Part shown: in pieces, positions 1 to 64,000 of the stretch | How positions within the stretch are numbered: position 1 is the stretch's first letter | Layout of the letters: each line of letters opens with the position of its first letter | NCBI RefSeq assembly: GCF_055900595.2 | Contig: NZ_CM148325.1 | Length of the DNA: 64,000 bases | Strand: one strand, 5' to 3' | Made by a program: the position numbers and the translations under genes | Notes under the pieces: model-generated | Told to the model about the DNA's origin: nothing | Database searches by the model: none | The model's input: only the letters and a program-made list of their open reading frames with translations

Positions 1-1311
1 GTAGGGTCTGTTTTACTGCTGCTGTTTTTAGTCATGAAGGCGCGTATGCACGCTTTCCTGGCTTTGATGGTGGTGTCTATGGGGGCTGGCCTTTTTTCCG
101 GCATGCCGCTCGATAAAATCGCAGCGACGATGGAAAAAGGGATGGGAGGCACCCTCGGCTTCCTGGCGGTAGTTGTCGCCCTGGGAGCCATGTTTGGCAA
201 GATCTTACATGAAACCGGCGCAGTCGATCAGATTGCCGTCAAAATGCTCAAATCCTTCGGTCACAGTCGTGCGCATTATGCCATTGGCCTTGCGGGTCTG
301 GTCTGTGCGCTACCGCTGTTCTTTGAAGTGGCGATTGTCCTGTTGATTAGCGTTGCTTTCTCAATGGCGCGCCACACCGGTACGAACCTGGTGAAACTGG
401 TAATCCCATTATTCGCAGGCGTGGCGGCAGCGGCGGCGTTCCTGGTGCCGGGGCCTGCGCCAATGCTATTGGCATCGCAGATGAACGCTGACTTTGGCTG
501 GATGATCCTGATTGGCCTGTGTGCGGCAATCCCGGGAATGATTATTGCCGGGCCGCTGTGGGGTAATTTCATCAGCCGCTACGTGGAGCTGCATATTCCT
601 GACGATATCAGCGAACCGCATCTCGGCGAAGGCAAAATGCCGTCCTTCGGATTCAGCCTGTCGCTGATCCTGCTGCCGCTGGTGCTGGTGGGGCTGAAAA
701 CCATTGCCGCGCGTTTTGTGCCGGAAGGCTCTACCGCTTACGAATGGTTCGAGTTTATCGGTCATCCGTTTACCGCAATTCTGGTCGCTTGCCTGGTAGC
801 AATTTACGGCCTGGCGATGCGTCAGGGTATGCCGAAAGACAAAGTGATGGAGATTTGTGGTCACGCGCTGCAACCGGCGGGGATCATTCTGCTGGTGATT
901 GGTGCAGGCGGCGTGTTCAAACAGGTGCTGGTTGACTCTGGCGTAGGTCCGGCACTGGGCGAAGCGTTAACCGGCATGGGCCTGCCGATTGCCATCACCT
1001 GCTTTGTGCTGGCTGCGGCGGTGCGTATCATTCAGGGTTCTGCCACCGTTGCCTGTTTAACGGCGGTGGGACTGGTGATGCCGGTTATTGAACAACTGAA
1101 CTACTCCGGTGCGCAAATGGCGGCGCTGTCGATTTGTATCGCCGGTGGTTCGATTGTTGTCAGCCACGTTAACGACGCCGGTTTCTGGTTGTTCGGTAAA
1201 TTTACCGGCGCGACCGAAGCCGAAACGCTGAAAACCTGGACCATGATGGAAACCATCCTCGGCACCGTTGGTGCCATCGTCGGGATGATTGCGTTCCAGC
1301 TGTTGAGTTAA
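1..1311 (+). CDS. gntU: Low-affinity gluconate:H+ symporter GntU, 5'-truncated by window edge (frame open from nt 1)
   Basis: ORF 34..1311 translation matches GntU from memory; reading frame stays open upstream to position 1 (VGSVLLLLFLV precedes the first Met), so the true start lies outside the window; polytopic hydrophobic profile. Confidence 0.9.
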   Translation, partial: VGSVLLLLFLVMKARMHAFLALMVVSMGAGLFSGMPLDKIAATMEKGMGGTLGFLAVVVALGAMFGKILHETGAVDQIAVKMLKSFGHSRAHYAIGLAGLVCALPLFFEVAIVLLISVAFSMARHTGTNLVKLVIPLFAGVAAAAAFLVPGPAPMLLASQMNADFGWMILIGLCAAIPGMIIAGPLWGNFISRYVELHIPDDISEPHLGEGKMPSFGFSLSLILLPLVLVGLKTIAARFVPEGSTAYEWFEFIGHPFTAILVACLVAIYGLAMRQGMPKDKVMEICGHALQPAGIILLVIGAGGVFKQVLVDSGVGPALGEALTGMGLPIAITCFVLAAAVRIIQGSATVACLTAVGLVMPVIEQLNYSGAQMAALSICIAGGSIVVSHVNDAGFWLFGKFTGATEAETLKTWTMMETILGTVGAIVGMIAFQLLS

Positions 1312-1320
1312 GTTTGTTCG

Positions 1321-1353
1321 CCCGGTAGTTGTGACGCTACCGGGCTCTTTTCG
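1321..1353. terminator. Hairpin cccggtag-ttgtgacg-ctaccggg followed by CTCTTTTCG, between convergent gntU and yhgN
   Basis: Perfect 8-bp inverted repeat seen in sequence, T-rich tail on + strand; location between two convergent stop codons. Confidence 0.5.
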
Positions 1354-1367
1354 AAAAACTCTCCTCG

Positions 1368-1961
1368 TTACCCCTTCATCCACATTCGAATGCCGTCGAG
1401 GAACATCTGAGTTGCCATCATCACCAGAATCAATCCCATCAGGCGTTCCAGCGCGTTCACCCCTTTCTCTCCCAGCAGACGCAAGAACAGCGAAGACTGT
1501 AGCAGGATGACAAAGGTGCCGCCCCAGGCCAGCAGCAGGGCAATCACCAGATGCCCCATCTGATTCGGGTACTGATGAGACAACAACATCAGCGTGGCGA
1601 GAATAGTCGGCCCGGCGACTAACGGAATTGCCAACGGCACGATAAACGGCTCTTCACCTGCCGGAAGCCCACTGCTATTTCCTGAAGCACTGGGGAAAAT
1701 CATCTTAATGGCGATCAGAAACAGAATGATGCCGCCAGAAATGGAGACGGTTTCTGCCCGCAGGCTAAGAAATGCCAGAATTTTCTCACCCGCAAACAGG
1801 AACACCAGCATCACCAGGAGAGCAATAAGCAACTCTCGCACCATGATTGCCCGCCGTCTTTTCGGTTCAGTATGTTTCAGTACGGACATGAAAATAGGTA
1901 GGTTTCCGAGCGGATCCATAATCAGGATCAATAAAACTGCTGCAGAAATGATTTCATTCAT
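1368..1961 (-). CDS. yhgN: MarC-family (UPF0056) inner membrane protein YhgN
   Basis: 197-aa ORF, hydrophobic multi-helix protein, position between gntU and asd as in E. coli. Confidence 0.85.
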   Translation of the reverse strand: MNEIISAAVLLILIMDPLGNLPIFMSVLKHTEPKRRRAIMVRELLIALLVMLVFLFAGEKILAFLSLRAETVSISGGIILFLIAIKMIFPSASGNSSGLPAGEEPFIVPLAIPLVAGPTILATLMLLSHQYPNQMGHLVIALLLAWGGTFVILLQSSLFLRLLGEKGVNALERLMGLILVMMATQMFLDGIRMWMKG

Positions 1962-2153
1962 AACTCAAATTCCCTGATAATTGCCGCGGACTTTCTGCGT
2001 GCTAACAAAGCAGGATAAGTCGCATTACTGATGGCTTCGCTATCATTGATTAATTTCACTTGCGACTTTGGCTGCTTTTTGTATGGTGAAAGATGTGCCA
2101 CGAGGAGACCGGCACATTTATACAGCACACATCTTTGCAGGAAAAAAACGCTT

Positions 2154-3257
2154 ATGAAAAATGTTGGTTTTATCGGCTGGCGCGGTATGGTCGGCTCCGT
2201 TCTCATGCAACGCATGGTTGAAGAGCGCGACTTCGACGCCATTCGCCCTGTCTTCTTTTCTACTTCTCAGCTTGGCCAGGCTGCGCCGTCTTTTGGCGGA
2301 ACCACTGGCACACTTCAGGATGCCTTTGATCTGGAGGCGCTAAAGGCCCTCGATATCATTGTGACCTGTCAGGGCGGCGATTATACCAACGAAATCTATC
2401 CAAAGCTTCGTGAAAGCGGATGGCAAGGTTACTGGATTGACGCAGCATCATCTCTGCGCATGAAAGATGACGCCATCATCATTCTTGACCCCGTCAATCA
2501 GGACGTCATTACCGACGGATTAAATAATGGCATCAGGACTTTTGTTGGCGGTAACTGTACCGTAAGCCTGATGTTGATGTCGTTGGGGGGTTTATTCGCC
2601 AATGATCTTGTTGATTGGGTGTCCGTTGCAACCTACCAGGCCGCTTCCGGCGGTGGTGCGCGACATATGCGTGAGTTATTAACCCAGATGGGCCATCTGT
2701 ATGGCCATGTGGCAGATGAACTCGCGACCCCGTCCTCTGCTATTCTCGATATCGAACGCAAAGTCACAACTTTAACCCGTAGCGGTGAGCTGCCGGTGGA
2801 TAACTTTGGCGTGCCGCTGGCGGGTAGCCTGATTCCGTGGATCGACAAACAGCTCGATAACGGTCAGAGCCGCGAAGAGTGGAAAGGGCAGGCGGAAACC
2901 AACAAGATCCTCAACACATCTTCCGTAATTCCGGTAGATGGTTTATGTGTGCGTGTCGGGGCATTGCGCTGCCACAGCCAGGCATTCACTATTAAATTGA
3001 AAAAAGATGTGTCTATTCCGACCGTGGAAGAACTACTGGCTGCGCACAATCCGTGGGCGAAAGTCGTTCCGAACGATCGGGAAATCACTATGCGTGAGCT
3101 AACCCCAGCTGCCGTTACCGGCACGCTGACCACGCCGGTAGGCCGTCTGCGTAAGCTGAATATGGGGCCGGAGTTCCTGTCAGCCTTTACCGTGGGCGAC
3201 CAGCTGCTGTGGGGGGCCGCGGAGCCGCTGCGTCGGATGCTTCGTCAACTGGCGTAA
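2154..3257 (+). CDS. asd: Aspartate-semialdehyde dehydrogenase
   Basis: ORF 2031..3257 contains [24 protein letters not shown] at the internal ATG 2154, the recognised Asd N-terminus (367 aa); the upstream extension in the ORF track is rejected. Confidence 0.93.
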
Positions 3258-3529
3258 TCTTTATTCATTAAATCTGGGGCGCGTTGCCGCCCCTGTTAGT
3301 GCGTAATACAGGAGTAAGCGCAGATGTTTCATGATTTACCGGGAGTTAAATAGAGCATTGGCTATTCTTTAAGGGTGGCGGAATACAAGAGTATTTACAG
3401 CCTTACCTGAAGTGAGGACGACGCAGAGAGGATGCACAGAGTGCTGCGCCGTTCAGGTCAAAAAAATGTCACAACCAGAAGTCAAAAATTCAGTTGGATG
3501 GGGTGACACAATAAAACAGGAAGACAAGC

Positions 3530-5716
3530 ATGTCCGATCGTATCGATAGAGACGTGATTAACGCGCTAATTGCAGGCCATTTTGCGGATCCTTTTTCTGT
3601 ACTGGGAATGCATAAAACCACCGCGGGACTGGAAGTCCGTGCCCTTTTACCCGACGCTACCGATGTGTGGGTGATTGAACCGAAAACCGGGCGCAAACTC
3701 GCAAAACTGGAGTGTCTCGACTCCCGTGGATTCTTTAGCGGTGTCATTCCGCGACGTAAGAATTTTTTCCGCTATCAGTTGGCTGTTGTCTGGCATGGTC
3801 AGCAAAACCTGATAGATGATCCTTACCGTTTTGGTCCGCTAATCCAGGAAATGGATGCCTGGCTATTATCTGAAGGTACGCATCTGCGCCCATATGAAAC
3901 CTTAGGCGCGCATGCAGATACTATGGATGGCGTCACGGGTACGCGTTTTTCTGTCTGGGCTCCAAACGCCCGCCGGGTCTCGGTAGTCGGTCAATTCAAC
4001 TACTGGGACGGTCGCCGTCACCCGATGCGCCTGCGTAAAGAGAGCGGCATCTGGGAACTGTTTATCCCTGGGGCGCACAACGGTCAGCTCTATAAATACG
4101 AGATGATTGATGCCAATGGCAACTTGCGTCTGAAGTCCGACCCTTATGCCTTCGAAGCGCAAATGCGCCCGGAAACCGCGTCTCTTATTTGCGGGCTGCC
4201 GGAAAAGGTTGTGCAGACTGAAGAGCGCAAAAAGGCGAATCAGTTTGATGCGCCAATCTCTATTTATGAAGTTCACCTGGGCTCCTGGCGTCGCCACACC
4301 GACAACAATTTCTGGTTGAGCTACCGCGAGCTGGCCGATCAACTGGTGCCTTATGCTAAATGGATGGGCTTTACCCACCTCGAACTGCTGCCCATTAACG
4401 AGCATCCGTTCGATGGCAGTTGGGGTTATCAGCCAACCGGCCTGTATGCACCGACCCGCCGTTTTGGTACCCGCGACGACTTCCGTTATTTCATTGATGC
4501 CGCACACGCAGCTGGTCTGAACGTGATTCTCGACTGGGTACCAGGCCACTTCCCGACCGATGACTTTGCGCTTGCCGAATTTGATGGCACGAACTTGTAT
4601 GAACACAGCGATCCGCGCGAAGGCTACCATCAGGACTGGAATACGCTGATCTACAACTATGGTCGCCGTGAAGTCAGTAACTTCCTTGTCGGTAATGCGC
4701 TTTACTGGATCGAACGTTTTGGTATTGATGCGCTGCGCGTCGATGCTGTGGCATCAATGATTTATCGCGACTACAGCCGCAAAGAGGGGGAGTGGATCCC
4801 GAACGAATTTGGCGGGCGCGAGAATCTTGAAGCGATTGAATTCTTGCGTAATACCAACCGTATTCTTGGTGAGCAGGTTTCCGGTGCGGTGACAATGGCG
4901 GAAGAGTCTACCGATTTCCCTGGCGTTTCTCGTCCGCAGGACATGGGGGGTCTGGGCTTCTGGTACAAGTGGAATCTCGGCTGGATGCATGACACCCTGG
5001 ACTATATGAAGCTCGACCCGATTTATCGTCAGTATCATCACGGTAAGCTCACCTTCGGGATGCTCTATAACTACACTGAAAACTTCGTCCTGCCGTTGTC
5101 GCATGATGAAGTGGTCCACGGTAAAAAATCGATTCTCGACCGGATGCCGGGCGACGCATGGCAGAAATTCGCTAACTTGCGCGCCTACTATGGCTGGATG
5201 TGGGCATTCCCGGGCAAGAAACTGCTGTTCATGGGGAACGAATTTGCCCAGGGCCGTGAGTGGAACCATGACGCCAGCCTCGACTGGCATCTGTTGGAAG
5301 GCGGCGATAACTGGCACCACGGTGTCCAGCGTCTGGTGCGCGATCTGAACCTCACCTACCGCCACCATAAAGCGATGCATGAACTGGATTTTGACCCGTA
5401 CGGTTTTGAATGGCTGGTGGTGGATGACAAAGAACGCTCGGTGCTGATCTTTGTGCGTCGCGATAAAGAGGGTAACGAAATCATCGTTGCCAGTAACTTT
5501 ACTCCAGTGCCGCGTCATGATTATCGCTTCGGCATTAACCAGCCGGGTAAATGGCGTGAGATCCTCAATACCGATTCCATGCACTATCACGGCAGTAATG
5601 CAGGCAATGGCGGCACGGTTCACAGCGATGAGATTGCCAGCCATGGTCGTCAGCATTCACTGAGCCTGACGCTACCACCGCTGGCCACTATCTGGCTGGT
5701 TCGGGAGGCAGAATGA
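3530..5716 (+). CDS. glgB: 1,4-alpha-glucan branching enzyme
   Basis: 728-aa ORF recognised as GlgB (GH13 family); first gene of the glycogen cluster. Confidence 0.97.
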
Positions 5717-7686
5717 CACAACTCGCCATTGGCAAACCCGCACCCCTCGGCGCGCATTACGACGGTCAGGGCGTCAACTTCACACTTTTCTCCGCTCATG
5801 CCGAGCGGGTAGAACTGTGTATCTTTGACGCCAATGGCCAGGAACATCGCTATGACTTGCCAGGGCACAGTGGCGACATTTGGCACGGTTATCTGCCGGA
5901 TGCGCGCCCGGGTTTGCGTTATGGTTATCGCGTTCATGGCCCCTGGCGACCCGCCGAGGGACATCGCTTTAACCCAGCGAAGTTGTTGATTGATCCTTGC
6001 GCGCGGCAAATTGACGGGGAGTTTAAAGATAACCCGCTGCTGCACGCAGGTCATAATGAACCTGACTATCGCGACAACGCCGCCATTGCGCCGAAATGTG
6101 TAGTGGTGGTTGATCACTATGACTGGGAGGATGATGCCCCGCCGCGCACGCCGTGGGGCAGCACTATCATTTATGAAGCCCATGTCAAAGGATTAACGTA
6201 TCTGCACCCGGAGATCCCCGTCGATATCCGCGGCACTTATAAAGCCCTGGGGCATCCGGTGATGATCAACTATTTGAAACAGTTGGGCATTACTGCGCTG
6301 GAGTTGCTGCCGGTGGCACAATTTGCCAGCGAACCACGCCTGCAACGTATGGGGTTAAGTAACTACTGGGGCTATAACCCGGTAGCGATGTTTGCGCTGC
6401 ATCCGGCGTATGCCTGCTCGCCAGAAACGGCGCTGAATGAGTTTCGCGATGCAATCAAAGCACTGCATAAAGCGGGTATCGAAGTCATTCTTGATATCGT
6501 GCTTAACCATAGTGCGGAACTGGACCTCGACGGTCCGTTATTCTCTCTGCGTGGGATCGACAACCGTAGCTATTATTGGATAAGAGAAGACGGTGATTAT
6601 CACAATTGGACAGGCTGTGGCAACACGCTCAATTTGAGTCATCCGGCGGTGGTGGATTATGCCAGCGCCTGCCTGCGTTATTGGGTAGAAACCTGCCACG
6701 TCGATGGTTTCCGTTTTGATCTGGCGGCAGTCATGGGCCGTACGCCTGAGTTCCGTCAGGATGCGCCGTTGTTTACCGCAATTCAGAACTGCCCGGTGCT
6801 CTCGCAGGTGAAGTTAATTGCCGAACCGTGGGATATTGCGCCTGGTGGTTATCAGGTGGGAAATTTCCCGCCATTGTTTGCTGAGTGGAACGATCATTTC
6901 CGTGATGCTGCCCGTCGTTTCTGGCTGCATTATGATTTGCCTCTGGGGGCGTTTGCCGGGCGTTTTGCTGCCTCCAGCGATGTTTTTAAACGTAATGGTC
7001 GTCTGCCGAGTGCCGCGATTAATCTCGTCACCGCGCATGACGGTTTTACGCTTCGCGACTGCGTTTGCTTCAACCATAAACACAATGAAGCAAACGGAGA
7101 AGAAAATCGCGACGGGACCAACAACAATCACAGTAACAATCATGGTAAAGAAGGATTAGGCGGTACTCTTGACCTGGTTGAACGGCGGCGCGACAGCATT
7201 CACGCCCTGTTAACAACGTTGTTGCTCTCCCAGGGTACGCCGATGTTACTGGCCGGTGACGAACATGGTCATAGCCAGCATGGCAATAACAATGCCTACT
7301 GTCAGGATAATCAATTAACCTGGTTGGACTGGTCGCAGGCAAGCAGTGGTTTAACCGCATTTACCGCCGCGTTAATCCATCTGCGCAAGCGCATTCCCGC
7401 TTTGGTGGAGAATCGCTGGTGGGAAGAAGGCGACGGCAATGTCCGTTGGCTAAATCGATATGCTCAACCTTTAAGCACGGATGAGTGGCAAAACGGGCCG
7501 AAACAGCTGCAAATTCTGCTCTCGGATCGCTTTTTGATCGCAATTAACGCCACGCTTGAGGTAACAGAGATTGTTTTACCTGCTGGGGAGTGGCACGCCA
7601 TTCCCCCATTCGCTGGAGAGGATAACCCAGTGATTACGGCTGTCTGGCAGGGACCTGCACACGGATTGTGTGTGTTCCAGAGATGA
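5713..7686 (+). CDS. glgX: Glycogen debranching enzyme
   Basis: 657-aa ORF recognised as GlgX; its start overlaps the glgB stop in an ATGA (5713-5716). Confidence 0.97.
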
Positions 7687-7703
7687 TAAAAAAGGAGTTA
7701 GTC

Positions 7704-8999
7704 ATGGTTAGTTTAGAGAAGAACGATCACTTAATGTTGGCGCGCCAGCTGCCATTGAAATCTGTTGCCCTGATACTGGCGGGAGGACGTGGTACCCGCC
7801 TGAAGGATTTAACCAATAAGCGAGCAAAACCGGCCGTACACTTCGGCGGTAAGTTCCGCATTATCGACTTTGCACTGTCTAACTGCATCAACTCCGGGAT
7901 CCGTCGTATGGGCGTGATCACCCAGTACCAGTCCCATACTCTGGTGCAGCACATTCAGCGCGGCTGGTCATTCTTCAATGAAGAAATGAACGAGTTTGTC
8001 GATCTGTTGCCAGCGCAGCAGAGAATGAAAGGGGAAAACTGGTATCGCGGCACCGCAGATGCGGTCACGCAAAACCTCGACATTATTCGCCGTTACAAAG
8101 CGGAATATGTGGTGATCCTGGCGGGCGACCATATCTACAAGCAAGACTACTCGCGTATGCTTATCGACCACGTCGAAAAAGGCGCACGTTGCACCGTCGC
8201 TTGTATGCCTGTACCGATTGAAGAAGCCTCCGCATTTGGCGTTATGGCGGTTGATGAGAACGATAAAATTATCGAATTCGTTGAAAAACCCGCTAACCCG
8301 CCGTCAATGCCGAACGATCCGAGCAAATCTCTGGCGAGCATGGGTATCTACGTCTTTGACGCCGACTATCTGTATGAACTGCTGGAAGAAGACGATCGCG
8401 ATGAGAACTCCAGCCACGACTTTGGTAAAGATTTGATTCCCAAAATCACCGAAGCCGGTCTGGCCTATGCGCACCCGTTCCCGCTCTCTTGCGTACAATC
8501 CGACCCGGATGCCGAGCCGTACTGGCGCGATGTGGGTACGCTTGAAGCTTACTGGAAAGCGAACCTCGATCTGGCATCAGTGGTGCCGGAACTGGATATG
8601 TACGATCGCAATTGGCCAATTCGCACCTACAATGAATCATTACCGCCAGCGAAATTCGTGCAAGATCGCTCCGGTAGCCACGGGATGACCCTTAACTCAC
8701 TGGTTTCCGGCGGTTGTGTGATCTCCGGTTCGGTGGTGGTGCAGTCCGTTCTGTTCTCGCGCGTTCGCGTGAATTCATTCTGCAACATTGATTCCGCCGT
8801 ATTGTTACCGGAAGTATGGGTAGGTCGCTCGTGCCGTCTGCGCCGCTGCGTCATTGATCGTGCTTGTGTTATTCCGGAAGGCATGGTGATTGGTGAAAAC
8901 GCAGAGGAAGATGCACGTCGTTTCTATCGTTCAGAAGAAGGCATCGTGCTGGTAACGCGCGAAATGCTACGGAAGTTAGGGCATAAACAGGAGCGATAA
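7704..8999 (+). CDS. glgC: Glucose-1-phosphate adenylyltransferase (ADP-glucose pyrophosphorylase)
   Basis: ORF 7668..8999; canonical N-terminus [18 protein letters not shown] begins at ATG 7704, preceded by AAGGAG (Shine-Dalgarno); 431 aa. Confidence 0.96.
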
Positions 9000-10432
9000 T
9001 GCAGGTTTTACATGTATGTTCAGAGATGTTCCCGCTGCTTAAAACCGGCGGTCTGGCTGATGTTATTGGGGCATTACCCGCAGCACAAATCGCAGACGGC
9101 GTTGACGCTCGCGTACTGTTGCCTGCATTTCCCGATATTCGCCGTGGCGTAACCGATGCGCAGGTGGTATCTCGCCGTGATACCTTCGCAGGGCATATCA
9201 CGCTGTTGTTCGGCCATTACAACGGGGTTGGCATTTACCTGATTGACGCGCCGCATCTCTATGATCGTCCGGGAAGCCCGTATCACGATACCAACTTATT
9301 TGCCTACACTGACAACGTATTGCGTTTTGCGCTGTTGGGGTGGGTTGGGGCAGAAATGGCCAGCGGGCTTGACCCATTCTGGCGCCCTGATGTGGTGCAT
9401 GCGCACGACTGGCATGCGGGCCTTGCGCCTGCGTATCTGGCGGCGCGCGGGCGTCCGGCGAAGTCGGTGTTTACTGTGCACAACCTGGCCTATCAAGGCA
9501 TGTTTTATGCACATCACATGAATGACATCCAATTGCCATGGTCATTCTTTAATATTCATGGGCTGGAATTCAACGGACAAATCTCTTTCCTGAAGGCTGG
9601 TCTGTACTATGCCGATCATATTACGGCGGTCAGCCCGACCTACGCTCGCGAGATCACCGAACCGCAGTTTGCCTACGGTATGGAAGGTCTGTTGCAACAG
9701 CGTCACCGTGAAGGGCGTCTTTCCGGCGTACTAAACGGCGTGGATGAAAAAATCTGGAGTCCAGAGACGGACTTACTGTTGGCCTCGCGTTACACCCGCG
9801 ATACGTTGGAAGATAAAGCGGAGAATAAGCGCCAGTTACAAATCGCAATGGGGCTTAAGGTTGACGATAAAGTGCCGCTTTTTGCAGTGGTGAGCCGTCT
9901 GACCAGCCAGAAAGGTCTCGACCTGGTGCTGGAAGCCTTACCAGGCCTTCTGGAGCAGGGCGGACAGCTGGCGCTACTCGGCGCGGGTGATCCGGTGTTG
10001 CAGGAAGGTTTCCTTGCCGCGGCCGCGGAATATCCCGGACAAGTGGGCGTTCAGATTGGCTATCACGAAGCATTTTCGCATCGCATTATGGGCGGCGCGG
10101 ACGTCATTCTGGTGCCCAGCCGTTTTGAACCGTGCGGCTTAACGCAACTTTATGGATTGAAGTACGGTACGCTGCCGTTAGTGCGGCGCACCGGTGGGCT
10201 TGCTGATACGGTTTCTGACTGTTCTCTTGAGAACCTTGCAGATGGCGTCGCCAGTGGGTTTGTCTTTGAAGATAGTAATGCCTGGTCGCTGTTACGGGCT
10301 ATTCGACGTGCTTTTGTACTGTGGTCCCGTCCTTCACTGTGGCGGTTTGTGCAACGTCAGGCTATGGCAATGGATTTTAGCTGGCAGGTCGCGGCGAAGT
10401 CGTACCGTGAGCTTTACTATCGCTTGAAATAG
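8999..10432 (+). CDS. glgA: Glycogen synthase
   Basis: 477-aa ORF recognised as GlgA; its ATG shares one nucleotide with the glgC stop (TAATG). Confidence 0.97.
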
Positions 10433-12898
<2,466 letters not shown>

Positions 12899-12915
12899 GT
12901 TCACTAAAAAATAGA

Positions 12916-12944
12916 ACGGGGCCAAATCGGTCCCGTTTTTTTTT
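12916..12944 (+). terminator. Rho-independent terminator of the glg operon (ACGGGGCC-aaatc-GGTCCCGT + T9)
   Basis: GC-rich hairpin immediately followed by nine T residues, 18 nt after the glgP stop. Confidence 0.75.
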
Positions 12945-12992
12945 GCCTTTATTTCGGAGAAGTGTCCAGAGGGGCAAGGGGACTCGGGGGAG

Positions 12993-12998
12993 TATAAT
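12993..12998 (+). promoter_or_regulatory. Candidate -10 hexamer (TATAAT) upstream of the PstS-like module; no convincing -35
   Basis: Perfect TATAAT seen ~20 nt upstream of the first ORF of the insert; spacing to any TTGACA-like hexamer is poor, so this is tentative. Confidence 0.25.
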
Positions 12999-13015
12999 TT
13001 CGCCATTCAGAAAGA

Positions 13016-14533
13016 ATGGAAAGAATAATGCAAAACAGAAAATGGATTTTGACCTCGCTGATAATGACTTTTTTCGGCATCCCCATACTGACGCAATTTT
13101 TGGCAGCGGTTATTGCCATGCTGGGGGCCGGGCTTGCCGCTATTCTTGAGGTTTGCAATTTTCTCTTTACGCCAACAATTTATCTTCTACTCAACGTCTT
13201 TATGCTGACGCTGGGGGCGATAATTCTATTTTTCTCTGGTCGCGTGTGGGCCGGTGATAGCGCACCAGAAAACAGAGAAATAGCCGTCTGGCGGCAATGC
13301 TTTTTTCTTTTACCTGCACTGTTAACTCTGGTTGGCTGGATAATCACGCTACATCTGGCAGATTATCAATTTCGCCAAATGGGAGCAGGTTGGTTGGCAG
13401 AGCTTATGCTCCCCTGGCTGGGAGTTTTGTTAGTCTCATTAGTCGGAGGTGAGTTCTGGTGGATAGTCATTATACCCGTTGGTGCGCATATTAGTTTTTC
13501 GCTGGGGTATGGCTGGCCGACCAGATATCCTTTAACCGGCACGTACGGGTTACGTTGCCGTAATTCCCTCCTGTTTATCCTTCTTATGCTTGGTTTTATC
13601 GCTGGTTATCAGGCTTATTTATATAAACAGCTTAATCCCGGCGTCGGTGTGCGTGAAAATATTGATACCTGGGCCTGGCGACCCGATAAACTCAATAATC
13701 AACTGACGCCACTGCGTGGTAAACCGCAAATTCAGTTTACACAAAACTGGCTGCGACTCGATGGTGCTACGGCGGCGTACCCAATTTATGCTTCTGCCTT
13801 TTATGCGTTGAGCGTTATACCGGAAGATTTCCACACCTGGGAATATCTGGAGAACTCTCGTACCCCCGATGCATATAACAGGATTGTTAAAGGTGATGCC
13901 GATATTATTTTTGTGGCGCAACCTTCCGGTGGGCAGAAAAAACGCGCAGAGGAATCGGGCGTCACTTTGAACTACACTCCTTTCGCCCGTGAAGCATTCG
14001 TTTTCATCGTCAATGCGGATAACCCGGTTAATTCCCTGACTGACCAACAGGTGCGTGACATCTTCAGTGGCGCAATTACCAACTGGCGTACTGTTGGCGG
14101 TAACGATCAGGAGATCCAGACCTGGCAACGCCCGGAAGACTCTGGCAGCCAGACAGTGATGCAATCGCAGGTCATGAAAAATGTCCGCATGATCTCGCCG
14201 CAGGAAACCGAAGTGGCAAGCATGATGGAGGGAATGATTAAAGTTGTTGCCGAATACCGTAATACAAACAACTCAATAGGCTACACCTTCCGCTATTACG
14301 CAACACAAATGAACGCTGACAAGAATATCAAATTAGTAGCGATTAACGGTATTGCACCGACTGCGGAAAATATTCGTAACGGCAAATATCCGTATATCGT
14401 CGATGCCTTTATGGTAACGCGGGAAAATACTACGTCAGAAACACAAAAACTGGTCGAATGGTTTTTAACGCCGCAGGGGCAGAGTCTGGTGGAAGATGTG
14501 GGTTATGTACCGTTGCATACAACAATGAAATAA
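13016..14533 (+). CDS. Fusion protein: N-terminal polytopic membrane domain (~200 aa) + C-terminal PstS-like (phosphate-binding-protein-like) periplasmic domain
   Basis: 505-aa ORF; the N-terminal part has several long hydrophobic segments; the C-terminal part carries the motif QQVRDIFSGAITNWRTVGG...RPEDSGSQTVM, which I recognise as typical of PstS/PBP-like-2 binding proteins. Start could be ATG 13016 or 13028. Confidence 0.7.
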   Translation: MERIMQNRKWILTSLIMTFFGIPILTQFLAAVIAMLGAGLAAILEVCNFLFTPTIYLLLNVFMLTLGAIILFFSGRVWAGDSAPENREIAVWRQCFFLLPALLTLVGWIITLHLADYQFRQMGAGWLAELMLPWLGVLLVSLVGGEFWWIVIIPVGAHISFSLGYGWPTRYPLTGTYGLRCRNSLLFILLMLGFIAGYQAYLYKQLNPGVGVRENIDTWAWRPDKLNNQLTPLRGKPQIQFTQNWLRLDGATAAYPIYASAFYALSVIPEDFHTWEYLENSRTPDAYNRIVKGDADIIFVAQPSGGQKKRAEESGVTLNYTPFAREAFVFIVNADNPVNSLTDQQVRDIFSGAITNWRTVGGNDQEIQTWQRPEDSGSQTVMQSQVMKNVRMISPQETEVASMMEGMIKVVAEYRNTNNSIGYTFRYYATQMNADKNIKLVAINGIAPTAENIRNGKYPYIVDAFMVTRENTTSETQKLVEWFLTPQGQSLVEDVGYVPLHTTMK

Positions 14534-14558
14534 CTTTTGAGAGAACGGAATCAGCGCG

Positions 14559-15551
14559 ATGAATAAATTCATAGGCGTTTTACTGCTAGGTGCGGTTTTA
14601 CTGGCGGGATGTGTCGACCGGGAAGGGTACTATAACAGCGTCAGGGAAGAAGAGAGTCATGGACTGACGTCTCTGCGGGGGCAACCTGAATTACGTTACA
14701 ACGATGATTGGTCAAGATGGCCGAGAGTGTACGGCGCTACAGCCTTATACCCGCTGTATGCCTCCGCGTATTATGAATTAGTACCCGAGCCAAAAGATAA
14801 GGATCGAACCTCGCTGGCCTGGCAGGCGTATGGTTTGCAACAAACCCGAACAGCTGAAGCCTACGATAGTCTGATCAAGGGTACCGCGACGGTTATTTTT
14901 GTTGCACAACCGTCGGAAGGACAGAAAAAACGTGCAGAAGAAGCAGGCGTTAAACTGAAATATACCGCGTTTGCCCGCGAAGCCTTTGTCTTTATCGTTG
15001 ATATCAAAAACCCGGTTAATTCACTTAGCGAACAGCAGGTCAAAGACATTTTTAGCGGTAAAGTGAGTCGCTGGAATAAAGTGGGCGGCGGTGACGAAAG
15101 TATAAAAGTCTGGCAGCGGCCAGAAGATTCTGGAAGCCAAACGGTTATGAAGGGACTGGTTATGCAAGATACTCCAATGCTGCCAGCCAAAAAATCCACT
15201 GTTATCGATCTTATGGGCGGTTTAATTACCGAAGTCGCCGACTACAAAAATACACCATCTTCTATTGGATACACTTTCCACTATTACGTCACACGTATGA
15301 ATGACAATATGCTCAAAATGCGCAAACAGATCAAACTGCTGGCTATAAATGGCGTTGCACCTACAGAGGAAAATATCCGTAACGGCACTTATCCGTACAT
15401 GATTGATGCTTATATGGTGACGCACGAAACCCCTACGCTGGAAACGCAGAAATTCGTCGACTGGTTTTTAAGCCCGCAGGGACAGCAATTGGTAGAGGAT
15501 GTGGGGTATGTGCCGATTCATGACGCATCATACGAATCATCAGTGCAATAA
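14559..15551 (+). CDS. PstS-like periplasmic binding lipoprotein (paralog of the C-terminal domain of the upstream gene)
   Basis: 330-aa ORF; N-terminus MNKFIGVLLLGAVLLAGC has a signal peptide with lipobox (LAGC); aligns by eye with the upstream ORF, e.g. IFVAQPSEGQKKRAEEAGVKLKYTAFAREAFVFIV against IFVAQPSGGQKKRAEESGVTLNYTPFAREAFVFIV. Confidence 0.75.
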   Translation: MNKFIGVLLLGAVLLAGCVDREGYYNSVREEESHGLTSLRGQPELRYNDDWSRWPRVYGATALYPLYASAYYELVPEPKDKDRTSLAWQAYGLQQTRTAEAYDSLIKGTATVIFVAQPSEGQKKRAEEAGVKLKYTAFAREAFVFIVDIKNPVNSLSEQQVKDIFSGKVSRWNKVGGGDESIKVWQRPEDSGSQTVMKGLVMQDTPMLPAKKSTVIDLMGGLITEVADYKNTPSSIGYTFHYYVTRMNDNMLKMRKQIKLLAINGVAPTEENIRNGTYPYMIDAYMVTHETPTLETQKFVDWFLSPQGQQLVEDVGYVPIHDASYESSVQ

Positions 15552-16153
15552 TGATGAATAAAATCAGACTTTATATTCCTCCGTTAATTCTTGGTTTTGT
15601 TATTGTGCCGTTGTTGGTGTGGCCGACGGTGGTTGCGCTGGCTGCTTCTGTTATCACGCTGAGTTTTCTGGGAGAGATACTGTTCTCTATCCCGCTCATG
15701 ATCAGGCGTATTTCACTTCTGCAATTACAACTATGGTTATCGGCTGAATATGCGCTTTTCTGCTGTGCAATGGTGGGCGTTGGTTGGCAATTTGCTCGTA
15801 TAACTCAATCTGAATTGAAAAGCAGACTGCATTGTTGGCTGGTATTTGCACCAGTTTATTTCTGGTTGCTCCTGTGGAATATCATTTTCTATGTCGCGCC
15901 AGCGAATATTGCGTTGCTGGAGAATATGCGCAGTTTCTTTCTGACAGTTGTCTGGCTCCCACTAAATTTTTCGCCATTTTGGTCTCAACCGTGGATTGAC
16001 TTTGTCGGTCCAATAAGCGCACAGCTTGGTTTTGCGTTGGGATATTATTGCCAGTGGCGTAGCAAAAATAGAAGCCAGATACGGAAGTGGAGTGAGTGGG
16101 GAACGTGCCTGAGTTTTGTTACGTTGGGTATGATGGCGTGGGCTTTGCGGTAA
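15551..16153 (+). CDS. Small polytopic membrane protein, paralog of the N-terminal membrane domain of the fusion gene at 13016
   Basis: 200-aa hydrophobic ORF; its start overlaps the upstream stop (TAATG); segment FVGPISAQLGFALGYY resembles IPVGAHISFSLGYGW in the N-terminal domain of the 505-aa ORF. Confidence 0.6.
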   Translation: MMNKIRLYIPPLILGFVIVPLLVWPTVVALAASVITLSFLGEILFSIPLMIRRISLLQLQLWLSAEYALFCCAMVGVGWQFARITQSELKSRLHCWLVFAPVYFWLLLWNIIFYVAPANIALLENMRSFFLTVVWLPLNFSPFWSQPWIDFVGPISAQLGFALGYYCQWRSKNRSQIRKWSEWGTCLSFVTLGMMAWALR

Positions 16154-16205
16154 TTCCCTGACTCAAAAAGTAGGTCAGATTGTTGACAAAGTGCGCTTTG
16201 TTCAT

Positions 16206-16302
16206 GCCGGATGCGACATGAACGTCTTATTGGCCTACAAGACCATGCAAATTCAATATATTGCATAAGCCACGTAGGCCTGATAAGCGTAGCGCATCAG
16301 GC
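16206..16302. repeat. Pair of REP elements (BIME-like) in opposite orientation; the second forms a hairpin followed by T6
   Basis: gccggatgcgacatgaacgtcttattggcctac (16206-16238) and gtaggcctgataagcgtagcgcatcaggc (16274-16302) match the E. coli REP palindromic-unit pattern; followed by agttttttg. Confidence 0.6.
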
Positions 16303-16365
16303 AGTTTTTTGTTTATCATCAGTCTCAGGTCAGATTGAAATCTGACCTGGCCACCTTACGTTAAT

Positions 16366-17871
16366 TTACGACGCCAGCGACAACCTCTGCTGCGTATATT
16401 CCCCTAGCCACTGACTCACACGGGATTGTTGCTGCGCATTCAGCCACATGCCTTGTTTTGTGCGACGCCACAGGGCATCGTCGGCGCGGCGGACCCATTC
16501 GTGGTCGACCAGATATTTCAGCTCCGCTTCGTAGAACTCATGACCGAAATCCTCCCCGAGGTCGCTTACCGCCCCCGCGTTGCCGAGCAGCAGCTCGCTA
16601 TTGCTGCCGTAAGTGCGTGCGTAATGACGTGCCAGCGATTCAGTCAGGAACGGGTAACGGCGGCGCAGGCGGGCGGCATAATCGTCGCGATCGCCTTCAA
16701 TGGCACCACCCGGCAGCACGCTCTCTTTCGTCCACGCCGGGCCAATGCCCTGATAATACGGCGTCAGTTTTTCCAGCGCGTGCTCCGCCAGTTTGCGGTA
16801 GGTGGTCAGCTTACCGCCGAATACTGATAACAGCGGAGCTTTGCCGTTTTCATCATGGATATCAAGGGTGTAATCACGGGTAATGGCCTGCGGCGAATCG
16901 GACTCATCATCACACAGTGGACGCACGCCGGAGTAGGTCCAGACGATATCATCCCGGCTTAGCTGCTTTTTAAAGTGCGCGTTATACACTTTCAGCAGGT
17001 AATTGATTTCACTCTCTTCAATCTTCACCGCTTTCGGATCGCCTTTATACTCCACATCGGTGGTACCGATAATGGAAAACTCGTCCATCCACGGGATCAC
17101 GAACACAATACGCTTATCTTCGTTTTGCAGAATGTAGGCCTGCTTTTGGGTATGCACGCGCGGCACCACAATATGGCTGCCTTTGATCAGGCGAATGCCA
17201 TAAGGCGAAGGCAGATGCATCCCGTCGTCGAAGAACTGTTTCACCCACGGGCCGGTGGCATTCACCAGACCGCGTGCCTGCCAGCTGTATTTTTTACCGG
17301 TATCAATATCTTCTGCTTCTACAATCCACAGGCCGTTTTCGCGGCGAGCAGAAGTGGCGCGAGTCCGGGTAAGCACTTCACCGCCTTTACGCACCACCAT
17401 CTGGGCGTTGGCGAGTACCAGACGCGCATCGTCTACCCAACAGTCGGAATATTCGAATCCGCGCTTAATTTCCGGTTTTAACACTGAATTTGCGCCAAAA
17501 CGCAAACCGGTAGATCCCGGCAGGCTGGTACGCTTACCCAGATGATCGTACATAAACAGACCAATACGGATCATCCACGCCGGACGCAGATGCGGGCGAT
17601 GCGGCAGGCGAAAACGCATCGGGAAAGCGATATGGGGAGCCATTTTCAGCAACACTTCACGTTCAGCCAGCGCCTCGCTGACCAGGCGGAATTCATAGTG
17701 CTCAAGGTAGCGAAGGCCACCATGAATGAGTTTTGAACTGGCGGAAGAGGTCGCACAAGCGAGATCCTGCGCCTCCAGCATCAGCACGGATAAACCGCGT
17801 CCAGCGGCGTCTGCCGCGATACCAGCACCATTGATGCCGCCACCTATCACAATCAGATCTTTGGTTTCCAT
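16366..17871 (-). CDS. glpD: Aerobic glycerol-3-phosphate dehydrogenase
   Basis: ORF 16366..17886; the recognised N-terminus METKDLIVIGGGINGAGIA (FAD-binding GxGxxG) begins at the internal ATG, giving 501 aa. Confidence 0.96.
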   Translation of the reverse strand: METKDLIVIGGGINGAGIAADAAGRGLSVLMLEAQDLACATSSASSKLIHGGLRYLEHYEFRLVSEALAEREVLLKMAPHIAFPMRFRLPHRPHLRPAWMIRIGLFMYDHLGKRTSLPGSTGLRFGANSVLKPEIKRGFEYSDCWVDDARLVLANAQMVVRKGGEVLTRTRATSARRENGLWIVEAEDIDTGKKYSWQARGLVNATGPWVKQFFDDGMHLPSPYGIRLIKGSHIVVPRVHTQKQAYILQNEDKRIVFVIPWMDEFSIIGTTDVEYKGDPKAVKIEESEINYLLKVYNAHFKKQLSRDDIVWTYSGVRPLCDDESDSPQAITRDYTLDIHDENGKAPLLSVFGGKLTTYRKLAEHALEKLTPYYQGIGPAWTKESVLPGGAIEGDRDDYAARLRRRYPFLTESLARHYARTYGSNSELLLGNAGAVSDLGEDFGHEFYEAELKYLVDHEWVRRADDALWRRTKQGMWLNAQQQSRVSQWLGEYTQQRLSLAS

Positions 17872-17904
17872 GCTGCCCTCATTCACTTTCGTTAAAGCTC
17901 ATAA

Positions 17905-17922
17905 ATGTTCGTTATCGAACAT
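17905..17922. promoter_or_regulatory. Candidate GlpR operator in the divergent glpD / glpEGR control region (perfect palindrome ATGTTCGTTATCGAACAT)
   Basis: 18-bp perfect inverted repeat seen in sequence, ~35 bp upstream of glpD start; GlpR operators are palindromes of this type (established for the glp regulon, exact consensus recalled from memory). Confidence 0.5.
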
Positions 17923-17982
17923 ATTAGCAAAGAATCGCGCTTTAGGTAACATTGAAAAAACATTTTAGAGTGATATGTATAA

Positions 17983-18387
<405 letters not shown>

Positions 18388-18419
18388 CGCTTTATACTGT
18401 CCCCTTTTGTGTGGAATAA

Positions 18420-19262
<843 letters not shown>

Positions 19263-19278
19263 TTCCAGGGATTTATAA

Positions 19279-20037
19279 ATGAAACAAACACAACGTCACA
19301 ACGGTATTATTGAACTGGTTAAACAGCAGGGTTATGTCAGCACCGAAGAACTGGTGGAACACTTCTCCGTCAGTCCGCAGACTATTCGTCGTGACCTCAA
19401 CGAGCTGGCGGAGCAAAACCTGATCCTGCGTCACCATGGCGGCGCGGCACTGCCTTCCAGTTCGGTTAACACGCCGTGGCACGATCGTAAGGCCACCCAG
19501 ACCGAAGAAAAAGAGCGTATTGCCCGCAAAGTGGCGGAGCAAATTCCTAACGGCTCGACGCTATTTATTGATATCGGCACCACGCCGGAAGCGGTGGCGC
19601 ACGCGCTGCTTAATCACAGCAATTTGCGCATTGTGACCAACAATCTCAACGTCGCTAACACGCTGATGGTAAAAGAAGATTTTCGCATCATTCTTGCAGG
19701 TGGCGAATTACGCAGCCGCGATGGTGGGATCATTGGCGAAGCGACGCTCGATTTTATCTCCCAGTTCCGCCTTGATTTCGGGATTCTGGGGATCAGCGGC
19801 ATCGATAGCGACGGCTCGCTGCTGGAGTTCGATTACCACGAAGTTCGCACCAAACGCGCTATTATTGAGAACTCGCGCCACGTTATGCTGGTTGTCGATC
19901 ACTCGAAATTTGGCCGTAATGCGATGGTCAATATGGGCAGCATCAGCATGGTCGATGCCGTCTACACCGACGCCCCGCCACCAGCGAGCGTGATGCAGGT
20001 GCTGACAGACCATCATATTCAGCTGGAGCTGTGCTGA
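19279..20037 (+). CDS. glpR: DeoR-family glycerol-3-phosphate regulon repressor
   Basis: 252-aa ORF recognised as GlpR; N-terminal HTH plus DeoR sugar-phosphate-binding domain; 3' end overlaps the convergent rtcR by 19 bp. Confidence 0.95.
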   Translation: MKQTQRHNGIIELVKQQGYVSTEELVEHFSVSPQTIRRDLNELAEQNLILRHHGGAALPSSSVNTPWHDRKATQTEEKERIARKVAEQIPNGSTLFIDIGTTPEAVAHALLNHSNLRIVTNNLNVANTLMVKEDFRIILAGGELRSRDGGIIGEATLDFISQFRLDFGILGISGIDSDGSLLEFDYHEVRTKRAIIENSRHVMLVVDHSKFGRNAMVNMGSISMVDAVYTDAPPPASVMQVLTDHHIQLELC

Positions 20038-21617
20038 TCCTGCACGGCTTCCCACGTCAGACCAAAACGCGCCAGGTATTTGCGTAGCCGATCCGCGTCG
20101 TTGACGCTGGCTTTGCCCTGGCGCGAAACATCAAAGAGTTCACGCCCGGCAGCGGAAAGCGATTTTGCCTGACGGCAGATAGCGATAACGTGTTCCAGTT
20201 GCAGCCGATCAAAGAGGTCGATGTTTTCCGCTTCAGCGCCCAGTAGCTGCTTAAGCGCAGAAGAGCGGCTATCCTGCCAGTTGTAGCGTAGACGGTTTAT
20301 CTCATCTTCTACGGTTTCAAGGGTGATACGCCCACTATCGGCAAACGTCGCCATGCGTGTGACGCTGGCAGAAAGCTCGCGAAAGTTACCGCGCCATGTT
20401 GCCTGGGGAGATGTCGCAAAGGCCAGCCAGGCGCGCCTCGCTTCGGTGTTAAAACGTACGCTGTCGCCGGTGAGTGAGGCGTGGCGCTCCACTTCATAAT
20501 CCAGGTTCGGTTCAATATCTTCCTGGCGCTGGCGTAGACCCGGCAGGGTGAAGGTCCAGAGATTGATCCGCGCGTACAGGTCTTCGCGAAATTTGCCTTC
20601 GGCAACCAGCTGACGCAAATCGCGCACCGTTCCGGCGATCAGCTGAAAATCACTGCTCACCTGGCGATCGCTACCAAACGGGTAAAAGGTTTTCTCTTCA
20701 ATGGCTTTCAGCAACATCGCCTGTTCGTCTGCGCCCAGTTCGCCAATCTCATCAAGAAACAACATGCCACCGTTGGCGCTGCGTAATAATCCTTCACGAG
20801 ATTCCCGCGCCCCGGTGAACGCGCCTTTCACATGACCAAACAGCGCGGACATGGCGGTATCGCCACGCAGAGTGGCGCAGTTCACTTCCACAAACTCGCC
20901 GCTAAACTGATGCCTCGCCTGTTTTAACTCGAAGATGCGTCGTGCCAGAAACGACTTTCCCGCACCAGTTGGGCCGTTGAGCAGGATCGGCGCGCGGGAT
21001 CTAATCGCCACTTTTTCGATCTGCTCAATCATGCGGTTGAAATGGGAGTTACGCGTGGCAATGCCGGATTTGAGGAAATCGAGGGTTTGCTGGCGTTCTT
21101 CGGCAAAGCGGCTGGCAATAGCGTTATAACGGCTTAAATCGAGATCGATAATCGTCACCGCACCAGGGCTGTTGGGCTGTTCTTTTTTACGCGGTGGCGA
21201 AGATTGTATTAACCTGGCGGGCAGGTAACGCGCTTCCGCCAGCAGAAACCAGCAAATCTGCGCGACGTGGGTACCGGTGGTGATGTGAATTAAATAGTCT
21301 TCTTTATCAGGTTCGAACGCGTAACCACGGGCGAAATCATGCAGGCAGGCGTAAACCTCCTCGAAATCCCACGGGTTATGCAGTTCAATCTCAACGCTCA
21401 CCACTTCTGTTTCTGGCGAAACATTGGCGATATCGCGTTTAAGCGTTTCAAACAGCGAGCGTGAGCGGGCGTCGTGCAACAATTCCAGTCGATTGATGAC
21501 TAACGATTCTTGCTGGCATAGACAGAGTGACGGACGCCATTTCGACCATCGCTGACTGCCGCGCCCGGCATAATCCAGTACGGTGCCGACAAAGCCAAAA
21601 GCCACTGTTTTACGCAT
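20019..21617 (-). CDS. rtcR: Sigma-54-dependent transcriptional activator of rtcBA
   Basis: 532-aa ORF recognised as RtcR; central AAA+ sigma54-interaction domain (GPTGAGKS Walker A, GAFTGA motif) and C-terminal HTH. Confidence 0.95.
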   Translation of the reverse strand: MRKTVAFGFVGTVLDYAGRGSQRWSKWRPSLCLCQQESLVINRLELLHDARSRSLFETLKRDIANVSPETEVVSVEIELHNPWDFEEVYACLHDFARGYAFEPDKEDYLIHITTGTHVAQICWFLLAEARYLPARLIQSSPPRKKEQPNSPGAVTIIDLDLSRYNAIASRFAEERQQTLDFLKSGIATRNSHFNRMIEQIEKVAIRSRAPILLNGPTGAGKSFLARRIFELKQARHQFSGEFVEVNCATLRGDTAMSALFGHVKGAFTGARESREGLLRSANGGMLFLDEIGELGADEQAMLLKAIEEKTFYPFGSDRQVSSDFQLIAGTVRDLRQLVAEGKFREDLYARINLWTFTLPGLRQRQEDIEPNLDYEVERHASLTGDSVRFNTEARRAWLAFATSPQATWRGNFRELSASVTRMATFADSGRITLETVEDEINRLRYNWQDSRSSALKQLLGAEAENIDLFDRLQLEHVIAICRQAKSLSAAGRELFDVSRQGKASVNDADRLRKYLARFGLTWEAVQDQHSSS

Positions 21618-21750
21618 CTTAGATATCCTTATAAAAGACGATATTTCATTATCGGCGAATTGGCTTTGCGGGAAATCTCCGCTTACGGACGTAAAGATTT
21701 AATCTATTAAAAACAATGAATTAAAAAATTAAGCTGCTTATTTAATTTTC

Positions 21751-21766
21751 TGGCACGACGGTTGCA
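21751..21766 (+). promoter_or_regulatory. Sigma-54 (-24/-12) promoter of rtcBA: TGGCAC-N5-TTGCA
   Basis: Exact match to the RpoN consensus GG-N10-GC (TGGCACgacggTTGCA) seen ~40 bp upstream of the rtcB ATG; consistent with the known RtcR/sigma54 control of rtcBA. Confidence 0.8.
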
Positions 21767-21804
21767 ATTATCTGGACAGCAAACAACGAAAAGAGAAAAA
21801 CAAA

Positions 21805-23031
21805 ATGAATTACGAATTACTGACCACTGAAAATGCCCCGGTAAAAATGTGGACCAAAGGCGTGCCGGTAGAGGCCGATGCGCGTCAGCAACTTATTAAT
21901 ACGGCGAAGATGCCGTTTATTTTCAAACATATTGCGGTAATGCCGGATGTACACCTGGGTAAAGGTTCCACCATTGGTAGCGTGATCCCAACCAAAGGAG
22001 CGATTATTCCGGCGGCGGTGGGGGTAGATATCGGTTGTGGAATGAACGCACTGCGAACTGCGTTAACGGCGGCTGACCTGCCTGAAAACCTGGCGGAGCT
22101 GCGTCAGGCGATTGAAACTGCCGTGCCGCACGGACGTTCCAATAATCGTAGCCGTCGTGATAAAGGCGCATGGGAGCATCCGCCTGTTAACGTCGATGCG
22201 AAATGGGCTGAGCTTGAAGCCGGTTATCAGTGGTTAACGCAAAAATATCCGCGTTTCCTTAACACTAATAACTATAAATATCTGGGAACGCTGGGAACGG
22301 GTAACCACTTTATTGAAATCTGCCTTGATGAGTCGGACCAGGTGTGGATTATGCTGCACTCCGGTTCACGCGGAATTGGTAATGCCATCGGGACTTACTT
22401 TATCGATCTGGCACAAAAAGAGATGCAGGAAACGCTTGAAACGTTGCCATCGCGTGACCTGGCGTACTTTATGGAAGGTACGGAATACTTTGATGATTAC
22501 CTGAAAGCGGTGGCCTGGGCGCAGCTTTTTGCCAGCCTTAACCGCGATGCGATGATGGAAAACGTGGTAACGGCGTTGCAGAGCGTTACGCAGAAAACGG
22601 TAAGACAGCCACAAACACTGGCGATGGAAGAGATCAACTGTCACCACAACTATGTGCAAAAAGAACAGCACTTTGGCGAAGAGATCTATGTGACGCGTAA
22701 AGGCGCGGTGTCTGCGTGTGCTGGTCAATATGGAATTATTCCCGGTTCGATGGGGGCGAAAAGCTTTATTGTCCGTGGGCTGGGAAATGAAGAGTCGTTC
22801 TGTTCGTGCAGCCACGGTGCCGGGCGGGTAATGAGCCGTACTAAAGCGAAAAAACTGTTCAGCGTGGAAGATCAAATTCGTGCTACCGCGCATGTGGAAT
22901 GCCGTAAAGATGCCGAAGTGATCGACGAAATCCCGATGGCGTATAAAGATATCGACGCGGTGATGGCGGCACAAAGCGATCTGGTGGAAGTAATCTACAC
23001 CCTGCGTCAGGTGGTGTGTGTAAAAGGATAA
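21805..23031 (+). CDS. rtcB: RNA-splicing ligase RtcB (3'-phosphate/5'-OH RNA ligase)
   Basis: 408-aa ORF recognised as RtcB. Confidence 0.97.
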   Translation: MNYELLTTENAPVKMWTKGVPVEADARQQLINTAKMPFIFKHIAVMPDVHLGKGSTIGSVIPTKGAIIPAAVGVDIGCGMNALRTALTAADLPENLAELRQAIETAVPHGRSNNRSRRDKGAWEHPPVNVDAKWAELEAGYQWLTQKYPRFLNTNNYKYLGTLGTGNHFIEICLDESDQVWIMLHSGSRGIGNAIGTYFIDLAQKEMQETLETLPSRDLAYFMEGTEYFDDYLKAVAWAQLFASLNRDAMMENVVTALQSVTQKTVRQPQTLAMEEINCHHNYVQKEQHFGEEIYVTRKGAVSACAGQYGIIPGSMGAKSFIVRGLGNEESFCSCSHGAGRVMSRTKAKKLFSVEDQIRATAHVECRKDAEVIDEIPMAYKDIDAVMAAQSDLVEVIYTLRQVVCVKG

Positions 23032-24051
<1,020 letters not shown>

Positions 24052-24093
24052 TGCAGAGATGTAAGCCGGATCCGACGTATTATCCGGCTAAAC

Positions 24094-26805
<2,712 letters not shown>

Positions 26806-26913
26806 TCACTTCACTGTGGAAAATGAGGAAATATTATTTTTTTTGCGCTTCGTAATTAATGGTTATAAGGTCGGCCAGAAACCCTTCTAATGCAAGCGAT
26901 GACGTTTTTTTAT

Positions 26914-26938
26914 GTGTCTGAATTTGCACTGTGTCACA
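26914..26938. promoter_or_regulatory. Candidate CRP site in the malT promoter region (TGTGtctgaatttgcactgTGTCACA)
   Basis: TGTGA/TCACA-like half-sites ~115-140 bp upstream of the malT ATG; malT is known to be CRP-activated; exact site boundaries not verified. Confidence 0.3.
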
Positions 26939-27307
26939 ATTCCAAATGTTTATTAACAACTCACCTAATAACGACGCTGATGCAGCGTGAATACTGGGTT
27001 TTACGGTATTTTCCTCATGTTCATCAGTTTCATTTAAGCAAGGGAGTCTTCTCAATTCCTGATGAAAGAGCCATCTAAAAAGAGGATCTTAATAAACCTA
27101 TTAAGAATGAGATGGAGCAAACTGGATGTTTTACTTATGAAACTGTTTCACTCCTTTACTTAATTTATAGAGTTACCTTCCGCCTTTTGAAAATACACAA
27201 CGGCCATTTTTTGCACTTAGATACAGATTTTCTGCGCTGTATGGCATTGATTTGCTGCTAATCCTGTGGATTGCACTAGGTTTAAGTGGTCGAGATCACA
27301 TTTCCTT

Positions 27308-27353
27308 GCTCATCCCCGCAACTCCTCCCTGCCTAATCCCCCGCAGGATGAGG
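27308..27353 (+). promoter_or_regulatory. MalT boxes of the malPQ promoter (CTCATCC ... GGATGAGG)
   Basis: Two copies of the GGA(T/G)GA MalT-box core in opposite orientation located 70-115 bp upstream of the malP ATG. Confidence 0.5.
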
Positions 27354-27398
27354 AAGGTCAACATCGAGCCTGGCAAACTAGCGATAACGTTGTGTTGA

Positions 27399-29816
<2,418 letters not shown>

Positions 29817-29825
29817 GGAAGCTCG

Positions 29826-31910
29826 ATGGAAAGCAAACGTCTGGATAATGCCGCGCTGGCGGCGGGGATCAGCCCCAATTACATCAATGCCCACGGTAAA
29901 CCGCAGTCGATTAGCGCCGAAACCAAACGGCGTTTGCTTGACGCGATGCATCAACGTACCGCCACGAAAGTGGCGGTAACGCCAGTCCCGAATGTCATGG
30001 TCTATACCAGCGGCAAAAAAATGCCGATGGCGGTGGAGGGCAGCGGCGAATATAGCTGGCTGCTGACCACCGAAGAAGGAACGCAGTACAAAGGCCATGT
30101 AACGGGGGGCAAAGCGTTCAATTTACCGACGAAGTTGCCGGAAGGTTATCACACGTTGACACTCACCCAGGACGACCAGCGCGCGCATTGTCGGGTGATT
30201 GTCGCCCCGAAACGCTGTTACGAACCGCAGGCGTTGCTGAATAAACAAAAGCTGTGGGGCGCCTGCGTCCAGCTTTATACGCTGCGATCGGAAAAAAACT
30301 GGGGTATTGGGGATTTTGGCGATCTCAAAGTGATGCTGGTGGATGTGGCAAAACGTGGCGGGGCTTTCATCGGTCTGAACCCGATTCATGCGCTCTATCC
30401 GGCAAATCCGGAAAGTGCCAGCCCGTATAGCCCGTCTTCTCGTCGCTGGCTAAATGTGGTTTATATCGACGTTAACGCCGTCGAAGATTTCCATCTTAGC
30501 GAAGAGGCTCAGACCTGGTGGCAGTTACCGACCACGCAACAGACGCTGCAACAGGCACGGGATGCCGACTGGGTCGATTACTCCACCGTCACTGCGCTGA
30601 AAATGACAGCATTGCGGATGGCGTGGAAAGGTTTTGCGCAACGTGATGATGAGCAGATGGCCGCGTTTCGCCAGTTTGTTGCAGAGCAGGGCGACAGCCT
30701 GTTCTGGCAGGCGGCGTTTGACGCGTTACATGCCCAGCAAGTGAAAGAAGACGAAATGCGCTGGGGCTGGCCTGCATGGCCAGAGATGTATCAGAACGTG
30801 GATTCACCAGAAGTGCGTCAGTTCTGCGAAGAACATCGTGATGACGTCGATTTTTATCTCTGGTTGCAGTGGCTGGCTTACAGCCAGTTTGCCGCCTGCT
30901 GGGAGATAAGCCAGGGCCATGAAATGCCGATTGGCTTGTACCGTGATCTGGCGGTTGGCGTAGCAGAGGGTGGAGCAGAAACCTGGTGCGACCGGGAGTT
31001 GTATTGCCTGAAAGCGTCGGTGGGCGCGCCGCCGGATATCCTCGGCCCGTTGGGGCAGAACTGGGGATTGCCGCCGATGGATCCGCATATCATCACCGCG
31101 CGTGCCTATGAACCGTTTATCGAGCTGTTGCGTGCCAATATGCAAAACTGCGGCGCGTTGCGAATTGACCATGTGATGTCGATGCTGCGTTTGTGGTGGA
31201 TACCGTATGGCGAGACGGCAGATCAGGGCGCGTATGTTCACTATCCGGTAGATGATCTGCTCTCGATTCTGGCACTCGAAAGTAAGCGCCATCGCTGCAT
31301 GGTGATTGGTGAAGACCTCGGCACTGTACCGGTAGAGATTGTCGGTAAACTGCGCAGCAGCGGTGTGTACTCCTACAAAGTGCTCTATTTCGAAAGCGAC
31401 CACGAGAAGACATTCCGCGCGCCGAAAGCGTATCCGGAGCAGTCGATGGCGGTTGCGGCGACACACGACCTGCCTACACTGCGTGGCTACTGGGAGAGCG
31501 GGGATTTAACACTGGGCAAAACGCTGGGGCTGTACCCGGATGAAGTGGTATTGCGCGGTCTGTATCAGGATCGCGAACTGGCGAAGCAAGGGTTACTGGA
31601 TGCACTGCATAAACATGGTTGCCTGCCAAAACGTGCGGGGCATAAGGCATCGTTAATGTCGATGACGCCGATGCTTAATCGTGGTTTGCAACGTTATATC
31701 GCTGATAGTAACAGTGCTCTGTTAGGGCTTCAGCCAGAAGACTGGCTGGATATGGCCGAACCGGTAAATATTCCCGGAACCAGTTACCAGTATAAAAACT
31801 GGCGACGTAAGCTTTCTGCAACGCTTGAGTCGATGTTTGCCGATGATGGCGTGAACAAGTTGCTGAAGGATTTGGACAGACGGCGCAGAGCGGCTGCGAA
31901 GAAGCAGTAG
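29826..31910 (+). CDS. malQ: 4-alpha-glucanotransferase (amylomaltase)
   Basis: 694-aa ORF recognised as MalQ; 9-bp spacer after malP. Confidence 0.97.
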   Translation: MESKRLDNAALAAGISPNYINAHGKPQSISAETKRRLLDAMHQRTATKVAVTPVPNVMVYTSGKKMPMAVEGSGEYSWLLTTEEGTQYKGHVTGGKAFNLPTKLPEGYHTLTLTQDDQRAHCRVIVAPKRCYEPQALLNKQKLWGACVQLYTLRSEKNWGIGDFGDLKVMLVDVAKRGGAFIGLNPIHALYPANPESASPYSPSSRRWLNVVYIDVNAVEDFHLSEEAQTWWQLPTTQQTLQQARDADWVDYSTVTALKMTALRMAWKGFAQRDDEQMAAFRQFVAEQGDSLFWQAAFDALHAQQVKEDEMRWGWPAWPEMYQNVDSPEVRQFCEEHRDDVDFYLWLQWLAYSQFAACWEISQGHEMPIGLYRDLAVGVAEGGAETWCDRELYCLKASVGAPPDILGPLGQNWGLPPMDPHIITARAYEPFIELLRANMQNCGALRIDHVMSMLRLWWIPYGETADQGAYVHYPVDDLLSILALESKRHRCMVIGEDLGTVPVEIVGKLRSSGVYSYKVLYFESDHEKTFRAPKAYPEQSMAVAATHDLPTLRGYWESGDLTLGKTLGLYPDEVVLRGLYQDRELAKQGLLDALHKHGCLPKRAGHKASLMSMTPMLNRGLQRYIADSNSALLGLQPEDWLDMAEPVNIPGTSYQYKNWRRKLSATLESMFADDGVNKLLKDLDRRRRAAAKKQ

Positions 31911-31922
31911 AGAGCGGTTGAT

Positions 31923-31943
31923 GCCGGATGCGATGCATCCGGC
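31923..31943. repeat. REP-like palindrome / hairpin (gccggatgc-gat-gcatccggc) between convergent malQ and gntT
   Basis: Perfect 9-bp inverted repeat seen in sequence just after the malQ stop. Confidence 0.5.
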
Positions 31944-31954
31944 AGTCAGTATTA

Positions 31955-33271
31955 TCAAATCACCATATTCAGCAGCAGACAGCCTACCAGACCGCACACC
32001 GAGATAATGGTTTCCAGCATCGACCAGGACTTGATGGTCTCGCCGATAGTCAGGTTAAAGTACTCTTTGAACAGCCAGAAGCCCGGATCGTTCACGTGAG
32101 AGAAAATCACACTACCGGAACCAACCGCAATAACCATCAGTTCCGGGCTAACACCCGTCGTTGCAATTAGTGGTGCCGCGATACCCCCCGCAGTGATTGC
32201 CGCAACGGTTGCGGAACCCAGCGCGATACGCAGTACGGCGGCAATCGACCAGGCCATCAGCAGCGGAGAAATGTTGGTTTCGTGCATCATGGAAGCAATG
32301 TATTTGTCCACGCCGCTGTCTACCAGCACCTGCTTGAACGCACCGCCACCACCGATGATCAACAGCATCATCGCGATGATTTTGATGGAAGAAACCAGCG
32401 TGTCGTTAATCTGATCCATTGAACGACCACGGTTCAGACCAAAGGTGAACATCGCAATCAACACGGCAATCAGCGTTGCCATTACCGGGTCACCGAGGAA
32501 CTCCGCCACTGGCAGGAAAGCGTGACCTTTCGGCAGGATCATTTCGGCAATTGCACGCATCGCCATCAGCACAACCGGCACCAGAGAAGTCCAGACGCTG
32601 ACGCCAAAGCTTGGCATCTCTTCTTCGCTGAAGGTTTTCGCGCTGTACAGACCTTCCGGGATTGGCTTATCGATACCTTTCAGCACGCGAGCGTAAACCG
32701 GACCCGCGAGAATAACGGTCGGGATTGCCAGAATAGTCCCGTACAGCAGGGTTTTACCCATATCGGCATTGAAAATGGTGGCAATCGCAGTTGGGCCCGG
32801 ATGTGGCGGCAGGAAGCCGTGGGTCACAGACAGCGCAGCCGCCATTGGTACACCAACATACAGCAGCGGAATATTCGCGGAAGCCGCGATGGTAAACACC
32901 AGCGGCAGCATTAGCACGAAGCCCACTTCATAGAACAGGGCAAAACCGACAGTAAAACCGGTTAACACTACCGCCCATTGGATGTGTTTTTTACCAAATT
33001 TGGCAATCAGCGTGGTGGCGATACGTTGTGCACCACCGCAGTCTGCCAGCATTTTGCCCAGCATCGCGCCAAAACCCATGATCAGGGCAAGGCTACCGAG
33101 CGTCCCGCCGACACCAGCTTTGATGGAGCCAATAACTTTATCCAGCGGCATTCCCTGCATTAATCCAACAGCAAGCGCCACGAGGACGAGAGCGATGAAT
33201 CCGTTCATTTTGAAGCGGATCATCAGGAGCAACAACAAGATTACACCGATAGCAACAATGACTAATGGCAT
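31955..33271 (-). CDS. gntT: High-affinity gluconate transporter GntT
   Basis: 438-aa ORF recognised as GntT; paralog of gntU at the other end of the window. Confidence 0.96.
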   Translation of the reverse strand: MPLVIVAIGVILLLLLMIRFKMNGFIALVLVALAVGLMQGMPLDKVIGSIKAGVGGTLGSLALIMGFGAMLGKMLADCGGAQRIATTLIAKFGKKHIQWAVVLTGFTVGFALFYEVGFVLMLPLVFTIAASANIPLLYVGVPMAAALSVTHGFLPPHPGPTAIATIFNADMGKTLLYGTILAIPTVILAGPVYARVLKGIDKPIPEGLYSAKTFSEEEMPSFGVSVWTSLVPVVLMAMRAIAEMILPKGHAFLPVAEFLGDPVMATLIAVLIAMFTFGLNRGRSMDQINDTLVSSIKIIAMMLLIIGGGGAFKQVLVDSGVDKYIASMMHETNISPLLMAWSIAAVLRIALGSATVAAITAGGIAAPLIATTGVSPELMVIAVGSGSVIFSHVNDPGFWLFKEYFNLTIGETIKSWSMLETIISVCGLVGCLLLNMVI

Positions 33272-33431
33272 GATTTACCTGGCCTTTCATTTGTTATGGG
33301 TAACGTCAATTTTCTGACGACAAACTCTAATTATCCCAATCGGGAACAGAGATATTGCGGCACCACGACTGATACCCACTAAAACTAATTATTGTAGTCA
33401 GATGTCAGGAGTATGTTTGGTACCCGCGTGA

Positions 33432-33447
33432 ATGATACGGGTAACAT
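33432..33447. promoter_or_regulatory. Candidate GntR operator upstream of gntT (ATGATA-cggg-TAACAT palindrome)
   Basis: Near-perfect inverted repeat of the ATGTTA/TAACAT type ~160 bp upstream of gntT start; matches the GntR operator pattern as I recall it. Confidence 0.5.
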
Positions 33448-33568
33448 CTGGCGTTTGAGAATCACCAGAGCGGGGTAAATTTAAATTATGAGAGGTTGGT
33501 CATATTATCGCGGGGAAACGTAGGGACTGGATTTGCCGAGGCAATGTAGCGCCAACGCCTGGCAGACG

Positions 33569-33600
33569 GCCCGATAAGACGCTTTAGCGTCGCATCGGGC
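33569..33600. repeat. REP element (gcccgataagacgctttagcgtcgcatcgggc)
   Basis: Matches the REP palindromic-unit pattern; lies between the nfuA 3' end and the gntT promoter. Confidence 0.5.
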
Positions 33601-33622
33601 AATCTATAAAAGAGAGGATAAC

Positions 33623-34198
33623 TTAGTAGTAAGAGTGTTCGCCGCGCTGGTGTTCGGTGAGATCGCGTACACCTTTCAGCTCCGGGAATTCGTTCAGCAG
33701 CTGCTTTTCGATCCCTTCTTTCAGCGTCACATCGACCATTGAACAACCGTTACAACCGCCGCCAAATTGCAGAATGGCGTAACCGTCTTCGGTGATTTCC
33801 ATCAGCGAAACGCGACCACCGTGACCGGCAAGCTGTGGGTTGATCTGCGACTGCAGCATATACTCCACGCGCTCCATCAGCGGCGCATCGTCAGCTACTT
33901 TGCGCATTTTGGCGTTTGGGGCTTTCAGCGTCAGCTGAGAACCCAACTGGTCGGTAACAAAGTCGATCTCTGCATCTTCCAGGTAAGGCGCGCTTAACTC
34001 ATCAACATACGCGGTCAGCAGGTCAAATTTCAGGGCAGTGTCGGTGGCTTCCACAGCGTCCGGCGGACAATAAGAAACGCCACATTCAGCGTTAGGCGTG
34101 CCAGGGTTAATCACAAATACGCGGATTTGTGTCCCTTCTTCCTGATTTGCCAGCAGTTTGGCAAAGTGCGCTTGTGCAGCATCGGAAATACGGATCAT
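33623..34198 (-). CDS. nfuA: Fe-S cluster carrier protein NfuA
   Basis: 191-aa ORF recognised as NfuA (formerly YhgI/GntY); C-terminal Nfu domain with CxxC (GGGCNGCS). Confidence 0.95.
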
Positions 34199-34256
34199 AG
34201 TAATGGCCTAATAGTTGACTATTTTAGTTGGTTATAATACGCCCATCATCGAGGCT

Positions 34257-34958
<702 letters not shown>

Positions 34959-34959
34959 A

Positions 34960-35748
<789 letters not shown>

Positions 35749-35776
35749 ACAGCTGTTGAAATGGCGAGACAGAACT

Positions 35777-35950
35777 TTACTGGCTCGCCGCAGCCAACTC
35801 TTCTTCTGACAGCCCGGTAAAGCGCATGATGTCTGCAAGAGGGACTCCGGATTACAGCATTCTTTTGGCGATATCCAGGGCTTCCAGGCGTCGACCCAAT
35901 AAATAACCAATCAGGTAACTAATAAGATATTCTCTTTCTGCATCCGTCAT
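35777..35950 (-). pseudogene. Remnant copy of an Rpn-family C-terminal tail, interrupted by an in-frame TAA
   Basis: Minus-strand translation MTDAEREYLISYLIGYLLGRRLEALDIAKRML*SGVPLADIMRFTGLSEEELAAASQ* parallels the last ~54 aa of the adjacent rpnA product ([54 protein letters not shown]); the DNA segments also align by eye at roughly two-thirds identity. Confidence 0.55.
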
Positions 35951-35967
35951 TAAAACCATCCTTAACG

Positions 35968-36861
35968 TTATTGATGATTTATTTCAGCAAGGTCTTCAAC
36001 CGTCAGGCTGGTAAATCGCAGAACGTCCTCAAGAGAGACTCCGGCATCCAACATGGTTTTGGCAATATTTAGGGCGTTGGTACGTATACCTTTCTGAAAC
36101 CCCTCTTGCCGCAATCTTTCCGCAATAGTCATTAAACTCTCCTTGTGTTTCGGTGAACGTTCGGCCACACCATCGATAAAATCATTAAAACGTACTGCAT
36201 CGCCAGTTTGCAGTATGTAATTAAACAGCCCTTTGATTTGTCTGTCATTAGCGTATCCACTACTTAATAAGCAGGCCATTTGCTCTACCAGCCCCATCAG
36301 GTCGCGTTGACGTATATGTTTTTGGATTAACTCCAGCAGCGCCATACGTCGGTGCTGCATGATTTCATCATCAGGCATGACAGTGACATCAATCAGCGGG
36401 AATGCAGAGGCATAAAGCTGTCTGGCCAGTTTGGGATCGGCGAAACAATCCAGCCAACACAGTGAATAGGGATATGGGCTTTCAATGCCGTGGTAAAACA
36501 ACAATGGCACCACCATCGGCAACGTTTTGTATCCGGCATCCAGGTGATTTTGCATTGCGGCAATGGCGTAACGCATCATGCGAAATGCGATCAGTTTGTT
36601 TGAGGTGCTTTGATGTTCAATCAGACAATAGATATATCCCGGTCCTTGTTCCGTTTTCACCGACCACAGCACGTCGGAATAGCTTTCACGCAGATCGTCA
36701 TCAATAAAGCTGCTCGACTCCAGCTTGAGGGTTTTCATATCACAGAGCGCGTGAATAGGTGCCGGTAAATGGAACGCAAGAAAATCGCGCGCCGTCTCCG
36801 GTTGGCGTAAAAAGAGTTTGAACAGCGCATCGTGTGGGGTGGAACTCTGCTTTTTGCTCAT
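35968..36861 (-). CDS. rpnA: Rpn-family recombination-promoting nuclease (YhgA-like, PD-(D/E)xK)
   Basis: 297-aa ORF recognised as YhgA/RpnA; exact start codon uncertain by a few codons. Confidence 0.85.
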
Positions 36862-37062
36862 GGCGTTCCTTCACCTGTTGTTTGAATGCCGCGACTCTAC
36901 GCGCCACTCCACACCTGTGCATTAGCGAGTTTTCATCCCTGCGAGACGCTTTCAGAGGAACTTACGTTGTACTGCAAGAGTTGCATTATTATGGAAAGCC
37001 GCACGCAAAAAAGCCCGGTTGCAAACGCATACCGGGCTTTCAAAACAGGCAGTAAAACAAGG

Positions 37063-37299
37063 TTAACGTAACGCCCACCACTCACGCAGACAGGCTTTGC
37101 CTTCCGGGCAGCTTTTACAACTGCCAGAGAGGCAGCCGTCAGGTTCTTCCTGAATCCGCACGGCTTTGCCCATACTTTCCAGCTGTTGCAGCATGGCGTT
37201 AATCATGGGTTGCGGAGTGTTCAATGTCTGGCTTATCTGGGCCGCTTCCATACGGCCCCGTAATGCCAGCAAATCACGCACCTGAATGAGCGAAGCCAT
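37063..37299 (-). CDS. feoC: Ferrous iron transport protein FeoC (winged-helix, Cys-rich)
   Basis: ORF 37063..37341; recognised FeoC N-terminus [23 protein letters not shown] at the internal ATG (78 aa); four-Cys cluster [15 protein letters not shown]. Confidence 0.9.
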
Positions 37300-37309
37300 T
37301 GCTGTATCC

Positions 37310-39631
37310 TTAGTGGCAATCGCCAGTGGTGCTGGCTGCACAGCAACTGCTTACCGATTTGCGTGTTGCCAGCAGTTCGATATCGACCCGGCTACGCGCG
37401 CGACGCAGCAAACCGATAACCACGATGTTAAACAGGATAACCGCCAGAATGCATACCAGGCTGTAGGTTGGATGCTGGCTGTAGCTGGCGACCTGGTAGA
37501 ACAATGTTGCCAACGAGTAAGCGATATTCAGCCCCCACAGGATGGAGAAGCCCATCCAGCCACGGCTGGATTCACGCGCGATAGCACCCATCACCGAGAT
37601 ACACGGTACATACAGCAGAACGAAAATCAGGTAGCTGTAAGCAGCTGCTGCGCTTCCAAATTTCTGATCCATCACGCCCATCGCTCCGGTACCCATTTCA
37701 CCGTCGCCTTTGCTCGCTTCAATGGGGTTCATCAGTACGCTAAGACTGAAGGTGTCTTTCAGGCTCTGCCAGGTTTCATCTACCGCGCTGAATAGCTCTT
37801 CACCGAGGTTAAATTCCGCCGGATTGAACTCTTCGTCCTGAATATTTTCTGCGGTGTAGAGGGTGTTGAGCGTACCCACCACCACTTCTTTCGCCATTGC
37901 GCCTGTAAACAGGCCAACAGTTGCCTGCCAGTTATCTTCATGTACGCCAATCGGCTTGAAGACCGGGGTGATCACCCGGCTGACGGAAGCCAGCGCCGAG
38001 TCGTTGATGTTATCGACGATTTTCCCGCTCAGAGAGAAGCTGTTGAAAGCGCTCAGGAAAATGCTGACGATGATAATCACTTTACCCGCACGCAGAACGA
38101 AGCCTTTCAGACGCTGCCAGGTCTGGATAATCAGGCTTTTAACGTGTGGTACATGGTAGACCGGTAGCTCCATGACAAACGGCGTCGCTTCACCGCGCAT
38201 GATGGTGTACTTGAGCATCAGGCCAGTCAGCACCGCCATCACAATACCGAGCATATACAGCGAGAAGACCGCCAGCGCACCGTTCTGCCCGAAGAAGGCA
38301 GCCGCGAATACGGCGAAGATAGCCAGACGCGCGCCGCAGGACATAAACGGTGCCATCATGATGGTCATCAGACGTTCACGCGGTGCATCAAGCGTACGTG
38401 CGCCCATTACCGACGGTACGTTACAACCGAAACCAACGATCAGCGGTACAAAGGATTTCCCGGGCAAGCCCAGCGCCTGCATCAGACGGTCCATCACAAA
38501 CGCCGCACGCGCCATATAGCCGGAGTCCTCGAGGAAGGAGAGGAACAGGTACATCATGCCGATCTGTGGCACCAGTGGCAGAACGGTGTTAATACCGCCA
38601 CCCAAGCCCTGGGCGAGGAAGATAGTCAGCCAGTCCGGGAAGTGGAGCGTGTAGCCAATCCACTGAATACCATGCACAAATAGCGCCACGGAGCCGACGT
38701 CAAACAACGGCTGTAACGCCCCGCCGATGTTGATAGCTAGCAGGAACATCAGGTACATCACAAAGAGGAAAATCGGCAGACCGAGGAAACGGTTGAGCAC
38801 GATTTTATCTACCGCAGTGGTGAAACGGCTGGGTTCTGCCGTCAGGGTGTTGCTTACCACATCACAGATGGCAGCAATACACTGGTAACGCGCATCGGCA
38901 ATGTGCAGCGCCGGATCGTCCATCTCATTACGCAGACGGGCGAGGGCGGCATCAAGATGCTGCGACGCTTCACCGGCGTAGGCGCGGCTGTAGATATCGC
39001 CTTCCAGCATTTGCAGGCCCAGCCAGCGACGTTGTTTCAGCGGGATGTCGGAAGGCATCACTTTTGCCAGTGAATCTGCTTCGTTGAGCAGCGGCTGTGC
39101 GTAATGCACCAGTTCCACATTCTCGTTAGCTTTATAGCGATCAATCGCCAGCTTGAGCGCTTCAATACCGCGACCACGAGTTGAAACCAGTGGGATCACC
39201 GGGCAGCCAAGACGCGCCGACAGAGCATCAATTTCAATGCGAATATTTTGCTTCTCGGCAATGTCTAGCATGTTCAGCGCCACGATGCAGGGAATGCCGA
39301 GTTCCAGCAGTTGTAGCGTCAGGTACAGGTTACGCTCAAGGTTAGACGCATCCACCACGTTAATCAGCAGGTCAGCGTCGCCACTCAAAATGTAGTGACA
39401 GGCGATTTGCTCATCGAGCGAGGTCTGCGATGAGATGGTGGTCAGAGAATAGGTGCCGGGGAGGTCCACCAGCGTGACCTGATGATCGGTGGTGGAGAAT
39501 TGCCCTTCTTTACGTTCGACGGTAACGCCAGCCCAGTTACCTACACGCTGACGTGCGCCAGTGAGCTGGTTAAATAAGGTTGTCTTGCCAGAATTTGGAT
39601 TACCAATTAAGCCAATGGTTAATTTTTTCAT
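37310..39631 (-). CDS. feoB: Ferrous iron transporter FeoB (N-terminal GTPase + permease)
   Basis: ORF 37310..39643; recognised N-terminus [18 protein letters not shown] (G1 motif) at the internal ATG; 773 aa. Confidence 0.96.
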
Positions 39632-39647
39632 TGTTGTTATCACCGTA

Positions 39648-39875
39648 TTAACAGGAAACCGCTTCCACTTCTAATAAGGCCAGATCTTTTTTGCGTAATA
39701 CCAGGCTCACACGACGGGTTTCGATATGAATGGGGTCGCCAAGTGGAGCGACGCGCACCACATTAAAAGAGGAGCCAGGTAACATGCCAAGAGAAAGCAG
39801 TTTTTGGCGATATGCCGGGCTGATTTCACGGGAAAAGCCAGTGATTTTCCACGCAGTATCTGGAGTGTATTGCAT
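39648..39875 (-). CDS. feoA: Ferrous iron transport protein FeoA
   Basis: 75-aa ORF recognised as FeoA; 16 bp upstream of feoB. Confidence 0.95.
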
Positions 39876-39985
39876 AGGTGCCTACTTGTTTCTCATTAAC
39901 TGGATAACTACCTCATGGGGCGTTTGACAGCGACATGAGACCAGATGATTTGCCAACGAGGGAGAGATTAAATAATCAACAGTAC

Positions 39986-40004
39986 AATGATAATGAGAAT
40001 GGTT
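39986..40004. promoter_or_regulatory. Candidate Fur box upstream of feoABC (AATGATAATGAGAAT)
   Basis: Partial match to the GATAATGATAATCATTATC Fur consensus ~110 bp upstream of feoA; feo is known to be Fur/FNR-regulated but I cannot confirm this exact site. Confidence 0.3.
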
Positions 40005-40211
40005 TCTATCAGCAATACTTAAAATGTGTGCGAATGTTGGTTTAGATAATAATCTGCGTGAATGTTGATGTGGCTCAAGGTTATATCGCAGCGAAAATAT
40101 AATTCGAATGGCGAATTATCAGGGCGGGTTAATGTTTAATTAAGGTTTCAGTTGTTAATGAAGTGATAAATATTGACGAAATATAGTGTGAGTTTCGTTG
40201 TGGAATAAAAA

Positions 40212-40240
40212 TGCCGGAGATATTCTCCGGCATTTTTATG
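40212..40240. terminator. Bidirectional rho-independent terminator (gccggagatattctccggc flanked by T/A runs), downstream of tex
   Basis: 8-bp perfect inverted repeat with TTTTT on the + strand and an A-run (U-run on the - strand transcript) on the other side. Confidence 0.55.
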
Positions 40241-40258
40241 TCAGGCATGGCGTTTATT

Positions 40259-40292
40259 GCCAGATGCGGCGTGAACGCCTGATCTGGCCTAC
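40259..40292. repeat. REP element (gccagatgcggcgtgaacgcctgatctggcctac)
   Basis: Matches the REP palindromic-unit pattern; a second partial copy (gtaggccaatcagg) follows at ~40314. Confidence 0.5.
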
Positions 40293-40331
40293 GATCTTGT
40301 GCAAATTCGAACCGTAGGCCAATCAGGAGGT

Positions 40332-42653
40332 TTAACGTTTTTTGCCCATTGCCGCCGCCAGCGCATCCATCATCGCGCTGTTACCGGCAGGCTGCGCTTC
40401 ACGACCGCGTGGTTTGGCTGCCGGGCGGTTGTTTTGCGGGCGTTCATTACCGCCCCCGCGACGGGCGTTGGTTTCGCCAGGCTGCTCGTCCAGACGCATA
40501 GTCAGGGCGATACGTTTACGCTGAAGATCCACTTCCAGCACTTTCACCTTCACAATGTCGCCCGCTTTCACCACGGTATGCGGATCTTCCACAAACTTGT
40601 TCGACAATGAAGAGATGTGAACCAGGCCGTCCTGATGTACGCCAATATCGACAAACGCGCCAAAGTTGGTGACGTTGGTCACCGCACCTTCGAGGATCAT
40701 ACCCGGTTGCAGGTCGTTCATTGTCTCGACGCCATCGGCAAACTGGGCGGTTTTAAATTCCGGACGCGGATCGCGACCCGGTTTTTCCAGCTCTTTGATG
40801 ATGTCGGTTACCGTCGGCACACCGAATTTCTCATCAGTAAAGTCAGACGCTTTCAGGTTACGCAGTTCGCTGCTGTTACCCATCAGATCTTTCAGTGCCT
40901 GCTGTGTTGCTGCCAGAATGCGTTCCACCACCGGATAGGCTTCCGGGTGAACAGTAGAGGCGTCCAGCGGGTTGTCACCGTGGTTAATGCGCAAGAAGCC
41001 TGCGCACTGCTCGAAGGCTTTTGGCCCCAGGCGGCTGACTTTTAACAGTTGCTGGCGGTTCTGGAACTGGCCGTTCTCATCGCGCCAGGCCACAATGTTT
41101 TGCGCCATCATGCGCGTCAGGCCCGCCACGCGGGTTAACAGCGGAACGGAAGCGGTGTTGAGATCGACGCCAACGGCGTTTACGCAGTCTTCTACTACTG
41201 CATCCAGTTTGCGGGCCAGCTGCGTCTGGCTGACGTCATGCTGATACTGACCTACGCCGATAGATTTCGGATCGATTTTCACCAACTCCGCCAGCGGATC
41301 CTGCAAACGACGGGCGATAGACACCGCGCCACGCAGCGAAACATCGAGATCCGGGAACTCCTGCGCCGCCAGTTCGGAAGCCGAGTAAACCGACGCGCCT
41401 GCTTCGCTGACGATCACTTTCTGTGCAGTCACTTTCGGAAACTGCTTCTGAACGTCGAGATAGAAACGCTCGGTTTCGCGGGAAGCTGTACCGTTGCCGA
41501 TCGCCACCAGTTCAACGTTATGCTTTTCACACAGGGCAGCAATGGTCATCGCTGCTTTTGCGGCTTGTCCGGTATGTGGATAAATGGTATCGGTCGCCAC
41601 CAGTTTGCCAGTTGCATCGACCACCGCCACTTTTACCCCGGTACGCAGACCCGGATCGAGGCCCATCGTTGCACGCAGTCCGGCAGGGGCCGCCATCAGA
41701 AGATCGTGTAGGTTACGGGCAAAGACGTTGATTGCTTCATCTTCCGCGCGTTCACGCACTGTGCCCATCAGTTCGGTTTCCAGATGCATCAGCACCTTGA
41801 TGCGCCACGTCCAGCTCACCACGCCTTTGCGCCAGCTATCCGCCGGGGCATTGTTCAGGCGCAGACCGAGGTGATCCATGATGATTTGCTCGCAATAGCT
41901 CTCTTTTGGCGGTTCGTCGAACTGCGGATCGGCATTTAGCGAAAGCTGGAGTACGCCTTCGTTACGCCCACGGAACATCGCCAGCGCGCGGTGAGAAGGC
42001 ACCGTTGACAGCGGTTCGTGATGATCGAAATAGTCGCGGAATTTCGCCCCTTCCTCTTCTTTACCGTTCACCACCGTAGAAACCAAATGCGCGTTCTTCC
42101 ACAGATAATCACGCACTTTCGCCAGCAGCGCGGCATCTTCGGCAAACCGTTCCATCAGGATATAGCGCGCGCCGTCCAGCGCGGCTTTGGTATCTGCTAC
42201 GCCTTTATCGGCATCAACATATTGTGCAGCGGCGACTTCTGGCGTGTGCGACGGATCGTTCCACAGCAGGTCGGCCAGTGGCTCAAGCCCTGCTTCAATG
42301 GCGATTTGCCCGCGGGTGCGGCGTTTAGGTTTGTAGGGCAGGTAGAGGTCTTCGAGTTCGGTTTTGCTTAAGGTGGCGTTAATAGCATTCGCCAGCTCGT
42401 CGGTCAGTTTGCCTTGCTCGGAAATGGACTTGAGGATTGCCTGACGTCTCTCTTCCAGCTCGCGCAAATAGCTCAGACGCGTTTCCAGATTACGCAGCTG
42501 CGTGTCATCCAGACCGCCGGTGATTTCCTTACGATAACGTGCGATAAACGGCACGGTATTCCCTTCGTCAAGCAGGCGAACGGCAGCGTCAACCTGTTCC
42601 GGGCGCGCCTGAATTTCACCCGCAATAATGCGGCAGAACGAATCATTCATCAT
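40332..42653 (-). CDS. tex: Transcription accessory protein Tex (YhgF); S1 and HhH domains
   Basis: 773-aa ORF recognised as Tex/YhgF. Confidence 0.94.
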
Positions 42654-42749
42654 GGTTTGAGTTCATCTTTTCGGATCAAAAATCAGGGGATAGTTATACG
42701 GACTGGCTGGCAAAAATGCCAGCCATCGGCAGGAGGTTAAGACTCTTCC

Positions 42750-43226
42750 TTACGGTTTCACGTACTCGATAGCATTAACATACCAGCTCGCTTCCCCGGC
42801 AGGGGTATTCACCACCGCCAGATCGCCCACCTCTTTTTTCAGCAATGCGCGGGCCATTGGGGAATCGATAGAGATGTAATCTTTACGGCCAAAAATTTCA
42901 TCGTAGCCGACAATACGGAAACGGTGAGTCACGCCATCGTCGTTTTCAATCTCCACCCACGCGCCAAAAAAGACTTTGCCTTCCTGCTGCGGGGAGTAAT
43001 CGACGATTTTGAGATTTTCCATGCATTTAGTGAGATAGCGCACGCGACGGTCGATTTCACGCAGGCGCTTTTTATTATACTGATAGTCAGCATTTTCGCT
43101 GCGGTCGCCCAGACTTGCGGCCCAGGTCACTTTCTTTGTGACCTCCGGGCGTTCTTCACGCCAGAGATAATTTAGCTCTTGTTTGAGTTTTTCATACCCT
43201 TCCCGGGTAACCAGGGGCGTTTTCAT
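42750..43226 (-). CDS. greB: Transcription elongation / transcript cleavage factor GreB
   Basis: ORF 42750..43262; recognised N-terminus MKTPLVTREGYEKLKQEL at the internal ATG (158 aa). Confidence 0.95.
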   Translation of the reverse strand: MKTPLVTREGYEKLKQELNYLWREERPEVTKKVTWAASLGDRSENADYQYNKKRLREIDRRVRYLTKCMENLKIVDYSPQQEGKVFFGAWVEIENDDGVTHRFRIVGYDEIFGRKDYISIDSPMARALLKKEVGDLAVVNTPAGEASWYVNAIEYVKP

Positions 43227-43453
43227 CTCGTTGATTCCCTTTGTCTGTTTGATAATGCGCACATTGGGTATAACGTGATCATATCAACAGAATCAATAAT
43301 GTTTCGCCGAATAAATTGTATACTTAAGCTGCTGTTTAATATGCTTTGTAACAATTTAGGCTGAAATTCATACCAGATTTAGCTGGTGACGAACGTAAGC
43401 TTTTTTAAGAATACACGCTTACAAATTGTTGCGAACCTTTGGGAGTACAAAGA

Positions 43454-45522
<2,069 letters not shown>

Positions 45523-45530
45523 ATAAAACA

Positions 45531-45559
45531 GGAGGCGAAGGTGCCTCCCGTTTTATTTT
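45531..45559 (+). terminator. Rho-independent terminator of ompR-envZ (GGAGGC-gaaggt-GCCTCC + TTTTATTTT)
   Basis: Perfect 6-bp stem with T-rich tail 9 nt after the envZ stop. Confidence 0.75.
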
Positions 45560-45685
45560 GTGCACTCAGTATCTACTGAATGAATACGGTTTCAGACATC
45601 GGCACCATACGAAGTAAAGTGTACTGTAAGCTGATTGCAGGCTAGCGTATCCTGATTAGTAAAAGCACACTAAAGGAATAGCTTG

Positions 45686-46969
45686 ATGCAACTTACCAAC
45701 GAAGAACAAGTACAGATTGCTCGTATAAAAGAAAAAATCCCACGCATTGCCGCACTGGATCCTGAATGTAAGTTATTCGGTTCTGAAGGTTGGAAATATC
45801 AATGGCCGAAGCCTGCCAGCGAGGCGGAAATAGCTTCCTGGGAGAAAAAACATAGCGTCACTTTGCCACGGGAATATCGAATTTTTCTTCGCTATATCGC
45901 TAATGGCGGTCCGGCACATGCCTACGGTCTTGAATCTTTAGGCGGTACAGATATTTATGGCGATATAACAAAAGAAAGCCCTGTACCGCTTTATATGACG
46001 CAGCAGGATGTTGATGTGTTGAATGCTGGCCGTACAGAAGATGATGAAGAATATAGTTTTTTTGACGGCGCATTGACCATTCTCACCCTGGGATGTACTT
46101 ATGATATTTGCCTGGTGGTGACGGGGCAGTATCGCGGAAGGTTAATGCTGACTGATGGTGATGAAGATTATCCGTTTGATTTTATATATGATAAAAATTT
46201 CCTCAACTGGTATGAACGCTGGCTGGACGATTTTATTGCTGGCATGAGTATGAAGGGTTTCGATAGAAGTTTGCCAGGAACGCAAATTCAACTGCGTGAG
46301 TGGTTTTTAACTGAGAAAATCCCGGATTTACGTAGATCCATTTTATTCTCGCTATGCCGTTTTCCACAGATAGAACCCGAAACATTTGCCCTTTGGGAAC
46401 ATGTTTGCCACACAGAGAATGATAAAGAATTGTGTGAAGAGGCATTCATAAGATTACGCCAAAAAAAAGTTTCTTGTGCTGCAGATATTTTTCGACTCTA
46501 TTTTACAATGCCAGATGAATTACGTGATATTGCTATTAAAGATCTCCGTTTTGCCTGTAGAGATAGTGTGGTGAATATTGAGGATTATATTCATTCACTG
46601 TTAATAATAATGCCTGAACTTGACGATGACACTCTATCCTCAGCTGTCTTTGCTATACGAGAAACAGAGTATAATAAATATGATACTTTTCTGCCGCTTC
46701 TCGAACGTATCACTGATGACCGTCAGCAAACATTATTGTGGGCGATGAGTAAGGCGCCTGATTTCAATGAAAGCCGAGGATTCATTGAGTTGGTATTACC
46801 GCTTTTTGCATCATCAAAGATGGAGAATGTAAGGAAGGCTATTTTGTTGCTCATTGAAGTTAAAGATAATCGTATTCCACCATTGGTTGATGAAGCTGCA
46901 ACTCGTTTCCCTGAACTGACCATTTTACGAGAAAACTACTATCTCAGGACGTGGGGACATAAGCCATAA
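45686..46969 (+). CDS. SMI1/KNR4 (SUKH-1)-like domain protein with C-terminal helical-repeat region; accessory gene
   Basis: 427-aa ORF (ATG 45686 with AGGAA 8 nt upstream); motif WEKKHSVTLPREYRIFLRYIANGG and downstream FFDGALTILTLG...GRLMLTDGDEDYPF match the SMI1/KNR4 signature as I recall it; GC content visibly lower than the flanking genes. Confidence 0.7.
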   Translation: MQLTNEEQVQIARIKEKIPRIAALDPECKLFGSEGWKYQWPKPASEAEIASWEKKHSVTLPREYRIFLRYIANGGPAHAYGLESLGGTDIYGDITKESPVPLYMTQQDVDVLNAGRTEDDEEYSFFDGALTILTLGCTYDICLVVTGQYRGRLMLTDGDEDYPFDFIYDKNFLNWYERWLDDFIAGMSMKGFDRSLPGTQIQLREWFLTEKIPDLRRSILFSLCRFPQIEPETFALWEHVCHTENDKELCEEAFIRLRQKKVSCAADIFRLYFTMPDELRDIAIKDLRFACRDSVVNIEDYIHSLLIIMPELDDDTLSSAVFAIRETEYNKYDTFLPLLERITDDRQQTLLWAMSKAPDFNESRGFIELVLPLFASSKMENVRKAILLLIEVKDNRIPPLVDEAATRFPELTILRENYYLRTWGHKP

Positions 46970-47006
46970 ATTAATGGTTCAGAAATGATCTAACGCGGAG
47001 AAAAAT

Positions 47007-47537
47007 ATGATCAGGGAACATATTCAGCAAGCGATAAATAATAGGTTAGCCTTTGATGGCCCATTCAATGTTGTTCCTGAACCTGCAAGCACTGCGTTTG
47101 ATAGCCGGATCCCGACATTGAAAAACGGTGTCTGGCAGAAGGCCAGCCCTATGTTGCAGGCGCGTTTTGCACATTGTGGACGTTGGTTAAGCGCTACACA
47201 TGGAAGCTGGCTAAGTATAAGTGACATGGAAACGCTTTGGCAGGAACACATAGAAGATACGTTTCTTGATGAAATCAAAATGAATGCTGTAGCTTCAAGT
47301 GATAATTGGGATAACCATGCCTTGGGACTATTTCGTTCTCATCGCCTGTCACTTTTTGCCGGTAGTGATTACAGTTATGAAATGGTTTTTCTCCTTTGGC
47401 TAGATAGTACCGTTGAGCCAGAGGTCTGGGTTTATGACTGCAATGGGGAATCACGTTATAAAGATCTTAATGATTACCTGAATGCATATATTAATGATGA
47501 CGTAAGCGCCTGTGAGTGCTCCTGGCGAGTAGAATGA
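47007..47537 (+). CDS. Small hypothetical protein, possibly SUKH-superfamily-like; accessory gene
   Basis: 176-aa ORF with GCGGAG ribosome-binding site; C-terminal segment LFAGSDYSYEMVFLLWLDSTVEPEVWVYDCNGESRYKDLNDYLNAYI resembles the C-terminal half of SUKH-type immunity domains (weak, by eye). Confidence 0.6.
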   Translation: MIREHIQQAINNRLAFDGPFNVVPEPASTAFDSRIPTLKNGVWQKASPMLQARFAHCGRWLSATHGSWLSISDMETLWQEHIEDTFLDEIKMNAVASSDNWDNHALGLFRSHRLSLFAGSDYSYEMVFLLWLDSTVEPEVWVYDCNGESRYKDLNDYLNAYINDDVSACECSWRVE

Positions 47538-48160
47538 ATAGCCCCCCTTGCCCCTTTGATCCACAAACCGCACATTACCTCGGCACAGTGCAAATCCACT
47601 ACACCCAAACCGCCTTCAACGCTGCCGTTAAGCATTATACCTGTTACATTAAAAAGCGTTTTAAAGGGTTTAAATGGGGAATCCGAACCGCTGGCTTATT
47701 GGCTATACTGCCCATGATCCCACAATGGTTGAAACCTTCTCATGACTTTAAACTCAACGCAATCAGTACGTTAATTCTTCTATTAATGTTGCCACTCCTC
47801 TTATCAATGTTCCTGTTAATCAGCAGAAGAATTAACGATTTTAAGTCAAAAACAAAGCAAGTTACTTTTACGAAACCCGTGCGTTATGCGTTTTATTTCG
47901 AGGGGATTGTTTTTTATGAATCTCATCAGCAGGGCATACTTCGCTGGGAAGATTTTTATAGCATTGAGTATGAAGAAGATTATTTGTGGCTTTTTCTGCA
48001 TTTACCGAAGAGTTGTCCCAGAGAAGCGACGAAAGCGTTTTGCGATATTTTCATTCCCACCAGTGCGATAAAAGCGCAGCCTGAACTGGATACGTTTTTT
48101 CGTGAAACACGCCACTCGCTGGATTATCTGTTTGTCCCGTTTAATTCTGACAGAAAATAA
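47534..48160 (+). CDS. Two-helix membrane protein with a C-terminal domain resembling YcxB-like / bacterial PH-like domains; accessory gene
   Basis: ORF 47516..48160; the probable ATG 47534 overlaps the upstream stop in an ATGA (translational coupling); two hydrophobic helices (LLAILPMIPQWL, ISTLILLLMLPLLLSMFLLI) are followed by a soluble ~100-aa domain. Confidence 0.55.
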   Translation: MNSPPCPFDPQTAHYLGTVQIHYTQTAFNAAVKHYTCYIKKRFKGFKWGIRTAGLLAILPMIPQWLKPSHDFKLNAISTLILLLMLPLLLSMFLLISRRINDFKSKTKQVTFTKPVRYAFYFEGIVFYESHQQGILRWEDFYSIEYEEDYLWLFLHLPKSCPREATKAFCDIFIPTSAIKAQPELDTFFRETRHSLDYLFVPFNSDRK

Positions 48161-48163
48161 CAT

Positions 48164-48192
48164 ATCCCCCGTATCTGGTGAAACGGGGGATT
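48164..48192 (-). terminator. Hairpin (tcccccgt-N-acggggga) downstream of pck, probable pck terminator
   Basis: 8-bp inverted repeat 20 nt past the pck stop with T-rich sequence 3' on the minus strand. Confidence 0.5.
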
Positions 48193-48212
48193 TCGTCGCT
48201 TAACTTATCGGA

Positions 48213-49835
48213 TTACAGTTTTGGACCAGCCGCTACCAGCGCGGCACCCGCAGGGGTGTCGGTGTATTTATCGAAGTTGTCGATAAACAGTTTCGCCAGC
48301 GTTTCAGCTTTTTCCTGCCACTGTTCCGGAGAAGCGTAGGTGTTACGCGGATCGAGGATCTTAGTGTCTACGCCCGGCAGTTCAGTCGGGATCGCTAAAT
48401 TAAACATCGGCAGAGTGAAGGTTTCTGCGTTATCCAGCGAACCGTTGAGGATAGCGTCGATAATGGCGCGGGTATCTTTAATGGAGATACGTTTGCCAGT
48501 ACCGTTCCAGCCAGTGTTAACCAGATATGCCTGCGCACCCGCCGCTTGCATACGTTTCACCAGCACTTCTGCGTACTGAGTTGGGTGCAGCGACAGGAAC
48601 GCCGCGCCGAAGCAAGCGGAGAAGGTTGGCGTCGGTTCGGTGATGCCACGTTCAGTACCGGCCAGTTTGGCGGTGAAGCCAGAGAGGAAGTGGTACTGAG
48701 TTTGATCGGCAGTCAGGCGAGAAACCGGCGGCAGCACACCAAAGGCGTCTGCGGTCAGGAAGATAACTTTAGTTGCGTGGCCCGCTTTGGAAACCGGTTT
48801 AACGATGTTATCGATGTGATAGATCGGATAAGAAACGCGGGTGTTCTCGGTTTTTGAACCATCGTCAAAATCGATAGTGCCATCTTCACGTACGGTGACG
48901 TTTTCCAGCAGCGCATCGCGACGGATAGCGTTGTAGATTTCAGGTTCCGCTTCTTTCGACAGCTTGATGGTTTTCGCGTAGCAGCCGCCTTCGAAGTTAA
49001 ACACGCCGTCGTCATCCCAGCCGTGCTCGTCATCGCCAATCAGGCGACGTTTCGGGTCGGTGGAAAGGGTGGTTTTACCGGTGCCGGAAAGGCCAAAGAA
49101 CACCGCAACATCGCCTTTCTCGCCAACGTTGGCGGAGCAGTGCATGGAGGCGATACCTTTCAGCGGCAGCAGGTAGTTCATCATTGAGAACATCCCTTTC
49201 TTCATTTCGCCGCCGTACCAGGTGCCGCCAATCAACTGCATACGTTCAGTTAAGTTAAACGCCACGAAGTTTTCAGAGTTCAGCCCCTGCTCTTTCCACT
49301 GGGGGTTAGTGCATTTTGCGCCGTTCATAACGATAAAGTCAGGTTTAAAACCAGCCAGCTCTTCATCGCTCGGGCGAATAAACATGTTTTTGACAAAATG
49401 CGCCTGCCAGGCCACTTCGGTAATGAAACGTACGGAAAGACGCGTGTCTGGGTTCGCACCACAGAAAGCGTCGACAACGAACAGACGTTTGCCGGAAAGC
49501 TGTTTGGTCACCAGGCTCTTCAGATGCTGCCAGGTTTCCGGAGAGAGAGGTTTGTTGTCGTTCTTACCTTTGCCTTTATCAGCCCACCAGAAGGTATCGC
49601 GAGTGGTATCGTCACGGACGATATACTTATCTTTTGGTGAGCGACCGGTGAATATACCGGTATCGACGGCAACGGCACCCAGATTAGTTAACACCCCGCG
49701 CTCATAACCTGTCAGGCTCGGATCGAGCTCTTCCTGATACAGCAGGTCGTAGCTTGGGTTGTAAACGATATCATGTACGTCACTGATACCATAAGCCTCG
49801 AGTTCTTGCGGGGTCAAACCATTGTTAACGCGCAT
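48213..49835 (-). CDS. pck: Phosphoenolpyruvate carboxykinase (ATP)
   Basis: ORF 48213..49904; recognised N-terminus [17 protein letters not shown] at the internal ATG (540 aa). Confidence 0.96.
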
Positions 49836-49953
49836 TTCACTGCTCCTTAGCCAATATGTATTGCCTGAATAGTAAAGTCTTTTTGGGGGTGTTAACCGCG
49901 ACAAGGCTCATAGATTTACGTATCTGGAGAAATTCATATTTGACAAAAAACTC

Positions 49954-49969
49954 CGTGATTCCTGTCACG
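49954..49969. promoter_or_regulatory. Candidate CRP site upstream of pck (cGTGAttcctgTCACg)
   Basis: Good match to TGTGA-N6-TCACA ~120 bp upstream of the pck ATG; pck is known to be cAMP-dependent. Confidence 0.3.
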
Positions 49970-50213
49970 AAACGGTTGCTATTATCGCAGAAATAGCATT
50001 TTAGGTGTGGAAAATGTTCTTAAAAGGTTAAATCTTGGTTTATATGGCGGGAATATTGTGAGTGGAATCGCATTCCTGAATGAAATTGATGCAAATTCAA
50101 TCAGTAAAGTATCGATTCACCACGCTAACTTTTTTTGATTATTTTCTGAAAGAAGCAAAATACTACGGCCCGGATGCGATAATTAATCCACCTTTTGATT
50201 CTGGATAACTAAC

Positions 50214-51938
50214 ATGGATAACGTTGAACTTTCACCCGCAACACGCTGGGGAATGATTGCTACCGGATTACTTCAGGGTCTGGTTTGCTACCTACTGATC
50301 GCCTGGCTTGCCGGAAAAAATCACAGTTGGATTGTTTATGGCGTGCCTGCGACCGTCGCGTTTTCATCCGTTTTACTCTTCTCCGTGATCTCCTTTAAAC
50401 AGAAGCGCCTTTGGGGATGGCTGGCGCTGGTGTTTATTGCCACGCTGGGAATGAGCGGCTGGCTGAAGTGGCAAACTGATGGCATGAACCCCTGGATAGC
50501 TGAAAAGGCGCTTTGGGATTTTGGTTGCTATCTGCTGCTGATGGCAATGTTGTTGCTACCGTGGATACAACAAAGCCTTCGCATCCGCAATGACAGTAGC
50601 CGCTATCGCTATTTTTACCAGTCAGTATGGCATAACGTACTTATATTACTGGTGATTTTTCTCGCCAATGGCCTGACGTGGCTGGTACTTTTACTGTGGG
50701 GCGAGTTGTTTAAACTTGTTGGCATCACGTTTTTCAAAACGCTCTTTTTTGCAACCGACTGGTTTATTTATCTCACGTTAGGTCTGGTTACCGCACTGGC
50801 GGTGATCCTCGCGCGTACACAGTCACGTTTAATCGACTCTATTCAAAAGTTGTTCACGTTAATCGCCACGGGGTTGCTGACGTTAGTATCATTGCTAACC
50901 CTGATGTTTATCATCACCCTGCCGTTTACGGGCCTGAGCGCGATTTCTCGCCACATCTCCGCCGCTGGGTTGCTGTTAACGCTGGCCTTTTTGCAATTGA
51001 TCTTAATGGCTATTGTCCGCGATCCGCAAAAAGCGTCACTTCCCTGGACGGGGCCGTTGCGTTGCCTGATTAAAACCGCTCTGCTGGCTGCTCCGCTGTA
51101 TGTGTTCGTCGCCGCCTGGGCGTTATGGCTGCGGGTCGCTCAGTACGGCTGGACTGTCGACCGCTTGCAGGGCGCGCTGGCGGTGCTGGTGTTACTGGTA
51201 TGGTCGCTGGGGTATTTTGTCAGTATCGTCTGGCGTAAAGGGCAAAACCCTCTTGTTCTTCAGGGCAAAGTGAACCTTGCGGTTTCGTTATTGGTGTTGG
51301 TAATACTGGTGCTTCTTAATTCGCCGGTGCTGGATAGTATGCGCATTAGTGTGAACAGTCATATGGCACGTTATCAGAGCGGCAAGAACACGCCAGATCA
51401 GGTAAGTCTCTACATGCTCGAACAGAACGGTCGCTATGGACGTGCGGCGCTTGAGTCGCTGAAAAGCGATGCCGAGTATATGAAAGACCCGAAACGCGCA
51501 CGGGATCTGCTGATGACGTTAGATGGAGAGCAACATCTTCAGGAACAGGTATCGGAAAAAGTATTAGCCGAAAATGTGTTAATTGCCCCAGGCTCTGGCA
51601 AACCGGATACGGCATTCTGGTCGGCCTTAATCCAGGATCGCTATAACGTGATGACCTGTATTGAAAAAGACGCCTGCGTACTGGTCGAGCAAGATCTGAA
51701 TAGTGATGGTCAGGCGGAGCGGATCCTGTTTGCTTTTAATGATGACAGAGCCATTGTCTATGGCTTTGACTCAGCCAGAAAAGAATGGGACGCGCTTGAT
51801 ATGAGTTTACTTCCGAACGAAATAACGAAAGAAAAATTACTCACAGCTGCGAAGGATGGAAAGCTGGGGACGAGGCCGAAAGCGTGGCGCGATCTGACGG
51901 TAGATGGTGAAACGCTGGAAATAAACTTAAGCAAATGA
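50214..51938 (+). CDS. yhgE: Inner membrane protein YhgE
   Basis: 574-aa ORF, N-terminal two-thirds strongly hydrophobic; recognised as YhgE by sequence and position between pck and hslO. Confidence 0.88.
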
Positions 51939-51996
51939 CAATGCTTTTATCGGATACGACGCTTTATCTTACCAACAATAACTTGTGAATTATTGC

Positions 51997-52026
51997 GTAG
52001 GCCTGATAAGCGCAGCGCATCAGGCC
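51997..52026. repeat. REP element (gtaggcctgataagcgcagcgcatcaggcc)
   Basis: Matches the REP palindromic-unit pattern; between convergent yhgE and hslO. Confidence 0.55.
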
Positions 52027-52040
52027 ATTACGTCGTAAAA

Positions 52041-52064
52041 TCCGGCAGAGCCCTCTCTGCCGGA
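52041..52064 (-). terminator. Hairpin (tccggcagag-N-ctctgccgga) with U-run on the minus strand, probable hslRO terminator
   Basis: 9-bp inverted repeat 9 nt past the hslO stop; TTTT follows on the minus strand. Confidence 0.45.
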
Positions 52065-52072
52065 CATACTCA

Positions 52073-52957
52073 TTAATGAACTTGCGGATCTGCCGGAGAC
52101 GCGTTGTTGCGGATTTCAGCAATATCCATCGCATTGAACAGATAGTGGTTACCGCAGTAATCACAATGCATGTCAATTTCGCCATCTTCCGCCAGGATAC
52201 TATCGACTTCTTCATCCGGCAGCGTTTTTAGCGCGTCGGCGCAACGTTCACGCGAACAGGTGCATTTGAACTCCACATCCTGCGGATCGTAAACCGTCAC
52301 CTCTTCTTCGTGATACAAACGCCACAACACTTCGTTTGCCGGTAAGGTCAGCAGTTCTTCGGTTTTGATGGTTTCGGTTAGCGTTGCCAGGTGGTCAAAG
52401 TCGTCCTGCTGGGCATTTTGCGCAGGCATTACCTGCAACAACATACCGCCTGCAGCCGGTTTGCCGTCTACGTCGCCGGTGCGAATAAACAGGCGCGTCG
52501 GCAGCTGTTCAGAACGCATAAAGTAATCTTCCAGGCAGGCCGCCAGGGTATCACCTTCCAGACCCACCACGCCCTGATAGCGTTCACCTTCGCTCGGGGT
52601 GATGGTGATCACCACGTAACCATTGCCCACTAGCGTTTTCAGGTCGGCATTTTCTGGAATTTCGCCCTGCACGCGCGCCACACCGCGCATCTGCTGGTTG
52701 TTGTTACCGTTAATAACCGCCAGATTCATCGGTCCGTCGCCTTGCAGTTGTACGGTGATATCACCATCAAACTTCAGCGTAGCGGTTAACAGGCTGGTCG
52801 CAACCAGCAGTTCTGCCAGCACGTTTTTAACGGGCTGCGGATAATCGTGATTCTCAAGGATCTGTTGCAGGGTTTCCGAAACGGTTACCAGTTCGCCGCG
52901 TACGGCAAAGTTTTCAAACAGATAGCGATGTAATTGGTCATGTTGCGGCATAATCAT
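52073..52957 (-). CDS. hslO: Redox-regulated chaperone Hsp33
   Basis: 294-aa ORF recognised as HslO; C-terminal CxxC...CxxC zinc centre (CTCSRERC ... CDYCGNHY); start may be 2 codons downstream. Confidence 0.95.
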
Positions 52958-52975
52958 CTCTCTTGCAGGTGACAG

Positions 52976-53377
52976 TTATTCACTGTCGCCGTGTTTAAAT
53001 CGTAACAGGTCGCGGCGCTCTTTTTTGTCCGGGCGTCGGTCCGGGTGCGGCATGGTTAAGGCATTAAGTTTACGTGCCAGCGCCATTTTTTCGCGTTTCT
53101 CTACACTTTCTGCAGTCTCTTCATACAGCAAGACTGCCTCGCTGGCGGGGCGACGCTGTTCAGTAATCGCCTTTACAATCACCGTTCGTTCGTCATTTCC
53201 CTGGCGCAGAGTGAGCGTGGCATTCAGCTCGACGATTTTGCTTGGCTTGCTGCGCTGCCCGTTATAGTGCACCTTACCGCCTTCGATCATTTCGCGGGCC
53301 AGCGCGCGGGTTTTATAAAAACGGGCGGCCCATAGCCATTTATCCAGTCGAACCTCAACAGCAGGTTTTTCTTTCAT
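52976..53377 (-). CDS. hslR: Ribosome-associated heat shock protein Hsp15 (S4 domain)
   Basis: 133-aa ORF recognised as HslR. Confidence 0.95.
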   Translation of the reverse strand: MKEKPAVEVRLDKWLWAARFYKTRALAREMIEGGKVHYNGQRSKPSKIVELNATLTLRQGNDERTVIVKAITEQRRPASEAVLLYEETAESVEKREKMALARKLNALTMPHPDRRPDKKERRDLLRFKHGDSE

Positions 53378-53387
53378 GGCGTCTCCT

Positions 53388-54056
53388 TCACATTAGCGAG
53401 GGGATCAGGCGGCGGTAGTCATTCAGTGACGGATGGTGCTGATACTGTTTCTCGGCAATCCCGGAGTCAGGATTAGTCACACCGAGGCAGTAACGAATAC
53501 CAAATTGTGCGGCAGCATCGAGAATCGCTTCGCTGTCATCAATAAACAGCGTTCTTTCAGCTTTCAGACCCGTAGCTTCGGCCACCGCATGCCATAACCG
53601 CTGATCCTCTTTCGGATAACCAAATGTGTGGGTGGAAAGTAATAAATCAAGGTGTGCGTCCAGACCGGTATGCTCAAGTTTTACCGCCAGGTTATGCGGA
53701 TGAGCATTGGTGAGCAAAATTCGTTGCTTACCACTGGCTTTCAGTGCCTCAAGAAACGGAATGGTATCTTCACGCAGTACGGCACGCGGTCCCATCTCGG
53801 TGGTCATCGCACAGATATCCAGACCCAGTTGCTCACTCCAGTAATCAAGACAGTACCAGTTTAGCGTATGCTGCACGTCGTGATATTGCTGGCGCATATA
53901 GTCCATCGCTTCCTGTGGTGTGACCCCGTTTTTCGCCCCCCATGTTTCAGGCACCAGCTTTTGCCAGAAATAGTTATCGAAGGCGAGGTCGAGCAACGTG
54001 CCGTCCATATCCAGCAGAACGGTATCTACGTCCTGCCAGGCAATGTTGATATGCAT
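53388..54056 (-). CDS. yrfG: HAD-family nucleotidase YrfG
   Basis: ORF 53388..54128; recognised N-terminus MHINIAWQDVDTVLLDMDGTLLDL (HAD motif I DxDGT) at the internal ATG (222 aa). Confidence 0.9.
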   Translation of the reverse strand: MHINIAWQDVDTVLLDMDGTLLDLAFDNYFWQKLVPETWGAKNGVTPQEAMDYMRQQYHDVQHTLNWYCLDYWSEQLGLDICAMTTEMGPRAVLREDTIPFLEALKASGKQRILLTNAHPHNLAVKLEHTGLDAHLDLLLSTHTFGYPKEDQRLWHAVAEATGLKAERTLFIDDSEAILDAAAQFGIRYCLGVTNPDSGIAEKQYQHHPSLNDYRRLIPSLM

Positions 54057-54120
54057 GAGGGAAATCTCCAGAGTGAAGCAATTTGCGCGACAGGGTAGCA
54101 TAACCTGCCGCGCAAACGTG

Positions 54121-56256
54121 TTATTCAATAAGGCTTTCTGAAGAGGTAATCAGTTGCGGATTCAGGCAGCTTTCATAATAGGCCTGAATCTCCATCATCC
54201 TGGTGCGATGACGTTGATAACGACGCCACGCCTGCACGCCATTATAGATGGCGCTACCCAGCATCGTCAGTAGCAAAAGTGTGGTGCTGAGATAGCGCCA
54301 CAGGCCGGAACGATCCGGGATCGGATGAAGGCCTATATGCTGCGTACCATTGGCGTCGGTGAAGATTTTTGTGACGATGCCTTCGGCGTTAAACGGCGTA
54401 TGCATTAACATTTGCGCCAGTTTCTGGAAAGCGTTCCACTGTTCTTGCGGCGGGTAGTCGTAAAGTGATGTTGAAGGCCAGGGTTGATCAACAAAATCGC
54501 TGCCTTCGTCGCTGACAATCAGGAATCCGCCTGGGGCCGGACTGTTAAGTGACTGTGCCGCTCGCGCTGTTTCATGCGTGATGAACGGTGCGGTGGAGGT
54601 CGCCACCAGGTTATCCAGCGATTCCGCACTCACTGGGCGTAATAACACATTCACGCCATCGAGTTTCCCGGCGTTAGCGCGTTTGACCAGCGCGTCCCAG
54701 TCTTTACTGTTGCCGAGATTGACCAGCGCATTTTTCAGTCGCACACAGTCATCTTTGGCAGAACACAGATCCGCTGTCTTCAGTACTATGTCGCCAAAAT
54801 CATCAAGCAATACCATGCCGGATTTTTGAATTGCTGAACGTAATGAGGCGCTGACGCGAGATTCATCTTCCGGTTTAGGGTGCAGCTGGCGATTAACTGC
54901 TTCGGTCAATGCCGTCGCTTTGTTGACCAGTTCAGATTCTGGTAATGGTAATGAACGGGCGTCATTCCAGATGATCTGCGAGCAGTCAAACGGTAAAAAA
55001 GGTGAATTGGTTTTCGCGCTCCAGGTACCGGAAGTGCGAATATTACACATTCCCGTACCGCTAATACGCAATGTATCGCCAACCCGCACGCCAGCGTCAG
55101 CCAGTTGTTTCACGCTGGTGGCTTCAATGGTCTGCGCGCCTTTCATCCACGAGAGGGTGAATTTCAGCGGCATATCCAGCGGGATCCAGAATAACAGCAT
55201 AAACAGCACCAGTAGCGAGCCCGCAGCGATAATCGTACTGCGCAGCCAGTGCTGTAACGGAAAGTTTTTTACTTCATCATGCAGCGAAAGATATCGCCCC
55301 TGACGCACTACGTGGCGGTCGAGATAGATATCGATATCGGTTTGTTGGCCGAGATCCTGAGCAATGTAGGGCTGCCAGTGTGCGGGATAGACCAGGTCGA
55401 TAATACCGAGTGAAATATTGTTGATCTGTTCCTGATCGTTTTCGCCAAACAATCCCCAACGACGGGGTGTACCGCGCAGACAATGAATTTCCCGCAGGGA
55501 GGATTTTGCCGGGGGCGCGAATAGCCCCCACAGTCCTGCGCCCAGCAGCAGTAACGCGCCGCCTGCCAGCCACGGAACAAATACATCCGGGGTAATCAGG
55601 CAGAAAAAGAACATCAGGAAGGAGGCGACAATCAGCAACGCTTCGCGCAGCCCGCGCGGACGACTTAGCGCATACTCTTCGTGCGTTTCTTTGCGAATAT
55701 TGAGTAGCTCGATTTGCTCACTCTCTTCCCCGCGAATAGACGCCTGTGTTGACGGAACAGGTTGCAAGGCATAGCCGCGAGTTTCCTGCATGTACTCCTG
55801 CAGCGTATGACCGTTGAGTGAAATAACCAGCGGCAGCGAATCGGTATGAATCAGTTCAACGGTATTCTCATCGTTGATGTACTGCTCCCAGAAAGGGGGC
55901 AGGTGGACTTCTACCGAATCGAGGTAGTAACGCCATTTATTCGGATCGTCGGTAGAGATGCCGTAACGCGTGATAGCGTGTGTCAGCATCATGACGTTGT
56001 TGCTTTCGGCATTCAGCGCCAGAGAGATCGGTGCCGCGCTGGCTCCCGTTGGGCCCGGCACCTGTAATACCTGCGTCAGGCTCTCAAGATAATTTTCAAC
56101 GGCGCTACGTTCTTCAGGTGTGAGTTTACGCGTTTGCGCATCCGCGAAGGCGTTGGTCCAGGGCAGCTGACGCCGTCTGGATCGCACTTTTATCAGCCAT
56201 CCCGCAAGTAGTGAGCAGGCCAGCAAAGCAGCTAAAAAAATCACAATGGTGCTCAT
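54121..56256 (-). CDS. igaA: Inner membrane regulator of the Rcs phosphorelay IgaA (YrfF)
   Basis: 711-aa ORF recognised as IgaA/YrfF. Confidence 0.94.
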   Translation of the reverse strand: MSTIVIFLAALLACSLLAGWLIKVRSRRRQLPWTNAFADAQTRKLTPEERSAVENYLESLTQVLQVPGPTGASAAPISLALNAESNNVMMLTHAITRYGISTDDPNKWRYYLDSVEVHLPPFWEQYINDENTVELIHTDSLPLVISLNGHTLQEYMQETRGYALQPVPSTQASIRGEESEQIELLNIRKETHEEYALSRPRGLREALLIVASFLMFFFCLITPDVFVPWLAGGALLLLGAGLWGLFAPPAKSSLREIHCLRGTPRRWGLFGENDQEQINNISLGIIDLVYPAHWQPYIAQDLGQQTDIDIYLDRHVVRQGRYLSLHDEVKNFPLQHWLRSTIIAAGSLLVLFMLLFWIPLDMPLKFTLSWMKGAQTIEATSVKQLADAGVRVGDTLRISGTGMCNIRTSGTWSAKTNSPFLPFDCSQIIWNDARSLPLPESELVNKATALTEAVNRQLHPKPEDESRVSASLRSAIQKSGMVLLDDFGDIVLKTADLCSAKDDCVRLKNALVNLGNSKDWDALVKRANAGKLDGVNVLLRPVSAESLDNLVATSTAPFITHETARAAQSLNSPAPGGFLIVSDEGSDFVDQPWPSTSLYDYPPQEQWNAFQKLAQMLMHTPFNAEGIVTKIFTDANGTQHIGLHPIPDRSGLWRYLSTTLLLLTMLGSAIYNGVQAWRRYQRHRTRMMEIQAYYESCLNPQLITSSESLIE

Positions 56257-56575
56257 GCTTTCCCCATCTTACTTAGTCTGTCAGGCGTGGTCAGTCGCAC
56301 CGGACACAATACATGATTCTGCGGTTGGCTATCGGCAAGCGTGGAGTTTAACTTGAGCATCATTAAGCACATCACAGTAACCGCTGATCATAGCAAACCC
56401 TCTGAAGGCGGAATATCAGCAAATTCCTGGAGTTATTTCAACCTATTGACTTTTAATTTGATTTGAGGATGATTATTTAATAAGTTACATAAATGTAAAT
56501 AACATGCAATTCACATTGCCGAAAGCGTGTCCGATATCGCACAATAACCGCTGATTTCACAGCATAGATCCCACG

Positions 56576-57136
56576 ATGAGCAAATCATTACAAAAACCCA
56601 CCATTCTGAATGTTGAAACTGTAGCCCGTTCACGACTGTTTACCGTCGAAAGCGTGGATCTGGAGTTCAGCAATGGCGTGCGGCGTGTTTATGAACGAAT
56701 GCGTCCAACCAACCGGGAAGCGGTGATGATTGTGCCGATTGTGGACGATCACCTGATCCTGATCCGCGAATACGCAGTGGGAACGGAATCCTACGAATTA
56801 GGTTTTTCGAAAGGATTAATTGATCCGGGTGAAAGCGTCTACGAAGCCGCTAACCGCGAGCTAAAAGAAGAGGTTGGATTTGGTGCGAACGATCTGACTT
56901 TTTTGAAGAAGCTCAGCATGGCACCGTCTTACTTTTCCAGCAAAATGAATATCGTAGTAGCGCAAGATCTCTACCCGGAATCGCTGGAAGGCGATGAGCC
57001 AGAGCCGCTACCACAGGTGCGCTGGCCGCTGGCGCATATGATGGATTTGCTGGAAGATCCTGACTTCAACGAAGCACGTAATGTCAGCGCACTGTTCCTC
57101 GTGCGCGAGTGGTTGAAGGAGCAGGGGCGAGTGTAA
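56576..57136 (+). CDS. nudE: ADP-sugar / ADP-ribose pyrophosphatase (Nudix)
   Basis: 186-aa ORF recognised as NudE; Nudix box GLIDPGESVYEAANRELKEEVG present. Confidence 0.95.
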   Translation: MSKSLQKPTILNVETVARSRLFTVESVDLEFSNGVRRVYERMRPTNREAVMIVPIVDDHLILIREYAVGTESYELGFSKGLIDPGESVYEAANRELKEEVGFGANDLTFLKKLSMAPSYFSSKMNIVVAQDLYPESLEGDEPEPLPQVRWPLAHMMDLLEDPDFNEARNVSALFLVREWLKEQGRV

Positions 57137-57282
57137 ATGCGTGAAGTTTGCCTGATGCACAATGCTTATCAGGCCTGCGCGGCTCCTGCAATATATTGAT
57201 TTTTATCGATATTTTCAGACGGATAACGTGTTCACGCCGTATCCGGTATAAATAAAGTGACACTTTGTCAGCAAACAGAAAA

Positions 57283-57298
57283 AGGCGCCGAAGCGCCT
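57283..57298. terminator. Bidirectional terminator hairpin (aggcgccg-aagcgcct) flanked by A5 / T5, between nudE and mrcA
   Basis: Perfect 6-bp GC stem with AAAAA upstream and TTTTT downstream; 7 nt after the mrcA stop on the minus strand. Confidence 0.6.
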
Positions 57299-57304
57299 TT
57301 TTAA

Positions 57305-59857
57305 TCAGAACAATTCCTGTGCCTCGCCATTATCGATAATGGTCGTTCCCACCTCGTGCACCGCCTGTTGTGTCGGCTGTGTACCTTCGATGAAATACTC
57401 TTCGCGGCTGTTGCCACCATTAGCTAACTGCCCGGTGCTGCGATCGATATTCACCGTCACAATACCCGGCGGCGGCGTCAGCGGCTGTTCCGGCACGCCT
57501 TCAAGAACGGCTTTCATATAAGCGTCCCATGCAGGCTGGGCACTCTTGGCACCGCCTTCGTAACCTGAGATCTGATCTTTAATCGCTCCGGAAGCCGTTG
57601 TATGACCGAGATTACGGCGGTGATCATCAAAGCCAATCCAAACCGAGGTCACAACGCCCGGACCGTAACCCGAGAACCACGCATCTTTCGAACTGTTAGT
57701 GGTACCCGTTTTTCCGCCGATATCATGCCGTTGTAAATCACGACCTGCTCGCCAGCCGGTACCCTGCCAGCCTGGCTCACCAAAAATATTGGTGTTCAGG
57801 GCGCTCTTAATCAGGAATGCCAGCGGAGTGTTGATGACGTGCGGTGCGTACTCCTGCGCGCCAGTCTTCGCGACTAACGCCTGATTCGCCTGCTCCAGCT
57901 GCGGCATTGGTACAGAAACATTCTGCTGCTCGCGGGAGATAGCGACATCTTCAACATCGTTATTTTCCAGCACGTTCGATTTCTGCGTATCACCGTAAAT
58001 CACCGGAATATCGCATTCCGGGCAGGCTACTTTCGGTTTCGCTTCGAAAATCACGCCGCCCTGATCGTTTTCAATTTTGCTGATAAACCACGGGTCCACC
58101 AGGAAGCCGCCGTTCGCCATTACCGCGTAGCCGCGCGCCACCTGCATTGGGGTGAAGGACGCTGAACCCAGCGCCAGCGATTCGGTGTGGACAATGTTTT
58201 GCGCCGGGAAGCCGAAGCGTTGCAGATATTCTGCAGCGTAGTCGACGCCCATCGCCCGCATTGCGCGTACCATCACCACGTTTTTCGACTGGCCCAGTCC
58301 CTGACGTAAGCGAATTGGACCGGCATACTGTGGTGGTGAGTTCTTCGGCTGCCAGTCAGAACCGGCACCTGCATCCCAGCGGGAAATTGGCACATCGTTC
58401 AACATACTTGCCAGCGTCAGACCTTTATCCATCGCCGCGGTGTAGAGGAACGGTTTGATGTTGGAACCTACCTGACGCAGTGCCTGGGTGGCGCGGTTAA
58501 ACTTGCTCTGATTGAAATCAAAGCCACCGACCAGCGCCATAACGGCACCGTTTTGCGGATTGATCGACACCAGCGCCGAGTTCACTTCCGGCACTTGTGC
58601 CAGCCACCATGTATCGCCAACCTGACGAACCCAGATTTGCTGACCCGTTTGCAGAACATCGGTCACTTTACGCGGCGTCGGTCCCTGCTGAGTATCCGAA
58701 CGGTAAGGACGCGCCCAGCGAACGCCTTCCATACTCAATGCGACGGTCGACCCGTCCGCCAGCATCGCCGTCGCTTCCTGAGGATTGGCGCTGGTGACTG
58801 CGGCAGGCAGCAGCGGACCATAGGTCGGCAGCGCCTTCAGCGTATCGGTAATCTTGTTGTTATCCCACGCCGATTCGCCCACTTTCCACAGCACATTTGC
58901 CGGGCCGCGATAGCCGTGGCGCATGTCGTAGTCCAGCACGTTATTACGTACTGCCTGCTGTGCGGCCTGCTGTACTTTGCGGGTGATGGTGGTGTAAATG
59001 CGATAACCGTCTTCATAGGCACTTTCGCCATAACGGTTATACATCTCCTGGCGCACCATTTCGCTCAGGTACGGCGCAGAGAAAGCAATCTCCGGCGCGT
59101 GATAGTTAGCGTTAATCGCCTCAGTGCGTGTCTGATCGAACTGTTGTTGGGTGATATACCCTTCATCCAGCATCCGCGACAGTACGACGTTACGCCGCGC
59201 GACGGCACGATCCATTGAGTAGAGCGGATTAAAGGTGGAAGGCGCTTTCGGCAGCCCGGCTATCACCGCCATTTCGTTCAGCGTCAGTTGGTCGACCGTT
59301 TTACCGAAATAGACTTGTGCCGCAGCACCGACACCATAGGCGCGGTAACCGAGGTAAATCTTGTTCAGATAAAGCTCGAGGATCTCGTCTTTCGTCAGCA
59401 ACTGTTCAATGCGAATCGCGAGGAAGACTTCCTTAATCTTACGCATCAGCGTGCGTTCTGGACTGAGGAAGAAGTTTCTCGCCAGCTGCTGGGTAATGGT
59501 ACTCGCCCCTTGTGACGCGTGGCCGGAGAACAGCGCCACACTTGCCGCACGGAAGATCCCCACCGGGTCAACGCCGTGATGCTCGTAGAAGCGGCTGTCT
59601 TCCGTCGCGATAAAGGCTTTCACCATCTCCGGCGGGATTTGATCCAACGTAACCGGAATACGACGTTTCTCACCGTATTGAGCAATCAGCTCGCCATCGG
59701 CGCTGTAAATCTGCATCGGAATTTGCAGGCGAACATCTTTTAATGTCGCCACATCCGGCAGTTGTGGCTCGATGTAGCGGTATAGGCCATAAATCGAGCC
59801 TGCTCCCAGCAGAATGCAACAGACTGCAAGGATCAAAAAATACTTTACGAACTTCAC
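57305..59857 (-). CDS. mrcA: Penicillin-binding protein 1A (bifunctional glycosyltransferase/transpeptidase)
   Basis: ORF 57305..59881; recognised start MKFVKYFLILAVCCILLGA at the internal ATG (850 aa). Confidence 0.96.
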   Translation of the reverse strand: MKFVKYFLILAVCCILLGAGSIYGLYRYIEPQLPDVATLKDVRLQIPMQIYSADGELIAQYGEKRRIPVTLDQIPPEMVKAFIATEDSRFYEHHGVDPVGIFRAASVALFSGHASQGASTITQQLARNFFLSPERTLMRKIKEVFLAIRIEQLLTKDEILELYLNKIYLGYRAYGVGAAAQVYFGKTVDQLTLNEMAVIAGLPKAPSTFNPLYSMDRAVARRNVVLSRMLDEGYITQQQFDQTRTEAINANYHAPEIAFSAPYLSEMVRQEMYNRYGESAYEDGYRIYTTITRKVQQAAQQAVRNNVLDYDMRHGYRGPANVLWKVGESAWDNNKITDTLKALPTYGPLLPAAVTSANPQEATAMLADGSTVALSMEGVRWARPYRSDTQQGPTPRKVTDVLQTGQQIWVRQVGDTWWLAQVPEVNSALVSINPQNGAVMALVGGFDFNQSKFNRATQALRQVGSNIKPFLYTAAMDKGLTLASMLNDVPISRWDAGAGSDWQPKNSPPQYAGPIRLRQGLGQSKNVVMVRAMRAMGVDYAAEYLQRFGFPAQNIVHTESLALGSASFTPMQVARGYAVMANGGFLVDPWFISKIENDQGGVIFEAKPKVACPECDIPVIYGDTQKSNVLENNDVEDVAISREQQNVSVPMPQLEQANQALVAKTGAQEYAPHVINTPLAFLIKSALNTNIFGEPGWQGTGWRAGRDLQRHDIGGKTGTTNSSKDAWFSGYGPGVVTSVWIGFDDHRRNLGHTTASGAIKDQISGYEGGAKSAQPAWDAYMKAVLEGVPEQPLTPPPGIVTVNIDRSTGQLANGGNSREEYFIEGTQPTQQAVHEVGTTIIDNGEAQELF

Positions 59858-59976
59858 TGGAAATTTCCCATTTAGTTTCATTTGGGCAGTTTATAAACAA
59901 ACGCGCGGTAGTATAAAGGCAAGCCAGACGCATTGATATACCCGTCAGAGTGACGGGTGATAAGGAGATCATCACA

Positions 59977-60756
59977 ATGGCATTTAAGATCTGGCAAATT
60001 GGTTTGCATTTACAACAGCAAGAAGCGGTGGCGGTTGCGATCGTGCGGGGCGCAAAAGAATGCTTTTTGCAACGCTGGTGGCGGTTGCCGCTGGCGAACG
60101 ACATAATCAAAGATGGGCGGATTGTCGATGCACAGCGGCTGGCTAAAACGTTGTTACCGTGGAGTCGCGAACTGCCGCAGCGTCATCACATTATGTTGGC
60201 GTTTCCCGCCAGTCGCACATTACAGCGGTCATTTCCGCGCCCGTCGATGTCCCTTGGTGAGCGGGAGCAAACGGCCTGGCTGTCCGGGACGATGGCCCGC
60301 GAGCTGGATATGGATCCGGACTCCCTGCGCTTCGATTACAGCGAAGACTCACTCAGTCCCGCCTATAACGTGACTGCCGCGCAAAGCAAAGAGCTGGCAA
60401 CGCTGCTTACTTTGGCAGAAAGGTTGCGTGTTCATGTTAGTGCGATCACCCCGGATGCCAGTGCATTACAGCGATTCCTGCCTTTTTTACCTTCTCATCA
60501 GCAATGTCTGGCCTGGCGTGATAACGAACAGTGGCTGTGGGCGACGCGCTATAGCTGGGGGCGCAAACTGGCGGTGGGGATGACTAGCGCGAAGGAGCTG
60601 GCGGCAGCGTTATCCGTTGATCCCGAAAGCGTCGCGCTATGTGGCGAAGGCGGATTTGACCCGTGGGAGGCGGTTTCTGTTCGTCAGCCGCCGCTACCGC
60701 CGCCAGGTGGAGACTTTGCCATCGCGCTGGGGCTGGCGCTAGGGAAGGCGTACTGA
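59977..60756 (+). CDS. hofM: PilM-like type IV pilus / DNA-utilization assembly protein HofM
   Basis: ORF 59950..60756; recognised N-terminus MAFKIWQIGLHLQQQ at the internal ATG (259 aa). Confidence 0.9.
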   Translation: MAFKIWQIGLHLQQQEAVAVAIVRGAKECFLQRWWRLPLANDIIKDGRIVDAQRLAKTLLPWSRELPQRHHIMLAFPASRTLQRSFPRPSMSLGEREQTAWLSGTMARELDMDPDSLRFDYSEDSLSPAYNVTAAQSKELATLLTLAERLRVHVSAITPDASALQRFLPFLPSHQQCLAWRDNEQWLWATRYSWGRKLAVGMTSAKELAAALSVDPESVALCGEGGFDPWEAVSVRQPPLPPPGGDFAIALGLALGKAY

Positions 60757-61295
60757 TGAACCCGCCAATTAATTTTTTGCCCTGGCGACAGCAACGCCGG
60801 ACCGCTTTTCTTCGTTTCTGGTTGCTGATGTTCGTTGCGCCTCTGCTGCTGACCGTCGGGATAACGCTAATATTGCGTCTGACAAGCAACGCCGAAGCTC
60901 GCGTAGATGCCGTTTTGCTTCAGGCGGAACAACAACTCGCCCACAGCTTACAAATAACGAAACCACGTTTGCTGGAGCGCCAACAAATTCGTGAGCAGCG
61001 TTTGCAAAGGCAGCGCCAGCGACAATTTACCCGTGACTGGCAATCTGCGCTGGAAGCACTGGCGGCGCTTTTACCCGAGCACGCCTGGCTGACAACGATA
61101 AGCTGGCAGCAGGGAACGCTGGAGATCAAGGGGCTAACAACAAGCATTACCGCGTTAAACGCGCTGGAAACGTCACTCCGCCAGGATGCTTCTTTTCATC
61201 TCAATCAGCGGGGGGCCACGCAGCAGGATGCGCAGGGACGCTGGCAATTTGAGTATCAGTTAACAAGGAAGGTTAGCGATGGACATGCTCTTTGA
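60756..61295 (+). CDS. hofN: PilN-like protein HofN
   Basis: ORF 60663..61295; recognised start MNPPINFLPWRQQRR at ATG 60756, which shares one nucleotide with the hofM stop (TGATG); 179 aa. Confidence 0.9.
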   Translation: MNPPINFLPWRQQRRTAFLRFWLLMFVAPLLLTVGITLILRLTSNAEARVDAVLLQAEQQLAHSLQITKPRLLERQQIREQRLQRQRQRQFTRDWQSALEALAALLPEHAWLTTISWQQGTLEIKGLTTSITALNALETSLRQDASFHLNQRGATQQDAQGRWQFEYQLTRKVSDGHAL

Positions 61296-61719
61296 CTGGT
61301 GGTTCGCCACATCACCCCGCCTCCGCCAGCTTTGCTGGGCATTCTGGTTGATGATGTTAGTTACGCTCATTTTTCTGTCATCGACACACCAGGAAGAGAG
61401 CGACGCATTAATTCGACTACGGGCAAGTCATTACCAGCAGTGGACCGCACTGTATCGCCAGGTAAACACCACTCCCTTCAGCGAGGAAAAAACGCAGCCC
61501 TTTTCGCCACTGGATTTTCAGTTATCCGGCGCGCAACTGGTTTACTGGCATCCATCCGCGCAGGGAGGTGAGTTGGCGTTGAAAACGCTGTGGGAAGCAG
61601 TGCCGTCGGCATTTACACGGCTGGCAGAGCGCAACGTCAGCGTGAGCCGTTTTTCGTTAAGCGTGGAAGGTGATGACCTTTTGTTCACGCTACAACTGGA
61701 GACGCCGCATGAGGGTTAA
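61279..61719 (+). CDS. hofO: PilO-like protein HofO
   Basis: 146-aa ORF overlapping the hofN 3' end by 17 nt; single N-terminal TM helix. Confidence 0.88.
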   Translation: MDMLFDWWFATSPRLRQLCWAFWLMMLVTLIFLSSTHQEESDALIRLRASHYQQWTALYRQVNTTPFSEEKTQPFSPLDFQLSGAQLVYWHPSAQGGELALKTLWEAVPSAFTRLAERNVSVSRFSLSVEGDDLLFTLQLETPHEG

Positions 61720-62113
61720 ACGCTGGTTGTTAGCAGGCATTGCATTGTGCCTTTTAACCGGTATGCGTGACCCTTTTAAACCGCCGGAAGATCTATGCCG
61801 GATTAGCGAACTTAGCCAGTGGCGCTATCAGGGGATGGTAGGGCGAGGCGAGCGCATCATCGGTGTAATAAAAGATGGGCAAAAAAAATGGCGACGGGTG
61901 CAGCAAAACGATGTGCTGGAAAACGGCTGGACGATCTTACAGCTAACGCCAGACGCACTAACGCTGGGAACCGGGACAAACTGCGAACCGCCACAATGGT
62001 TGTGGCAACGGCAAGGAGATACAAATGAAGCAATGGATAGCCGCACTACTGTTGATGCTGATACCCGGCGTACAGGCGGCAAAGCCGCAAAAAGTGACGC
62101 TGATGGTGGATGA
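61709..62113 (+). CDS. hofP: PilP-like lipoprotein HofP
   Basis: ORF 61670..62113; recognised start MRVKRWLLAGIALCLLTGMRD (lipobox LLTG-M/C-like) at the internal ATG (134 aa). Confidence 0.85.
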   Translation: MRVKRWLLAGIALCLLTGMRDPFKPPEDLCRISELSQWRYQGMVGRGERIIGVIKDGQKKWRRVQQNDVLENGWTILQLTPDALTLGTGTNCEPPQWLWQRQGDTNEAMDSRTTVDADTRRTGGKAAKSDADGG

Positions 62114-63263
62114 CGTTCCGGTAGCTCAGGTGTTGCAGGCGCTGGCTGAACAGGAGAAGTTGAACCTGGTGGTGTCGCCAGACGTCAGCGGTACGGTGTC
62201 GTTACATCTAACAGATGTTCCCTGGAAGCAAGTACTACAAACTGTAGTGAAAAGCGCCGGACTGATAACGCGTCAGGAGGGCAACATTCTCTCGGTGCAT
62301 TCCGTTGCCTGGCAGAATGACAATATCGCCCGTCAGGAGGCGGAGCAGGCGCGGGCGCAGGCAAATCTGCCGCTGGAAAATCGCAGTATAACCCTGCAAT
62401 ACGCCGACGCGGGAGAACTGGCGAAAGCGGGGGAGAAGCTACTGAGTGCCAAAGGGAGTATGACCGTCGATAAACGCACCAATCGCCTTTTGCTGCGAGA
62501 TAACAAAGCGGCGTTAAGCGCGCTTGAACAGTGGGTAGCGCAAATGGATCTGCCGGTCGGGCAGGTTGAGCTGTCGGCGCATATTGTCACCATTAATGAA
62601 AAAAGTTTGCGTGAGTTAGGCGTGAAATGGACGTTGGCTGATGCGCAACAAACTGGTGGCGTTGGGCAAGTCACCACGCTTGGCAGCGACCTCTCCGTAG
62701 CGACGGCGACAACGCATGTCGGTTTTAACATTGGACGCATCAACGGACGTTTACTGGATCTTGAGCTTTCCGCGCTCGAACAAAAACAGCAGCTGGATAT
62801 TATCGCCAGCCCGCGTCTGCTGGCCTCACATCTTCAGCCTGCCAGCATTAAACAGGGGAGCGAAATTCCATATCAGGTTTCCAGCGGGGAAAGTGGCGCG
62901 ACGTCGGTGGAATTTAAAGAGGCCGTCCTGGGGATGGAAGTTACGCCCACGGTGTTACAAAAAGCTCGCATCCGGCTGAAATTACACATCAGCCAGAACG
63001 TTCCGGGGCAGGTGCTACAGCAGGCCGATGGCGAAGTGCTGGCGATTGATAAGCAGGAGATCGAAACGCAGGTCGAGGTCAAAAGCGGAGAAACGTTGGC
63101 GCTGGGTGGCATTTTTACCCGTAAAAATAAATCGGGTCAGGATAGCGTACCGTTGCTTGGCGACATTCCCTGGTTCGGGCAATTATTTCGTCATGACGGA
63201 AAAGAAGATGAACGACGCGAGTTAGTGGTGTTTATCACGCCACGACTGGTTTCCAGTGAGTAA
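62025..63263 (+). CDS. hofQ: Secretin HofQ (PilQ/ComE-like outer-membrane channel)
   Basis: 412-aa ORF recognised as HofQ; N-terminal signal peptide and C-terminal secretin domain (VPLLGDIPWFGQLF). Confidence 0.95.
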   Translation: MKQWIAALLLMLIPGVQAAKPQKVTLMVDDVPVAQVLQALAEQEKLNLVVSPDVSGTVSLHLTDVPWKQVLQTVVKSAGLITRQEGNILSVHSVAWQNDNIARQEAEQARAQANLPLENRSITLQYADAGELAKAGEKLLSAKGSMTVDKRTNRLLLRDNKAALSALEQWVAQMDLPVGQVELSAHIVTINEKSLRELGVKWTLADAQQTGGVGQVTTLGSDLSVATATTHVGFNIGRINGRLLDLELSALEQKQQLDIIASPRLLASHLQPASIKQGSEIPYQVSSGESGATSVEFKEAVLGMEVTPTVLQKARIRLKLHISQNVPGQVLQQADGEVLAIDKQEIETQVEVKSGETLALGGIFTRKNKSGQDSVPLLGDIPWFGQLFRHDGKEDERRELVVFITPRLVSSE

Positions 63264-63663
63264 ACAGCCGTAAAAGCGGTAATGTTTTTACGCTGAACGT
63301 GTTTCATCTATTTGACGCGCGCAGGTATTTAGCATACAAGGAGTACCGATTTGAGAGTTGGTGCTCTTCGCTGCCTGCGTTCCATGATGATGATTTATCA
63401 TTCAGGCGGCATTTTGCTGTCTTTTTTACGCTAATCTTACCCGGTGATTTATCGCCAGAGCGGTGGTAGCAAGGCAGCGCGCTTGCAGCGACCAGATATG
63501 CAGAGGGATGGGTGATTTATTCAGTTGCCAAACCCGCTGGAGTATTGAGATAATTTTCAGTCTGACTCTCGCAATATCTTATGAGGTTTCAGTTCATGTC
63601 CTGCGGCGCTCTCTGAGCGAAGCGGGTTTATCATTAACGAATAGTCTTAGTAGTACCGAAAAA

Positions 63664-64000
63664 ATGGCAGAGAAACGCAATATCTTTCTGGTTGGGCCTA
63701 TGGGTGCCGGAAAAAGCACTATTGGGCGCCAGTTAGCTCAACAACTCAATATGGAATTTTACGATTCCGATCAAGAGATTGAGAAACGAACCGGAGCTGA
63801 TGTGGGCTGGGTTTTCGATTTAGAAGGCGAAGAAGGCTTCCGCGATCGCGAAGAAAAGGTCATCAATGAGTTGACCGAGAAACAGGGTATTGTGCTGGCT
63901 ACTGGCGGCGGCTCTGTGAAATCCCGCGAAACGCGTAACCGTCTTTCCGCTCGTGGCGTTGTCGTTTATCTTGAAACGACCATCGAAAAGCAACTTGCAC
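63664..64000 (+). CDS. aroK: Shikimate kinase I, 3'-truncated by window edge
   Basis: Not in the ORF track (no stop before the window ends); own translation from ATG 63664 gives [40 protein letters not shown]..., the AroK N-terminus with its P-loop. Confidence 0.9.

Follow-up and report, generated by a model that had tools for sequence, protein, structure and literature searches.

The canonical glgBXCAP glycogen operon in an Escherichia coli chromosome, with compact gene junctions and a glgC leader identical to the CsrA target of K-12

The five-gene region described here, located at positions 3530 to 12944 (9,415 bases) of the window, is almost certainly the canonical Escherichia coli glgBXCAP glycogen operon. 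By the window we mean the whole stretch of 64,000 nucleotides that was analysed, whose source is an E. coli chromosome. The glgB, glgX, glgC, glgA and glgP genes lie on one strand (+), in the same order as in glgBXCAP, and 5423 of 5426 complete E. coli genomes carry the operon. Both the operon and its CsrA-controlled glgC leader are already known as a textbook case, and nothing that the earlier note described is new. The gene coordinates were taken from the list of open reading frames and from a near-identical record annotated in RefSeq, with 1 mismatch over 10,201 bases; the genes are as follows:

3530-5716, + strand: glgB, 1,4-alpha-glucan branching enzyme, 728 aa; TIGR01515, 1117 bits (cut-off 464); 3 amino acid differences from K-12.
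5713-7686, + strand: glgX, glycogen debranching enzyme, 657 aa; NF002983, 1369.5 bits (cut-off 901); 6 amino acid differences from K-12.
7704-8999, + strand: glgC, glucose-1-phosphate adenylyltransferase, 431 aa; NF001947, 771 bits (cut-off 470); protein identical to K-12.
8999-10432, + strand: glgA, glycogen synthase, 477 aa; NF001899, 806 bits (cut-off 459); protein identical to K-12.
10451-12898, + strand: glgP, glycogen phosphorylase, 815 aa; NF011562, 1849.7 bits (cut-off 1546).

All five products exceed the curated NCBIfam cut-offs of the GlgB, GlgX, GlgC, GlgA and GlgP models, in agreement with the earlier note, which had described five glycogen genes over 9.4 kb. GlgP differs from its K-12 counterpart by a single amino acid despite 4.1% nucleotide divergence. 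Judged by their families, GlgC would form ADP-glucose, GlgA would polymerise it and GlgB would add branches to the polymer, while GlgP and GlgX would be responsible for its degradation. Nothing that contradicts the canonical-operon reading was found.

A second glucan phosphorylase gene lies outside the operon:

27423-29816, + strand: malP, maltodextrin phosphorylase, paralog of glgP; NF011561, 1705.3 bits (cut-off 1273).

The two phosphorylases, which share 48% protein identity, had been proposed as an internal control for annotation, and the control works both ways. Against the glycogen phosphorylase model, with its cut-off of 1546, GlgP reaches 1849.7 and MalP 878.2; against the maltodextrin phosphorylase model, with its cut-off of 1273, MalP reaches 1705.3 and GlgP 938.7. 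Each protein thus passes its own model and falls below the cut-off of the other. The check bears out the annotation of the window and shows glgP and malP to be distinguishable.

The genes overlap or closely abut at four junctions, all of which were read directly from the sequence:

5713-5716, + strand: ATGA, glgX start and glgB stop, 4-nt overlap.
7687-7703, + strand: glgX-glgC spacer, 17 nt, containing AAGGAG at 7692-7697.
8997-9001, + strand: TAATG, glgC stop and glgA start, 1-nt overlap.
10433-10450, + strand: glgA-glgP spacer TTTTCAGGAAACGCCTAT, 18 nt, with the glgP ribosome-binding site (AGGA).

The ATGA and TAATG overlaps, the spacers of 17-18 bp elsewhere and the AAGGAG ribosome-binding region of glgC thus lie exactly where the earlier note had placed them. 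Overlaps of -4 and -1 and short spacers are the usual, indeed the commonest, gene spacings within bacterial operons, and the tight spacing of this operon is therefore not unusual in itself. Among 68 Enterobacterales species, in which the gene order glgB-glgX-glgC-glgA-glgP is kept, a -4 or -1 glgB/glgX overlap occurs in 55, a glgX-glgC spacer of 10-17 nt in 49, and a glgA-glgP spacer of 12-26 nt in 55; a GGAG(T) core is found upstream of glgC in nearly all of 80 loci. The glgC/glgA TAATG overlap is present in only 18 of the 68 species and is confined to the Escherichia-Citrobacter-Enterobacter-Klebsiella group. The remaining 50 have spacers of 28-151 nt, except for one outlier with an apparent 67-nt overlap, and tight coupling at this junction is therefore not essential to the operon.

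From its anatomy, such a layout would put every ribosome-binding site within the gene before it or directly behind that gene, which may allow coupled or closely coordinated translation. A rival explanation, which we consider rather unlikely, is that genome compaction gave rise to the overlaps and short spacers as a neutral by-product, with no role for them in coordinating translation. The general prevalence of -4 and -1 spacings fits this explanation, as does the lineage-specific glgC/glgA overlap with its longer spacers in most other species. However, the glgB/glgX overlap is kept order-wide, and the longest invariant runs within Escherichia coincide with the junctions. Of the E. coli genomes, moreover, all 5425 that match positions 7300-7760 do so at 99% identity or more, a level that a control stretch in the middle of glgX reaches in only 18; this contrast, drawn from sequence comparison, points to selection on the junction sequences.

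Within Escherichia, the gene junctions appear as islands of nucleotide invariance. Invariant runs were found at 3307-3379 and 3494-3576 for the asd-glgB region, and a run of 122 nt at 10337-10458 includes the glgA-glgP spacer. Low-divergence valleys are a feature of Escherichia alone, apart from a weak trace in Citrobacter. It is conceivable, though improbable, that these islands mark a second, undescribed post-transcriptional control point beyond the glgC leader, acting on glgP translation through CsrA or another factor. The candidate elements would be the 122-nt run itself, which comprises the 3' end of glgA and the glgP ribosome-binding site CAGGAAAC, and, within the 5' end of glgP, a hairpin (10532-10554) with GGA in its loop. 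The ordinary alternative for the islands is simple constraint on translation-initiation regions.

Transcription of the operon is framed by an upstream region, onto which the K-12 annotation was mapped, and by a predicted terminator after glgP:

3258-3529, + strand: asd-glgB intergenic region, with the glgB promoter and leader (K-12 annotation mapped onto the window).
3324-3353, + strand: yhgP, small open reading frame, 9 aa (K-12 annotation).
3331-3372, + strand: yhgO, small open reading frame, 13 aa (K-12 annotation).
12913-12947, + strand: predicted intrinsic terminator, stem-loop 12913-12939 followed by nine T; -18.5 kcal/mol, z = -4.2.

The asd-glgB intergenic region differs from K-12 at 6 of 272 bases, none of which falls within yhgP or yhgO. 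On the basis of the literature, which describes a whole-operon promoter at glgB and a glgAP promoter within glgC (including PMC10819704), the five genes would be transcribed in one direction from one or more promoters upstream of glgB, with glgCAP having an additional start inside glgX and glgAP one inside glgC. A consensus scan of the region returned 2 promoter sites, where shuffled sequences led one to expect 9.7. On the + strand it returned nothing sigma-70-like ahead of glgB or anywhere within the operon, glgX and glgC included, and the promoters given here therefore rest on the literature only. Transcription would end at the intrinsic terminator, which the earlier note had called strong, a description upheld computationally. 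Its 11-pair stem contains 6 G-C pairs and closes a 5-nt loop, with nine U directly after; it ranks top of the 14 terminator-like sites in the scan, and none of 200 shuffles folds as well. Beyond E. coli, no more than 31 of 72 loci showed a terminator-like site in the first 150 nt downstream of glgP, by a scan that was strict but crude.

In an older model, glgBX and glgCAP are operons independent of each other: transcription would not read through from glgX to glgC, and the 17-nt spacer would be an operon boundary. The deduced glgCAP transcription start inside glgX, at about 7570, agrees with this model, as does a recent summary that lists a separate glgC promoter and reports that CRP activates glgCAP with no effect on glgBX (PMC10819704). 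On the other hand, the stretch from the glgX stop to glgC holds no terminator-like site; the closest ones on the + strand, at 6965-6980 and further upstream, are weak and intragenic. The spacer between the two genes is also conserved in its shortness, measuring 10-17 nt in 49 of the 68 species, and the title of Montero et al. (2011) describes the genes as a single glgBXCAP transcriptional unit. We regard the two-operon model as improbable; co-transcription as a single unit, which is taken from the literature as represented by that title, is consistent with the lack of a strong internal terminator.

The glgC leader, which had been put forward as a reported CsrA target, comprises the following elements:

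7570-7703, + strand: glgC (glgCAP) leader, 134 nt, starting inside glgX, with six GGA at 7587, 7615, 7620, 7651, 7663 and 7694.
7657-7673, + strand: CsrA high-affinity hairpin GCACAC-GGAUU-GUGUGU, predicted fold, whose loop GGA (7663-7665) is also a glycine codon of glgX.
7692-7697, + strand: glgC Shine-Dalgarno sequence AAGGAG, second CsrA site (GGA 7694-7696), from the sequence and the literature (PMC7652899, PMC2896534).

The published mapping of the leader was reconstructed from the primer coordinates in PMC2896534 together with statements in PMC6028588 and PMC7652899. The published leader primers, which span a fragment from +46 to +179 (PMC2896534) corresponding to 7615-7748 of the window, allow the transcription start to be deduced at 7570. 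As a refinement to the earlier note, the leader lies within the glgX coding sequence. Positions 7570-7760 are base-for-base identical to K-12, and the leader is thus 100% identical to the K-12 RNA for which CsrA binding has been published, which supports its assignment as a CsrA target. Its GGA density is in the top 0.6% of the operon's 134-nt windows. The footprinted CsrA site outside the ribosome-binding site is ACGGA (PMC6028588), which is found at 7661-7665 in the loop of the predicted hairpin, and a second site overlaps the AAGGAG ribosome-binding site according to reviews (PMC7652899). The hairpin GGA lies 31 nt upstream of the ribosome-binding-site GGA, inside the published bridging range of a CsrA dimer, which is 10-63 nt with an optimum above 18 nt (PMC7652899).

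The hairpin appears in the minimum-free-energy fold (-13.6 kcal/mol, z = -2.6), and its stem persists across 39 distinct sequences, two of its pairs through compensatory changes. This covariation gives moderate support, because the CA/GU-repeat upper stem pairs well in shifted registers too (slides of -2 and +2). A lower stem, pairing 7650-7654 with 7674-7678, is not conserved, and this extension was dropped. The loop GGA is kept in 26 of 31 Enterobacteriaceae, whereas Erwiniaceae, which have a similar stem, carry GGY, GCY or GAC instead. At gathering thresholds, Rfam had 0 matches anywhere in the window and hence no curated RNA family over the glgC leader. Excess synonymous or third-position conservation was sought along the five genes (68 species; 27 Enterobacteriaceae), with no peak at the 3' end of glgX (0.68 against a mean of 0.665) or inside glgC.

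It is very improbable that the hairpin is conserved only as codons of the GlgX C-terminus (Ala-His-Gly-Leu/Val-Cys-Val), with GGA as an incidental glycine codon and no selected CsrA site: the hairpin does lie entirely within glgX codons, the Erwiniaceae do keep the stem with other triplets, and cross-genus third-position conservation of 7570-7686 is not above the operon mean, but GGA, which accounts for only 10% of glycine codons in the operon, is kept at this one in most Enterobacteriaceae, two stem pairs are preserved by compensatory changes, and footprinting and mutagenesis of the exact ACGGA site altered CsrA repression (PMC6028588, PMC7652899). In the preferred reading, that of a two-site CsrA target, a CsrA dimer would repress glgC translation by holding the hairpin-loop GGA (7657-7673) with one RNA-binding surface, while the other would bridge 31 nt to the GGA of the ribosome-binding site (7692-7697) and block the ribosome. 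Such repression is experimental for the identical K-12 sequence, and we infer it here from 100% identity.

These results have little import beyond the quality of the annotation. The operon is a textbook one, and translational repression by CsrA has its founding example here. Specialists in the evolution of operons or of CsrA targets may take an interest in the lineage-specific glgC/glgA overlap and in the rare-glycine-codon GGA of the loop, kept in Enterobacteriaceae but not in Erwiniaceae. Neither of these by-products alters the current understanding of operon regulation.

The window matches K-12 MG1655 glgBXCAP (b3432-b3428) in its five genes and in their order and lengths, with asd as the upstream and glpD as the downstream neighbour in both; the junction sequences, the glgC leader and the GlgC and GlgA proteins are identical. 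The nucleotide divergence of the operon is 2.9%, nearly all of it synonymous, with 10 amino acid changes in total and 0-6 residue differences in each of the five proteins; there are slight differences in the loop and T-run of the terminator. A three-gene island (13016-16153) lies downstream of glgP in the window, where K-12 has only a yzgL remnant. This island is variable. Other Enterobacterales (Kosakonia, Pantoea, Serratia, Yersinia and others) share the glgB-X-C-A-P order and the glgB/glgX overlap, and most species have short glgX-glgC and glgA-glgP spacers like those of the window, but in place of its TAATG overlap they have a glgC-glgA spacer of 28-151 nt, and their GlgC is mostly 425-430 aa long (range 405-432). 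The glg operons of Erwiniaceae, unlike that of the window, have no GGA in the hairpin loop. Among two-site CsrA-repressed leaders (glgC, cstA and ColE7 cel), the window leader shares the GGA in a short hairpin loop and the GGA in the ribosome-binding site, at a distance of 31 nt that falls within the bridging range. The glgC leader, as the founding example of this class, shows no difference from it, and its one particular feature is that it lies inside the coding sequence of the upstream gene.

The stretch is Escherichia coli chromosome. Its region 3000-13200 shows one mismatch in 10,201 bases against strain E200086 (NZ_CM128605.1), and 5423 of the 5426 complete E. coli genomes contain a match that covers at least 80% of it. 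The earlier note had described a compact five-gene glycogen operon, glgBXCAP, with ATGA and TAATG overlaps, spacers of 17-18 bp elsewhere, AAGGAG before glgC and a strong terminator at its end. The genes below were placed by the ORF list and the RefSeq annotation of NZ_CM128605.1, the junctions were read from the sequence, and the terminator came from a terminator scan and folding.

Genes, junctions and terminator of glgBXCAP
3530-5716, + strand: glgB
5713-7686, + strand: glgX
7704-8999, + strand: glgC
8999-10432, + strand: glgA
10451-12898, + strand: glgP
5713-5716, + strand: ATGA, glgX start and glgB stop, 4-nt overlap
7687-7703, + strand: glgX-glgC spacer, 17 nt
7692-7697, + strand: AAGGAG within the glgX-glgC spacer
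8997-9001, + strand: glgC/glgA TAATG, 1-nt overlap
between glgA and glgP, + strand: spacer, 18 nt
12913-12939, + strand: terminator, 11 pairs followed by nine T

All five products passed the curated NCBIfam cut-offs, each on its own enzyme's model, and the terminator ranked first among 14 terminator-like hits (-18.5 kcal/mol, z = -4.2). The second phosphorylase gene, malP (27423-29816; product 48% identical to GlgP), had been proposed together with glgP as an internal annotation control, which works because each protein exceeds its own model's cut-off and falls below that of its paralog. With genes, junctions, terminator and paralog as described, every element of the observation is confirmed, and both the observation and its interpretation are correct.

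The glgC leader had further been named as a reported CsrA target, to be checked for GGA hairpins and against published mapping; both checks bear this out. Region 7570-7760 is identical to K-12 (MG1655) at every base, and the published primers for leader fragment +46 to +179 (PMC2896534) match at 7615-7627 and 7734-7748. Both primer ends place +1 at 7570, and the leader therefore spans 7570-7703 (134 nt), within the 3' end of glgX. Its six GGA motifs rank in the top 0.6% among the operon's 134-nt windows. Besides the ribosome-binding site, CsrA was footprinted on ACGGA (PMC6028588), which lies here at 7661-7665; in the predicted hairpin 7657-7673 (GCACAC/GUGUGU), the 5-nt loop carries its GGA (7663-7665). 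The second site, the AAGGAG ribosome-binding site, is 31 nt downstream of this GGA, inside the published bridging range of 10-63 nt, with an optimum above 18 nt (PMC7652899). In the published mechanism, a hairpin-tethered CsrA dimer bridges to the glgC ribosome-binding site and blocks the ribosome (PMC7652899, PMC2896534). By sequence identity this mechanism should apply here, where a dimer at 7657-7673 would bridge to 7692-7697. An Rfam scan of the window matched no curated RNA family, and a consensus scan could not locate the operon promoters; the transcription-unit structure is taken from the literature.

Across 39 distinct sequences the hairpin's upper stem is retained, and two of its pairs show compensatory changes, but this support is only moderate, because its CA/GU repeat pairs well in shifted registers too. 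The lower stem showed no conservation in the compared sequences. The loop GGA doubles as a glycine codon of glgX, a codon used for only 10% of glycines in the operon. At this position GGA persists in 26 of 31 Enterobacteriaceae but in none of 13 Erwiniaceae-like sequences (GGY, GCY or GAC there), a pattern that fits selection for a CsrA site in Enterobacteriaceae added to coding constraint.

Against an overall divergence of 2.9% from K-12, 7312-7760 and the 300-nt bin 10158-10457 contain no differences. All of the 5425 E. coli genomes that match 7300-7760 do so at 99% identity or more, whereas only 18 genomes come this close to a same-length control in mid-glgX (6300-6760; 5140 at 95-99%, 267 at 90-95%), in part because the window's middle glgX is a rare allele. 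When the window is compared with K-12, E. albertii and the representative of another Escherichia species, the five runs below are the longest without any change.

Invariant runs in four Escherichia sequences
3307-3379: covers the K-12 small ORFs yhgP and yhgO
3494-3576: glgB start
7667-7728: glgC ribosome-binding site
8983-9057: glgC/glgA junction
10337-10458: glgA end and glgP start

The last is the operon's longest (122 nt), reaching from 96 nt before the end of glgA across the spacer into the beginning of glgP, whose ribosome-binding site, CAGGAA, includes a GGA. Further downstream, in the 5' coding region of glgP, hairpin 10532-10554 (acgattgg-CAAGGAC-ccggtcgt; 8-bp stem) is the operon's only GGA-in-loop hairpin whose stem exceeds that of the glgC CsrA hairpin. 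Upstream of glgB, yhgP (9 aa, 3324-3353) and yhgO (13 aa, 3331-3372) are intact, preceded by AGGAG and enclosed in the 73-nt run; they are possibly leader peptides. The low-divergence valleys weaken in Citrobacter and are absent in Enterobacter, and third-position conservation showed no excess across genera. The plain reading is constraint, within the genus, on translation-initiation regions and the known leader; additional control at glgP is conceivable but unsupported.

A single GlgC scan of species-representative genomes gave 80 loci across Enterobacterales, 68 of which contain the complete glgBXCAP gene set in this order.

Junction geometry in the 68 species with full gene order
glgB/glgX, -4 or -1 overlap: 55/68
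glgX-glgC, 10-17-nt spacer: 49/68
glgA-glgP, 12-26-nt spacer: 55/68
glgC/glgA, TAATG-type overlap: only 18/68 (Escherichia, Citrobacter, Enterobacter, Klebsiella, Lelliottia and relatives)

Species lacking the glgC/glgA overlap have spacers of 28-151 nt, with one outlier showing an apparent 67-nt overlap. There GlgC is mostly 425-430 aa, against 431 aa with TAATG (the window at 8997-9001, scan loci L012, L022-L026 and others). These counts indicate that tight spacing is largely ancestral and the glgC/glgA overlap a lineage-specific state. A second glgC-like gene outside a full glgBXCAP context occurs in some Enterobacterales, namely in Cedecea, Yersinia and Edaphovirga (L041, L077, L079, L083); Cedecea L041 reads glgB-glgC-glgP, with glgX and glgA not detected there.

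Several neighbouring features were also recorded. The middle of glgX (5700-7300) and the 3' half of glgP (11000-12900) are unusually divergent alleles in this strain, pointing to a rare lineage or to import of a segment. Between glgP and glpD, 13016-16153 holds three + strand genes (two PstS-family/PBP_like_2 substrate-binding proteins and a 200-aa ORF without Pfam match). Of 5426 E. coli genomes, 882 carry the whole island, mostly at only ~90% identity to the window allele, so the locus is variable. Query 12950-16300 matched a median of 8 places per E. coli genome, and among the matches listed the weakest lie in its 3'-terminal part (16205-16300). This hints at a repeated element, perhaps of REP type, a short way upstream of the glpD 3' end (16154-16300). 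Elsewhere, hofN (about 60756-61295) is a pseudogene with an internal stop in the annotation of the near-identical RefSeq record, and a three-gene insert at about 45686-48160 (an SMI1/KNR4-family protein and two hypothetical proteins) sits between envZ and pckA there.

The glgBXCAP feature is already known in detail. K-12 shares its neighbours, asd upstream and glpD downstream; only a yzgL remnant separates glgP from glpD there, in place of the three-gene island. Gene lengths and spacer sequences are identical. At a nucleotide divergence of 2.9%, the five proteins together differ at only 10 residues, none of them in GlgC or GlgA and one in GlgP despite 4.1% nucleotide divergence.

Follow-up and report, generated by a model that had tools for sequence, protein, structure and literature searches.

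Three genes between glgP and glpD

We analysed a 64-kb window (the whole stretch of DNA, 64,000 nucleotides) from an E. coli strain in which glgP and glpD flank a unit of three genes, all on the plus strand. ORF1 (13016..14533, +; 505 aa as the longest ORF) joins a TM module to a PBP_like_2 domain, and its start is ambiguous between ATG at 13016, the RefSeq ATA at 13025 (502 aa) and ATG at 13028. ORF2 (14559..15551, +; 330 aa) encodes a lipoprotein with the binding domain only, and ORF3 (15551..16153, +; 200 aa) a stand-alone TM module. The stop codon of ORF2 overlaps with the start codon of ORF3 (TAATG). The initial annotation had placed three ORFs in 13016-16153, and this layout was confirmed. 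A hairpin with an 11-pair stem and a T-run lies 3' of glgP (12913..12949, +); it is like an intrinsic terminator and, judged from its sequence, would set the three-gene unit apart from the glg operon. Within the window, no ABC genes (pstC/pstA permease, pstB ATPase) were found near ORF1–ORF3, and no PBP-coding relics were found 3' of ORF3.

The idea that the locus is hyper-polymorphic was rejected. For the strain pair compared, the flanking genes glgP and glpD likewise have a dS of about 0.2, which means that the strain of the window merely belongs to a divergent lineage. Only the separation of the two types of ORF3 allele, with dS about 1, goes beyond the flanks.

The comparison with E. coli K-12 explains the origin of its pseudogene yzgL (b3427). 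In this gene, the first codons of ORF1 (1 to about 78) run directly into the final 60 nt of ORF3, the scar of a 2.84-kb deletion at an 8-bp microhomology. The deleted segment corresponds to 13250..16093 (+) and takes in the whole of ORF2 and the greater part of both ORF1 and ORF3. Thus, yzgL, which is annotated as an uncharacterised protein or a pseudogene, is a remnant of the ORF1–ORF3 locus, but one from which 2.84 kb is gone. Our literature searches found no published ligand, phenotype or function for yzgL, for PF12849-transmembrane fusions or for the glgP-glpD locus. The single mention of yzgL lists it as 2-fold Cpx-repressed.

Binding domain and membrane module

The binding domains of ORF1 and ORF2 are close relatives. 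Residues 224-501 of ORF1 align with residues 30-321 of ORF2 at 57% identity over 292 aa (E = 3e-118), which agrees with the figure of about 60% that had been judged by eye. PF12849 (PBP_like_2) matches ORF1 residues 246-485 (13751..14470, +; E = 3.9e-30). ORF2 aligns with the solved phosphate-binding PstS chains 4n13 and 4q8r (E = 1e-16 to 1e-15), and the R...SGS motif of the ORF1/ORF2 domain aligns with the R...SG(S/T) anion-binding motif of these chains. TIGR02136 scores below its cut-off for the ORF1 and ORF2 domains (119 and 121 bits vs 206.6), and the NCBIfam PstS model TIGR00975 gave 17 bits against a cut-off of 205. Compared by eye with what is known of PstS, the classic phosphate site presumably differs in its N-terminal part (GATA, not GSTT). 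The PstS phosphate site thus appears, from these alignments, to be kept only in part by the two domains.

ORF2 carries a signal peptide with the lipobox L-A-G-C at residues 15-18 (MNKFIGVLLLGAVLLAGC, read from the translation; pattern [LVI][ASTVI][GAS]C), and the lipobox of its orthologues is TAGC or ISGC. The residue after the lipid-modified Cys is Val, not Asp. Under the Lol '+2 rule', which governs the sorting of lipoproteins, ORF2 is therefore predicted to be sorted to the outer membrane. The signal peptide may go back to the final TM helix of an ancestral fused protein, as a comparison of LGFIAGY with LLAGC is suggestive, over a very short stretch. ORF2 is under purifying selection (dN/dS = 0.09-0.12).

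The likeness of ORF3 to the N-terminal membrane domain of ORF1, which the initial annotation had proposed to check by pairwise alignment, is far weaker at the pairwise level. BLASTP gave no significant match (E = 0.073), a Smith-Waterman alignment was collinear but likewise fell short of significance (p about 0.02 against shuffles), and a pair of Escherichia-only profiles was not significant (P = 0.044). With deeper profiles the likeness became significant. We aligned ORF3 by hhalign with a profile of 74 N-terminal modules of fused relatives, and obtained a probability of 97.9% (E = 6e-13), with ORF3 1-180 lying on ORF1 4-180 collinearly over 173 columns. The real pair scored 83.3, as against 19.8 for the reversed profile, at most 19.1 for 32 column shuffles and at most 36 for 20 block shuffles. 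A replicate with an independent set of 25 species-level modules gave 95.9% (E = 6e-9). In a plain hmmsearch, the fused-N HMM gave 41 bits for ORF3 and 262 bits for the TM module of ORF1 itself (about residues 5-215; 13028..13660, +). When the six-frame ORFs of the window were searched, ORF3 was the sole extra match (E = 3.8e-12; next best 0.12). By these profile comparisons, ORF3 is a remote but true homologue of the ORF1 TM module. The weak pairwise signal is explained by the TM module evolving faster than the binding domain: among fused relatives it always diverges faster, and pairs with 57-60% identity in the PBP have 30-34% in the TM part. Pairwise alignment alone would have wrongly rejected a real homology.

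The most conserved stretch of the family is the very motif that the initial annotation had picked out (PVGAHISFSLGY / PISAQLGFALGY). It reads W148...P154...F161-x-L163-G164-Y in ORF1 (13457..13510, +) and W148...P154 ISAQLG F161 A L163 G164 YY in ORF3 (15992..16048, +). Among 25 fused modules of several phyla, its residues are kept in 20 (W), 21 (P), 24 (F), 21 (L) and 22 (G); the corresponding counts for eight TM-only genes are 6, 6, 8, 5 and 8. ORF3 retains 12 of the 18 family-conserved residues. The ORF1 module has six hydrophobic segments, which are conserved family-wide, and hydrophobic segments lie at matching positions in ORF3, which ends four residues past the last of them. The loops rich in K+R in the ORF1 module are the N-terminus, 75-96 and 162-184. 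This charge distribution fits a putative N-in, C-out topology with a periplasmic binding domain.

The reading frame of ORF3 is intact in 3828 E. coli genomes, and its dN/dS of 0.17-0.26 over dS up to 1.0 indicates purifying selection. These data bear on a further reading, in which the likeness to ORF1 merely reflects the composition of hydrophobic proteins or ORF3 is a pseudogene fragment in decay. Such a reading could draw on the weak pairwise statistics and on the many truncated copies of both genes in databases. It is contradicted by the profile–profile E-value of 6e-13 with control scores of at most 36, the independent replicate, the single extra match in the window, the identical positions of the hydrophobic segments, and the intact frame with dN/dS of about 0.2, and we give it hardly any credence.

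The TM module stands apart from catalogued families. Pfam has no family for ORF1 residues 1-215, for ORF3 or for any of 29 diverse modules (0/29), PADLOC gave no match for the ORF1 N-terminal module or ORF3, and no relative of the module was found in the PDB. A whole-library HMM search with the ORF3 family returned 41 matches, all of them Escherichia-like or fragments, and no fused relatives; the link between the ORF3 family and the fused family came via PBP-based searches. The AlphaFold2 models were of low confidence (ORF1 from a single sequence, pLDDT 40; ORF3 from a shallow alignment, pLDDT 49) and lend no structural backing to the TM fold or to docking.

Fused and free forms across genomes

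Our survey of the fused family found 295 loci, of which 79 were retrieved. The fused TM-PBP architecture occurs in Enterobacterales, including most E. coli, and in Betaproteobacteria, Campylobacteraceae, Coriobacteriales and Fusobacteriota. In the 10 distant-taxon loci that were scanned, neither ABC permease/ATPase genes nor conserved neighbours lie next to the gene. That the cis fusion has been kept across phyla is good evidence for a joint function of the TM module and the binding domain.

The free forms have a different distribution. An ORF3-type gene is present in 3828 of 5426 E. coli genomes and ORF2 in 884; of the latter, 881 have the full ORF1-ORF2-ORF3 arrangement. About 77% of the genomes with an ORF3-type gene are without ORF2, so ORF2 and ORF3 are no obligate pair. 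An unrelated gene, p255, precedes ORF3 in most E. coli genomes. At least 481 E. coli genomes hold ORF3 without an intact ORF1. Conversely, no TM-only gene lies within 6-8 kb of the free PBPs of Salmonella and E. coli TA054.

These counts bear on a Rosetta-stone reading, in which ORF2 and ORF3 together are a two-gene ORF1 and the lipoprotein docks on ORF3 in trans. Both separate genes are homologous to parts of ORF1 and both are under purifying selection; the TAATG overlap suggests translational coupling, and in Pseudocitrobacter an ORF2 orthologue is likewise followed by a TM-module gene, with a 4-nt overlap. Together with the 881/884 co-occurrence, the overlap makes a functional ORF2–ORF3 partnership possible in the window haplotype. 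However, physical linkage in one haplotype could explain the co-occurrence as well, and most ORF3-type genes of E. coli follow p255 instead of ORF2, as does the Superficieibacter TM-only gene, which sits behind p236-p255. The free PBPs of Salmonella and TA054 lack a TM-only neighbour, and the Val after the Cys of ORF2 would predict an outer-membrane location. The gene order also is reversed: fission would give TM then PBP, but here PBP precedes TM. We therefore consider this reading rather unlikely.

Variant loci in the glgP-glpD slot of other Enterobacteriaceae point to duplication followed by domain loss. In L019, fused genes stand in tandem. In L014 the fused gene is accompanied by a second fused copy with a frameshift, and in L008 by the relic of a PBP C-terminus. 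L010 has a lipoPBP and, after it, a TM module whose PBP is internally (half-)deleted; L091 is a further case of tandem or decaying copies. On NJ trees, which were built from short, fast-evolving sequences, the free lipoprotein PBPs group together (98% bootstrap), and their clade falls within the fused genes of Enterobacteriaceae (100%); its sister group has a bootstrap of 27% only. In Escherichia and Superficieibacter, the TM-only genes belong to an old clade of their own (99-100%). A Campylobacteraceae MAG has an independent TM-only copy adjoining a fused gene (76-83%). The grouping of the Pseudocitrobacter TM-deltaPBP gene with ORF3 was dropped (bootstrap 10-20%). Given the nested lipoPBP clade and the slot intermediates, ORF2 and ORF3 look derived from different copies.

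ORF2 and ORF3 are thus best explained as duplicated fused copies that each lost one domain, rather than as one gene split in two. The initial annotation had described a duplicated unit with one fused copy and one split, reversed copy, and had suggested a survey of homologous loci. Both arrangements do occur, and fused, free-PBP and TM-only forms were all found, but the free forms fall into separate clades, and gene order, trees and intermediates speak against a split gene. Its further argument, that a natural fusion/fission pair implies a physical interaction of the domains, is backed as to cooperation by the conserved cis fusion, but not by the adjacency of ORF2 and ORF3, which do not co-occur obligatorily. 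Fusion/fission logic over-reads such a locus, and duplication with reciprocal domain loss explains it better.

The neighbours p236 and p255 suggest another role for ORF3-type proteins: they could have quit the binding-protein role and act with the cytoplasmic p236/p255, for example as a membrane partner or protective factor in a variable accessory island, the adjacency of ORF2 being an accident of cassette replacement. The order p236-p255-TM-only is common to most E. coli and Superficieibacter, the slot of strain A26 holds p236-p255-ORF3 but lacks a PBP gene, and the genomes that hold ORF3 without an intact ORF1 also accord with this role. In Salmonella, the free PBP paralogues are arrayed alongside HEAT-repeat genes and a fragment of an Ntox34 toxin, a setting typical of toxin/immunity islands. 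The N-terminus of p236 resembles PRK09781 (NF007301), one gene of a p236/p255 cassette is labelled 'YbbD family protein' by NCBI, and a 139-aa neighbour in Klebsiella carries a YbbD_head domain. However, neither Pfam nor PADLOC gave a match for p236 or p255, the slot is without a toxin gene, the cassette exists without a TM-only gene (L020, L021, L008 and L014), and ORF3 keeps the core motif of the PBP-coupled module. On balance, this role seems improbable.

A proposed account and its relation to known systems

We propose that the three genes are paralogues of one fused ancestor, that ORF2 and ORF3 arose by domain loss, and that the fused form is a cis-acting membrane device; as a whole, we hold this account to be moderately probable. 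The ancestral gene would have encoded a self-contained envelope protein, with a polytopic inner-membrane module tethered to a periplasmic PstS-like domain, and ORF1 would be the canonical form of this ancestral fusion. Repeated tandem duplication in the glgP-glpD slot of Enterobacteriaceae would have produced copies that then shed one or the other domain. In the ORF2 lineage, loss of the membrane module would have gone with the acquisition of a lipoprotein signal peptide; the ORF3 lineage would have lost the binding domain. Both genes are maintained by purifying selection.

The retained R...S-G-S motif suggests that the periplasmic domain of ORF1 may capture an oxyanion or a phosphoryl-bearing ligand. 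The loaded domain could then act on its own membrane module in cis, so that ORF1 would be a one-polypeptide uptake or signalling device needing no ABC permease or ATPase. ORF3 may keep an activity intrinsic to the membrane module for which ORF2 is not needed, and it may still take a binding domain in trans. The broader proposal is that the module of about 200 residues defines a new family which, with a tethered or free PstS-like domain, serves uptake or sensing without ABC or TRAP parts, ORF3 being its 'unplugged' membrane half. We regard this broader proposal as doubtful. If it is true, ORF3 would be a ready-made two-component version for experiments.

The architecture, a novel polytopic membrane module with a PstS-like domain, is present in several phyla and most E. 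coli and is uncharacterised. The fused protein is now mislabelled as a component of a phosphate ABC transporter, though transporter genes are absent alongside. As fused, binding-only and membrane-only versions are all under selection, they provide a natural dissection of the coupling between a binding domain and a non-ABC membrane protein.

The PstS/PBP_like_2 proteins of Pst ABC importers share with ORF1 and ORF2 the PF12849 match and the alignment with 4n13 and 4q8r, including R...SG(S/T). Unlike them, ORF1 and ORF2 fall below the TIGR02136 cut-off, none of the loci examined has pstCAB genes close by, and the ORF1 domain is tethered to a polytopic membrane module. ABC importers of the OpuA/GlnPQ type also have the binding and membrane domains in one polypeptide, with capture and delivery in cis. 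However, the ORF1 membrane module matches no ABC permease or other Pfam family, is N-terminal, and has no accompanying ATPase gene.

A review reports that the PBP_like_2 protein PstS acts on the chemoreceptor CtpL, a non-transporter membrane protein (PMC8050422), which offers a possible model for a sensing role of the ORF1 domain. Receptors of this type have cytoplasmic signalling domains, whereas the ORF1/ORF3 module ends at the membrane with no output domain. The locus also resembles 'permutation by duplication', in which tandem A-B A-B copies (as in L019 and L014) precede a derived order of B then A, as in the window. In contrast to that process and to Rosetta-stone pairs, ORF2 and ORF3 stay separate and are no obligate pair across genomes, so a Rosetta-stone inference of interaction rests on the fused form only.

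Gene content and binding domains of the locus

The three co-directional ORFs are flanked by glgP and by glpD, which is transcribed convergently, and a terminator-like hairpin (12913-12949) lies 3' of glgP. ORF1 (13016-14533), the first of them, is a fused gene with an N-terminal membrane (TM) module and a C-terminal binding (PBP) domain. ORF2 (14559-15551), a lipoprotein with the binding domain alone, follows after a 25-bp gap, and the start of ORF3 (15551-16153), which encodes a TM module alone, overlaps the ORF2 stop (TAATG). In RefSeq, ORF1 and ORF2 each carry the label 'PstS family phosphate ABC transporter substrate-binding protein', and ORF3 is a hypothetical protein. The ORF1 start is ambiguous (13016-13030): the longest ORF begins at ATG 13016 and the RefSeq gene at ATA 13025, and ATG 13028 is favoured because relatives begin MMQNRKW or MQNRKW.

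The query in the window was 100% identical to E. coli strain Z0117EC0005. The window strain represents a divergent E. coli lineage; glgP (10451-12898) and glpD (16366-17886) show dS of ~0.2 against strain AR436, and the best match to the 3.6-kb query reached at least 95% identity in only 18 records. Elsewhere, three co-directional ORFs of 428, 176 and 214 aa (45683-48160, plus strand) occupy the only part of the window in which GC is low (0.41 versus ~0.52). None matched an NCBIfam or PADLOC family, and the stretch is probably a small acquired island.

Pfam PBP_like_2 matched ORF1 residues 246-485 (E = 3.9e-30). The resemblance of ORF2 to this domain, proposed in the initial annotation, was confirmed by pairwise alignment (57% identity to ORF1 residues 224-501, E = 3e-118). 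The PBP domains score under the curated PstS cut-off and keep an R...S-G-S motif that lines up with the motif by which solved PstS proteins bind phosphate. ORF2 has a lipoprotein signal peptide (LLAGC), and Val at residue +2 after the lipid-modified Cys predicts, by the Lol rule, that it would be sorted to the outer membrane.

Homology of the membrane modules

The initial annotation had also likened ORF3 to the N-terminal membrane domain of ORF1. Pairwise and shallow comparisons did not reach significance for this part: BLASTP gave E = 0.073, the collinear Smith-Waterman alignment p ~0.02 against 2000 shuffles, and profiles from Escherichia sequences only P = 0.044. Such a weak signal is expected, because in fused relatives the divergence of the TM module always outpaces that of the PBP domain by a wide margin, and PBP identities of 57-60% accompany TM identities of 30-34%; the identity between ORF3 and the ORF1 module is 23.5%.

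However, deep profiles confirmed the similarity. A search with ORF2 had shown that the ~500-aa fused architecture is widespread, and 74 diverse N-terminal modules were combined into a profile that aligned with the ORF3 family in hhalign over 173 collinear columns (probability 97.9%, E = 6e-13). The real pair scored 83.3, against 19.8 for the reversed profile, at most 19.1 for column shuffles and at most 36 for block shuffles. With a second, independent set of 25 modules, taken from species-representative genomes, the probability was 95.9% (E = 6e-9), and plain hmmsearch with the fused-module profile found ORF3 at 41 bits. When all six-frame ORFs in the window were searched, ORF3 was the sole match besides ORF1 (E = 3.8e-12, against 0.12 for the next best). 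The hydrophobic segments (12-39, 56-77, 98-113, 130-140, 151-161 and 185-196) occupy the same positions in both proteins, and ORF3 ends just past the last one. Of 18 residues that are conserved among fused modules, ORF3 keeps 12, and these include the W...P......F.LG motif, which is the shared membrane motif first spotted by eye.

Origin of the arrangement

The glgP-glpD slot of Enterobacteriaceae holds a graded series of arrangements: a single fused gene (L016, L018, L023, L025); a tandem pair of fused genes (L019, Intestinirhabdus); a fused gene with a second fused copy that is frameshifted (L014, K. spallanzanii), with a 33-residue relic of the PBP C-terminus (L008, K. oxytoca) or with two free PBPs (L091, E. 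coli TA054); a free lipoprotein PBP with a 351-aa protein in which the TM module is intact and the PBP domain is decayed and carries an internal deletion (L010, Pseudocitrobacter cyperus); a fused gene with lipoprotein PBP and TM-only gene (the window, L011); and a fused gene with the p236-p255 pair and a TM-only gene (L003, L013).

In neighbor-joining trees, a single clade with 98% bootstrap support unites the free lipoproteins, and it is nested among the fused genes of Enterobacteriaceae (100%). ORF3 clusters with the TM-only gene of Superficieibacter (99-100%). A TM-only gene from Campylobacteraceae pairs with the fused gene beside it (76-83%), an indication that it arose independently. A link of ORF3 to the internally deleted Pseudocitrobacter gene was unsupported (10-20%).

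The initial annotation took the locus for a duplicated unit with one copy fused and the other split and reversed. Both domains do occur fused and free, here and across the surveyed loci, but the splitting of one gene is not borne out. Fission of a single gene into ORF2 and ORF3 would give TM then PBP, and the actual order is PBP then TM; the two also fall in separate clades, and the slot shows a graded series of duplication and loss. The simplest reading is that an ancestral fused gene would have duplicated in tandem, that copies may then have shed one domain or the other, and that the window would keep one copy of each kind (fused, PBP-only and TM-only).

In the internally deleted Pseudocitrobacter gene (L010 7002-8057), the last ~39 residues are near-identical to the C-terminus of the adjacent lipoprotein (WFLSPQGQQLVQDVGYVP), and this shared end suggests gene conversion or recombination between tandem paralogues. 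Secreted proteins of 141-147 aa with 'RD.NGN..G' repeats flank the PBP genes of this slot in P. cyperus (L010 8216-8659) and E. coli TA054 (L091 4987-5412, 10636-11064).

K-12 yzgL is a 2.84-kb deletion of the window-type haplotype (window 13250-16093) with 8-bp microhomology (L004 942-949). In this pseudogene, ORF1 codons 1 to ~78 run into the final 60 nt of window-type ORF3 in another reading frame, and such deletions apparently occur in roughly a quarter of E. coli genomes (7 of 30 in an even-step sample of ranked matches).

The p236-p255 cassette encodes two soluble proteins and recurs in the slot of several genera (L003 5747-7227; also L005, L008, L013, L014, L020, L021, L024). In Escherichia, Klebsiella, Pseudocitrobacter and Superficieibacter it lies downstream of the fused gene, and usually upstream of the TM-only gene. 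Neither protein matched a family in Pfam or PADLOC; the N-terminus of p236 is similar to PRK09781 (NF007301), and NCBI calls one cassette gene 'YbbD family'.

Partnership, spread and relation to known systems

The dN/dS values of ORF2 (0.09-0.12) and ORF3 (0.17-0.26, over dS up to ~1) indicate that both are maintained genes. We counted the genes in 5426 complete E. coli genomes, requiring 80% coverage or more: ORF1 was found in 3347, ORF2 in 884, the whole arrangement in 881, an ORF3-type gene in 3828 and the p236-p255 cassette in 2278 (3021 with any part). Thus about three quarters of ORF3-type genes occur without ORF2, sited after p255. At least 481 genomes have ORF3 without intact ORF1, and the slot of strain A26 contains fimbrial genes, p236, p255 and ORF3 but no PBP gene. 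With their tight junction and complete linkage within the haplotype, ORF2 and ORF3 might still be partners in trans.

In Salmonella enterica (L006/L007 3285-12181), two free lipoprotein ORF2 paralogues lie with small unknown genes in a one-directional array that codes for a 67-aa fragment of an Ntox34 toxin and for a HEAT-repeat protein but has no TM-only gene. The array looks like an orphan toxin/immunity island, a setting that could hint at a non-transport role for free binding proteins.

We surveyed one genome per species by PBP-domain alignment (295 loci confirmed, 79 retrieved). Local HMM mapping placed the TM-PBP fusion in Enterobacterales, Betaproteobacteria, Campylobacteraceae, a Coriobacteriales MAG and Sebaldella. 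Relatives in Bacillota and Treponema (L034-L087, e.g., L040 5623-6774) have a shorter hydrophobic N-terminus (~100 aa) that the TM-module HMM fails to recognise. A single hydrophobic anchor is present in Polaromonas (L045) and a signal peptide in a Zoogloeaceae MAG (L085). The PBP subfamily seems always tethered or secreted, by different means. Outside Enterobacteriaceae, the gene lies between unrelated housekeeping genes (purB/phoP, ubiU/ubiV, araJ, an L31 gene), with no ABC permease or ATPase genes nearby in the 10 distant loci scanned. The TM module matched no solved structure, and none of 29 members matched Pfam at E ≤ 0.001. Hydropathy averaged over the family, together with K+R counts, is in keeping with an N-in, C-out topology, which would put the binding domain in the periplasm.

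The analysis establishes the homologies, the domain architecture, its distribution across taxa, the selection on the genes and the lack of ABC partners at the loci examined. As to mechanism, we suggest that ORF1 may be a self-contained envelope device. Its periplasmic PstS-like domain would bind an oxyanion-type ligand and act on its own membrane module, and ORF3 may keep the intrinsic activity of the module independently of ORF2.

No description of this family was found in the literature accessible here. The binding domain of ORF1 and ORF2 belongs to the PBP_like_2 superfamily as PstS does, yet its scores stay under the PstS threshold and it has no Pst genes around it. The TM module of ORF1 is not an ABC permease, and the architecture resembles SBP-permease fusions in logic only.

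Follow-up and report, generated by a model that had tools for sequence, protein, structure and literature searches.

The rtcR/rtcBA RNA-repair locus of a divergent Escherichia coli lineage: its sigma-54 promoter and a candidate RtcR enhancer

Which RNA-repair module does this stretch of DNA carry, and by which signals is it likely to be controlled? In the window (the whole stretch analysed, 64 kb) the locus is almost certainly the E. coli rtcR/rtcBA RNA-repair locus, under the control of sigma-54 and RtcR. DNA identical to it is annotated as rtcR, rtcB and rtcA in RefSeq, and nothing in the window's sequence speaks against this reading. The gene order is glpR–rtcR, the divergent rtcB–rtcA pair and then malT. 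A 187-bp intergenic region separates rtcR, on the minus strand, from rtcB and rtcA on the plus strand, while the 3′ ends of rtcR and glpR overlap by 19 bp. This is an ordinary, already known system, which in E. coli K-12 was first reported by Genschik, Drabikowski and Filipowicz (J Biol Chem 1998, as cited in PMC5175333). The genes of the locus are as follows.

20019–21617, minus strand: rtcR, 532 aa, an uninterrupted ORF
21805–23031, plus strand: rtcB, 408 aa, RNA 3′-phosphate/2′,3′-cyclic phosphate to 5′-OH ligase
23035–24051, plus strand: rtcA, 338 aa, RNA 3′-terminal phosphate cyclase

The initial annotation had described an intact RNA-repair module with a divergent rtcR enhancer-binding protein, and both statements are borne out: all three ORFs are full length, and the catalytic and sigma-54-contact motifs are kept. 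The span that it gave, 20019–21766, takes in rtcR and the intergenic region as far as the −12 element, but leaves rtcBA (21805–24051) outside. The gene identities are upheld by profile searches. With 850 bits, RtcR exceeds the 650-bit cut-off of the equivalog NF038308, a model that spans residues 1–527, and its domains match PF06956 (283 bits), PF00158 (172 bits) and also PF25601. Its architecture is as follows.

RtcR residues 2–185: RtcR/CARF-type N-terminal domain (PF06956)
RtcR residues 187–354: AAA+ sigma-54 interaction domain (PF00158)
RtcR residues 362–444: AAA lid

RtcR contains a Walker A motif (GPTGAGKS) at residue 215, GAFTGA at 265 and a Walker B motif at 285. The AAA+ domain resembles the structures of PspF, NtrC1, ZraR and FleQ (E-values 1e-27 to 1e-43); in the same structure comparison, residues 1–186 and 440–532 are covered by no solved structure. 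The C-terminal tail is presumed to bind DNA; a Pfam search for a helix-turn-helix in residues 449–532 gave no match, even at E ≤ 10.

RtcB matches PF01139 with 443 bits, its relatives of solved structure are RtcB ligases, and it retains the nucleotidyl-accepting histidine H337 as well as the metal ligands C78, H185 and H281; PMC5175333 employed H337A as its catalytic mutant. RtcA matches NF003247 with 771 bits, contains PF01137 and PF05189, retains the adenylyl-accepting histidine H308 and aligns with E. coli RtcA (structures 3KGD and 1QMH) at an E-value of 5e-214. The rtcB stop codon and the rtcA start are 3 nt apart, a spacing which suggests that the two genes are co-transcribed; rtcA might alternatively begin at the in-frame ATG at 23032. 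Beyond rtcA, the convergent gene malT ends after a gap of 42 nt, measured between the two stop codons, and this gap holds one further feature.

24065–24088, in the gap between the rtcA and malT stops: hairpin GCCGGAT-N10-ATCCGGC

This hairpin folds with −13.5 kcal/mol (z = −2.2 against shuffles), has no U-tract, and may be the end of both the rtcA and the malT transcripts. A search of the whole window with Rfam at the gathering threshold gave no match, so the operon and its surroundings contain neither Y RNAs nor another known RNA family.

The window is 93–99% identical to K-12 and represents a divergent E. coli lineage. Gene order and ORF lengths (532, 408 and 338 aa) are the same as for the K-12 genes b3422 and b3421–b4475, whereas nucleotide identity across the locus is 92–95%. 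RtcR carries 23 substitutions (95.7% amino acid identity), only five of which fall in the AAA+ domain, RtcB carries 10 (97.6%) and RtcA eight. Within its neighbourhood RtcR has diverged the most, MalT, GlpD and GlpG being 98.8–100% identical to their K-12 counterparts. The rtc genes lie at the low end of the window's range of identity to K-12. That the rtc region, which is 90–95% identical to most E. coli, might be an introgressed segment was considered and rejected, the whole window being 93–98.8% identical to K-12. The neighbouring glpR is intact here, in contrast to the pseudogene of MG1655.

The intergenic region contains a sigma-54-type element on the rtcB strand. The 16-mer TGGCACGACGGTTGCA (TGGCAC-N5-TTGCA) lies at 21751–21766 on the plus strand and consists of TGGCAC (21751–21756), the spacer GACGG and TTGCA (21762–21766). 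With one further base it forms the promoter element proper.

21750–21766, plus strand: extended 17-mer CTGGCACGACGGTTGCA, the rtcBA promoter, with GG at −25/−24 and GC at −13/−12

As had been claimed, the match to TGGCAC-N5-TTGCA is exact; it is the sole one in the 64-kb window when both strands are scanned. The earlier figure of 40 bp upstream of rtcB is about right, the measured distance from the last base of TTGCA to the rtcB ATG (21805) being 38 nt. The extended consensus YTGGCACGR-N3-TTGCW is matched perfectly at 21750–21766, the only site in the window with one mismatch or fewer. When two mismatches to the sigma-54 pattern are tolerated, 26 sites are found across the window against 28 expected, and since such sites are no more numerous than chance predicts, only the site at 21750–21766 stands out. 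The two-mismatch matches elsewhere were accordingly dismissed. The main-text ChIP-seq tables of PMC4591121 do not list the one-mismatch site at 61003–61018.

Could the 16-mer be a chance match without promoter function? Dinucleotide shuffling gives an expectation of 0.10 exact matches per window, and 10 of 100 shuffled windows held one somewhere. A chance match is made even less likely by the position of the site, which is intergenic (in a region of only 187 bp), on the rtcB strand and 38 nt from the rtcB start codon. The 17-mer is, moreover, base for base the K-12 sigma-54 site OS35, bound in vivo by ChIP-seq and flagged as experimentally confirmed in EcoCyc (PMC4591121); the description of the system as already known is sound. 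The element is also conserved across genera. Among 18 rtcR loci of other bacteria, from gamma-, beta- and delta-type lineages, 16 have it at a nearly fixed distance of 132–200 bp from the rtcR start. In 14 of the 18, rtcB and/or rtcA is divergent from rtcR, and in the Intestinirhabdus, Superficieibacter and Pseudomonas loci rtcB lies about 2 kb past the promoter, leaving room for intervening genes. A non-functional chance match is effectively refuted by this evidence and is barely conceivable.

From the promoter, the probable start of rtcB transcription can be placed as follows.

21777–21804, plus strand: predicted rtcB start C21777 and 28-nt leader

The leader carries a purine-rich ribosome-binding stretch, AAAGAGAAAAA. 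The assignment rests on PMC4591121 and PMC9650030. A start predicted 19 bp downstream of the centre of the motif reproduces the 'distance 28' entered for rtcB in the first; in the second, native PrtcBA was primed in vitro with an ApC primer and ATP, which fits A21776–C21777–A21778. The predicted start and the ApC/ATP priming alike would place the GC of TTGCA (21762–21766) at −13/−12, and are thus consistent with the −12 element proposed in the initial annotation.

A perfect sequence match does not by itself make a strong promoter. The element had been called 'textbook', which holds for its sequence, but the in vitro activity of the native K-12 promoter was reported as very low, and some of the induction of rtcBA does not require RtcR and may come from other promoters (PMC9650030). 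The operon of the window's lineage might thus be silent, or run mainly on RtcR-independent promoters, through the A-to-T change at −4 (T at 21773, A in K-12) or the 23 substitutions in RtcR, its neighbourhood's most diverged protein. The locus has been deleted from about 10% of complete E. coli genomes, so selection on it is not absolute. Against this, no ORF of the three is interrupted, the catalytic and contact motifs are kept, and only five of the RtcR substitutions lie in the AAA+ domain. The intergenic region differs from that of K-12 by seven substitutions and a 1-bp indel (187 bp here, 188 bp in K-12), the change at −4 among them, yet the 17-bp −24/−12 element and the IHF-like site and GATA block described below are identical. 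Nor was a better sigma-70 promoter found on the rtcB strand of the intergenic region. Across 19900–24300, a scan for consensus sigma-70 promoters and terminators gave no excess over chance and none at all in the intergenic region, and a relaxed scan gave a single weak candidate, on the rtcR strand. That the operon of this lineage is silent or mainly RtcR-independent is therefore considered very improbable.

An upstream activating sequence (UAS) and an IHF site have been stated to exist at the rtc promoter (PMC9650030). The IHF site may be placed in the A+T-rich spacer.

21711–21723, plus strand: IHF-like site AAACAATGAATTA, one mismatch to WATCAANNNNTTR

The site is centred at about −60 from the rtcB start. 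The same offset, 34–36 bp upstream of the T of the −24 element, is occupied by a perfect IHF match in three Pseudomonas loci and in Iodobacter and Accumulibacter, and by the one-mismatch version in all Escherichia sequences. This recurrence suggests that 21711–21723 is the rtc IHF site of the literature.

The sequence of the enhancer is less readily recovered from published work: the supplements of PMC9650030 name a UAS-containing plasmid only, and PMC9879122 and PMC7790460 mention the enhancer without its sequence. Alignment from Escherichia to Klebsiella, Intestinirhabdus and Superficieibacter shows that, besides the −24/−12 element, one main block of the intergenic region has been kept.

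21618–21654, no strand assigned: conserved block CTTAGATATCCTTATAAAAGACGATATTTCATTATCG, adjoining the rtcR start codon

The block holds GATATC (21622–21627) and the dyad CGATA-N6-TATCG (21639–21654), and its GATA half-sites are spaced by about 10 bp. Nowhere else in the window does the dyad occur, against an expectation of 0.04. Across 13 species, the 67 nt nearest rtcR contain 34 GATA/TATC tetramers, against four in the next 67 nt and a shuffle mean of 10; none of 5000 shuffles reached 34. The spacings between these tetramers peak at 10, 20 and 30 bp. It was only through cross-species comparison that the GATA motif came to light. A general search for repeats between rtcR and rtcB had yielded mainly A+T-rich pairs attributable to chance, and the short GATA dyad was not among them.

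On this comparative evidence the phased GATA block at 21618–21654, centred at about −130 to −153 from the rtcB start, is likely to be the RtcR enhancer. RtcR bound there would also autoregulate rtcR, because the block overlaps the probable −10 element and leader of that gene. Enhancers that overlap the activator's own promoter are familiar from other sigma-54 activators. The wider proposition, that these phased GATA(A) half-sites are an RtcR enhancer conserved from Escherichia to Pseudomonas and the Desulfobacterota and that RtcR bound to them would autoregulate rtcR, is evenly balanced between holding and failing. The motif may already have been described by Genschik et al. (1998) or in RegulonDB/EcoCyc.

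The same block can be read in another way, as nothing more than a signal for rtcR expression, made up of a sigma-70 −10 element, a short leader and a Shine-Dalgarno sequence, with the true enhancer elsewhere. It does hold a weak sigma-70-like −10, GATAAT (minus strand, 21653–21648), which forms the pair TTTCCC-16-GATAAT ending at 21648, and the rtcR Shine-Dalgarno AAGGA (minus strand, 21626–21630), which overlaps GATATC. For rtcR of Salmonella, PMC9879122 describes a divergent promoter of the sigma-70 type. The enhancer might then lie, for example, at the dyads GCGGGAAATCTCCGC and TCCGCTTACGGA (about 21665–21687), which are specific to Escherichia. However, one −10 and one Shine-Dalgarno sequence cannot account for the GATA/TATC tetramers that 12 of 13 species carry, at two to four copies each and with 10/20/30-bp phasing; among the 12 are Pseudomonas and Desulfobacterota, where the flanks are otherwise unrelated. 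The dyads of 21655–21700, moreover, are not kept in Klebsiella, Intestinirhabdus and Superficieibacter, despite an RtcR that is 81–83% identical. A mere expression signal is thus the less probable reading, albeit one that keeps some weight, and the two roles can coexist.

With the enhancer placed at the GATA block, the following mechanism can be proposed. Sigma-54 RNA polymerase at 21750–21766 would form a closed complex, unable to start transcription alone; rpoN itself lies outside the window. RtcR, supplied by the divergent gene, would be held in check by its CARF-type N-terminal domain, which would restrain the AAA+ ATPase until an RNA-damage ligand binds. In Salmonella the RtcR ligand is a tRNA fragment with a 2′,3′-cyclic phosphate end (PMC7790460); RtcA and RtcB contribute to signalling as well. 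Active RtcR would then oligomerise on the upstream enhancer, presumably at the phased GATA sites of 21618–21654, and IHF would bend the A+T-rich spacer around 21711–21723 so that RtcR meets the polymerase. The GAFTGA loop, together with ATP hydrolysis, would open the promoter, and transcription from about C21777 would yield an rtcB–rtcA mRNA. RNA 3′-phosphate ends would be cyclised by RtcA, and ligation to 5′-OH ends would be carried out by RtcB. RtcR dependence and CARF repression have been reported for the K-12 promoter (PMC9650030, PMC5175333). In the window, the genes, the motifs and the promoter sequence with its cross-genus conservation are all present.

Such an arrangement would be typical of promoters of the classical enhancer/IHF/sigma-54 kind whose activator gene is divergent, of which pspF–pspA is an example. 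The −24/−12 core and the GAFTGA-containing AAA+ activator are shared with promoters of this type, and so, probably, are an enhancer within about −100 to −150 and an IHF bend near −60. In contrast, the sensory domain of RtcR is a CARF-type RNA-ligand domain, and there is no receiver domain or PspA partner. The rtcR/rsr-yrlBA-rtcBA system of Salmonella Typhimurium is closer, sharing the divergent rtcR, the sigma-54 promoter, CARF repression and activation by damaged tRNA (PMC7790460, PMC9879122). It differs in having rsr (Ro60) and two Y RNAs between promoter and rtcB, whereas in the window rtcB follows the promoter directly.

The system has been characterised since 1998, and an intact copy in another E. 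coli strain therefore changes nothing. The link between RNA repair and toxin stress that had been drawn for this locus is supported by the finding that the VapC tRNase induces PrtcBA via RtcR (PMC5175333). The window's strain is equipped for an RtcR-dependent response to tRNA- and rRNA-cleaving toxins, ribosome-targeting antibiotics and oxidative stress, a response of which roughly a tenth of complete E. coli genomes are incapable, having deleted the locus. The small addition made here is a comparative map of the regulatory region, comprising a candidate GATA-type enhancer, the IHF position and a fixed promoter geometry, which could help promoter engineering or studies of RtcR–DNA binding.

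Around the rtc locus the gene order is glpD, glpE, glpG, glpR, rtcR (minus strand), rtcB, rtcA and malT (minus strand), with the following features:

19279-20037, plus strand: glpR, 252 aa, 553 bits to NF008154
20019-21617, minus strand: rtcR, 532 aa, uninterrupted ORF
between rtcR and rtcB: intergenic region, 187 bp
21711-21723: IHF-like site AAACAATGAATTA, one mismatch, ~60 bp upstream of the predicted rtcB transcription start
21805-23031, plus strand: rtcB, 408 aa
23035-24051, plus strand: rtcA, 338 aa; an in-frame ATG at 23032 is an alternative start

The 3' ends of the convergent glpR and rtcR overlap by 19 bp (20019-20037), as in K-12; glpR is complete here and a frameshifted pseudogene in MG1655. 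The span 20019-21766, initially annotated as the rtcBA operon, covers rtcR and the regulatory region, while rtcBA itself lies outside it.

RtcR passes the cut-off of 650 bits for the NCBIfam equivalog ‘RNA repair transcriptional activator RtcR’ with 850 bits. By Pfam it comprises an RtcR N-terminal domain (residues 2-185) and a sigma-54 interaction domain (187-354) followed by an AAA lid, and retains Walker A (GPTGAGKS, 215), Walker B (285) and the GAFTGA loop (265), which contacts sigma-54. Solved structures cover the AAA+ core of RtcR only, leaving the CARF and C-terminal parts without coverage. Pfam finds no helix-turn-helix in the last 84 residues, and DNA binding by this tail is therefore assumed from family membership. 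The RNA ligase RtcB matches PF01139 at 443 bits and retains H337, the position changed in a published catalytic mutant (PMC5175333). The RNA 3'-phosphate cyclase RtcA matches NF003247 at 771 bits, retains H308 and matches E. coli RtcA crystal structures at 5e-214.

Compared with K-12 MG1655, the rtc genes are of equal length and 92–95% identical in DNA, and the proteins are 95.7% (RtcR), 97.6% (RtcB) and 97.6% (RtcA) identical; the intergenic region differs by seven substitutions and one 1-bp indel, with the -24/-12 core unchanged. Complete ORFs, family scores, motifs and this comparison together strongly support the initial reading that the window carries an intact, already described RNA-repair operon.

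The promoter element TGGCACGACGGTTGCA lies at 21751-21766 on the rtcB strand, inside the rtcR/rtcB intergenic region. The exact TGGCAC-N5-TTGCA match reported initially is indeed present and is the only one in the 64 kb on either strand (0.10 expected from shuffles); it has no mismatch to the longer consensus YTGGCACGR-N3-TTGCW either. Its last TTGCA base lies 38 nt from the rtcB ATG, in line with the 40 bp first given. In the rest of the window, looser sigma-54 matches are no more frequent than by chance (26 found versus 28 expected). One sigma-54-like sequence with a single mismatch, TGGCGCTGCCTTTGCA (61003-61018, minus strand), lies antisense inside a hofN homologue; it is probably a chance match, since it is missing from the main-text ChIP-seq tables of PMC4591121.

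The 17-mer CTGGCACGACGGTTGCA of the window is identical to the motif of the K-12 sigma-54 ChIP-seq site OS35, which is assigned to rtcB and flagged ‘experimentally confirmed in EcoCyc’; its predicted start lies 28 bp from the gene (PMC4591121). Transferred to the window, this start falls on C21777, placing GG at -25/-24 and GC at -13/-12. The native rtcBA promoter is primed in vitro by the -1/+1 dinucleotide ApC together with ATP (PMC9650030), which agrees with A21776-C21777-A21778. No further ACA lies close by except that at 21783-21785, which would be too distant from the -12 element. The OS35 prediction and the priming thus place the start without conflict with the -12 element. Between that element and the predicted start, the sole difference from K-12 is A to T at -4 (21773).

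Regulation has been studied at the K-12 promoter, which is identical, and at its counterpart in Salmonella. Expression of rtcBA requires sigma-54 and RtcR; RtcA and RtcB, both required in signalling, bind the CARF domain; an rtc upstream activating sequence and an IHF site are stated to exist (PMC9650030; PMC5175333). The native promoter, though consensus in sequence, is very weak in vitro (PMC9650030). In Salmonella, the ligand of the CARF domain is tRNA fragments with a terminal 2',3'-cyclic phosphate (PMC7790460). The proposed link to toxin stress is borne out by the tRNase toxin VapC, which induces the promoter through RtcR (PMC5175333).

Eight RefSeq E. coli chromosomes match the interval 19900-24200 at 100% identity; one is that of strain E200086 from Mali, where the same DNA is annotated rtcR, rtcB and rtcA. 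Over the rtc segment, identity reaches at least 99% in only 8 of the 5468 RefSeq records that match, which are human stool isolates from Mali and a few others. RtcR is about equally far (94–96% aa) from K-12, E. whittamii, E. albertii and two further Escherichia species. In 2-kb steps the whole window is 93–98.8% identical to K-12, with the rtc genes at the low end; the strain therefore belongs to a divergent, probably deep-branching E. coli lineage, and the rtc region is not a special import.

Two inserts relative to K-12 are also seen. Between glgP and glpD, where K-12 has the small yzgL, a three-gene insert (13016-16153, plus strand) has genes for two proteins of the PstS/PBP_like_2 phosphate-binding type (505 and 330 aa) and for a third of 200 aa that has no Pfam match. 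Between envZ and pck, a 2.7-kb insert missing in K-12 (45683-48160, plus strand) holds a gene for a SUKH-1 (SMI1/KNR4) domain protein of 428 aa and, after it, ORFs of 176 and 214 aa that lack Pfam matches. SUKH-1 domains are frequent in immunity proteins of polymorphic toxin systems.

The rtc locus is not universal in E. coli. rtcR-rtcBA (20040-24051) is at least 80% covered in 4837 of 5426 complete genomes, and in ~566 (~10%) only 19% of the locus is left. In this remnant the last 399 nt of rtcR are fused to the last 420 nt of rtcA (as in L026, NZ_AP022064.1), the deletion being equivalent to ~20403-23634 in the window; another Escherichia genome (L023) carries a second, independent deletion (~20112-23911). 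Chromosomal fragments of the rtc region also occur on some E. coli plasmids, with 44 matching places in all. In plasmid NZ_CP122915.1 (L027), 5894-8974 matches window 23711-27072, comprising the 333 nt at the end of rtcA together with a complete malT; flanked by a mer operon and IS1/pco genes, it is apparently a captured piece of chromosome.

Scanning one genome per species with the RtcR protein yielded 21 loci, 18 with a full-length RtcR relative. rtcB and/or rtcA are divergent from rtcR at 14 of these 18, in several ~2 kb past the promoter, and a -24/-12 element lies 132–200 bp from the rtcR start at 16. The exceptions are two Desulfovibrio loci; Kf353 has the near-miss TGGCATGTTCCGTGCT, and no -24/-12 element was seen at the UMGS1582 (Desulfovibrio) locus.

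When the intergenic region of Escherichia is aligned with those of Klebsiella, Intestinirhabdus, Superficieibacter and Iodobacter, two blocks are conserved, the -24/-12 core and 37 bp abutting the rtcR start codon (21618-21654); the rtcB leader is conserved in parts. The 37-bp block includes GATATC and the dyad CGATA-N6-TATCG, which occurs once in the window (0.04 expected). In 13 independent species taken together, the rtcR-proximal 67 nt hold 34 copies of GATA/TATC and the next 67 nt hold 4; shuffles average 10, and none of 5000 reached 34. Distances between the sites have maxima at 10, 20 and 30 bp, so that the sites share one helix face. On this pattern, the block is likely the RtcR enhancer, centred ~130–150 bp upstream of the predicted start. 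Its conservation may be due in part to rtcR expression signals, as it also holds the rtcR Shine-Dalgarno sequence and, on the rtcR strand, a weak sigma-70-like -10 element (GATAAT), but several phased copies in unrelated lineages favour a protein-binding array. Iodobacter, Accumulibacter and three Pseudomonas species have a perfect WATCAANNNNTTR as far from the -24 element as the IHF-like site is here.

The anatomy of the regulatory region that we infer here, with a putative enhancer and IHF position, is a small comparative addition to the known system. The enhancer and rtcR-expression roles predicted for the block can be compatible; if both hold, autoregulation of RtcR would be implied.

Follow-up and report, generated by a model that had tools for sequence, protein, structure and literature searches.

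glpR and rtcR share a 19-nt tail-to-tail overlap that is probably an ordinary inherited arrangement in Enterobacteriaceae

When two convergent genes share their last codons and leave no spacer between them, do the two units interfere with one another, or is the overlap simply the way in which they came to abut? The question is raised by glpR and rtcR, which meet tail to tail in the window (the whole 64-kb stretch of DNA that was analysed), and for which an earlier note had seen a potential for antisense interference between the glycerol-3-phosphate regulator and the RNA-repair regulator. We consider it likely that this is an ordinary inherited overlap, rtcR and glpR abutting without spacer in Enterobacteriaceae as a harmless compaction. 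Functional antisense interference between them is a possibility of low prior probability, and nothing in the analysis points to regulatory interference.

The junction and its two genes

The genes at and around the junction are arranged as follows.

18061..19262, + strand: glpE and glpG, upstream of glpR (ORF list, PGAP)
19279..20037, + strand: glpR coding sequence; the product is the DeoR-family repressor that controls the glycerol-3-phosphate regulon (ORF list, Pfam, PGAP of the identical sequence)
20035-20037, + strand: glpR stop TGA; product of 252 aa with C-terminus ...HHIQLELC
20019..20037, both strands: 19-nt tail-to-tail overlap, + strand sequence TCAGCTGGAGCTGTGCTGA (direct reading)
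Complement of 20019-20021, - strand: rtcR stop; product of 532 aa with C-terminus ...WEAVQDQHSSS
20019..21617, - strand: rtcR coding sequence; the product is the sigma-54 activator of rtcBA (ORF list, Pfam, PGAP)
21805..24051, + strand: rtcB-rtcA, the target of RtcR, divergent from rtcR (ORF list, PGAP)

Direct reading of the sequence and the ORF list concur on an overlap at 20019-20037, as the earlier note had it, and its naming of the two genes was right as well: GlpR carries the HTH_DeoR and DeoRC domains, RtcR the RtcR N-terminal, Sigma54_activat and AAA_lid_14 domains (Pfam), and both are full-length members of their families. As these domains span both proteins, the pair consists of two real coding genes, each with its stop codon inside the coding sequence of its partner and each with a product as long as its homologues (of which RtcR has hundreds at full length). 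The overlap codes for QLELC* of GlpR on the + strand and for (D)QHSSS* of RtcR on the - strand; the end of glpR (20010-20039, + strand) reads ...CAT CAT ATT CAG CTG GAG CTG TGC TGA, and that of rtcR (- strand) ...CAG GAT CAG CAC AGC TCC AGC TGA. At its other end, glpR is separated from the glpG stop by 16 nt. Among the nine convergent pairs in the window glpR/rtcR is the only one lacking a spacer, the other eight being separated by 42-219 nt, and several of them hold canonical terminators within their gaps, unlike the terminator-less glpR/rtcR. The mrcA/nudE spacer (~57262-57305) forms a bidirectional canonical terminator with A-tract, GC stem and T-tract, a textbook example that contrasts with glpR/rtcR, and canonical hairpins followed by T-tracts also stand at 48160-48213 (pckA/hypothetical) and at 1311-1368 (yhgN/gntU).

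The glpR-rtcR overlap is a fixed, inherited gene arrangement, for which chance is not really at issue. Positions 19200-21700 of the window are 100% identical to the finished chromosome of 'E. coli' Z0117EC0005, where PGAP annotates the same 19-nt overlap; in typical E. coli, at 93% identity, PGAP places glpR and rtcR with an identical 19-nt overlap, and in K-12 MG1655 (rtcR at 3558268-3559866 on the + strand, glpR at 3559848-3560605 on the - strand) it is again 19 nt. Of 5426 complete E. coli genomes, 5421 contain a 61-nt probe of the junction at full length, and every match listed has glpR and rtcR annotated beneath the probe; the arrangement recurs in further Escherichia and in Klebsiella, Intestinirhabdus, Superficieibacter and Salmonella-type loci. 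Our literature search found no discussion of a glpR-rtcR overlap; as RefSeq annotation, that of K-12 MG1655 included, the overlap is already known, and it is ordinary rather than a new regulatory device.

The lineage to which the window belongs is a divergent Escherichia, at ~93% identity to typical E. coli, with 8 of 5425 genomes reaching 99%. Mismatches to typical E. coli are evenly spread over 16200-24700, and probably over the whole window, with no recombination block. Strain Z0117EC0005, identical to the window over 16200-24700 (100%), came from a dog in South Korea, and by RtcR the nearest species representative is E. whittamii (96%). Gene content between glpD and glgP (13025-16153) comprises a hypothetical gene and two genes for PstS-family phosphate-binding proteins; in K-12, glpD is adjoined there by the small putative gene yzgL. 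Between pckA and envZ (45686-48160) lie two hypothetical genes and a gene of the SMI1/KNR4 family, members of which are often the immunity proteins of polymorphic toxin systems; these pckA-envZ genes are presumably not found in K-12.

Natural deletions at the rtc locus provided a further view of how the two genes are tied together. Most of the 2.5-kb glpR-rtcR query is missing from ~10% of E. coli genomes, and three such strains were looked at (NCTC11023, AH19F006 and SCPM-O-B-8794). In NCTC11023 the deletion runs from the 3' part of glpR to the 5' part of malP. In AH19F006 it runs from the 5' part of rtcR through the 5' part of rtcA, leaving glpR intact together with a 399-nt remnant of the rtcR 3' part, and in SCPM-O-B-8794 rtc is deleted, glpR is intact and ~100 nt of the rtcR 3' end are left. 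Such a remnant is expected wherever rtc is deleted and glpR is intact (two such loci were inspected), since glpR codons make up the final 19 nt of rtcR; that rtc can be deleted with glpR intact, seen in one of the strains inspected, indicates that glpR does not depend on its partner. It follows for practical work that an engineered rtcR deletion that takes the last 19 nt also truncates glpR.

Overlap lengths and RtcR tails among relatives

In a scan of RtcR with one genome per species (21 loci), glpR was convergent to rtcR in E. whittamii, E. albertii, two further Escherichia species, Klebsiella oxytoca, Intestinirhabdus alba and Superficieibacter electus, and was not convergent to it at the loci of Iodobacter, Accumulibacter, Pseudomonas, the Desulfo- lineages and others among the 21. 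In Enterobacteriaceae the genes overlap wherever they were found adjacent, by 4, 19, 35 or 38 nt.

Escherichia spp. (E. whittamii, E. albertii and two others) and K. oxytoca: overlap of 19 nt
Intestinirhabdus alba: overlap of 35 nt
Superficieibacter electus: overlap of 4 nt (CTAA)
Salmonella-type locus with rsr (Ro60) upstream of rtcR (P0027, 527 aa): overlap of 4 nt (TTAA)
Second lineage, NCBI name Salmonella enterica (P0030, 536 aa): overlap of 38 nt, after a 7-nt deletion

The label Salmonella-type for the P0027 locus is our own, a presumption drawn from the rsr-rtcBA operon. At that locus (L027, 258-1811) the Ro60/TROVE gene rsr adjoins rtcR on its upstream side, in the place taken by rtcB in Escherichia; the content of the rtc operon differs between genera, and the glpR-rtcR junction is retained.

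The two protein ends behave very differently across these loci. GlpR is 252 aa long and ends in QLELC* in all overlapping loci, where those codons vary synonymously only, at an overall GlpR identity in the other genera of 89-99%. RtcR, on the other hand, continues after its conserved ...FGL(T/S)W(E/D)xx with DQHSSS, NQHSSS, HQHSSS, N, EMAN, EITA, ISTAPAEYGDR or ISTIPAVYGGRR, and RtcR homologues outside Enterobacteriaceae and in other phyla, which have no neighbouring glpR, carry 3-10 variable and unrelated residues past W-x-x-(V/I/L). With a constant GlpR end and a variable RtcR tail, the GlpR end is the constrained partner and the RtcR tail the passenger. The tail would then be dispensable, running opposite glpR until it meets the first antisense stop. 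What is kept among relatives is the adjacency of the genes, not the overlap itself, whose length varies from 4 to 38 nt with unrelated RtcR tails; that the length is unconserved argues for a by-product of the missing spacer as opposed to a selected regulatory feature.

The different lengths can be traced to individual bases. In the rtcR sense the junction reads CAG GAT CAG CAC AGC TCC AGY TGA in Escherichia and CAG AAT TAA CAC AGC TCC AGT TGA at the Salmonella-type locus, and the complement of the glpR stop takes in the third base of the rtcR GAT/AAT codon plus bases one and two of the codon after it. A glpR stop TGA, as in Escherichia, therefore gives CAG/CAR (Gln) in the rtcR frame, which goes on for five more codons to TGA (19 nt), and a glpR stop TAA or TAG merges the two stops into TTAA or CTAA (4 nt). 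A single substitution in the glpR stop (TAA/TGA) is thus enough to switch between the 4-nt and the 19-nt form, with no need for an indel; in the 35- and 38-nt forms the frame was changed by a 7-nt deletion.

The reading phase of the overlap is 123:213, codon positions 1, 2 and 3 of glpR opposing positions 2, 1 and 3 of rtcR, such that the third positions of both frames coincide (20022, 20025, 20028, 20031 and 20034). Ten sequences compared over the 19 nt showed three substitutions (in the rtcR sense, C/T at 16, C/T at 10 and C/A at 13), all of them at shared wobble sites and synonymous for glpR and rtcR alike. Since nearly all changes that are synonymous for glpR are also synonymous for rtcR in this phase, they do not independently show that the RtcR tail is under selection, and the shared wobble makes the overlap nearly free of evolutionary cost.

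In these respects the pair resembles the convergent overlapping genes surveyed by Lillo and Krakauer (2007; PMC2174442), a well-described class of genuine genes that run on opposite strands and have their 3' ends in common. Phase 123:213 is that of the common 4-nt double stops, TTAA/CTAA among them, and accounts for 47% of all convergent overlaps and for 18% of those of at least 5 nt (PMC2174442). The same authors proposed stop-codon mutation as the origin of convergent overlaps, a model that the origin of the glpR-rtcR overlap fits and that its length variation matches. They counted 58 convergent overlaps in E. coli, with predicted intrinsic terminators for 20% of the genes involved, and neither glpR nor rtcR has one, like the other 80%. 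At 19 nt, glpR-rtcR exceeds the modal 4 nt, and nothing essential differs. The overlap has little significance in itself and serves as a worked example, in which one base of the glpR stop sets both the length of the neighbouring protein and that of the overlap, and in which the GlpR tail, as the constrained partner, determines the passenger tail of RtcR.

Transcripts at the junction

The interleaved stops leave no intergenic room for a terminator, as the earlier note had argued, and we found no credible intrinsic terminator near the junction on either strand. A consensus scan of 18900-21900 returned three weak sites against 4.3 expected, none of them at the junction, and two custom scans for hairpins with T-tracts turned up no credible candidate in the 1 kb that follows each stop; one weak, loose hairpin stands 47 nt ahead of the rtcR stop, where termination would truncate the mRNA. 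A sigma-70 promoter scan of 18900-21900 gave no sites, and there is thus no obvious independent antisense promoter; no RNA family was found by Rfam at gathering thresholds in the whole 64-kb window. Composition was likewise searched for Rho utilization: in the 500 nt that follow the glpR stop the C/G ratio in 78-nt windows is 0.7-1.25, past the rtcR stop it is 0.74-1.67, and this C/G skew, an uninformative search, revealed no clear C-rich, G-poor rut-like tract downstream of either stop. The one structure at the junction is the following.

20025..20051, + strand: stem-loop of 10 bp whose loop holds the glpR stop and which lacks a U-tract (folding, shuffles)

Its folding energy of -16.4 kcal/mol was equalled by 14 of 200 shuffles (z = -1.72; z = -0.52 for the - strand), and it is missing from E. 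whittamii, two Escherichia species, K. oxytoca, Intestinirhabdus and Superficieibacter. We therefore rejected it as a functional element, being neither significant against shuffles nor conserved, and consider it probably incidental.

Published K-12 data bear on the fate of the transcripts. Supplementary file 2 of Adams et al. (2021; PMC7815308) lists a Rho region of the class 'antisense rtcR', peaking at 3559514 on the - strand, with a Rho score of 8.9 (p = 2.7e-27) and with coverage upstream/downstream of 154/29 without and 153/256 with bicyclomycin. Rho accordingly lowers glpR-strand RNA running into rtcR antisense about five-fold in K-12. The peak falls 334 nt past the glpR stop (whose end is at 3559848 in K-12), or at ~20371 of the window, a coarse position as the score was computed over 800-nt windows. 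The Term-seq tables of the same study assign no 3' end to glpR, glpG or rtcR and, across 3559500-3560699, list nothing except the Rho region. Huang et al. (2020; PMC7373196) captured double-stranded RNA with p19 and report in Table S3 one 22-bp RNase III-type dsRNA inside K-12 glpR (U00096.2 3558313-3558337; 93 and 125 reads, about 1 RPM), near the threshold in that its counts are close to the lower end among the thousands of entries; the table has no entry for rtcR, rtcBA or the overlap. Two further features can be projected onto the window from these data.

20038..20371, + strand: presumed untranslated glpEGR read-through, antisense to the 3' part of rtcR (K-12 Rho peak projected, assuming no indels)
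19570..19593: site of the K-12 glpR dsRNA (exact 22-mer match at 19570-19591)

The dsRNA implies some antisense RNA on the rtcR strand ~425 nt past the rtcR stop, and its source could be an unrelated antisense promoter. The published K-12 data suggest that the transcripts may overlap in vivo, through glpR-strand RNA reaching ~334 nt into rtcR antisense and through one trace dsRNA in glpR. The expectation of the earlier note that each transcript reads into the other gene is borne out for at least one side, where the read-through is real. The K-12 tables that we searched show low read coverage there and no strong transcript signal for either gene.

One difference between strains matters when K-12 transcript data are carried over to others. 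In the MG1655 reference, glpR (L024, 4349-5106) is a pseudogene, in which the loss of 1 nt at gene position 151 brings a premature stop near codon 106, as opposed to the intact glpR of the window; the frameshift leaves the distal two-thirds untranslated, so that Rho could load earlier than in the intact gene. We take it that MG1655 stocks differ at the deletion site. The greater read-through under Rho inhibition is a K-12 result, and that reference carries the frameshift.

Rho acts on untranslated RNA, and in the course of events that we propose there would be no termination between the genes: the ribosome would leave at the glpR stop while RNA polymerase went on into rtcR antisense, and the untranslated glpR-strand RNA would be ended by Rho a few hundred nucleotides into rtcR, as the K-12 data show. 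In mirror image, the rtcR transcript probably ends inside glpR antisense. From K-12 we infer the same Rho-ended read-through for the lineage of the window. The likeness to Rho-dependent termination of untranslated RNA (PMC7815308) lies in the bicyclomycin-sensitive 'antisense rtcR' region on the glpR strand, and is qualified by the origin of these data in MG1655 with its frameshifted glpR and by the composition of the window, which shows no clear rut-like tract. As a worked example, the pair illustrates dependence on Rho within the neighbouring gene instead of on an intergenic terminator.

Regulatory coupling, programmed termination and artefact as alternatives

One alternative reading is an excludon-like coupling, in which the 3' overlap was selected so that transcription of glpEGR lowers expression of rtcR, or the reverse, by polymerase collision or by RNase III cleavage of an mRNA duplex, tying glycerol metabolism to RNA repair. 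Excludons, in which the 3' UTRs of convergent operons overlap, have been described (reviews PMC7154746 and PMC12288877); the transcripts of glpR and rtcR appear to overlap, as judged from the Rho-sensitive region and the trace of RNase III-type dsRNA, and the adjacency has been kept across several genera. Overlapping transcripts of opposite-strand neighbours are, however, the weakest criterion for an excludon, and the only likeness that glpR-rtcR may have to one: it gives no sign of mutually exclusive expression, its dsRNA is minimal (near the bottom of the read counts in glpR and without an entry at the overlap or in rtcR), and neither its length nor the RtcR tail is conserved. Moreover, dsRNA density is on average 37.9-fold lower where convergent operons overlap at their 3' ends than at 5' overlaps (PMC7373196), RtcR activity is described in PMC7790460 as governed by a CARF-like domain and not by mRNA level, and the ~10% of E. 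coli genomes without most of the query, together with the inspected strain that has lost rtc and kept glpR, do not favour an obligatory link. We regard such coupling as unlikely. A form of it in which absence of the spacer has been kept since constitutive glpEGR read-through into rtcR antisense, and the reverse, caps the levels of RtcR or GlpR appears distinctly unlikely to us; if true, it would link glycerol-3-phosphate regulation with the RNA-repair response. With coverage at the K-12 locus as low as it is, collisions or duplexes should be rare, and the low read counts and single trace dsRNA suggest that mutual interference is probably negligible.

The stem-loop at 20025-20051 could instead be read as a device for programmed bidirectional termination, positioning head-on collisions such that both transcripts end within the overlap. 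A 10-bp stem-loop is indeed present on the glpR strand, glpR-rtcR shares with the bidirectional intrinsic terminators and collision-driven termination of Wang et al. (bioRxiv 10.1101/2022.10.23.513370) the convergent pair and possibly a stem-loop at the boundary, and in that work a stem-loop in the nascent RNA was needed for defined collision positions between convergent genes. As opposed to those terminators, the junction lacks a stable, GC-rich hairpin between an A-tract and a U-tract, the hairpin that it does have folds no better than shuffles on either strand and has been lost in the relatives listed above, and the K-12 Term-seq tables list no 3' end at the junction (PMC7815308); low coverage at the locus would also make collisions unlikely. 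This reading seems very improbable. There is next to no chance that the overlap is an artefact of annotation or sequencing, in which one gene really stops earlier. The earlier note had named a shorter true stop as what would undo its reading, and such a stop is excluded because both stops are the first in frame; protein lengths are as in the homologues, and the junction is the same in thousands of finished genomes. We found no support for an artefact, beyond rare RtcR entries of 636 aa (P0003, P0008), which show that indels near the junction occur. An ordinary inherited overlap, compact and harmless, is accordingly the explanation that we prefer.

The 636-aa entries were considered in their own right as a natural stop-loss allele, which was rejected for the one inspected (L031): a T4-to-T5 homopolymer insertion upstream of the overlap, ~47 nt before the rtcR stop, shifts the frame, which continues into a shadow ORF, and the gene caller then leaves out glpR entirely. 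The frame that the 636-aa entries (P0003, P0008) traverse is a 115-codon open frame antisense to glpR (19708-20055, - strand) in phase 123:321, a typical shadow ORF.

What the first reader, a model, noticed from the sequence alone, without database searches (positions are those of the whole stretch)
35777..35950. Rpn C-terminal-tail remnant duplicated immediately downstream of rpnA
The 170 bp between bioH and rpnA encode, on the rpnA strand, a diverged second copy of the last ~55 codons of an Rpn protein. It begins with its own ATG and is interrupted by one in-frame TAA. As I recall from recent work, Rpn nucleases are toxic and are restrained by small proteins translated from an internal start covering exactly this C-terminal tail. 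A separately encoded, now-broken tail copy next to rpnA could be a decayed stand-alone antitoxin-like gene or a relic of recombination between rpn paralogs.
Basis: partly seen in the sequence, partly recalled or inferred. Interest (0 to 1): 0.5.

Follow-up and report, generated by a model that had tools for sequence, protein, structure and literature searches.

The report
Broken spare antitoxin gene beside rpnA
The 174 bases between rpnA and bioH are a second, separately started copy of the small antitoxin-like tail of the RpnA nuclease that a stop codon has cut short and that now drifts as a pseudogene; this kind of spare copy is already known for two sister genes, so it is a tidy but modest finding.

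Summary
On the minus strand, 35777-35950 is a second copy of the RpnA C-terminal tail. It has its own AAGGA ribosome-binding site and ATG, and one in-frame TAA. The TAA is at 35852-35854, not 35862-35864.

It has the same architecture as the stand-alone "RpnSs" genes (ypaA/rpnE_Ss, rpnC_Ss) that Zhong et al. 2023 (PNAS) described downstream of rpnE and rpnC. Their main text reports none for rpnA.

- **Intact copies exist.** 57-codon versions (Pfam HTH_Rpn_C) sit at the same position in Escherichia ruysiae, with CAA where the window has TAA.
- **The stop is nearly fixed.** Among 5,426 complete E. coli genomes, 853 (16%; UTI89, E2348/69 and others) carry this tandem arrangement. Of those, 852 have T at the first position of the stop codon.
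- **It evolves neutrally.** Both halves of the copy show nonsynonymous:synonymous 19:6, which is the neutral ratio. The expressed tail shows 0:7 and the nuclease core 8:63.
- **K-12 link.** Its last two-thirds is the same sequence as the real 3' end of rpnA in K-12 and about 80% of strains. The K-12 tail therefore looks like a head-of-tail-1/body-of-tail-2 fusion. Other fusion junctions also exist.

Verdict: a nonsense-inactivated rpnA_Ss, a new member of a known kind, of moderate-to-low interest.

The parts
35968..36861 (-). rpnA (297 codons), the full-length toxic nuclease RpnA_L, in the allele that carries 'tail 1'.
   Evidence: ORF. NCBIfam RpnA equivalog NF007361 scores 675.8 bits against a cutoff of 583. 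RefSeq annotates it as rpnA in the 100%-identical strain Z0117EC0005.
35968..36132 (-). Tail 1, the internal rpnA_S reading frame: [54 protein letters not shown]. This is the expressed, cognate antitoxin region of this allele.
   Evidence: The start corresponds to M244, the experimentally confirmed internal start of K-12 RpnA_S (PMC10400941). Among the 14 sampled alleles with the 165-nt tail 1 it shows 0 nonsynonymous and 7 synonymous polymorphisms. The 153-nt alleles show 2 nonsynonymous changes among three loci.
36139..36144 (-). AAGGAG ribosome-binding site of the internal rpnA_S start.
   Evidence: Read directly from the sequence. It covers the K240/E241 codons that Zhong et al. mutated to abolish RpnA_S.
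35951..35967 (-). 17-nt spacer CGTTAAGGATGGTTTTA between the rpnA stop and the second tail. It contains a duplicated RBS (AAGGA, 35959-35963) 8 nt before the ATG.
   Evidence: the spacer is present in all 19 tandem loci examined, with only one variable base. It is homologous to AAGGAGAGTTTA upstream of the internal start (repeat D2). The rpnE-ypaA junction in MG1655 has the same design.
35855..35950 (-). Tail 2, codons 1-32 (MTDAEREYLISYLIGYLLGRRLEALDIAKRML). This is the still-open part of the stand-alone rpnA_Ss copy and corresponds to helix 1 only.
   Evidence: The AlphaFold model of the intact homologue has helices at 3-17, 21-33, 38-45 and 49-56. Polymorphism is 7 nonsynonymous to 3 synonymous, including L25P and G19D.
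35894..35929 (-). Three 12-nt (four-residue) units, YLIS-YLIG-YLLG, at the position of the hypervariable repeat of RpnS proteins.
   Evidence: Read from the sequence. A database variant has four units (P0026). Zhong et al. place the repeats 8-20 residues after the initiating Met. The composition is atypical, being mostly hydrophobic. TRF did not call the array.
35852..35854 (-). In-frame TAA (codon 33), the inactivating nonsense codon.
   Evidence: The codon is CAA (Gln) in E. ruysiae-type intact genes, GAA in two metagenome alleles and TAT in one. T is at its first position in 852 of 853 tandem-allele complete E. coli genomes; CAA is in none. All 14 inspected complete genomes have TAA.
35777..35851 (-). 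Tail 2, codons 34-57 plus the final stop (SGVPLADIMRFTGLSEEELAAASQ*). This is the untranslated remainder, helices 2-3 of the HTH_Rpn_C bundle.
   Evidence: It is identical to residues 26-49 of RpnA_S in PDB 7TH0. Polymorphism is 12 nonsynonymous to 3 synonymous.
35750..35883 (-). Segment orthologous to the true 3' end of rpnA in K-12-type strains, plus the short flank up to bioH.
   Evidence: Megablast gives 92-94% identity to annotated rpnA in DH5alpha, O157:H7 and others. Pairwise alignment.
35894..36099 (-). 206-nt segment present in this allele and absent from K-12-type rpnA. It contains the body of tail 1, its stop, the spacer and the head of tail 2.
   Evidence: MAFFT alignment of the window against DH5alpha. 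Full-length matches occur in 853 of 5,426 genomes only.
34978..35748 (+). bioH, convergent neighbour. Its stop lies 28 nt from the stop of tail 2.
   Evidence: The rpnA-bioH pair is listed among convergent overlapping transcript pairs in K-12 (PMC12288877).

Best explanation
The feature is a nonsense-inactivated 'rpnA_Ss'. This is a stand-alone downstream duplicate of the rpnA_S cassette (ribosome-binding site, ATG and the about 55-codon HTH_Rpn_C tail), which in Rpn systems encodes the small antitoxin that binds and blocks the full-length nuclease.

Shown:
- It is a duplicate of the RpnA tail including the RBS and start.
- Intact 57-codon versions occupy the identical position in E. ruysiae.
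- In the E. coli lineages that carry the tandem arrangement (16% of complete genomes), codon 33 is TAA.
- Both halves of the copy accumulate changes at the neutral nonsynonymous:synonymous ratio, while the neighbouring expressed tail and the nuclease core are under strong purifying selection.

Inferred:
- It arose by tandem duplication of the tail cassette, as proposed for rpnC_Ss and rpnE_Ss.
- A CAA-to-TAA transition then truncated the product at the end of helix 1, removing the two short helices of the three-helix bundle. Any peptide still made from the retained RBS and ATG is a 32-residue lone helix that most likely does nothing.
- The two tails recombine. Collapse of the tandem at different in-register points gives single-tail alleles. 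The K-12 RpnA tail equals the head of tail 1 ([11 protein letters not shown]) joined to the body of tail 2 (EQSKALHIAKIMLESGVPLADIMRFTGLSEEELAAASQ). The direction of that particular event, fusion by deletion versus insertion into a K-12-like allele, is not settled.
For: - **Anatomy.**
- **Similarity.** BLASTP E=2e-13 to tail 1. PDB 7TH0 RpnA_S at E=8e-14. NCBIfam hits are only the RpnA equivalog, positions 254-292, and the general Rpn family model TIGR01784.
- **Intact homologues.** Proteins P0001-P0010 are 57 aa with precomputed Pfam PF27070 HTH_Rpn_C. They are encoded 17 nt after rpnA and convergent with bioH.
- **Population.** 853 of 5,426 genomes carry the tandem. 852 carry T at the first position of the stop codon and none carry CAA. 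All 14 inspected complete genomes have TAA.
- **Selection.** Tail 2 shows N:S 19:6 against a neutral expectation of 0.76 (binomial p=1.0). This differs from the core at 8:63 (Fisher p=4e-9) and from tail 1 at 0:7 (p=5e-4). Variants include a helix-breaking L25P.
- **Structure.** The model ends helix 1 at residue 33, exactly at the stop.
- **Known precedent.** Zhong et al. describe RpnSs genes and their loss by deletion or fusion. The MG1655 rpnE-ypaA junction has the same duplicated-RBS design.
- **Fusion alleles.** O145 strain RM12275 has ...DVLRFT|GLSEEELAAASQ. L096 links YLLG|EQSKALHIAK.
- **Annotation.** PGAP calls the feature a pseudogene with an internal stop in one genome.
Against: - The RBS, the ATG and the reading frame on both sides of the stop are intact in every complete genome inspected. 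The TAA is nearly fixed rather than one of many lesions. A retained function for the 32-residue peptide therefore cannot be excluded on sequence alone.
- The N:S counts rest on 17-19 haplotypes and 25 changes.
- Intact E. ruysiae copies also differ mostly by nonsynonymous changes. The neutral-looking pattern could therefore partly reflect the diversifying selection reported for RpnS tails rather than loss of function.
- No expression data exist for a strain with this allele.
- Which arrangement is ancestral is unresolved. E. ruysiae has the tandem form, while E. whittamii has the K-12-type single tail.
Confidence: 0.8

Rival explanations
1. The truncated 32-codon ORF is a functional micro-protein. 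It would be a lone helix-1 peptide with an unusual hydrophobic YLIx repeat. It would still be translated from its own RBS and would modulate RpnA_L/RpnA_S oligomerisation or act elsewhere, with the TAA fixed by selection.
For: The RBS and ATG are conserved in all 19 loci. The TAA is nearly fixed, at 852 of 853. Helix 1 is the dimerisation helix of RpnA_S, and repeat number tunes partner specificity. Gene callers repeatedly predict the 32-aa ORF (P0014-P0049).
Against: Codons 1-32 show N:S 7:3, indistinguishable from neutral (p=0.71) and different from tail 1 (p=0.01) and from the core (p=2e-4). Variants include L25P and G19D. Helix 1 of tail 2 (EYLISYLIGYLLGRRLE) has little similarity to helix 1 of the resident RpnA_L ([14 protein letters not shown]), whereas Zhong et al. 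found that a single-repeat mismatch abolishes neutralisation. There is no match in NCBIfam or PADLOC.
Confidence: 0.1
2. The tandem is derived rather than ancestral. A K-12-like single-tail rpnA received an incoming tail segment by recombination. The new tail took over, and the resident tail was pushed downstream as an orphan, as happens with displaced C-terminal modules of polymorphic toxins. Under this reading the remnant was never an independently functional gene in E. coli.
For: The 3' 130 nt of the remnant is 92-94% identical to the functional K-12-type tail. That similarity is hard to keep if the copy had drifted for long. E. whittamii has the single K-12-type tail. A third arrangement places a quite different tail (HRQGVQQGVQQG...) upstream of a tail1/tail2-type copy (L098/L099), which looks like stacking of new tails in front of old ones.
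Against: The 206-nt extra segment starts inside one tail and ends inside another, and it carries a duplicated RBS and ATG. Any donor must therefore already have had a tandem arrangement. Intact tandem genes exist in E. ruysiae. Several independent in-register fusion junctions are simplest to explain as collapses of a tandem. No donor was found on plasmids.
Confidence: 0.25
3. The remnant is a relic of recombination between different rpn paralogs (rpnB-E), that is, a piece of another paralog's tail.
For: All Rpn tails share the HTH_Rpn_C fold and the [11 protein letters not shown] head. Chimeric RpnA/RpnB-like cores appear among metagenome proteins (P0065, P0067, P0068).
Against: The intact homologue hits only the RpnA equivalog model and the general Rpn family model TIGR01784. 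It does not hit the other paralog-type model that the full-length RpnA matches (NF007418). Residues 26-49 of K-12 RpnA_S are identical to the remnant. The nucleotide match in E. coli genomes is to one place per genome, the rpnA locus.
Confidence: 0.03

Closest known systems
RpnSs genes: ypaA (rpnE_Ss) downstream of rpnE in K-12, and rpnC_Ss in some E. coli strains (Zhong et al. 2023, PNAS, PMC10400941)
   Same: - Sits immediately downstream of, and on the same strand as, its rpn gene.
- Starts with a duplicate of the internal RBS plus ATGAC.
- Encodes a second copy of the HTH_Rpn_C tail that is most similar to the tail of its own upstream gene.
- Carries four-residue (12-nt) units in helix 1.
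- Can be lost by fusion with the upstream gene.

In MG1655 the rpnE stop is followed by AAGGAGAGATTA and then the ATG of ypaA. Here the rpnA stop is followed by CGTTAAGGATGGTTTTA and then ATG.
   Different: - It belongs to rpnA, for which the paper's main text reports no downstream copy. The supplement was not available.
- It is interrupted by a nonsense codon in essentially all E. coli carriers and evolves neutrally, whereas YpaA protein was detected.
- Its repeat units (YLIS/YLIG/YLLG) are mostly hydrophobic, instead of one hydrophobic plus three charged or Gly residues.
RpnA_S, the intragenic antitoxin of K-12 RpnA (PDB 7TH0)
   Same: Residues 26-49 of RpnA_S are identical to the post-stop part of the remnant, and residues 11-49 align at E=8e-14. 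The three-helix bundle is the same in the model of the intact homologue.
   Different: RpnA_S is translated from inside rpnA and shares its sequence with the toxin. The remnant is a separate cistron with a different helix-1 head. It is truncated at the position equivalent to E25 of RpnA_S.
Orphan or displaced C-terminal modules downstream of polymorphic toxin genes (CDI cdiA-CT/cdiI, Rhs); comparison from general knowledge, not tested
   Same: Variable C-terminal modules lie stacked downstream of a conserved gene body. They share a homologous junction that allows recombination to swap which module is attached.
   Different: The Rpn modules are about 55-codon antitoxin or oligomerisation tails, not toxin-immunity pairs. 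No evidence was obtained here that swapping is a selected mechanism rather than a by-product of homology.

Membership tests
RpnSs (stand-alone downstream RpnS homologue) | Located directly downstream of an rpn gene, on the same strand, with a short spacer. | tested here: met
   A 17-nt spacer follows the rpnA stop, on the same strand. This compares with 12 nt for rpnE-ypaA.
RpnSs (stand-alone downstream RpnS homologue) | Own start codon and ribosome-binding site, homologous to the internal start of the upstream gene. | tested here: met
   AAGGATGGTTTTAATGAC aligns with AAGGAGAGTTTAATGAC at 82% over 22 nt (repeat D2). It is conserved in 19 loci.
RpnSs (stand-alone downstream RpnS homologue) | Encodes an HTH_Rpn_C (PF27070) / DUF4351-type tail that is most similar to the tail of its own rpn gene. 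| tested here: met
   Precomputed PF27070 is recorded on the intact homologues P0001-P0010. Only the RpnA equivalog and the general Rpn family model are hit in NCBIfam. PDB 7TH0 matches at E=8e-14. The local Pfam copy lacks PF27070, so that scan was uninformative.
RpnSs (stand-alone downstream RpnS homologue) | Four-residue (12-nt) repeat units in helix 1 whose number varies between strains. | tested here: met
   YLIS-YLIG-YLLG lies at residues 8-19. A four-unit variant is P0026. The composition is atypical, and TRF did not score the array.
RpnSs (stand-alone downstream RpnS homologue) | Intact reading frame giving a full three-helix small protein. | tested here: not met
   TAA is at codon 33 in the window and in 14 of 14 inspected complete E. 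coli genomes. T is at the first position of that codon in 852 of 853. The frame is intact only in E. ruysiae-type and rare metagenome alleles.
RpnSs (stand-alone downstream RpnS homologue) | The protein is synthesised and binds or neutralises an RpnL nuclease. | not testable with these tools
   This needs tagging or ribosome profiling plus toxicity or SOS assays in a strain with this allele. Published data are for K-12, which lacks the copy.
Pseudogene (non-functional remnant) | A disabling lesion relative to intact orthologues. | tested here: met
   CAA, GAA or TAT in intact copies against TAA here. The stop removes helices 2-3.
Pseudogene (non-functional remnant) | Neutral substitution pattern. 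| tested here: met
   N:S is 19:6, against a neutral expectation of 0.76 (p=1.0). The contrasts with the core and with tail 1 are significant. The sample is small.

The most novel reading that the evidence does not exclude
The bioH-proximal end of rpnA is a 'stack-and-collapse' cassette site. Spare tails, silent or stand-alone, are kept next to the toxin gene, and recombination between the attached and spare tails repeatedly re-tips the nuclease. Because toxin and antitoxin share the tail, this switches toxin-antitoxin pairing specificity in one step. On this reading the well-studied K-12 RpnA_S would itself be such a recombinant, and the truncated copy would be a reservoir, or a residual helix-1 modulator, rather than junk.
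Probability: 0.15. Interest if true: 0.6.

Novelty: new member of a known kind. Interest (0 to 1): 0.35.

Why it matters
**Catalogue.** This adds rpnA to the rpn genes that have, or had, a separately encoded second antitoxin-like tail.

**Timing of decay.** That copy is already dead in the E. coli lineages that carry it, which include prominent extraintestinal and enteropathogenic strains. It is still intact in E. ruysiae.

**Origin of the K-12 tail.** The RpnA tail used for the crystal structure and biochemistry in K-12 is the same sequence lineage as this downstream copy. It is joined to the head of the other tail at the hypervariable repeat position.

**Consequence for allele diversity.** Tail diversity at this locus is therefore generated largely by recombination between tandem tails, not only by expansion of repeats.

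**Annotation.** Most RefSeq genomes leave these 219 bases between bioH and rpnA unannotated.

Tried and rejected
- **Local Pfam scan** of the intact homologue gave only a chance hit, because that library copy lacks PF27070. I relied on the precomputed annotation instead.
Only one informative outgroup came back, E. whittamii. The ancestral state could therefore not be reconstructed.
- **PADLOC** has no model that matches RpnA or the small proteins.
- **The promoter scan** found no sigma-70-like site in 35600-37000. The hairpin after the tail-2 stop is no better than shuffled sequence, z=-1.1. Nothing can be said about transcription from sequence alone.
- **TRF** did not detect the three 12-nt units.
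- **Rfam** shows nothing in the remnant.
- **Plasmid search** found no donor of the tail-2 head. The only two hits are chromosomes mislabelled as plasmids.
- **Search for an intact allele in complete E. coli genomes** found none. The CAA-centred 55-mer gave no match. An L016-type query found nothing closer than the window-type allele, at 94.3% identity.
- **The third tail type** (L098) has no close match (60-80% identity at best) in complete E. coli genomes.
- **Supplementary files** of Zhong et al. were not available. I cannot exclude that an rpnA downstream copy is listed there.

Full report
**Setting.** The window is Escherichia coli. It is 100% identical across the queried bioH-rpnA interval (window 35749-35967 and 35884-36110) to strain Z0117EC0005. 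bioH lies at 34978-35748 on the plus strand. rpnA lies at 35968-36861 on the minus strand, followed by feoC and feoB. The finding concerns the 219 bases between the two convergent genes.

**What is in the sequence.** On the minus strand, an ATG at 35948-35950 opens a frame that reads MTDAEREYLISYLIGYLLGRRLEALDIAKRML, then TAA, then SGVPLADIMRFTGLSEEELAAASQ, then TAA. The other two frames are closed.
The count of 32 codons is right.
- Eight bases before the ATG is AAGGA. The 17-nt spacer back to the rpnA stop aligns with the AAGGAG-AGTTTA-ATG that precedes Met244 inside rpnA.
- Zhong et al. 2023 showed experimentally that Met244 and that ribosome-binding site give the small protein RpnA_S, which binds and blocks the toxic full-length nuclease (PMC10400941).
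- The feature is therefore a second complete copy of the rpnA_S cassette, not just of its coding tail.

**Not a chance resemblance.**
- Two in-register direct repeats link it to the tail of rpnA: 91 nt at 73% identity and 22 nt at 82%.
- BLASTP gives E=2e-13.
- The sequence of the RpnA_S crystal structure (PDB 7TH0) matches at E=8e-14 and is identical over the last 24 residues.
- The only NCBIfam models hit by the intact homologue are the RpnA equivalog, at its C-terminal positions 254-292, and the general Rpn family model TIGR01784.

**Relation to other strains.** Megablast of the intergenic region against 5,426 complete E. coli genomes found it in full in 853. In about 4,500 others, including K-12 derivatives and O157:H7, only window 35750-35883 matches, and there it is the annotated 3' end of rpnA itself. 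A pairwise alignment with DH5alpha shows collinearity except for 206 nt (35894-36099) that K-12 lacks. That segment holds the body of the window's attached tail ('tail 1'), its stop, the spacer and the head of the downstream copy ('tail 2').
- The K-12 tail reads [49 protein letters not shown]. That is the head of tail 1 joined to a tail-2-type body at the hypervariable repeat position.
- Carriers of the tandem form include UTI89, APEC O18, an ST1193 isolate and E2348/69. From general knowledge these belong to phylogroup B2; I did not test that.

**Intact versions exist.** I searched the protein database with tail 2 after replacing the stop by Glu. It returned ten 57-residue proteins at 86-98% identity carrying the precomputed Pfam domain PF27070 (HTH_Rpn_C). 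Some are labelled E. ruysiae and some E. coli.
- Their contigs show the same layout: feoB, feoC, rpnA, 17 nt, the 57-codon gene, then convergent bioH.
- Codon 33 is CAA in the E. ruysiae-type genes, GAA in two metagenome alleles whose tail-2 body is K-12-like, and TAT in one. A single C-to-T transition explains the window's TAA.

**The stop is nearly fixed in E. coli.** I designed a 55-mer centred on the T of TAA. Every 28-base megablast seed in it must contain that base. It hit 852 of the 853 tandem genomes. The same probe with C hit none. All 14 complete genomes whose sequence I inspected have TAA. An L016-type query found nothing closer than the window-type allele, at 94.3% identity.

**Is the truncated copy still under selection?** I examined 19 tandem loci. 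For tail 2 I left out the two alleles that carry a K-12-like patch.

| Region | Nonsynonymous | Synonymous |
|---|---|---|
| Nuclease core | 8 | 63 |
| Tail 1 (165-nt alleles) | 0 | 7 |
| Tail 2, codons 1-32 | 7 | 3 |
| Tail 2, codons 34-57 | 12 | 3 |

- The tail-2 total of 19:6 equals the neutral expectation from site counts (0.76; binomial p=1.0). It differs from the core (Fisher p=4e-9) and from tail 1 (p=5e-4).
- The pre-stop part includes G19D in eight genomes and a helix-breaking L25P in two.
- An AlphaFold model of the intact homologue (mean pLDDT 80.5) has helices at 3-17, 21-33, 38-45 and 49-56. The stop falls exactly at the end of the long first helix and removes the two short helices of the bundle.
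- The simplest reading is a young pseudogene. Its frame is still tidy because little time has passed, and because it stays homologous to the functional K-12-type tail.
- Two caveats apply. The sample is small. The intact E. ruysiae copies also differ mainly by replacement changes, so part of the pattern could be the diversifying selection typical of these tails.

**Recombination between tails.** Several alleles are in-register chimeras.
- An O145 strain has a single tail [38 protein letters not shown]. About 44 genomes share this tail-1-type partial match.
- A metagenome tandem allele has tail 2 reading ...YLLG|EQSKALHIAKIMLESGV, which links the K-12 'EQSK' unit to tail 2.
- Two independent contigs carry a third arrangement. 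A quite different attached tail, with canonical GVQQ repeats, is followed by a downstream copy that is itself a tail1/tail2 chimera.
- Tail 1 also varies by one four-residue unit (TNAL) and tail 2 by one YLIS unit.
- All forms share the last about 100 nt next to bioH.

[quoted passage not shown] It suggests repeated stacking and collapse of tails. I could not settle which state is ancestral for the K-12 type. E. ruysiae has the tandem form, while E. whittamii has the single K-12-type tail on an IS-disrupted gene.

**Comparison with what is known.** Zhong et al. describe stand-alone second copies downstream of rpnE (ypaA, protein detected) and rpnC. They show that each derives from its own upstream gene.
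- In MG1655 the rpnE stop is followed by AAGGAGAGATTA and then the ypaA ATG, a duplicate of the internal start region. This is the same design as here.
- The paper's main text contains no 'RpnA_Ss'. Its supplement was not available.
- RefSeq leaves the region unannotated in nearly all genomes. One record calls it a 'transposase' pseudogene with an internal stop.
- The feature meets the positional, start-site, domain and repeat criteria of an RpnSs gene. It fails the intact-frame criterion. Expression and binding cannot be tested here.
- It is best filed as a nonsense-inactivated rpnA_Ss: a new member of a known kind.

**Other checks.** No Rfam family, promoter-like site or convincing terminator lies in the remnant. 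No plasmid carries it. rpnA-bioH is listed among convergent overlapping transcript pairs in K-12, so the remnant sits in a zone likely transcribed from both sides.

**Verdict.** Interest is moderate to low. The most useful by-product is the link between the downstream copy and the K-12 RpnA tail.

Noticed in passing
L008 485-1115 (E. coli O145 RM12275-C1, between rpnA and bioH): A mazE/mazF-type toxin-antitoxin pair is inserted exactly between the rpnA stop and bioH, in a strain whose rpnA has a fused single tail. The toxin is annotated as frameshifted. The rpnA-bioH gap appears to be a small hotspot for toxin-antitoxin cargo.
   Followed up: partly
L017 2651-3900 (E. whittamii) and L098 1-200: rpnA is split after about codon 215 by an IS200/IS605-type element encoding a 376-aa TnpB-like protein. 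The same insertion end is seen in a metagenome contig that carries a different pair of tails.
   Followed up: partly
L098 291-657 and L099 (metagenome contigs): A third tail arrangement at the same locus. The attached tail is [62 protein letters not shown] downstream copy follows with a perfectly duplicated AAGGAGAGTTTAATG start. This tail has no close match (60-80% identity at best) in the 5,426 complete E. coli genomes.
   Followed up: partly
L003 1526-2119 (E. coli Nissle 1917): rpnA is annotated as an N-terminally truncated pseudogene with a K-12-type tail. Only the tail (antitoxin) part and the C-terminal core remain.
   Followed up: no
L108 2817-3002 (MG1655 ypaA, b4543): RefSeq annotates ypaA as a pseudogene, although Zhong et al. 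detected the tagged protein. Annotation of these small tail genes is inconsistent.
   Followed up: no
Proteins P0065, P0067, P0068: Metagenome proteins whose N-terminal or middle parts are RpnA-like and whose other parts resemble a different Rpn paralogue. They are either real inter-paralogue recombinants or assembly chimeras.
   Followed up: no
window 36909-37042 (-), feoC-rpnA intergenic region: A sub-threshold Rfam match to a Burkholderia sRNA candidate (Bp2_287; 24.5 bits against a gathering score of 70; E=0.005). It is probably chance, but it lies in the about 200-nt untranslated region upstream of rpnA.
   Followed up: no
L002 (Z0117EC0005), L006, L007 annotation tables: RefSeq locus tags skip one number between rpnA and bioH in several tandem-allele genomes (for example RS21100 then RS21110). 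This suggests a feature was once called there and later dropped.
   Followed up: no

Follow-up and report, generated by a model that had tools for sequence, protein, structure and literature searches.

Polyimmunity loci were defined by Zhang, de Souza, Anantharaman, Iyer and Aravind (2012; PMC3482391) as sets of at least two tandem immunity-type genes in one orientation, with short spacers and no toxin. SUKH is their commonest component and HEAT repeats are listed among the immunity types. 'Extended' polyimmunity loci comprise four or more genes, and an adjacent recombinase is found in several cases, though it is not required. In the AID/rAID arrays of Bacteroidales, in which SUKH proteins are involved, orphan immunities sharing 35–62% identity with T6SS-linked cognates are still protective, and orphan SUKH immunities protect even when only 38–39% identical to the cognate (PMC12247911). 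Also relevant here are the Rhs-CT/RhsI pairs of T6SS VgrG-DcrB-Rhs effectors, and the bacterial PH-like (bPH) proteins of bacteriocin loci, the YdbS/YdbT-like DdE/DdF, which function in exporting bacteriocins from Gram-positive producers (PMC8657885).

Here we analysed a window of 64 kb (the whole stretch of DNA under study) in which three genes, designated g1, g2 and g3, separate envZ from pck. It is likely that they form a small, strain-variable polyimmunity islet, that is, a group of co-transcribed orphan immunity genes whose own toxin is absent, lodged in the envZ–pck spacer. On this reading at least one of the three genes, and probably two, would be stand-alone antidotes against toxins injected by rivals. 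The islet would therefore belong to a type of locus already described rather than represent a novel defence system. It resembles polyimmunity loci in its tandem, co-oriented immunity-type genes, its very short spacers, its lack of a toxin and a content that varies among strains of one species; this layout and variable content thus fit the published description (PMC3482391). Moreover, the multi-domain 'polyimmunity proteins' of that study resemble g1. The islet differs from the extended loci in having three genes, two of recognised immunity type, and from several polyimmunity loci in having no adjacent XerC/D-type recombinase. It is further set apart by its position within a 75-nt core-gene spacer and by its third gene (YcxB), which falls outside the described immunity families. 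Unlike rAID arrays, it is tiny, has neither a tyrosine recombinase nor repeat-bounded cassettes, and seems to be transferred through homologous recombination of its flanks.

The inserted segment occupies 45555..48212 (2,658 bp) and takes the place of 44 nt of the K-12 envZ–pck spacer. The original prediction of a 2.6-kb insert was right as to its existence and its right end at 48212. The left end shifts from 45560 to 45555, since alignment with the K-12 spacer shows that K-12 homology stops at 45554. The three co-directional ORFs expected between envZ and pck were recovered both by ORF calling and in the RefSeq annotation of an identical genome, with spacings of 37 nt and -4 nt. An atypically low GC content (~40% against ~50%) had been suggested, and computation agrees: GC is 0.418 in the insert and 0.518 in the window (sd 0.024 for equal-sized windows), making the insert the lowest-GC 2.65-kb stretch among all same-size windows of the 64 kb. 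GC3 ranges from 0.35 to 0.44 in the insert, compared with 0.60–0.67 in envZ and pck. As anticipated, K-12 and most E. coli lack the three genes: K-12 has only a spacer of 75 nt, and the insert is present in 18 of 5,426 complete E. coli genomes, with all three ORFs intact in every one of the 18.

The first gene, g1 (45686..46969, + strand), encodes 427 aa, with a SUKH-1 (SMI1/KNR4) domain at residues ~43–170 and C-terminal HEAT/alphaRep-like repeats. The SMI1/KNR4 signature previously noticed in this product is present (LPREYRIFLRYIANGG) and is matched by a significant Pfam hit to SMI1_KNR4 (E=2.7e-6, residues 43–152); SUKH_6 follows at E=3.4e-5, and RefSeq names the product an SMI1/KNR4 family protein. 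PDB profile matches are to alphaRep/HEAT, with E down to 2.5e-18 at profile positions ~300–430. The protein is far bigger than a bare SUKH domain, the remainder being about 250 aa of HEAT-type repeats. Because SUKH-1 and HEAT repeats are both listed as immunity types (PMC3482391), g1 is built of immunity-type modules, and we predict it to be an orphan immunity or 'polyimmunity' protein. A SUKH-only homologue (54% identical) on a Serratia plasmid is surrounded by CdiA, Imm31 and polymorphic-toxin genes, in a CDI/polymorphic-toxin region disrupted by IS elements and an intron, with nothing intact directly upstream. No toxin adjoins the g1 relatives in the seven contexts examined. These relatives are mostly solitary between core genes, or are Tn3 cargo, which counts against the islet reading.

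The second gene, g2 (47007..47537, + strand), encodes 176 aa with a confident SUKH alpha+beta fold, as had been proposed for the second product. It has no Pfam family at E<=0.1, none of 28 homologues has one at E<=0.001, and NCBIfam returned no match for g2. It is an orphan member of a family cognate to an Rhs C-terminal toxin. Relatives of g2 lie directly 3′ of one Rhs toxin tip in ten genomes from eight genera, namely Pectobacterium (two species), Lonsdalea, Serratia, Burkholderia, Azovibrio, Aggregatibacter, Sphingomonas (two loci) and E. coli D6. The distance from toxin stop to immunity start is 4–113 nt across the nine other loci and E. coli D6. In D6 (locus L056) the homologue is paired with a T6SS VgrG-DcrB-Rhs effector and shares 54% identity with g2 over the full length. 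This Rhs-CT/RhsI immunity gene belongs to the same family as g2, whereas the islet, unlike such pairs, has no Rhs, VgrG or toxin tip nearby. The toxin tip itself, located at ~6040–6423 of L056 in D6 and bearing a conserved GHTPDVGWGG face, has no credible match in Pfam, NCBIfam or a PDB profile search; an I-CreI-derived match (E=0.0013) was dismissed, with per-domain E-values above 5.

No toxin gene is found next to g2, the islet being followed by pck and preceded by envZ, and nothing in the 64-kb window shows Rhs or VgrG similarity. Thus, g2 is an orphan and not a cognate immunity gene, and the claim that no toxin gene is adjacent holds within the window. The Rhs toxin is carried by 70 of the 5,426 E. 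coli genomes, and among the 67 toxin carriers listed none has the islet. Other orphan g2 homologues lie in arrays of small co-oriented ORFs. The AID/rAID-type arrays of Bacteroides and Parabacteroides contain homologues at 46–57% identity; that of Bacteroides sp. M10 sits two genes past an integron-type tyrosine recombinase in an rAID-like layout, and in Corticimicrobacter the homologue adjoins a SUKH_6 gene. Taken together, the SMI1_KNR4 domain of g1, the SUKH fold of g2, the Rhs pairing seen across its family and the lack of a toxin in the window favour an orphan immunity cassette, one of the two readings originally offered for this locus.

In the mechanism we propose, g2 would be made in the cytoplasm, where it may bind and block a C-terminal toxin of ~125 aa, the tip of rivals' T6SS VgrG-DcrB-Rhs effectors, and so guard a cell that makes no such toxin itself. 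The cognate immunities are 55–69% identical among themselves and g2 is 54–56% identical to them; at this edge of the family, cross-protection by g2 is not assured. We predict that g1, through its SUKH-1 and HEAT modules, would act likewise against another toxin.

The third gene, g3 (47534..48160, + strand), encodes a 208-aa YcxB-family protein. Its start overlaps the g2 stop in an ATGA at 47534–47537, in agreement with the translational coupling suggested for the pair. An N-terminal strand and helix are followed by two transmembrane helices (~49–66 and ~75–95), a PH-like beta-sandwich and a C-terminal helix. The assignment of g3 as a YcxB/bPH membrane protein holds for architecture and fold, by structure; the Pfam YcxB (PF14317) match is not significant (E=0.57, residues 123–156 only). 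Like g3, DdE/DdF combine two transmembrane helices with a bacterial PH-like domain after them, and their loci too are concerned with antibacterial toxins, but this is an analogy only: they belong to PHb2/PF03703 and g3 to YcxB/PF14317, with no sequence similarity shown (PMC8657885). No toxin was found next to g3 homologues, and distant relatives stand alone, both of which weigh against the islet reading. Similarity of g3 to a 2-TM protein in a Chondrinema array was not significant. Our literature search found no functional study of YcxB. We can only guess that g3, coupled to g2, might provide protection at the membrane or anchor an immunity partner there.

Upstream of g1 lies a leader (45555..45685, + strand), for which we considered the sequence, a promoter scan and Rfam. 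It carries an AAGGA ribosome-binding site 9 nt ahead of the ATG. The promoter scan detected no consensus sigma-70 promoter in the leader, 3′ of the envZ terminator, and neither leader nor insert has an Rfam match near threshold for an ncRNA. The envZ intrinsic terminator itself (45531..45548, + strand), identified by terminator scan, inverted repeat I2 and the K-12 spacer alignment, is common to K-12 and marks the left boundary. At the other end, a GC-rich hairpin (CCCCCGT/ACGGGGG, 10-nt loop; 48164..48192) lies between the g3 and pck stops and could terminate both genes. It is insert-borne, being absent from K-12; its T run is weak, and the terminator scan did not call it. The earlier view that both flanking terminators are intact is therefore half right, the left hairpin alone being K-12 sequence. 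In loci of E. albertii, Salmonella and Escherichia sp., the right hairpin accompanies g3. We suppose from the single orientation and short spacings that g1, g2 and g3 are co-transcribed.

The lack of a detected promoter counts against the islet reading and would suit a decaying, functionless remnant of a former toxin–immunity locus that hitch-hikes on envZ–pck recombination, as would the rarity of the insert (18/5,426), the CdiI_5 fragment and fused ORFs of related loci, and the interruption of g1, a pseudogene in two E. albertii strains, which also counts against the islet reading. Decay nevertheless seems quite improbable to us. The three ORFs are intact in the 18 E. coli genomes, across which g3 is 97–100% identical, ribosome-binding sites and translational coupling are kept, and the envZ–pck site bears no trace of a toxin gene. 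Moreover, dN/dS is below 1 for g1, g2 and g3, at 0.16–0.37 versus E. albertii (0.16 for g1), which supports the islet reading.

The g1-g2-g3 trio is confined to E. coli and E. albertii, while the three families each occur independently in other genomes. Salmonella and other Escherichia carry at the envZ–pck site a small HEAT-like gene, here called hl. Variants of the site comprise g1-g2-g3, hl-g2-g3, hl-CdiI_5-CdiI_5′-g3, hl::g3, g3::hl, RelE-NadS, or nothing, the RelE/ParE-NadS pair occupying the same spacer in 24.5% of genomes. We found no published description of envZ–pck as a hotspot. Where it occurs, g3 is always proximal to pck and is recurrently paired or fused with a HEAT-like gene, a pattern not expected of a mere collection of independent immunity genes. 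The fusions of hl and g3 exist in both orders and are conserved in several 90%-identity clusters. A further reading, rather unlikely, is that g3 makes up a previously unrecognised two-part unit with a HEAT-type protein, either hl or, in this islet, the HEAT half of g1. Possibly a membrane-anchored device for immunity or toxin interception, this unit would define the envZ–pck site, and the soluble immunity genes g2 and CdiI_5 would have been captured between its halves without a recombinase. Homology between the HEAT region of g1 and hl was rejected (hhalign probability 0.4%).

The same pairing bears on the second reading originally offered, a self-contained defence module. Here the three genes, or the HEAT-type protein with YcxB, would constitute one module for stress or abortive infection, with a membrane effector governed by a SUKH/HEAT sensor, the likeness to immunity proteins being incidental. 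Such a module would agree with the operon-like arrangement and ATGA overlap, with the retention of a HEAT-type protein alongside g3 in every site variant, with the conserved fusions in both orders and with the presence of RelE/ParE-NadS in the same spacer. The PADLOC PycTM match of g3 (E=0.0097, 14 bits) points the same way, but it is weak and spans hydrophobic helices. We hold this explanation to be improbable. Scans of the three proteins against PADLOC-DB 2.0, PHROGs and NCBIfam gave nothing significant, g1 and g2 having no match in PADLOC-DB 2.0 at all, and no relevant work on SUKH in anti-phage systems emerged from a literature search. Moreover, the g1, g2 and g3 families are found apart elsewhere, the trio is restricted to two species, g2 is linked with an Rhs toxin, no homology to hl is detectable in the HEAT part of g1, and an hl homologue in Chondrinema is found together with a SUKH gene in a mixed array, in the manner of immunity genes. 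Of the two original readings, then, the orphan immunity cassette is retained and the defence module is not.

The constant position of g3 raises another alternative, in which g3 was at the site first and the genes upstream of it were inserted later. Under this scheme g3 would serve as an accessory protein of the envelope, possibly together with the neighbouring EnvZ/OmpR envelope-stress system, and the locus would not be one functional unit. In keeping with this, g3 is the sole gene common to the Salmonella and Escherichia variants, always beside pck with the same hairpin, and in Salmonella the first 12 g3 codons form the end of hl, resembling an insertion of CdiI_5 genes into an hl-g3 junction. 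We give this very little credence, given that g3 is missing from 99.6% of E. coli, that its GC of 0.413 is no less atypical than that of the insert elsewhere, that it was imported together with flanking pck sequence and that one Salmonella-type variant has the order g3::hl; the tie to EnvZ/OmpR is purely conjectural.

Turning to transfer, we found no integrase, recombinase or transposase between envZ and pck, and neither direct or inverted repeats bounding the insert genes, a target-site duplication nor a tRNA-type site. A mobile element was therefore rejected. Plasmid homologues are absent for g3 and only distant for g1 and g2. The junctions reflect replacement of spacer sequence, not duplication, and recombination scars are visible. 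In E. albertii, remnants of the pck 3′ and envZ 3′ ends are retained after g3, and in the Salmonella locus (L011) 1 kb at the pck 3′ end is Escherichia-like, g3 having been imported along with flanking pck. Identity of the flanks to K-12 is uneven, 89–99% along all 27 kb, with no more than a slight drop beside the insert. The polyimmunity islet appears to spread between Escherichia and Salmonella through recombination within envZ and pck on either side.

In crowded habitats, the gut for example, orphan immunity genes decide which strains withstand contact-dependent attack. Immunity-type genes at a core-gene junction would give about 0.3% of sequenced E. coli a pre-emptive immunity. As one islet gene matches a T6SS Rhs toxin of ~1.3% of E. 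coli, the two provide a testable attacker–defender pair within one species, and the cognate toxin tip matched no Pfam, NCBIfam or PDB family. Transfer among E. coli, E. albertii, other Escherichia lineages and Salmonella appears to proceed by recombination of flanking housekeeping genes, without mobile-element machinery. The envZ–pck locus also gives a defined context for the function of the YcxB family. Were the two-part unit true, it would supply a first function for this large, uncharacterised family and would point to recombinase-free building of immunity arrays in Enterobacteriaceae.

The predicted low-GC insert of three genes between envZ and pck is real. The islet (45555-48212) carries the co-directional ORFs g1 (45686-46969, 427 aa), g2 (47007-47537, 176 aa) and g3 (47534-48160, 208 aa), the g2 stop overlapping the g3 start in an ATGA. 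Its GC content of 0.418 is the minimum among stretches of its length in the 64 kb (window mean 0.518; sd 0.024 between such stretches), and third-position GC is 0.35-0.44 in its genes compared with 0.60-0.67 in envZ and pck. In K-12 the envZ-pck spacer is only 75 nt; homology to K-12 ends at 45554, and the other 44 nt of that spacer have been replaced, not duplicated. Both flanking terminators had been described as intact, which holds for the left hairpin, the K-12 envZ terminator, and fails for the right one (48164-48192), which is insert-borne and has no K-12 counterpart. Searches at the insert for flanking repeats, mobility genes and Rfam families returned none, and a promoter scan found no promoter 3′ of the envZ terminator. 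Across 33500-60000, identity to K-12 is uneven, at 89-99% per 500 nt and ~96% overall, suggesting that the source strain is fairly divergent from K-12, or mosaic here, beyond the immediate flanks of the insert too.

The envZ-pck spacer in E. coli is a multi-state polymorphism. Among 5,426 complete genomes the insert is present in 18 and g3 in 19, K-12 being without the insert; a RelE/ParE-NadS toxin-antitoxin pair occupies the site in 1,329 (cf. L002:555-1227), some genomes have an IS200/IS605 transposase, and the remainder are apparently empty or have other occupants. The complete g1-g2-g3 trio is limited to E. coli and E. albertii, and the three do not form a conserved system. Every other non-E. 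coli variant of the site instead has hl, a small HEAT-like gene, beside a YcxB gene (see also L021:7483-9194). Escherichia sp. MOD1-EC7003 carries hl (~143 aa) with g2 (66%) and g3 (64%), whilst one Salmonella enterica strain (L011:3348-5618) carries hl, CdiI_5, a CdiI_5 fragment and g3 (81%). There, the 3′ end of hl consists of the opening 12 codons of g3, as though the CdiI_5 genes had gone into an hl-g3 junction. Moreover, the two genes are fused in both orders in different lineages, as hl::g3 (346 aa, L006:6001-7041) in Escherichia sp. E4742 and in E. coli A30, the one E. coli genome with this state, and as g3::hl (365 aa) in other Salmonella-type contigs (L043:7001-8098).

Two of these lineages suggest how the genes moved. 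Downstream of g3, the E. albertii type strain has rearranged pck 3′ remnants and a second, 277-nt copy of the envZ 3′ end that includes the terminator, and then a resident nadS-relE pair and intact pck (L020:9170-9630, strain NBRC 107761; also L010:5750-6101). This arrangement is the scar expected of integration through flank homology. In the Salmonella strain with separate hl and g3, the pck 3′ kilobase (L011:5671-6700) matches the E. coli window at 90-98% identity, compared with 79-90% over the same stretch in another Salmonella (L043:8163-9200), which implies that it was imported between genera along with g3. On the 5′ side of the islet, where envZ would be expected, one E. albertii strain also has a fimbrial-adhesin-like gene (399 aa, L010:11-1210) and an orphan fragment matching the adhesin-like C-terminus (L010:2411-2650).

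The original prediction left two readings, an orphan immunity cassette or a self-contained defence-like or stress module, and the relatives of g2 favour the former. In Pectobacterium parmentieri a g2 homologue (56% identity) lies 19 nt 3′ of a VgrG-DcrB-PAAR/Rhs gene. Sampling one genome per species yielded 23 loci with g2 homologues, and in 9 of them the same ~125-aa toxin tip, the C-terminal end of an Rhs effector, ends 4-113 nt 5′ of the homologue. These come from Pectobacterium (two species), Lonsdalea, Serratia, Burkholderia, Azovibrio, Aggregatibacter and Sphingomonas (two loci). Located after the Rhs DPxGL motif, the tip contains VNSYxGGATQA and an invariant GHTPDVGWGG, and matches no family in Pfam, NCBIfam or PDB (L004:5553-5978, L026:7560-7985, L023:7559-7984, L039:867-1286 and L036:7565-7984). 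In E. coli it ends a VgrG-DcrB-Rhs effector of a T6SS (strain D6, L056:5950-6423), followed by a 176-aa immunity gene whose product is 54% identical to g2. This module is found in 70 of the 5,426 genomes and is almost clonal; none of the 67 of these listed carries the islet, and neither an Rhs nor a VgrG gene occurs in the window. The cognate immunities are mutually 55-69% identical and their toxins 67-79%, with g2 at 54-56% to each cognate immunity. We infer that g2 neutralises such a toxin.

Other orphan g2 homologues lie within arrays of small co-oriented ORFs, that of Corticimicrobacter adjoining a SUKH_6 gene. Those of Bacteroides and Parabacteroides are 46-57% identical to E. coli g2, implying that the immunity family has spread across phyla. 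The long array of Bacteroides sp. M10 (L031:6145-13685) has a rAID-like layout and begins with an integron-type tyrosine recombinase; in these arrays one g2 homologue is the second gene after such a recombinase. A second Bacteroides array with a g2 homologue lies at L027:4490-13286.

The SMI1/KNR4 (SUKH-1) signature noticed in the first product was borne out, residues 43-152 of g1 matching SMI1_KNR4 significantly (E=2.7e-6). In a PDB search with a profile built from 19 homologues, the last ~130 positions matched HEAT-type alphaRep proteins (E down to 2.5e-18). Solitary g1 relatives occur between core genes in Klebsiella aerogenes, in other E. coli and in Superficieibacter. In the last two, a SUKH+HEAT gene of the g1 family lies at the yoaA-yoaB junction (39% identity in E. 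coli, L015-L017:7001-8275; 48% in Superficieibacter, L019:7001-8284). A DUF4253 gene lies 3′ of the Superficieibacter copy, and yoaA-yoaB is a second small core-gene junction with immunity-type genes. Plasmid SUKH+HEAT relatives are likewise solitary, for example as Tn3 cargo, and a truncated copy (54%) on a Serratia plasmid lies amid CdiA, Imm31 and polymorphic-toxin genes. In none of the contexts examined did a g1 relative directly adjoin a toxin gene.

The g3 model (pLDDT 74) opens with a strand and a helix at the N-terminus, followed by two hydrophobic helices and then a beta-sandwich bearing a C-terminal helix. Its match to Pfam YcxB is below significance (E=0.57), and its family is tiny, a search of 1.84 billion proteins yielding 15 representatives at E<=0.001; distant relatives are solitary genes. 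PADLOC gave only a weak PycTM match for g3 (E=0.0097) and none for g1 or g2. We found no functional literature on YcxB; membrane bPH proteins are known from bacteriocin loci (PMC8657885), but belong to a different bPH family. As for hl, it matches Pfam HEAT_2 only weakly and has no detectable relationship to the HEAT part of g1. On a Chondrinema litorale plasmid, an hl homologue (44% identity) and an SMI1/KNR4 gene share a co-oriented array (L057:3655-6420). The same array encodes a 144-aa protein, judged by eye to have two TM helices and then a beta-rich domain, with no detectable similarity to g3. Always pck-proximal, g3 is repeatedly paired with a HEAT-type gene and twice fused to one, which hints at a functional pair of HEAT-type and YcxB proteins, a reading we consider unlikely.

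Comparison of E. coli with E. albertii shows purifying selection on all three genes (dN/dS 0.16, 0.36 and 0.37 for g1, g2 and g3), and g1 is interrupted in two E. albertii strains. The alternative, a self-contained new module, finds no support, given the solitary relatives of g1 and g3 and the restricted range of the trio. In polyimmunity loci, immunity genes stand in tandem and in one orientation, closely spaced and with no accompanying toxin; their content varies between strains, and SUKH is the commonest member. HEAT is among the immunity types listed, and polyimmunity proteins with several domains are described (PMC3482391). The insert fits this description, and orphan SUKH immunities with only 38-39% identity to the cognate have been found to protect (PMC12247911). 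We therefore read it as a small orphan-immunity islet, so that the cassette reading was right in substance: g2 belongs to a family paired with an Rhs toxin, g1 is a SUKH protein and no toxin lies in the window. The case for an orphan immunity gene is strong for g2 and moderate for g1, whose domain types fit; for g3 it is open. Worth following are the uncharacterised family of Rhs toxins, the pair of attacker and defender inside the single species E. coli, and the pairing of HEAT-type with YcxB genes.
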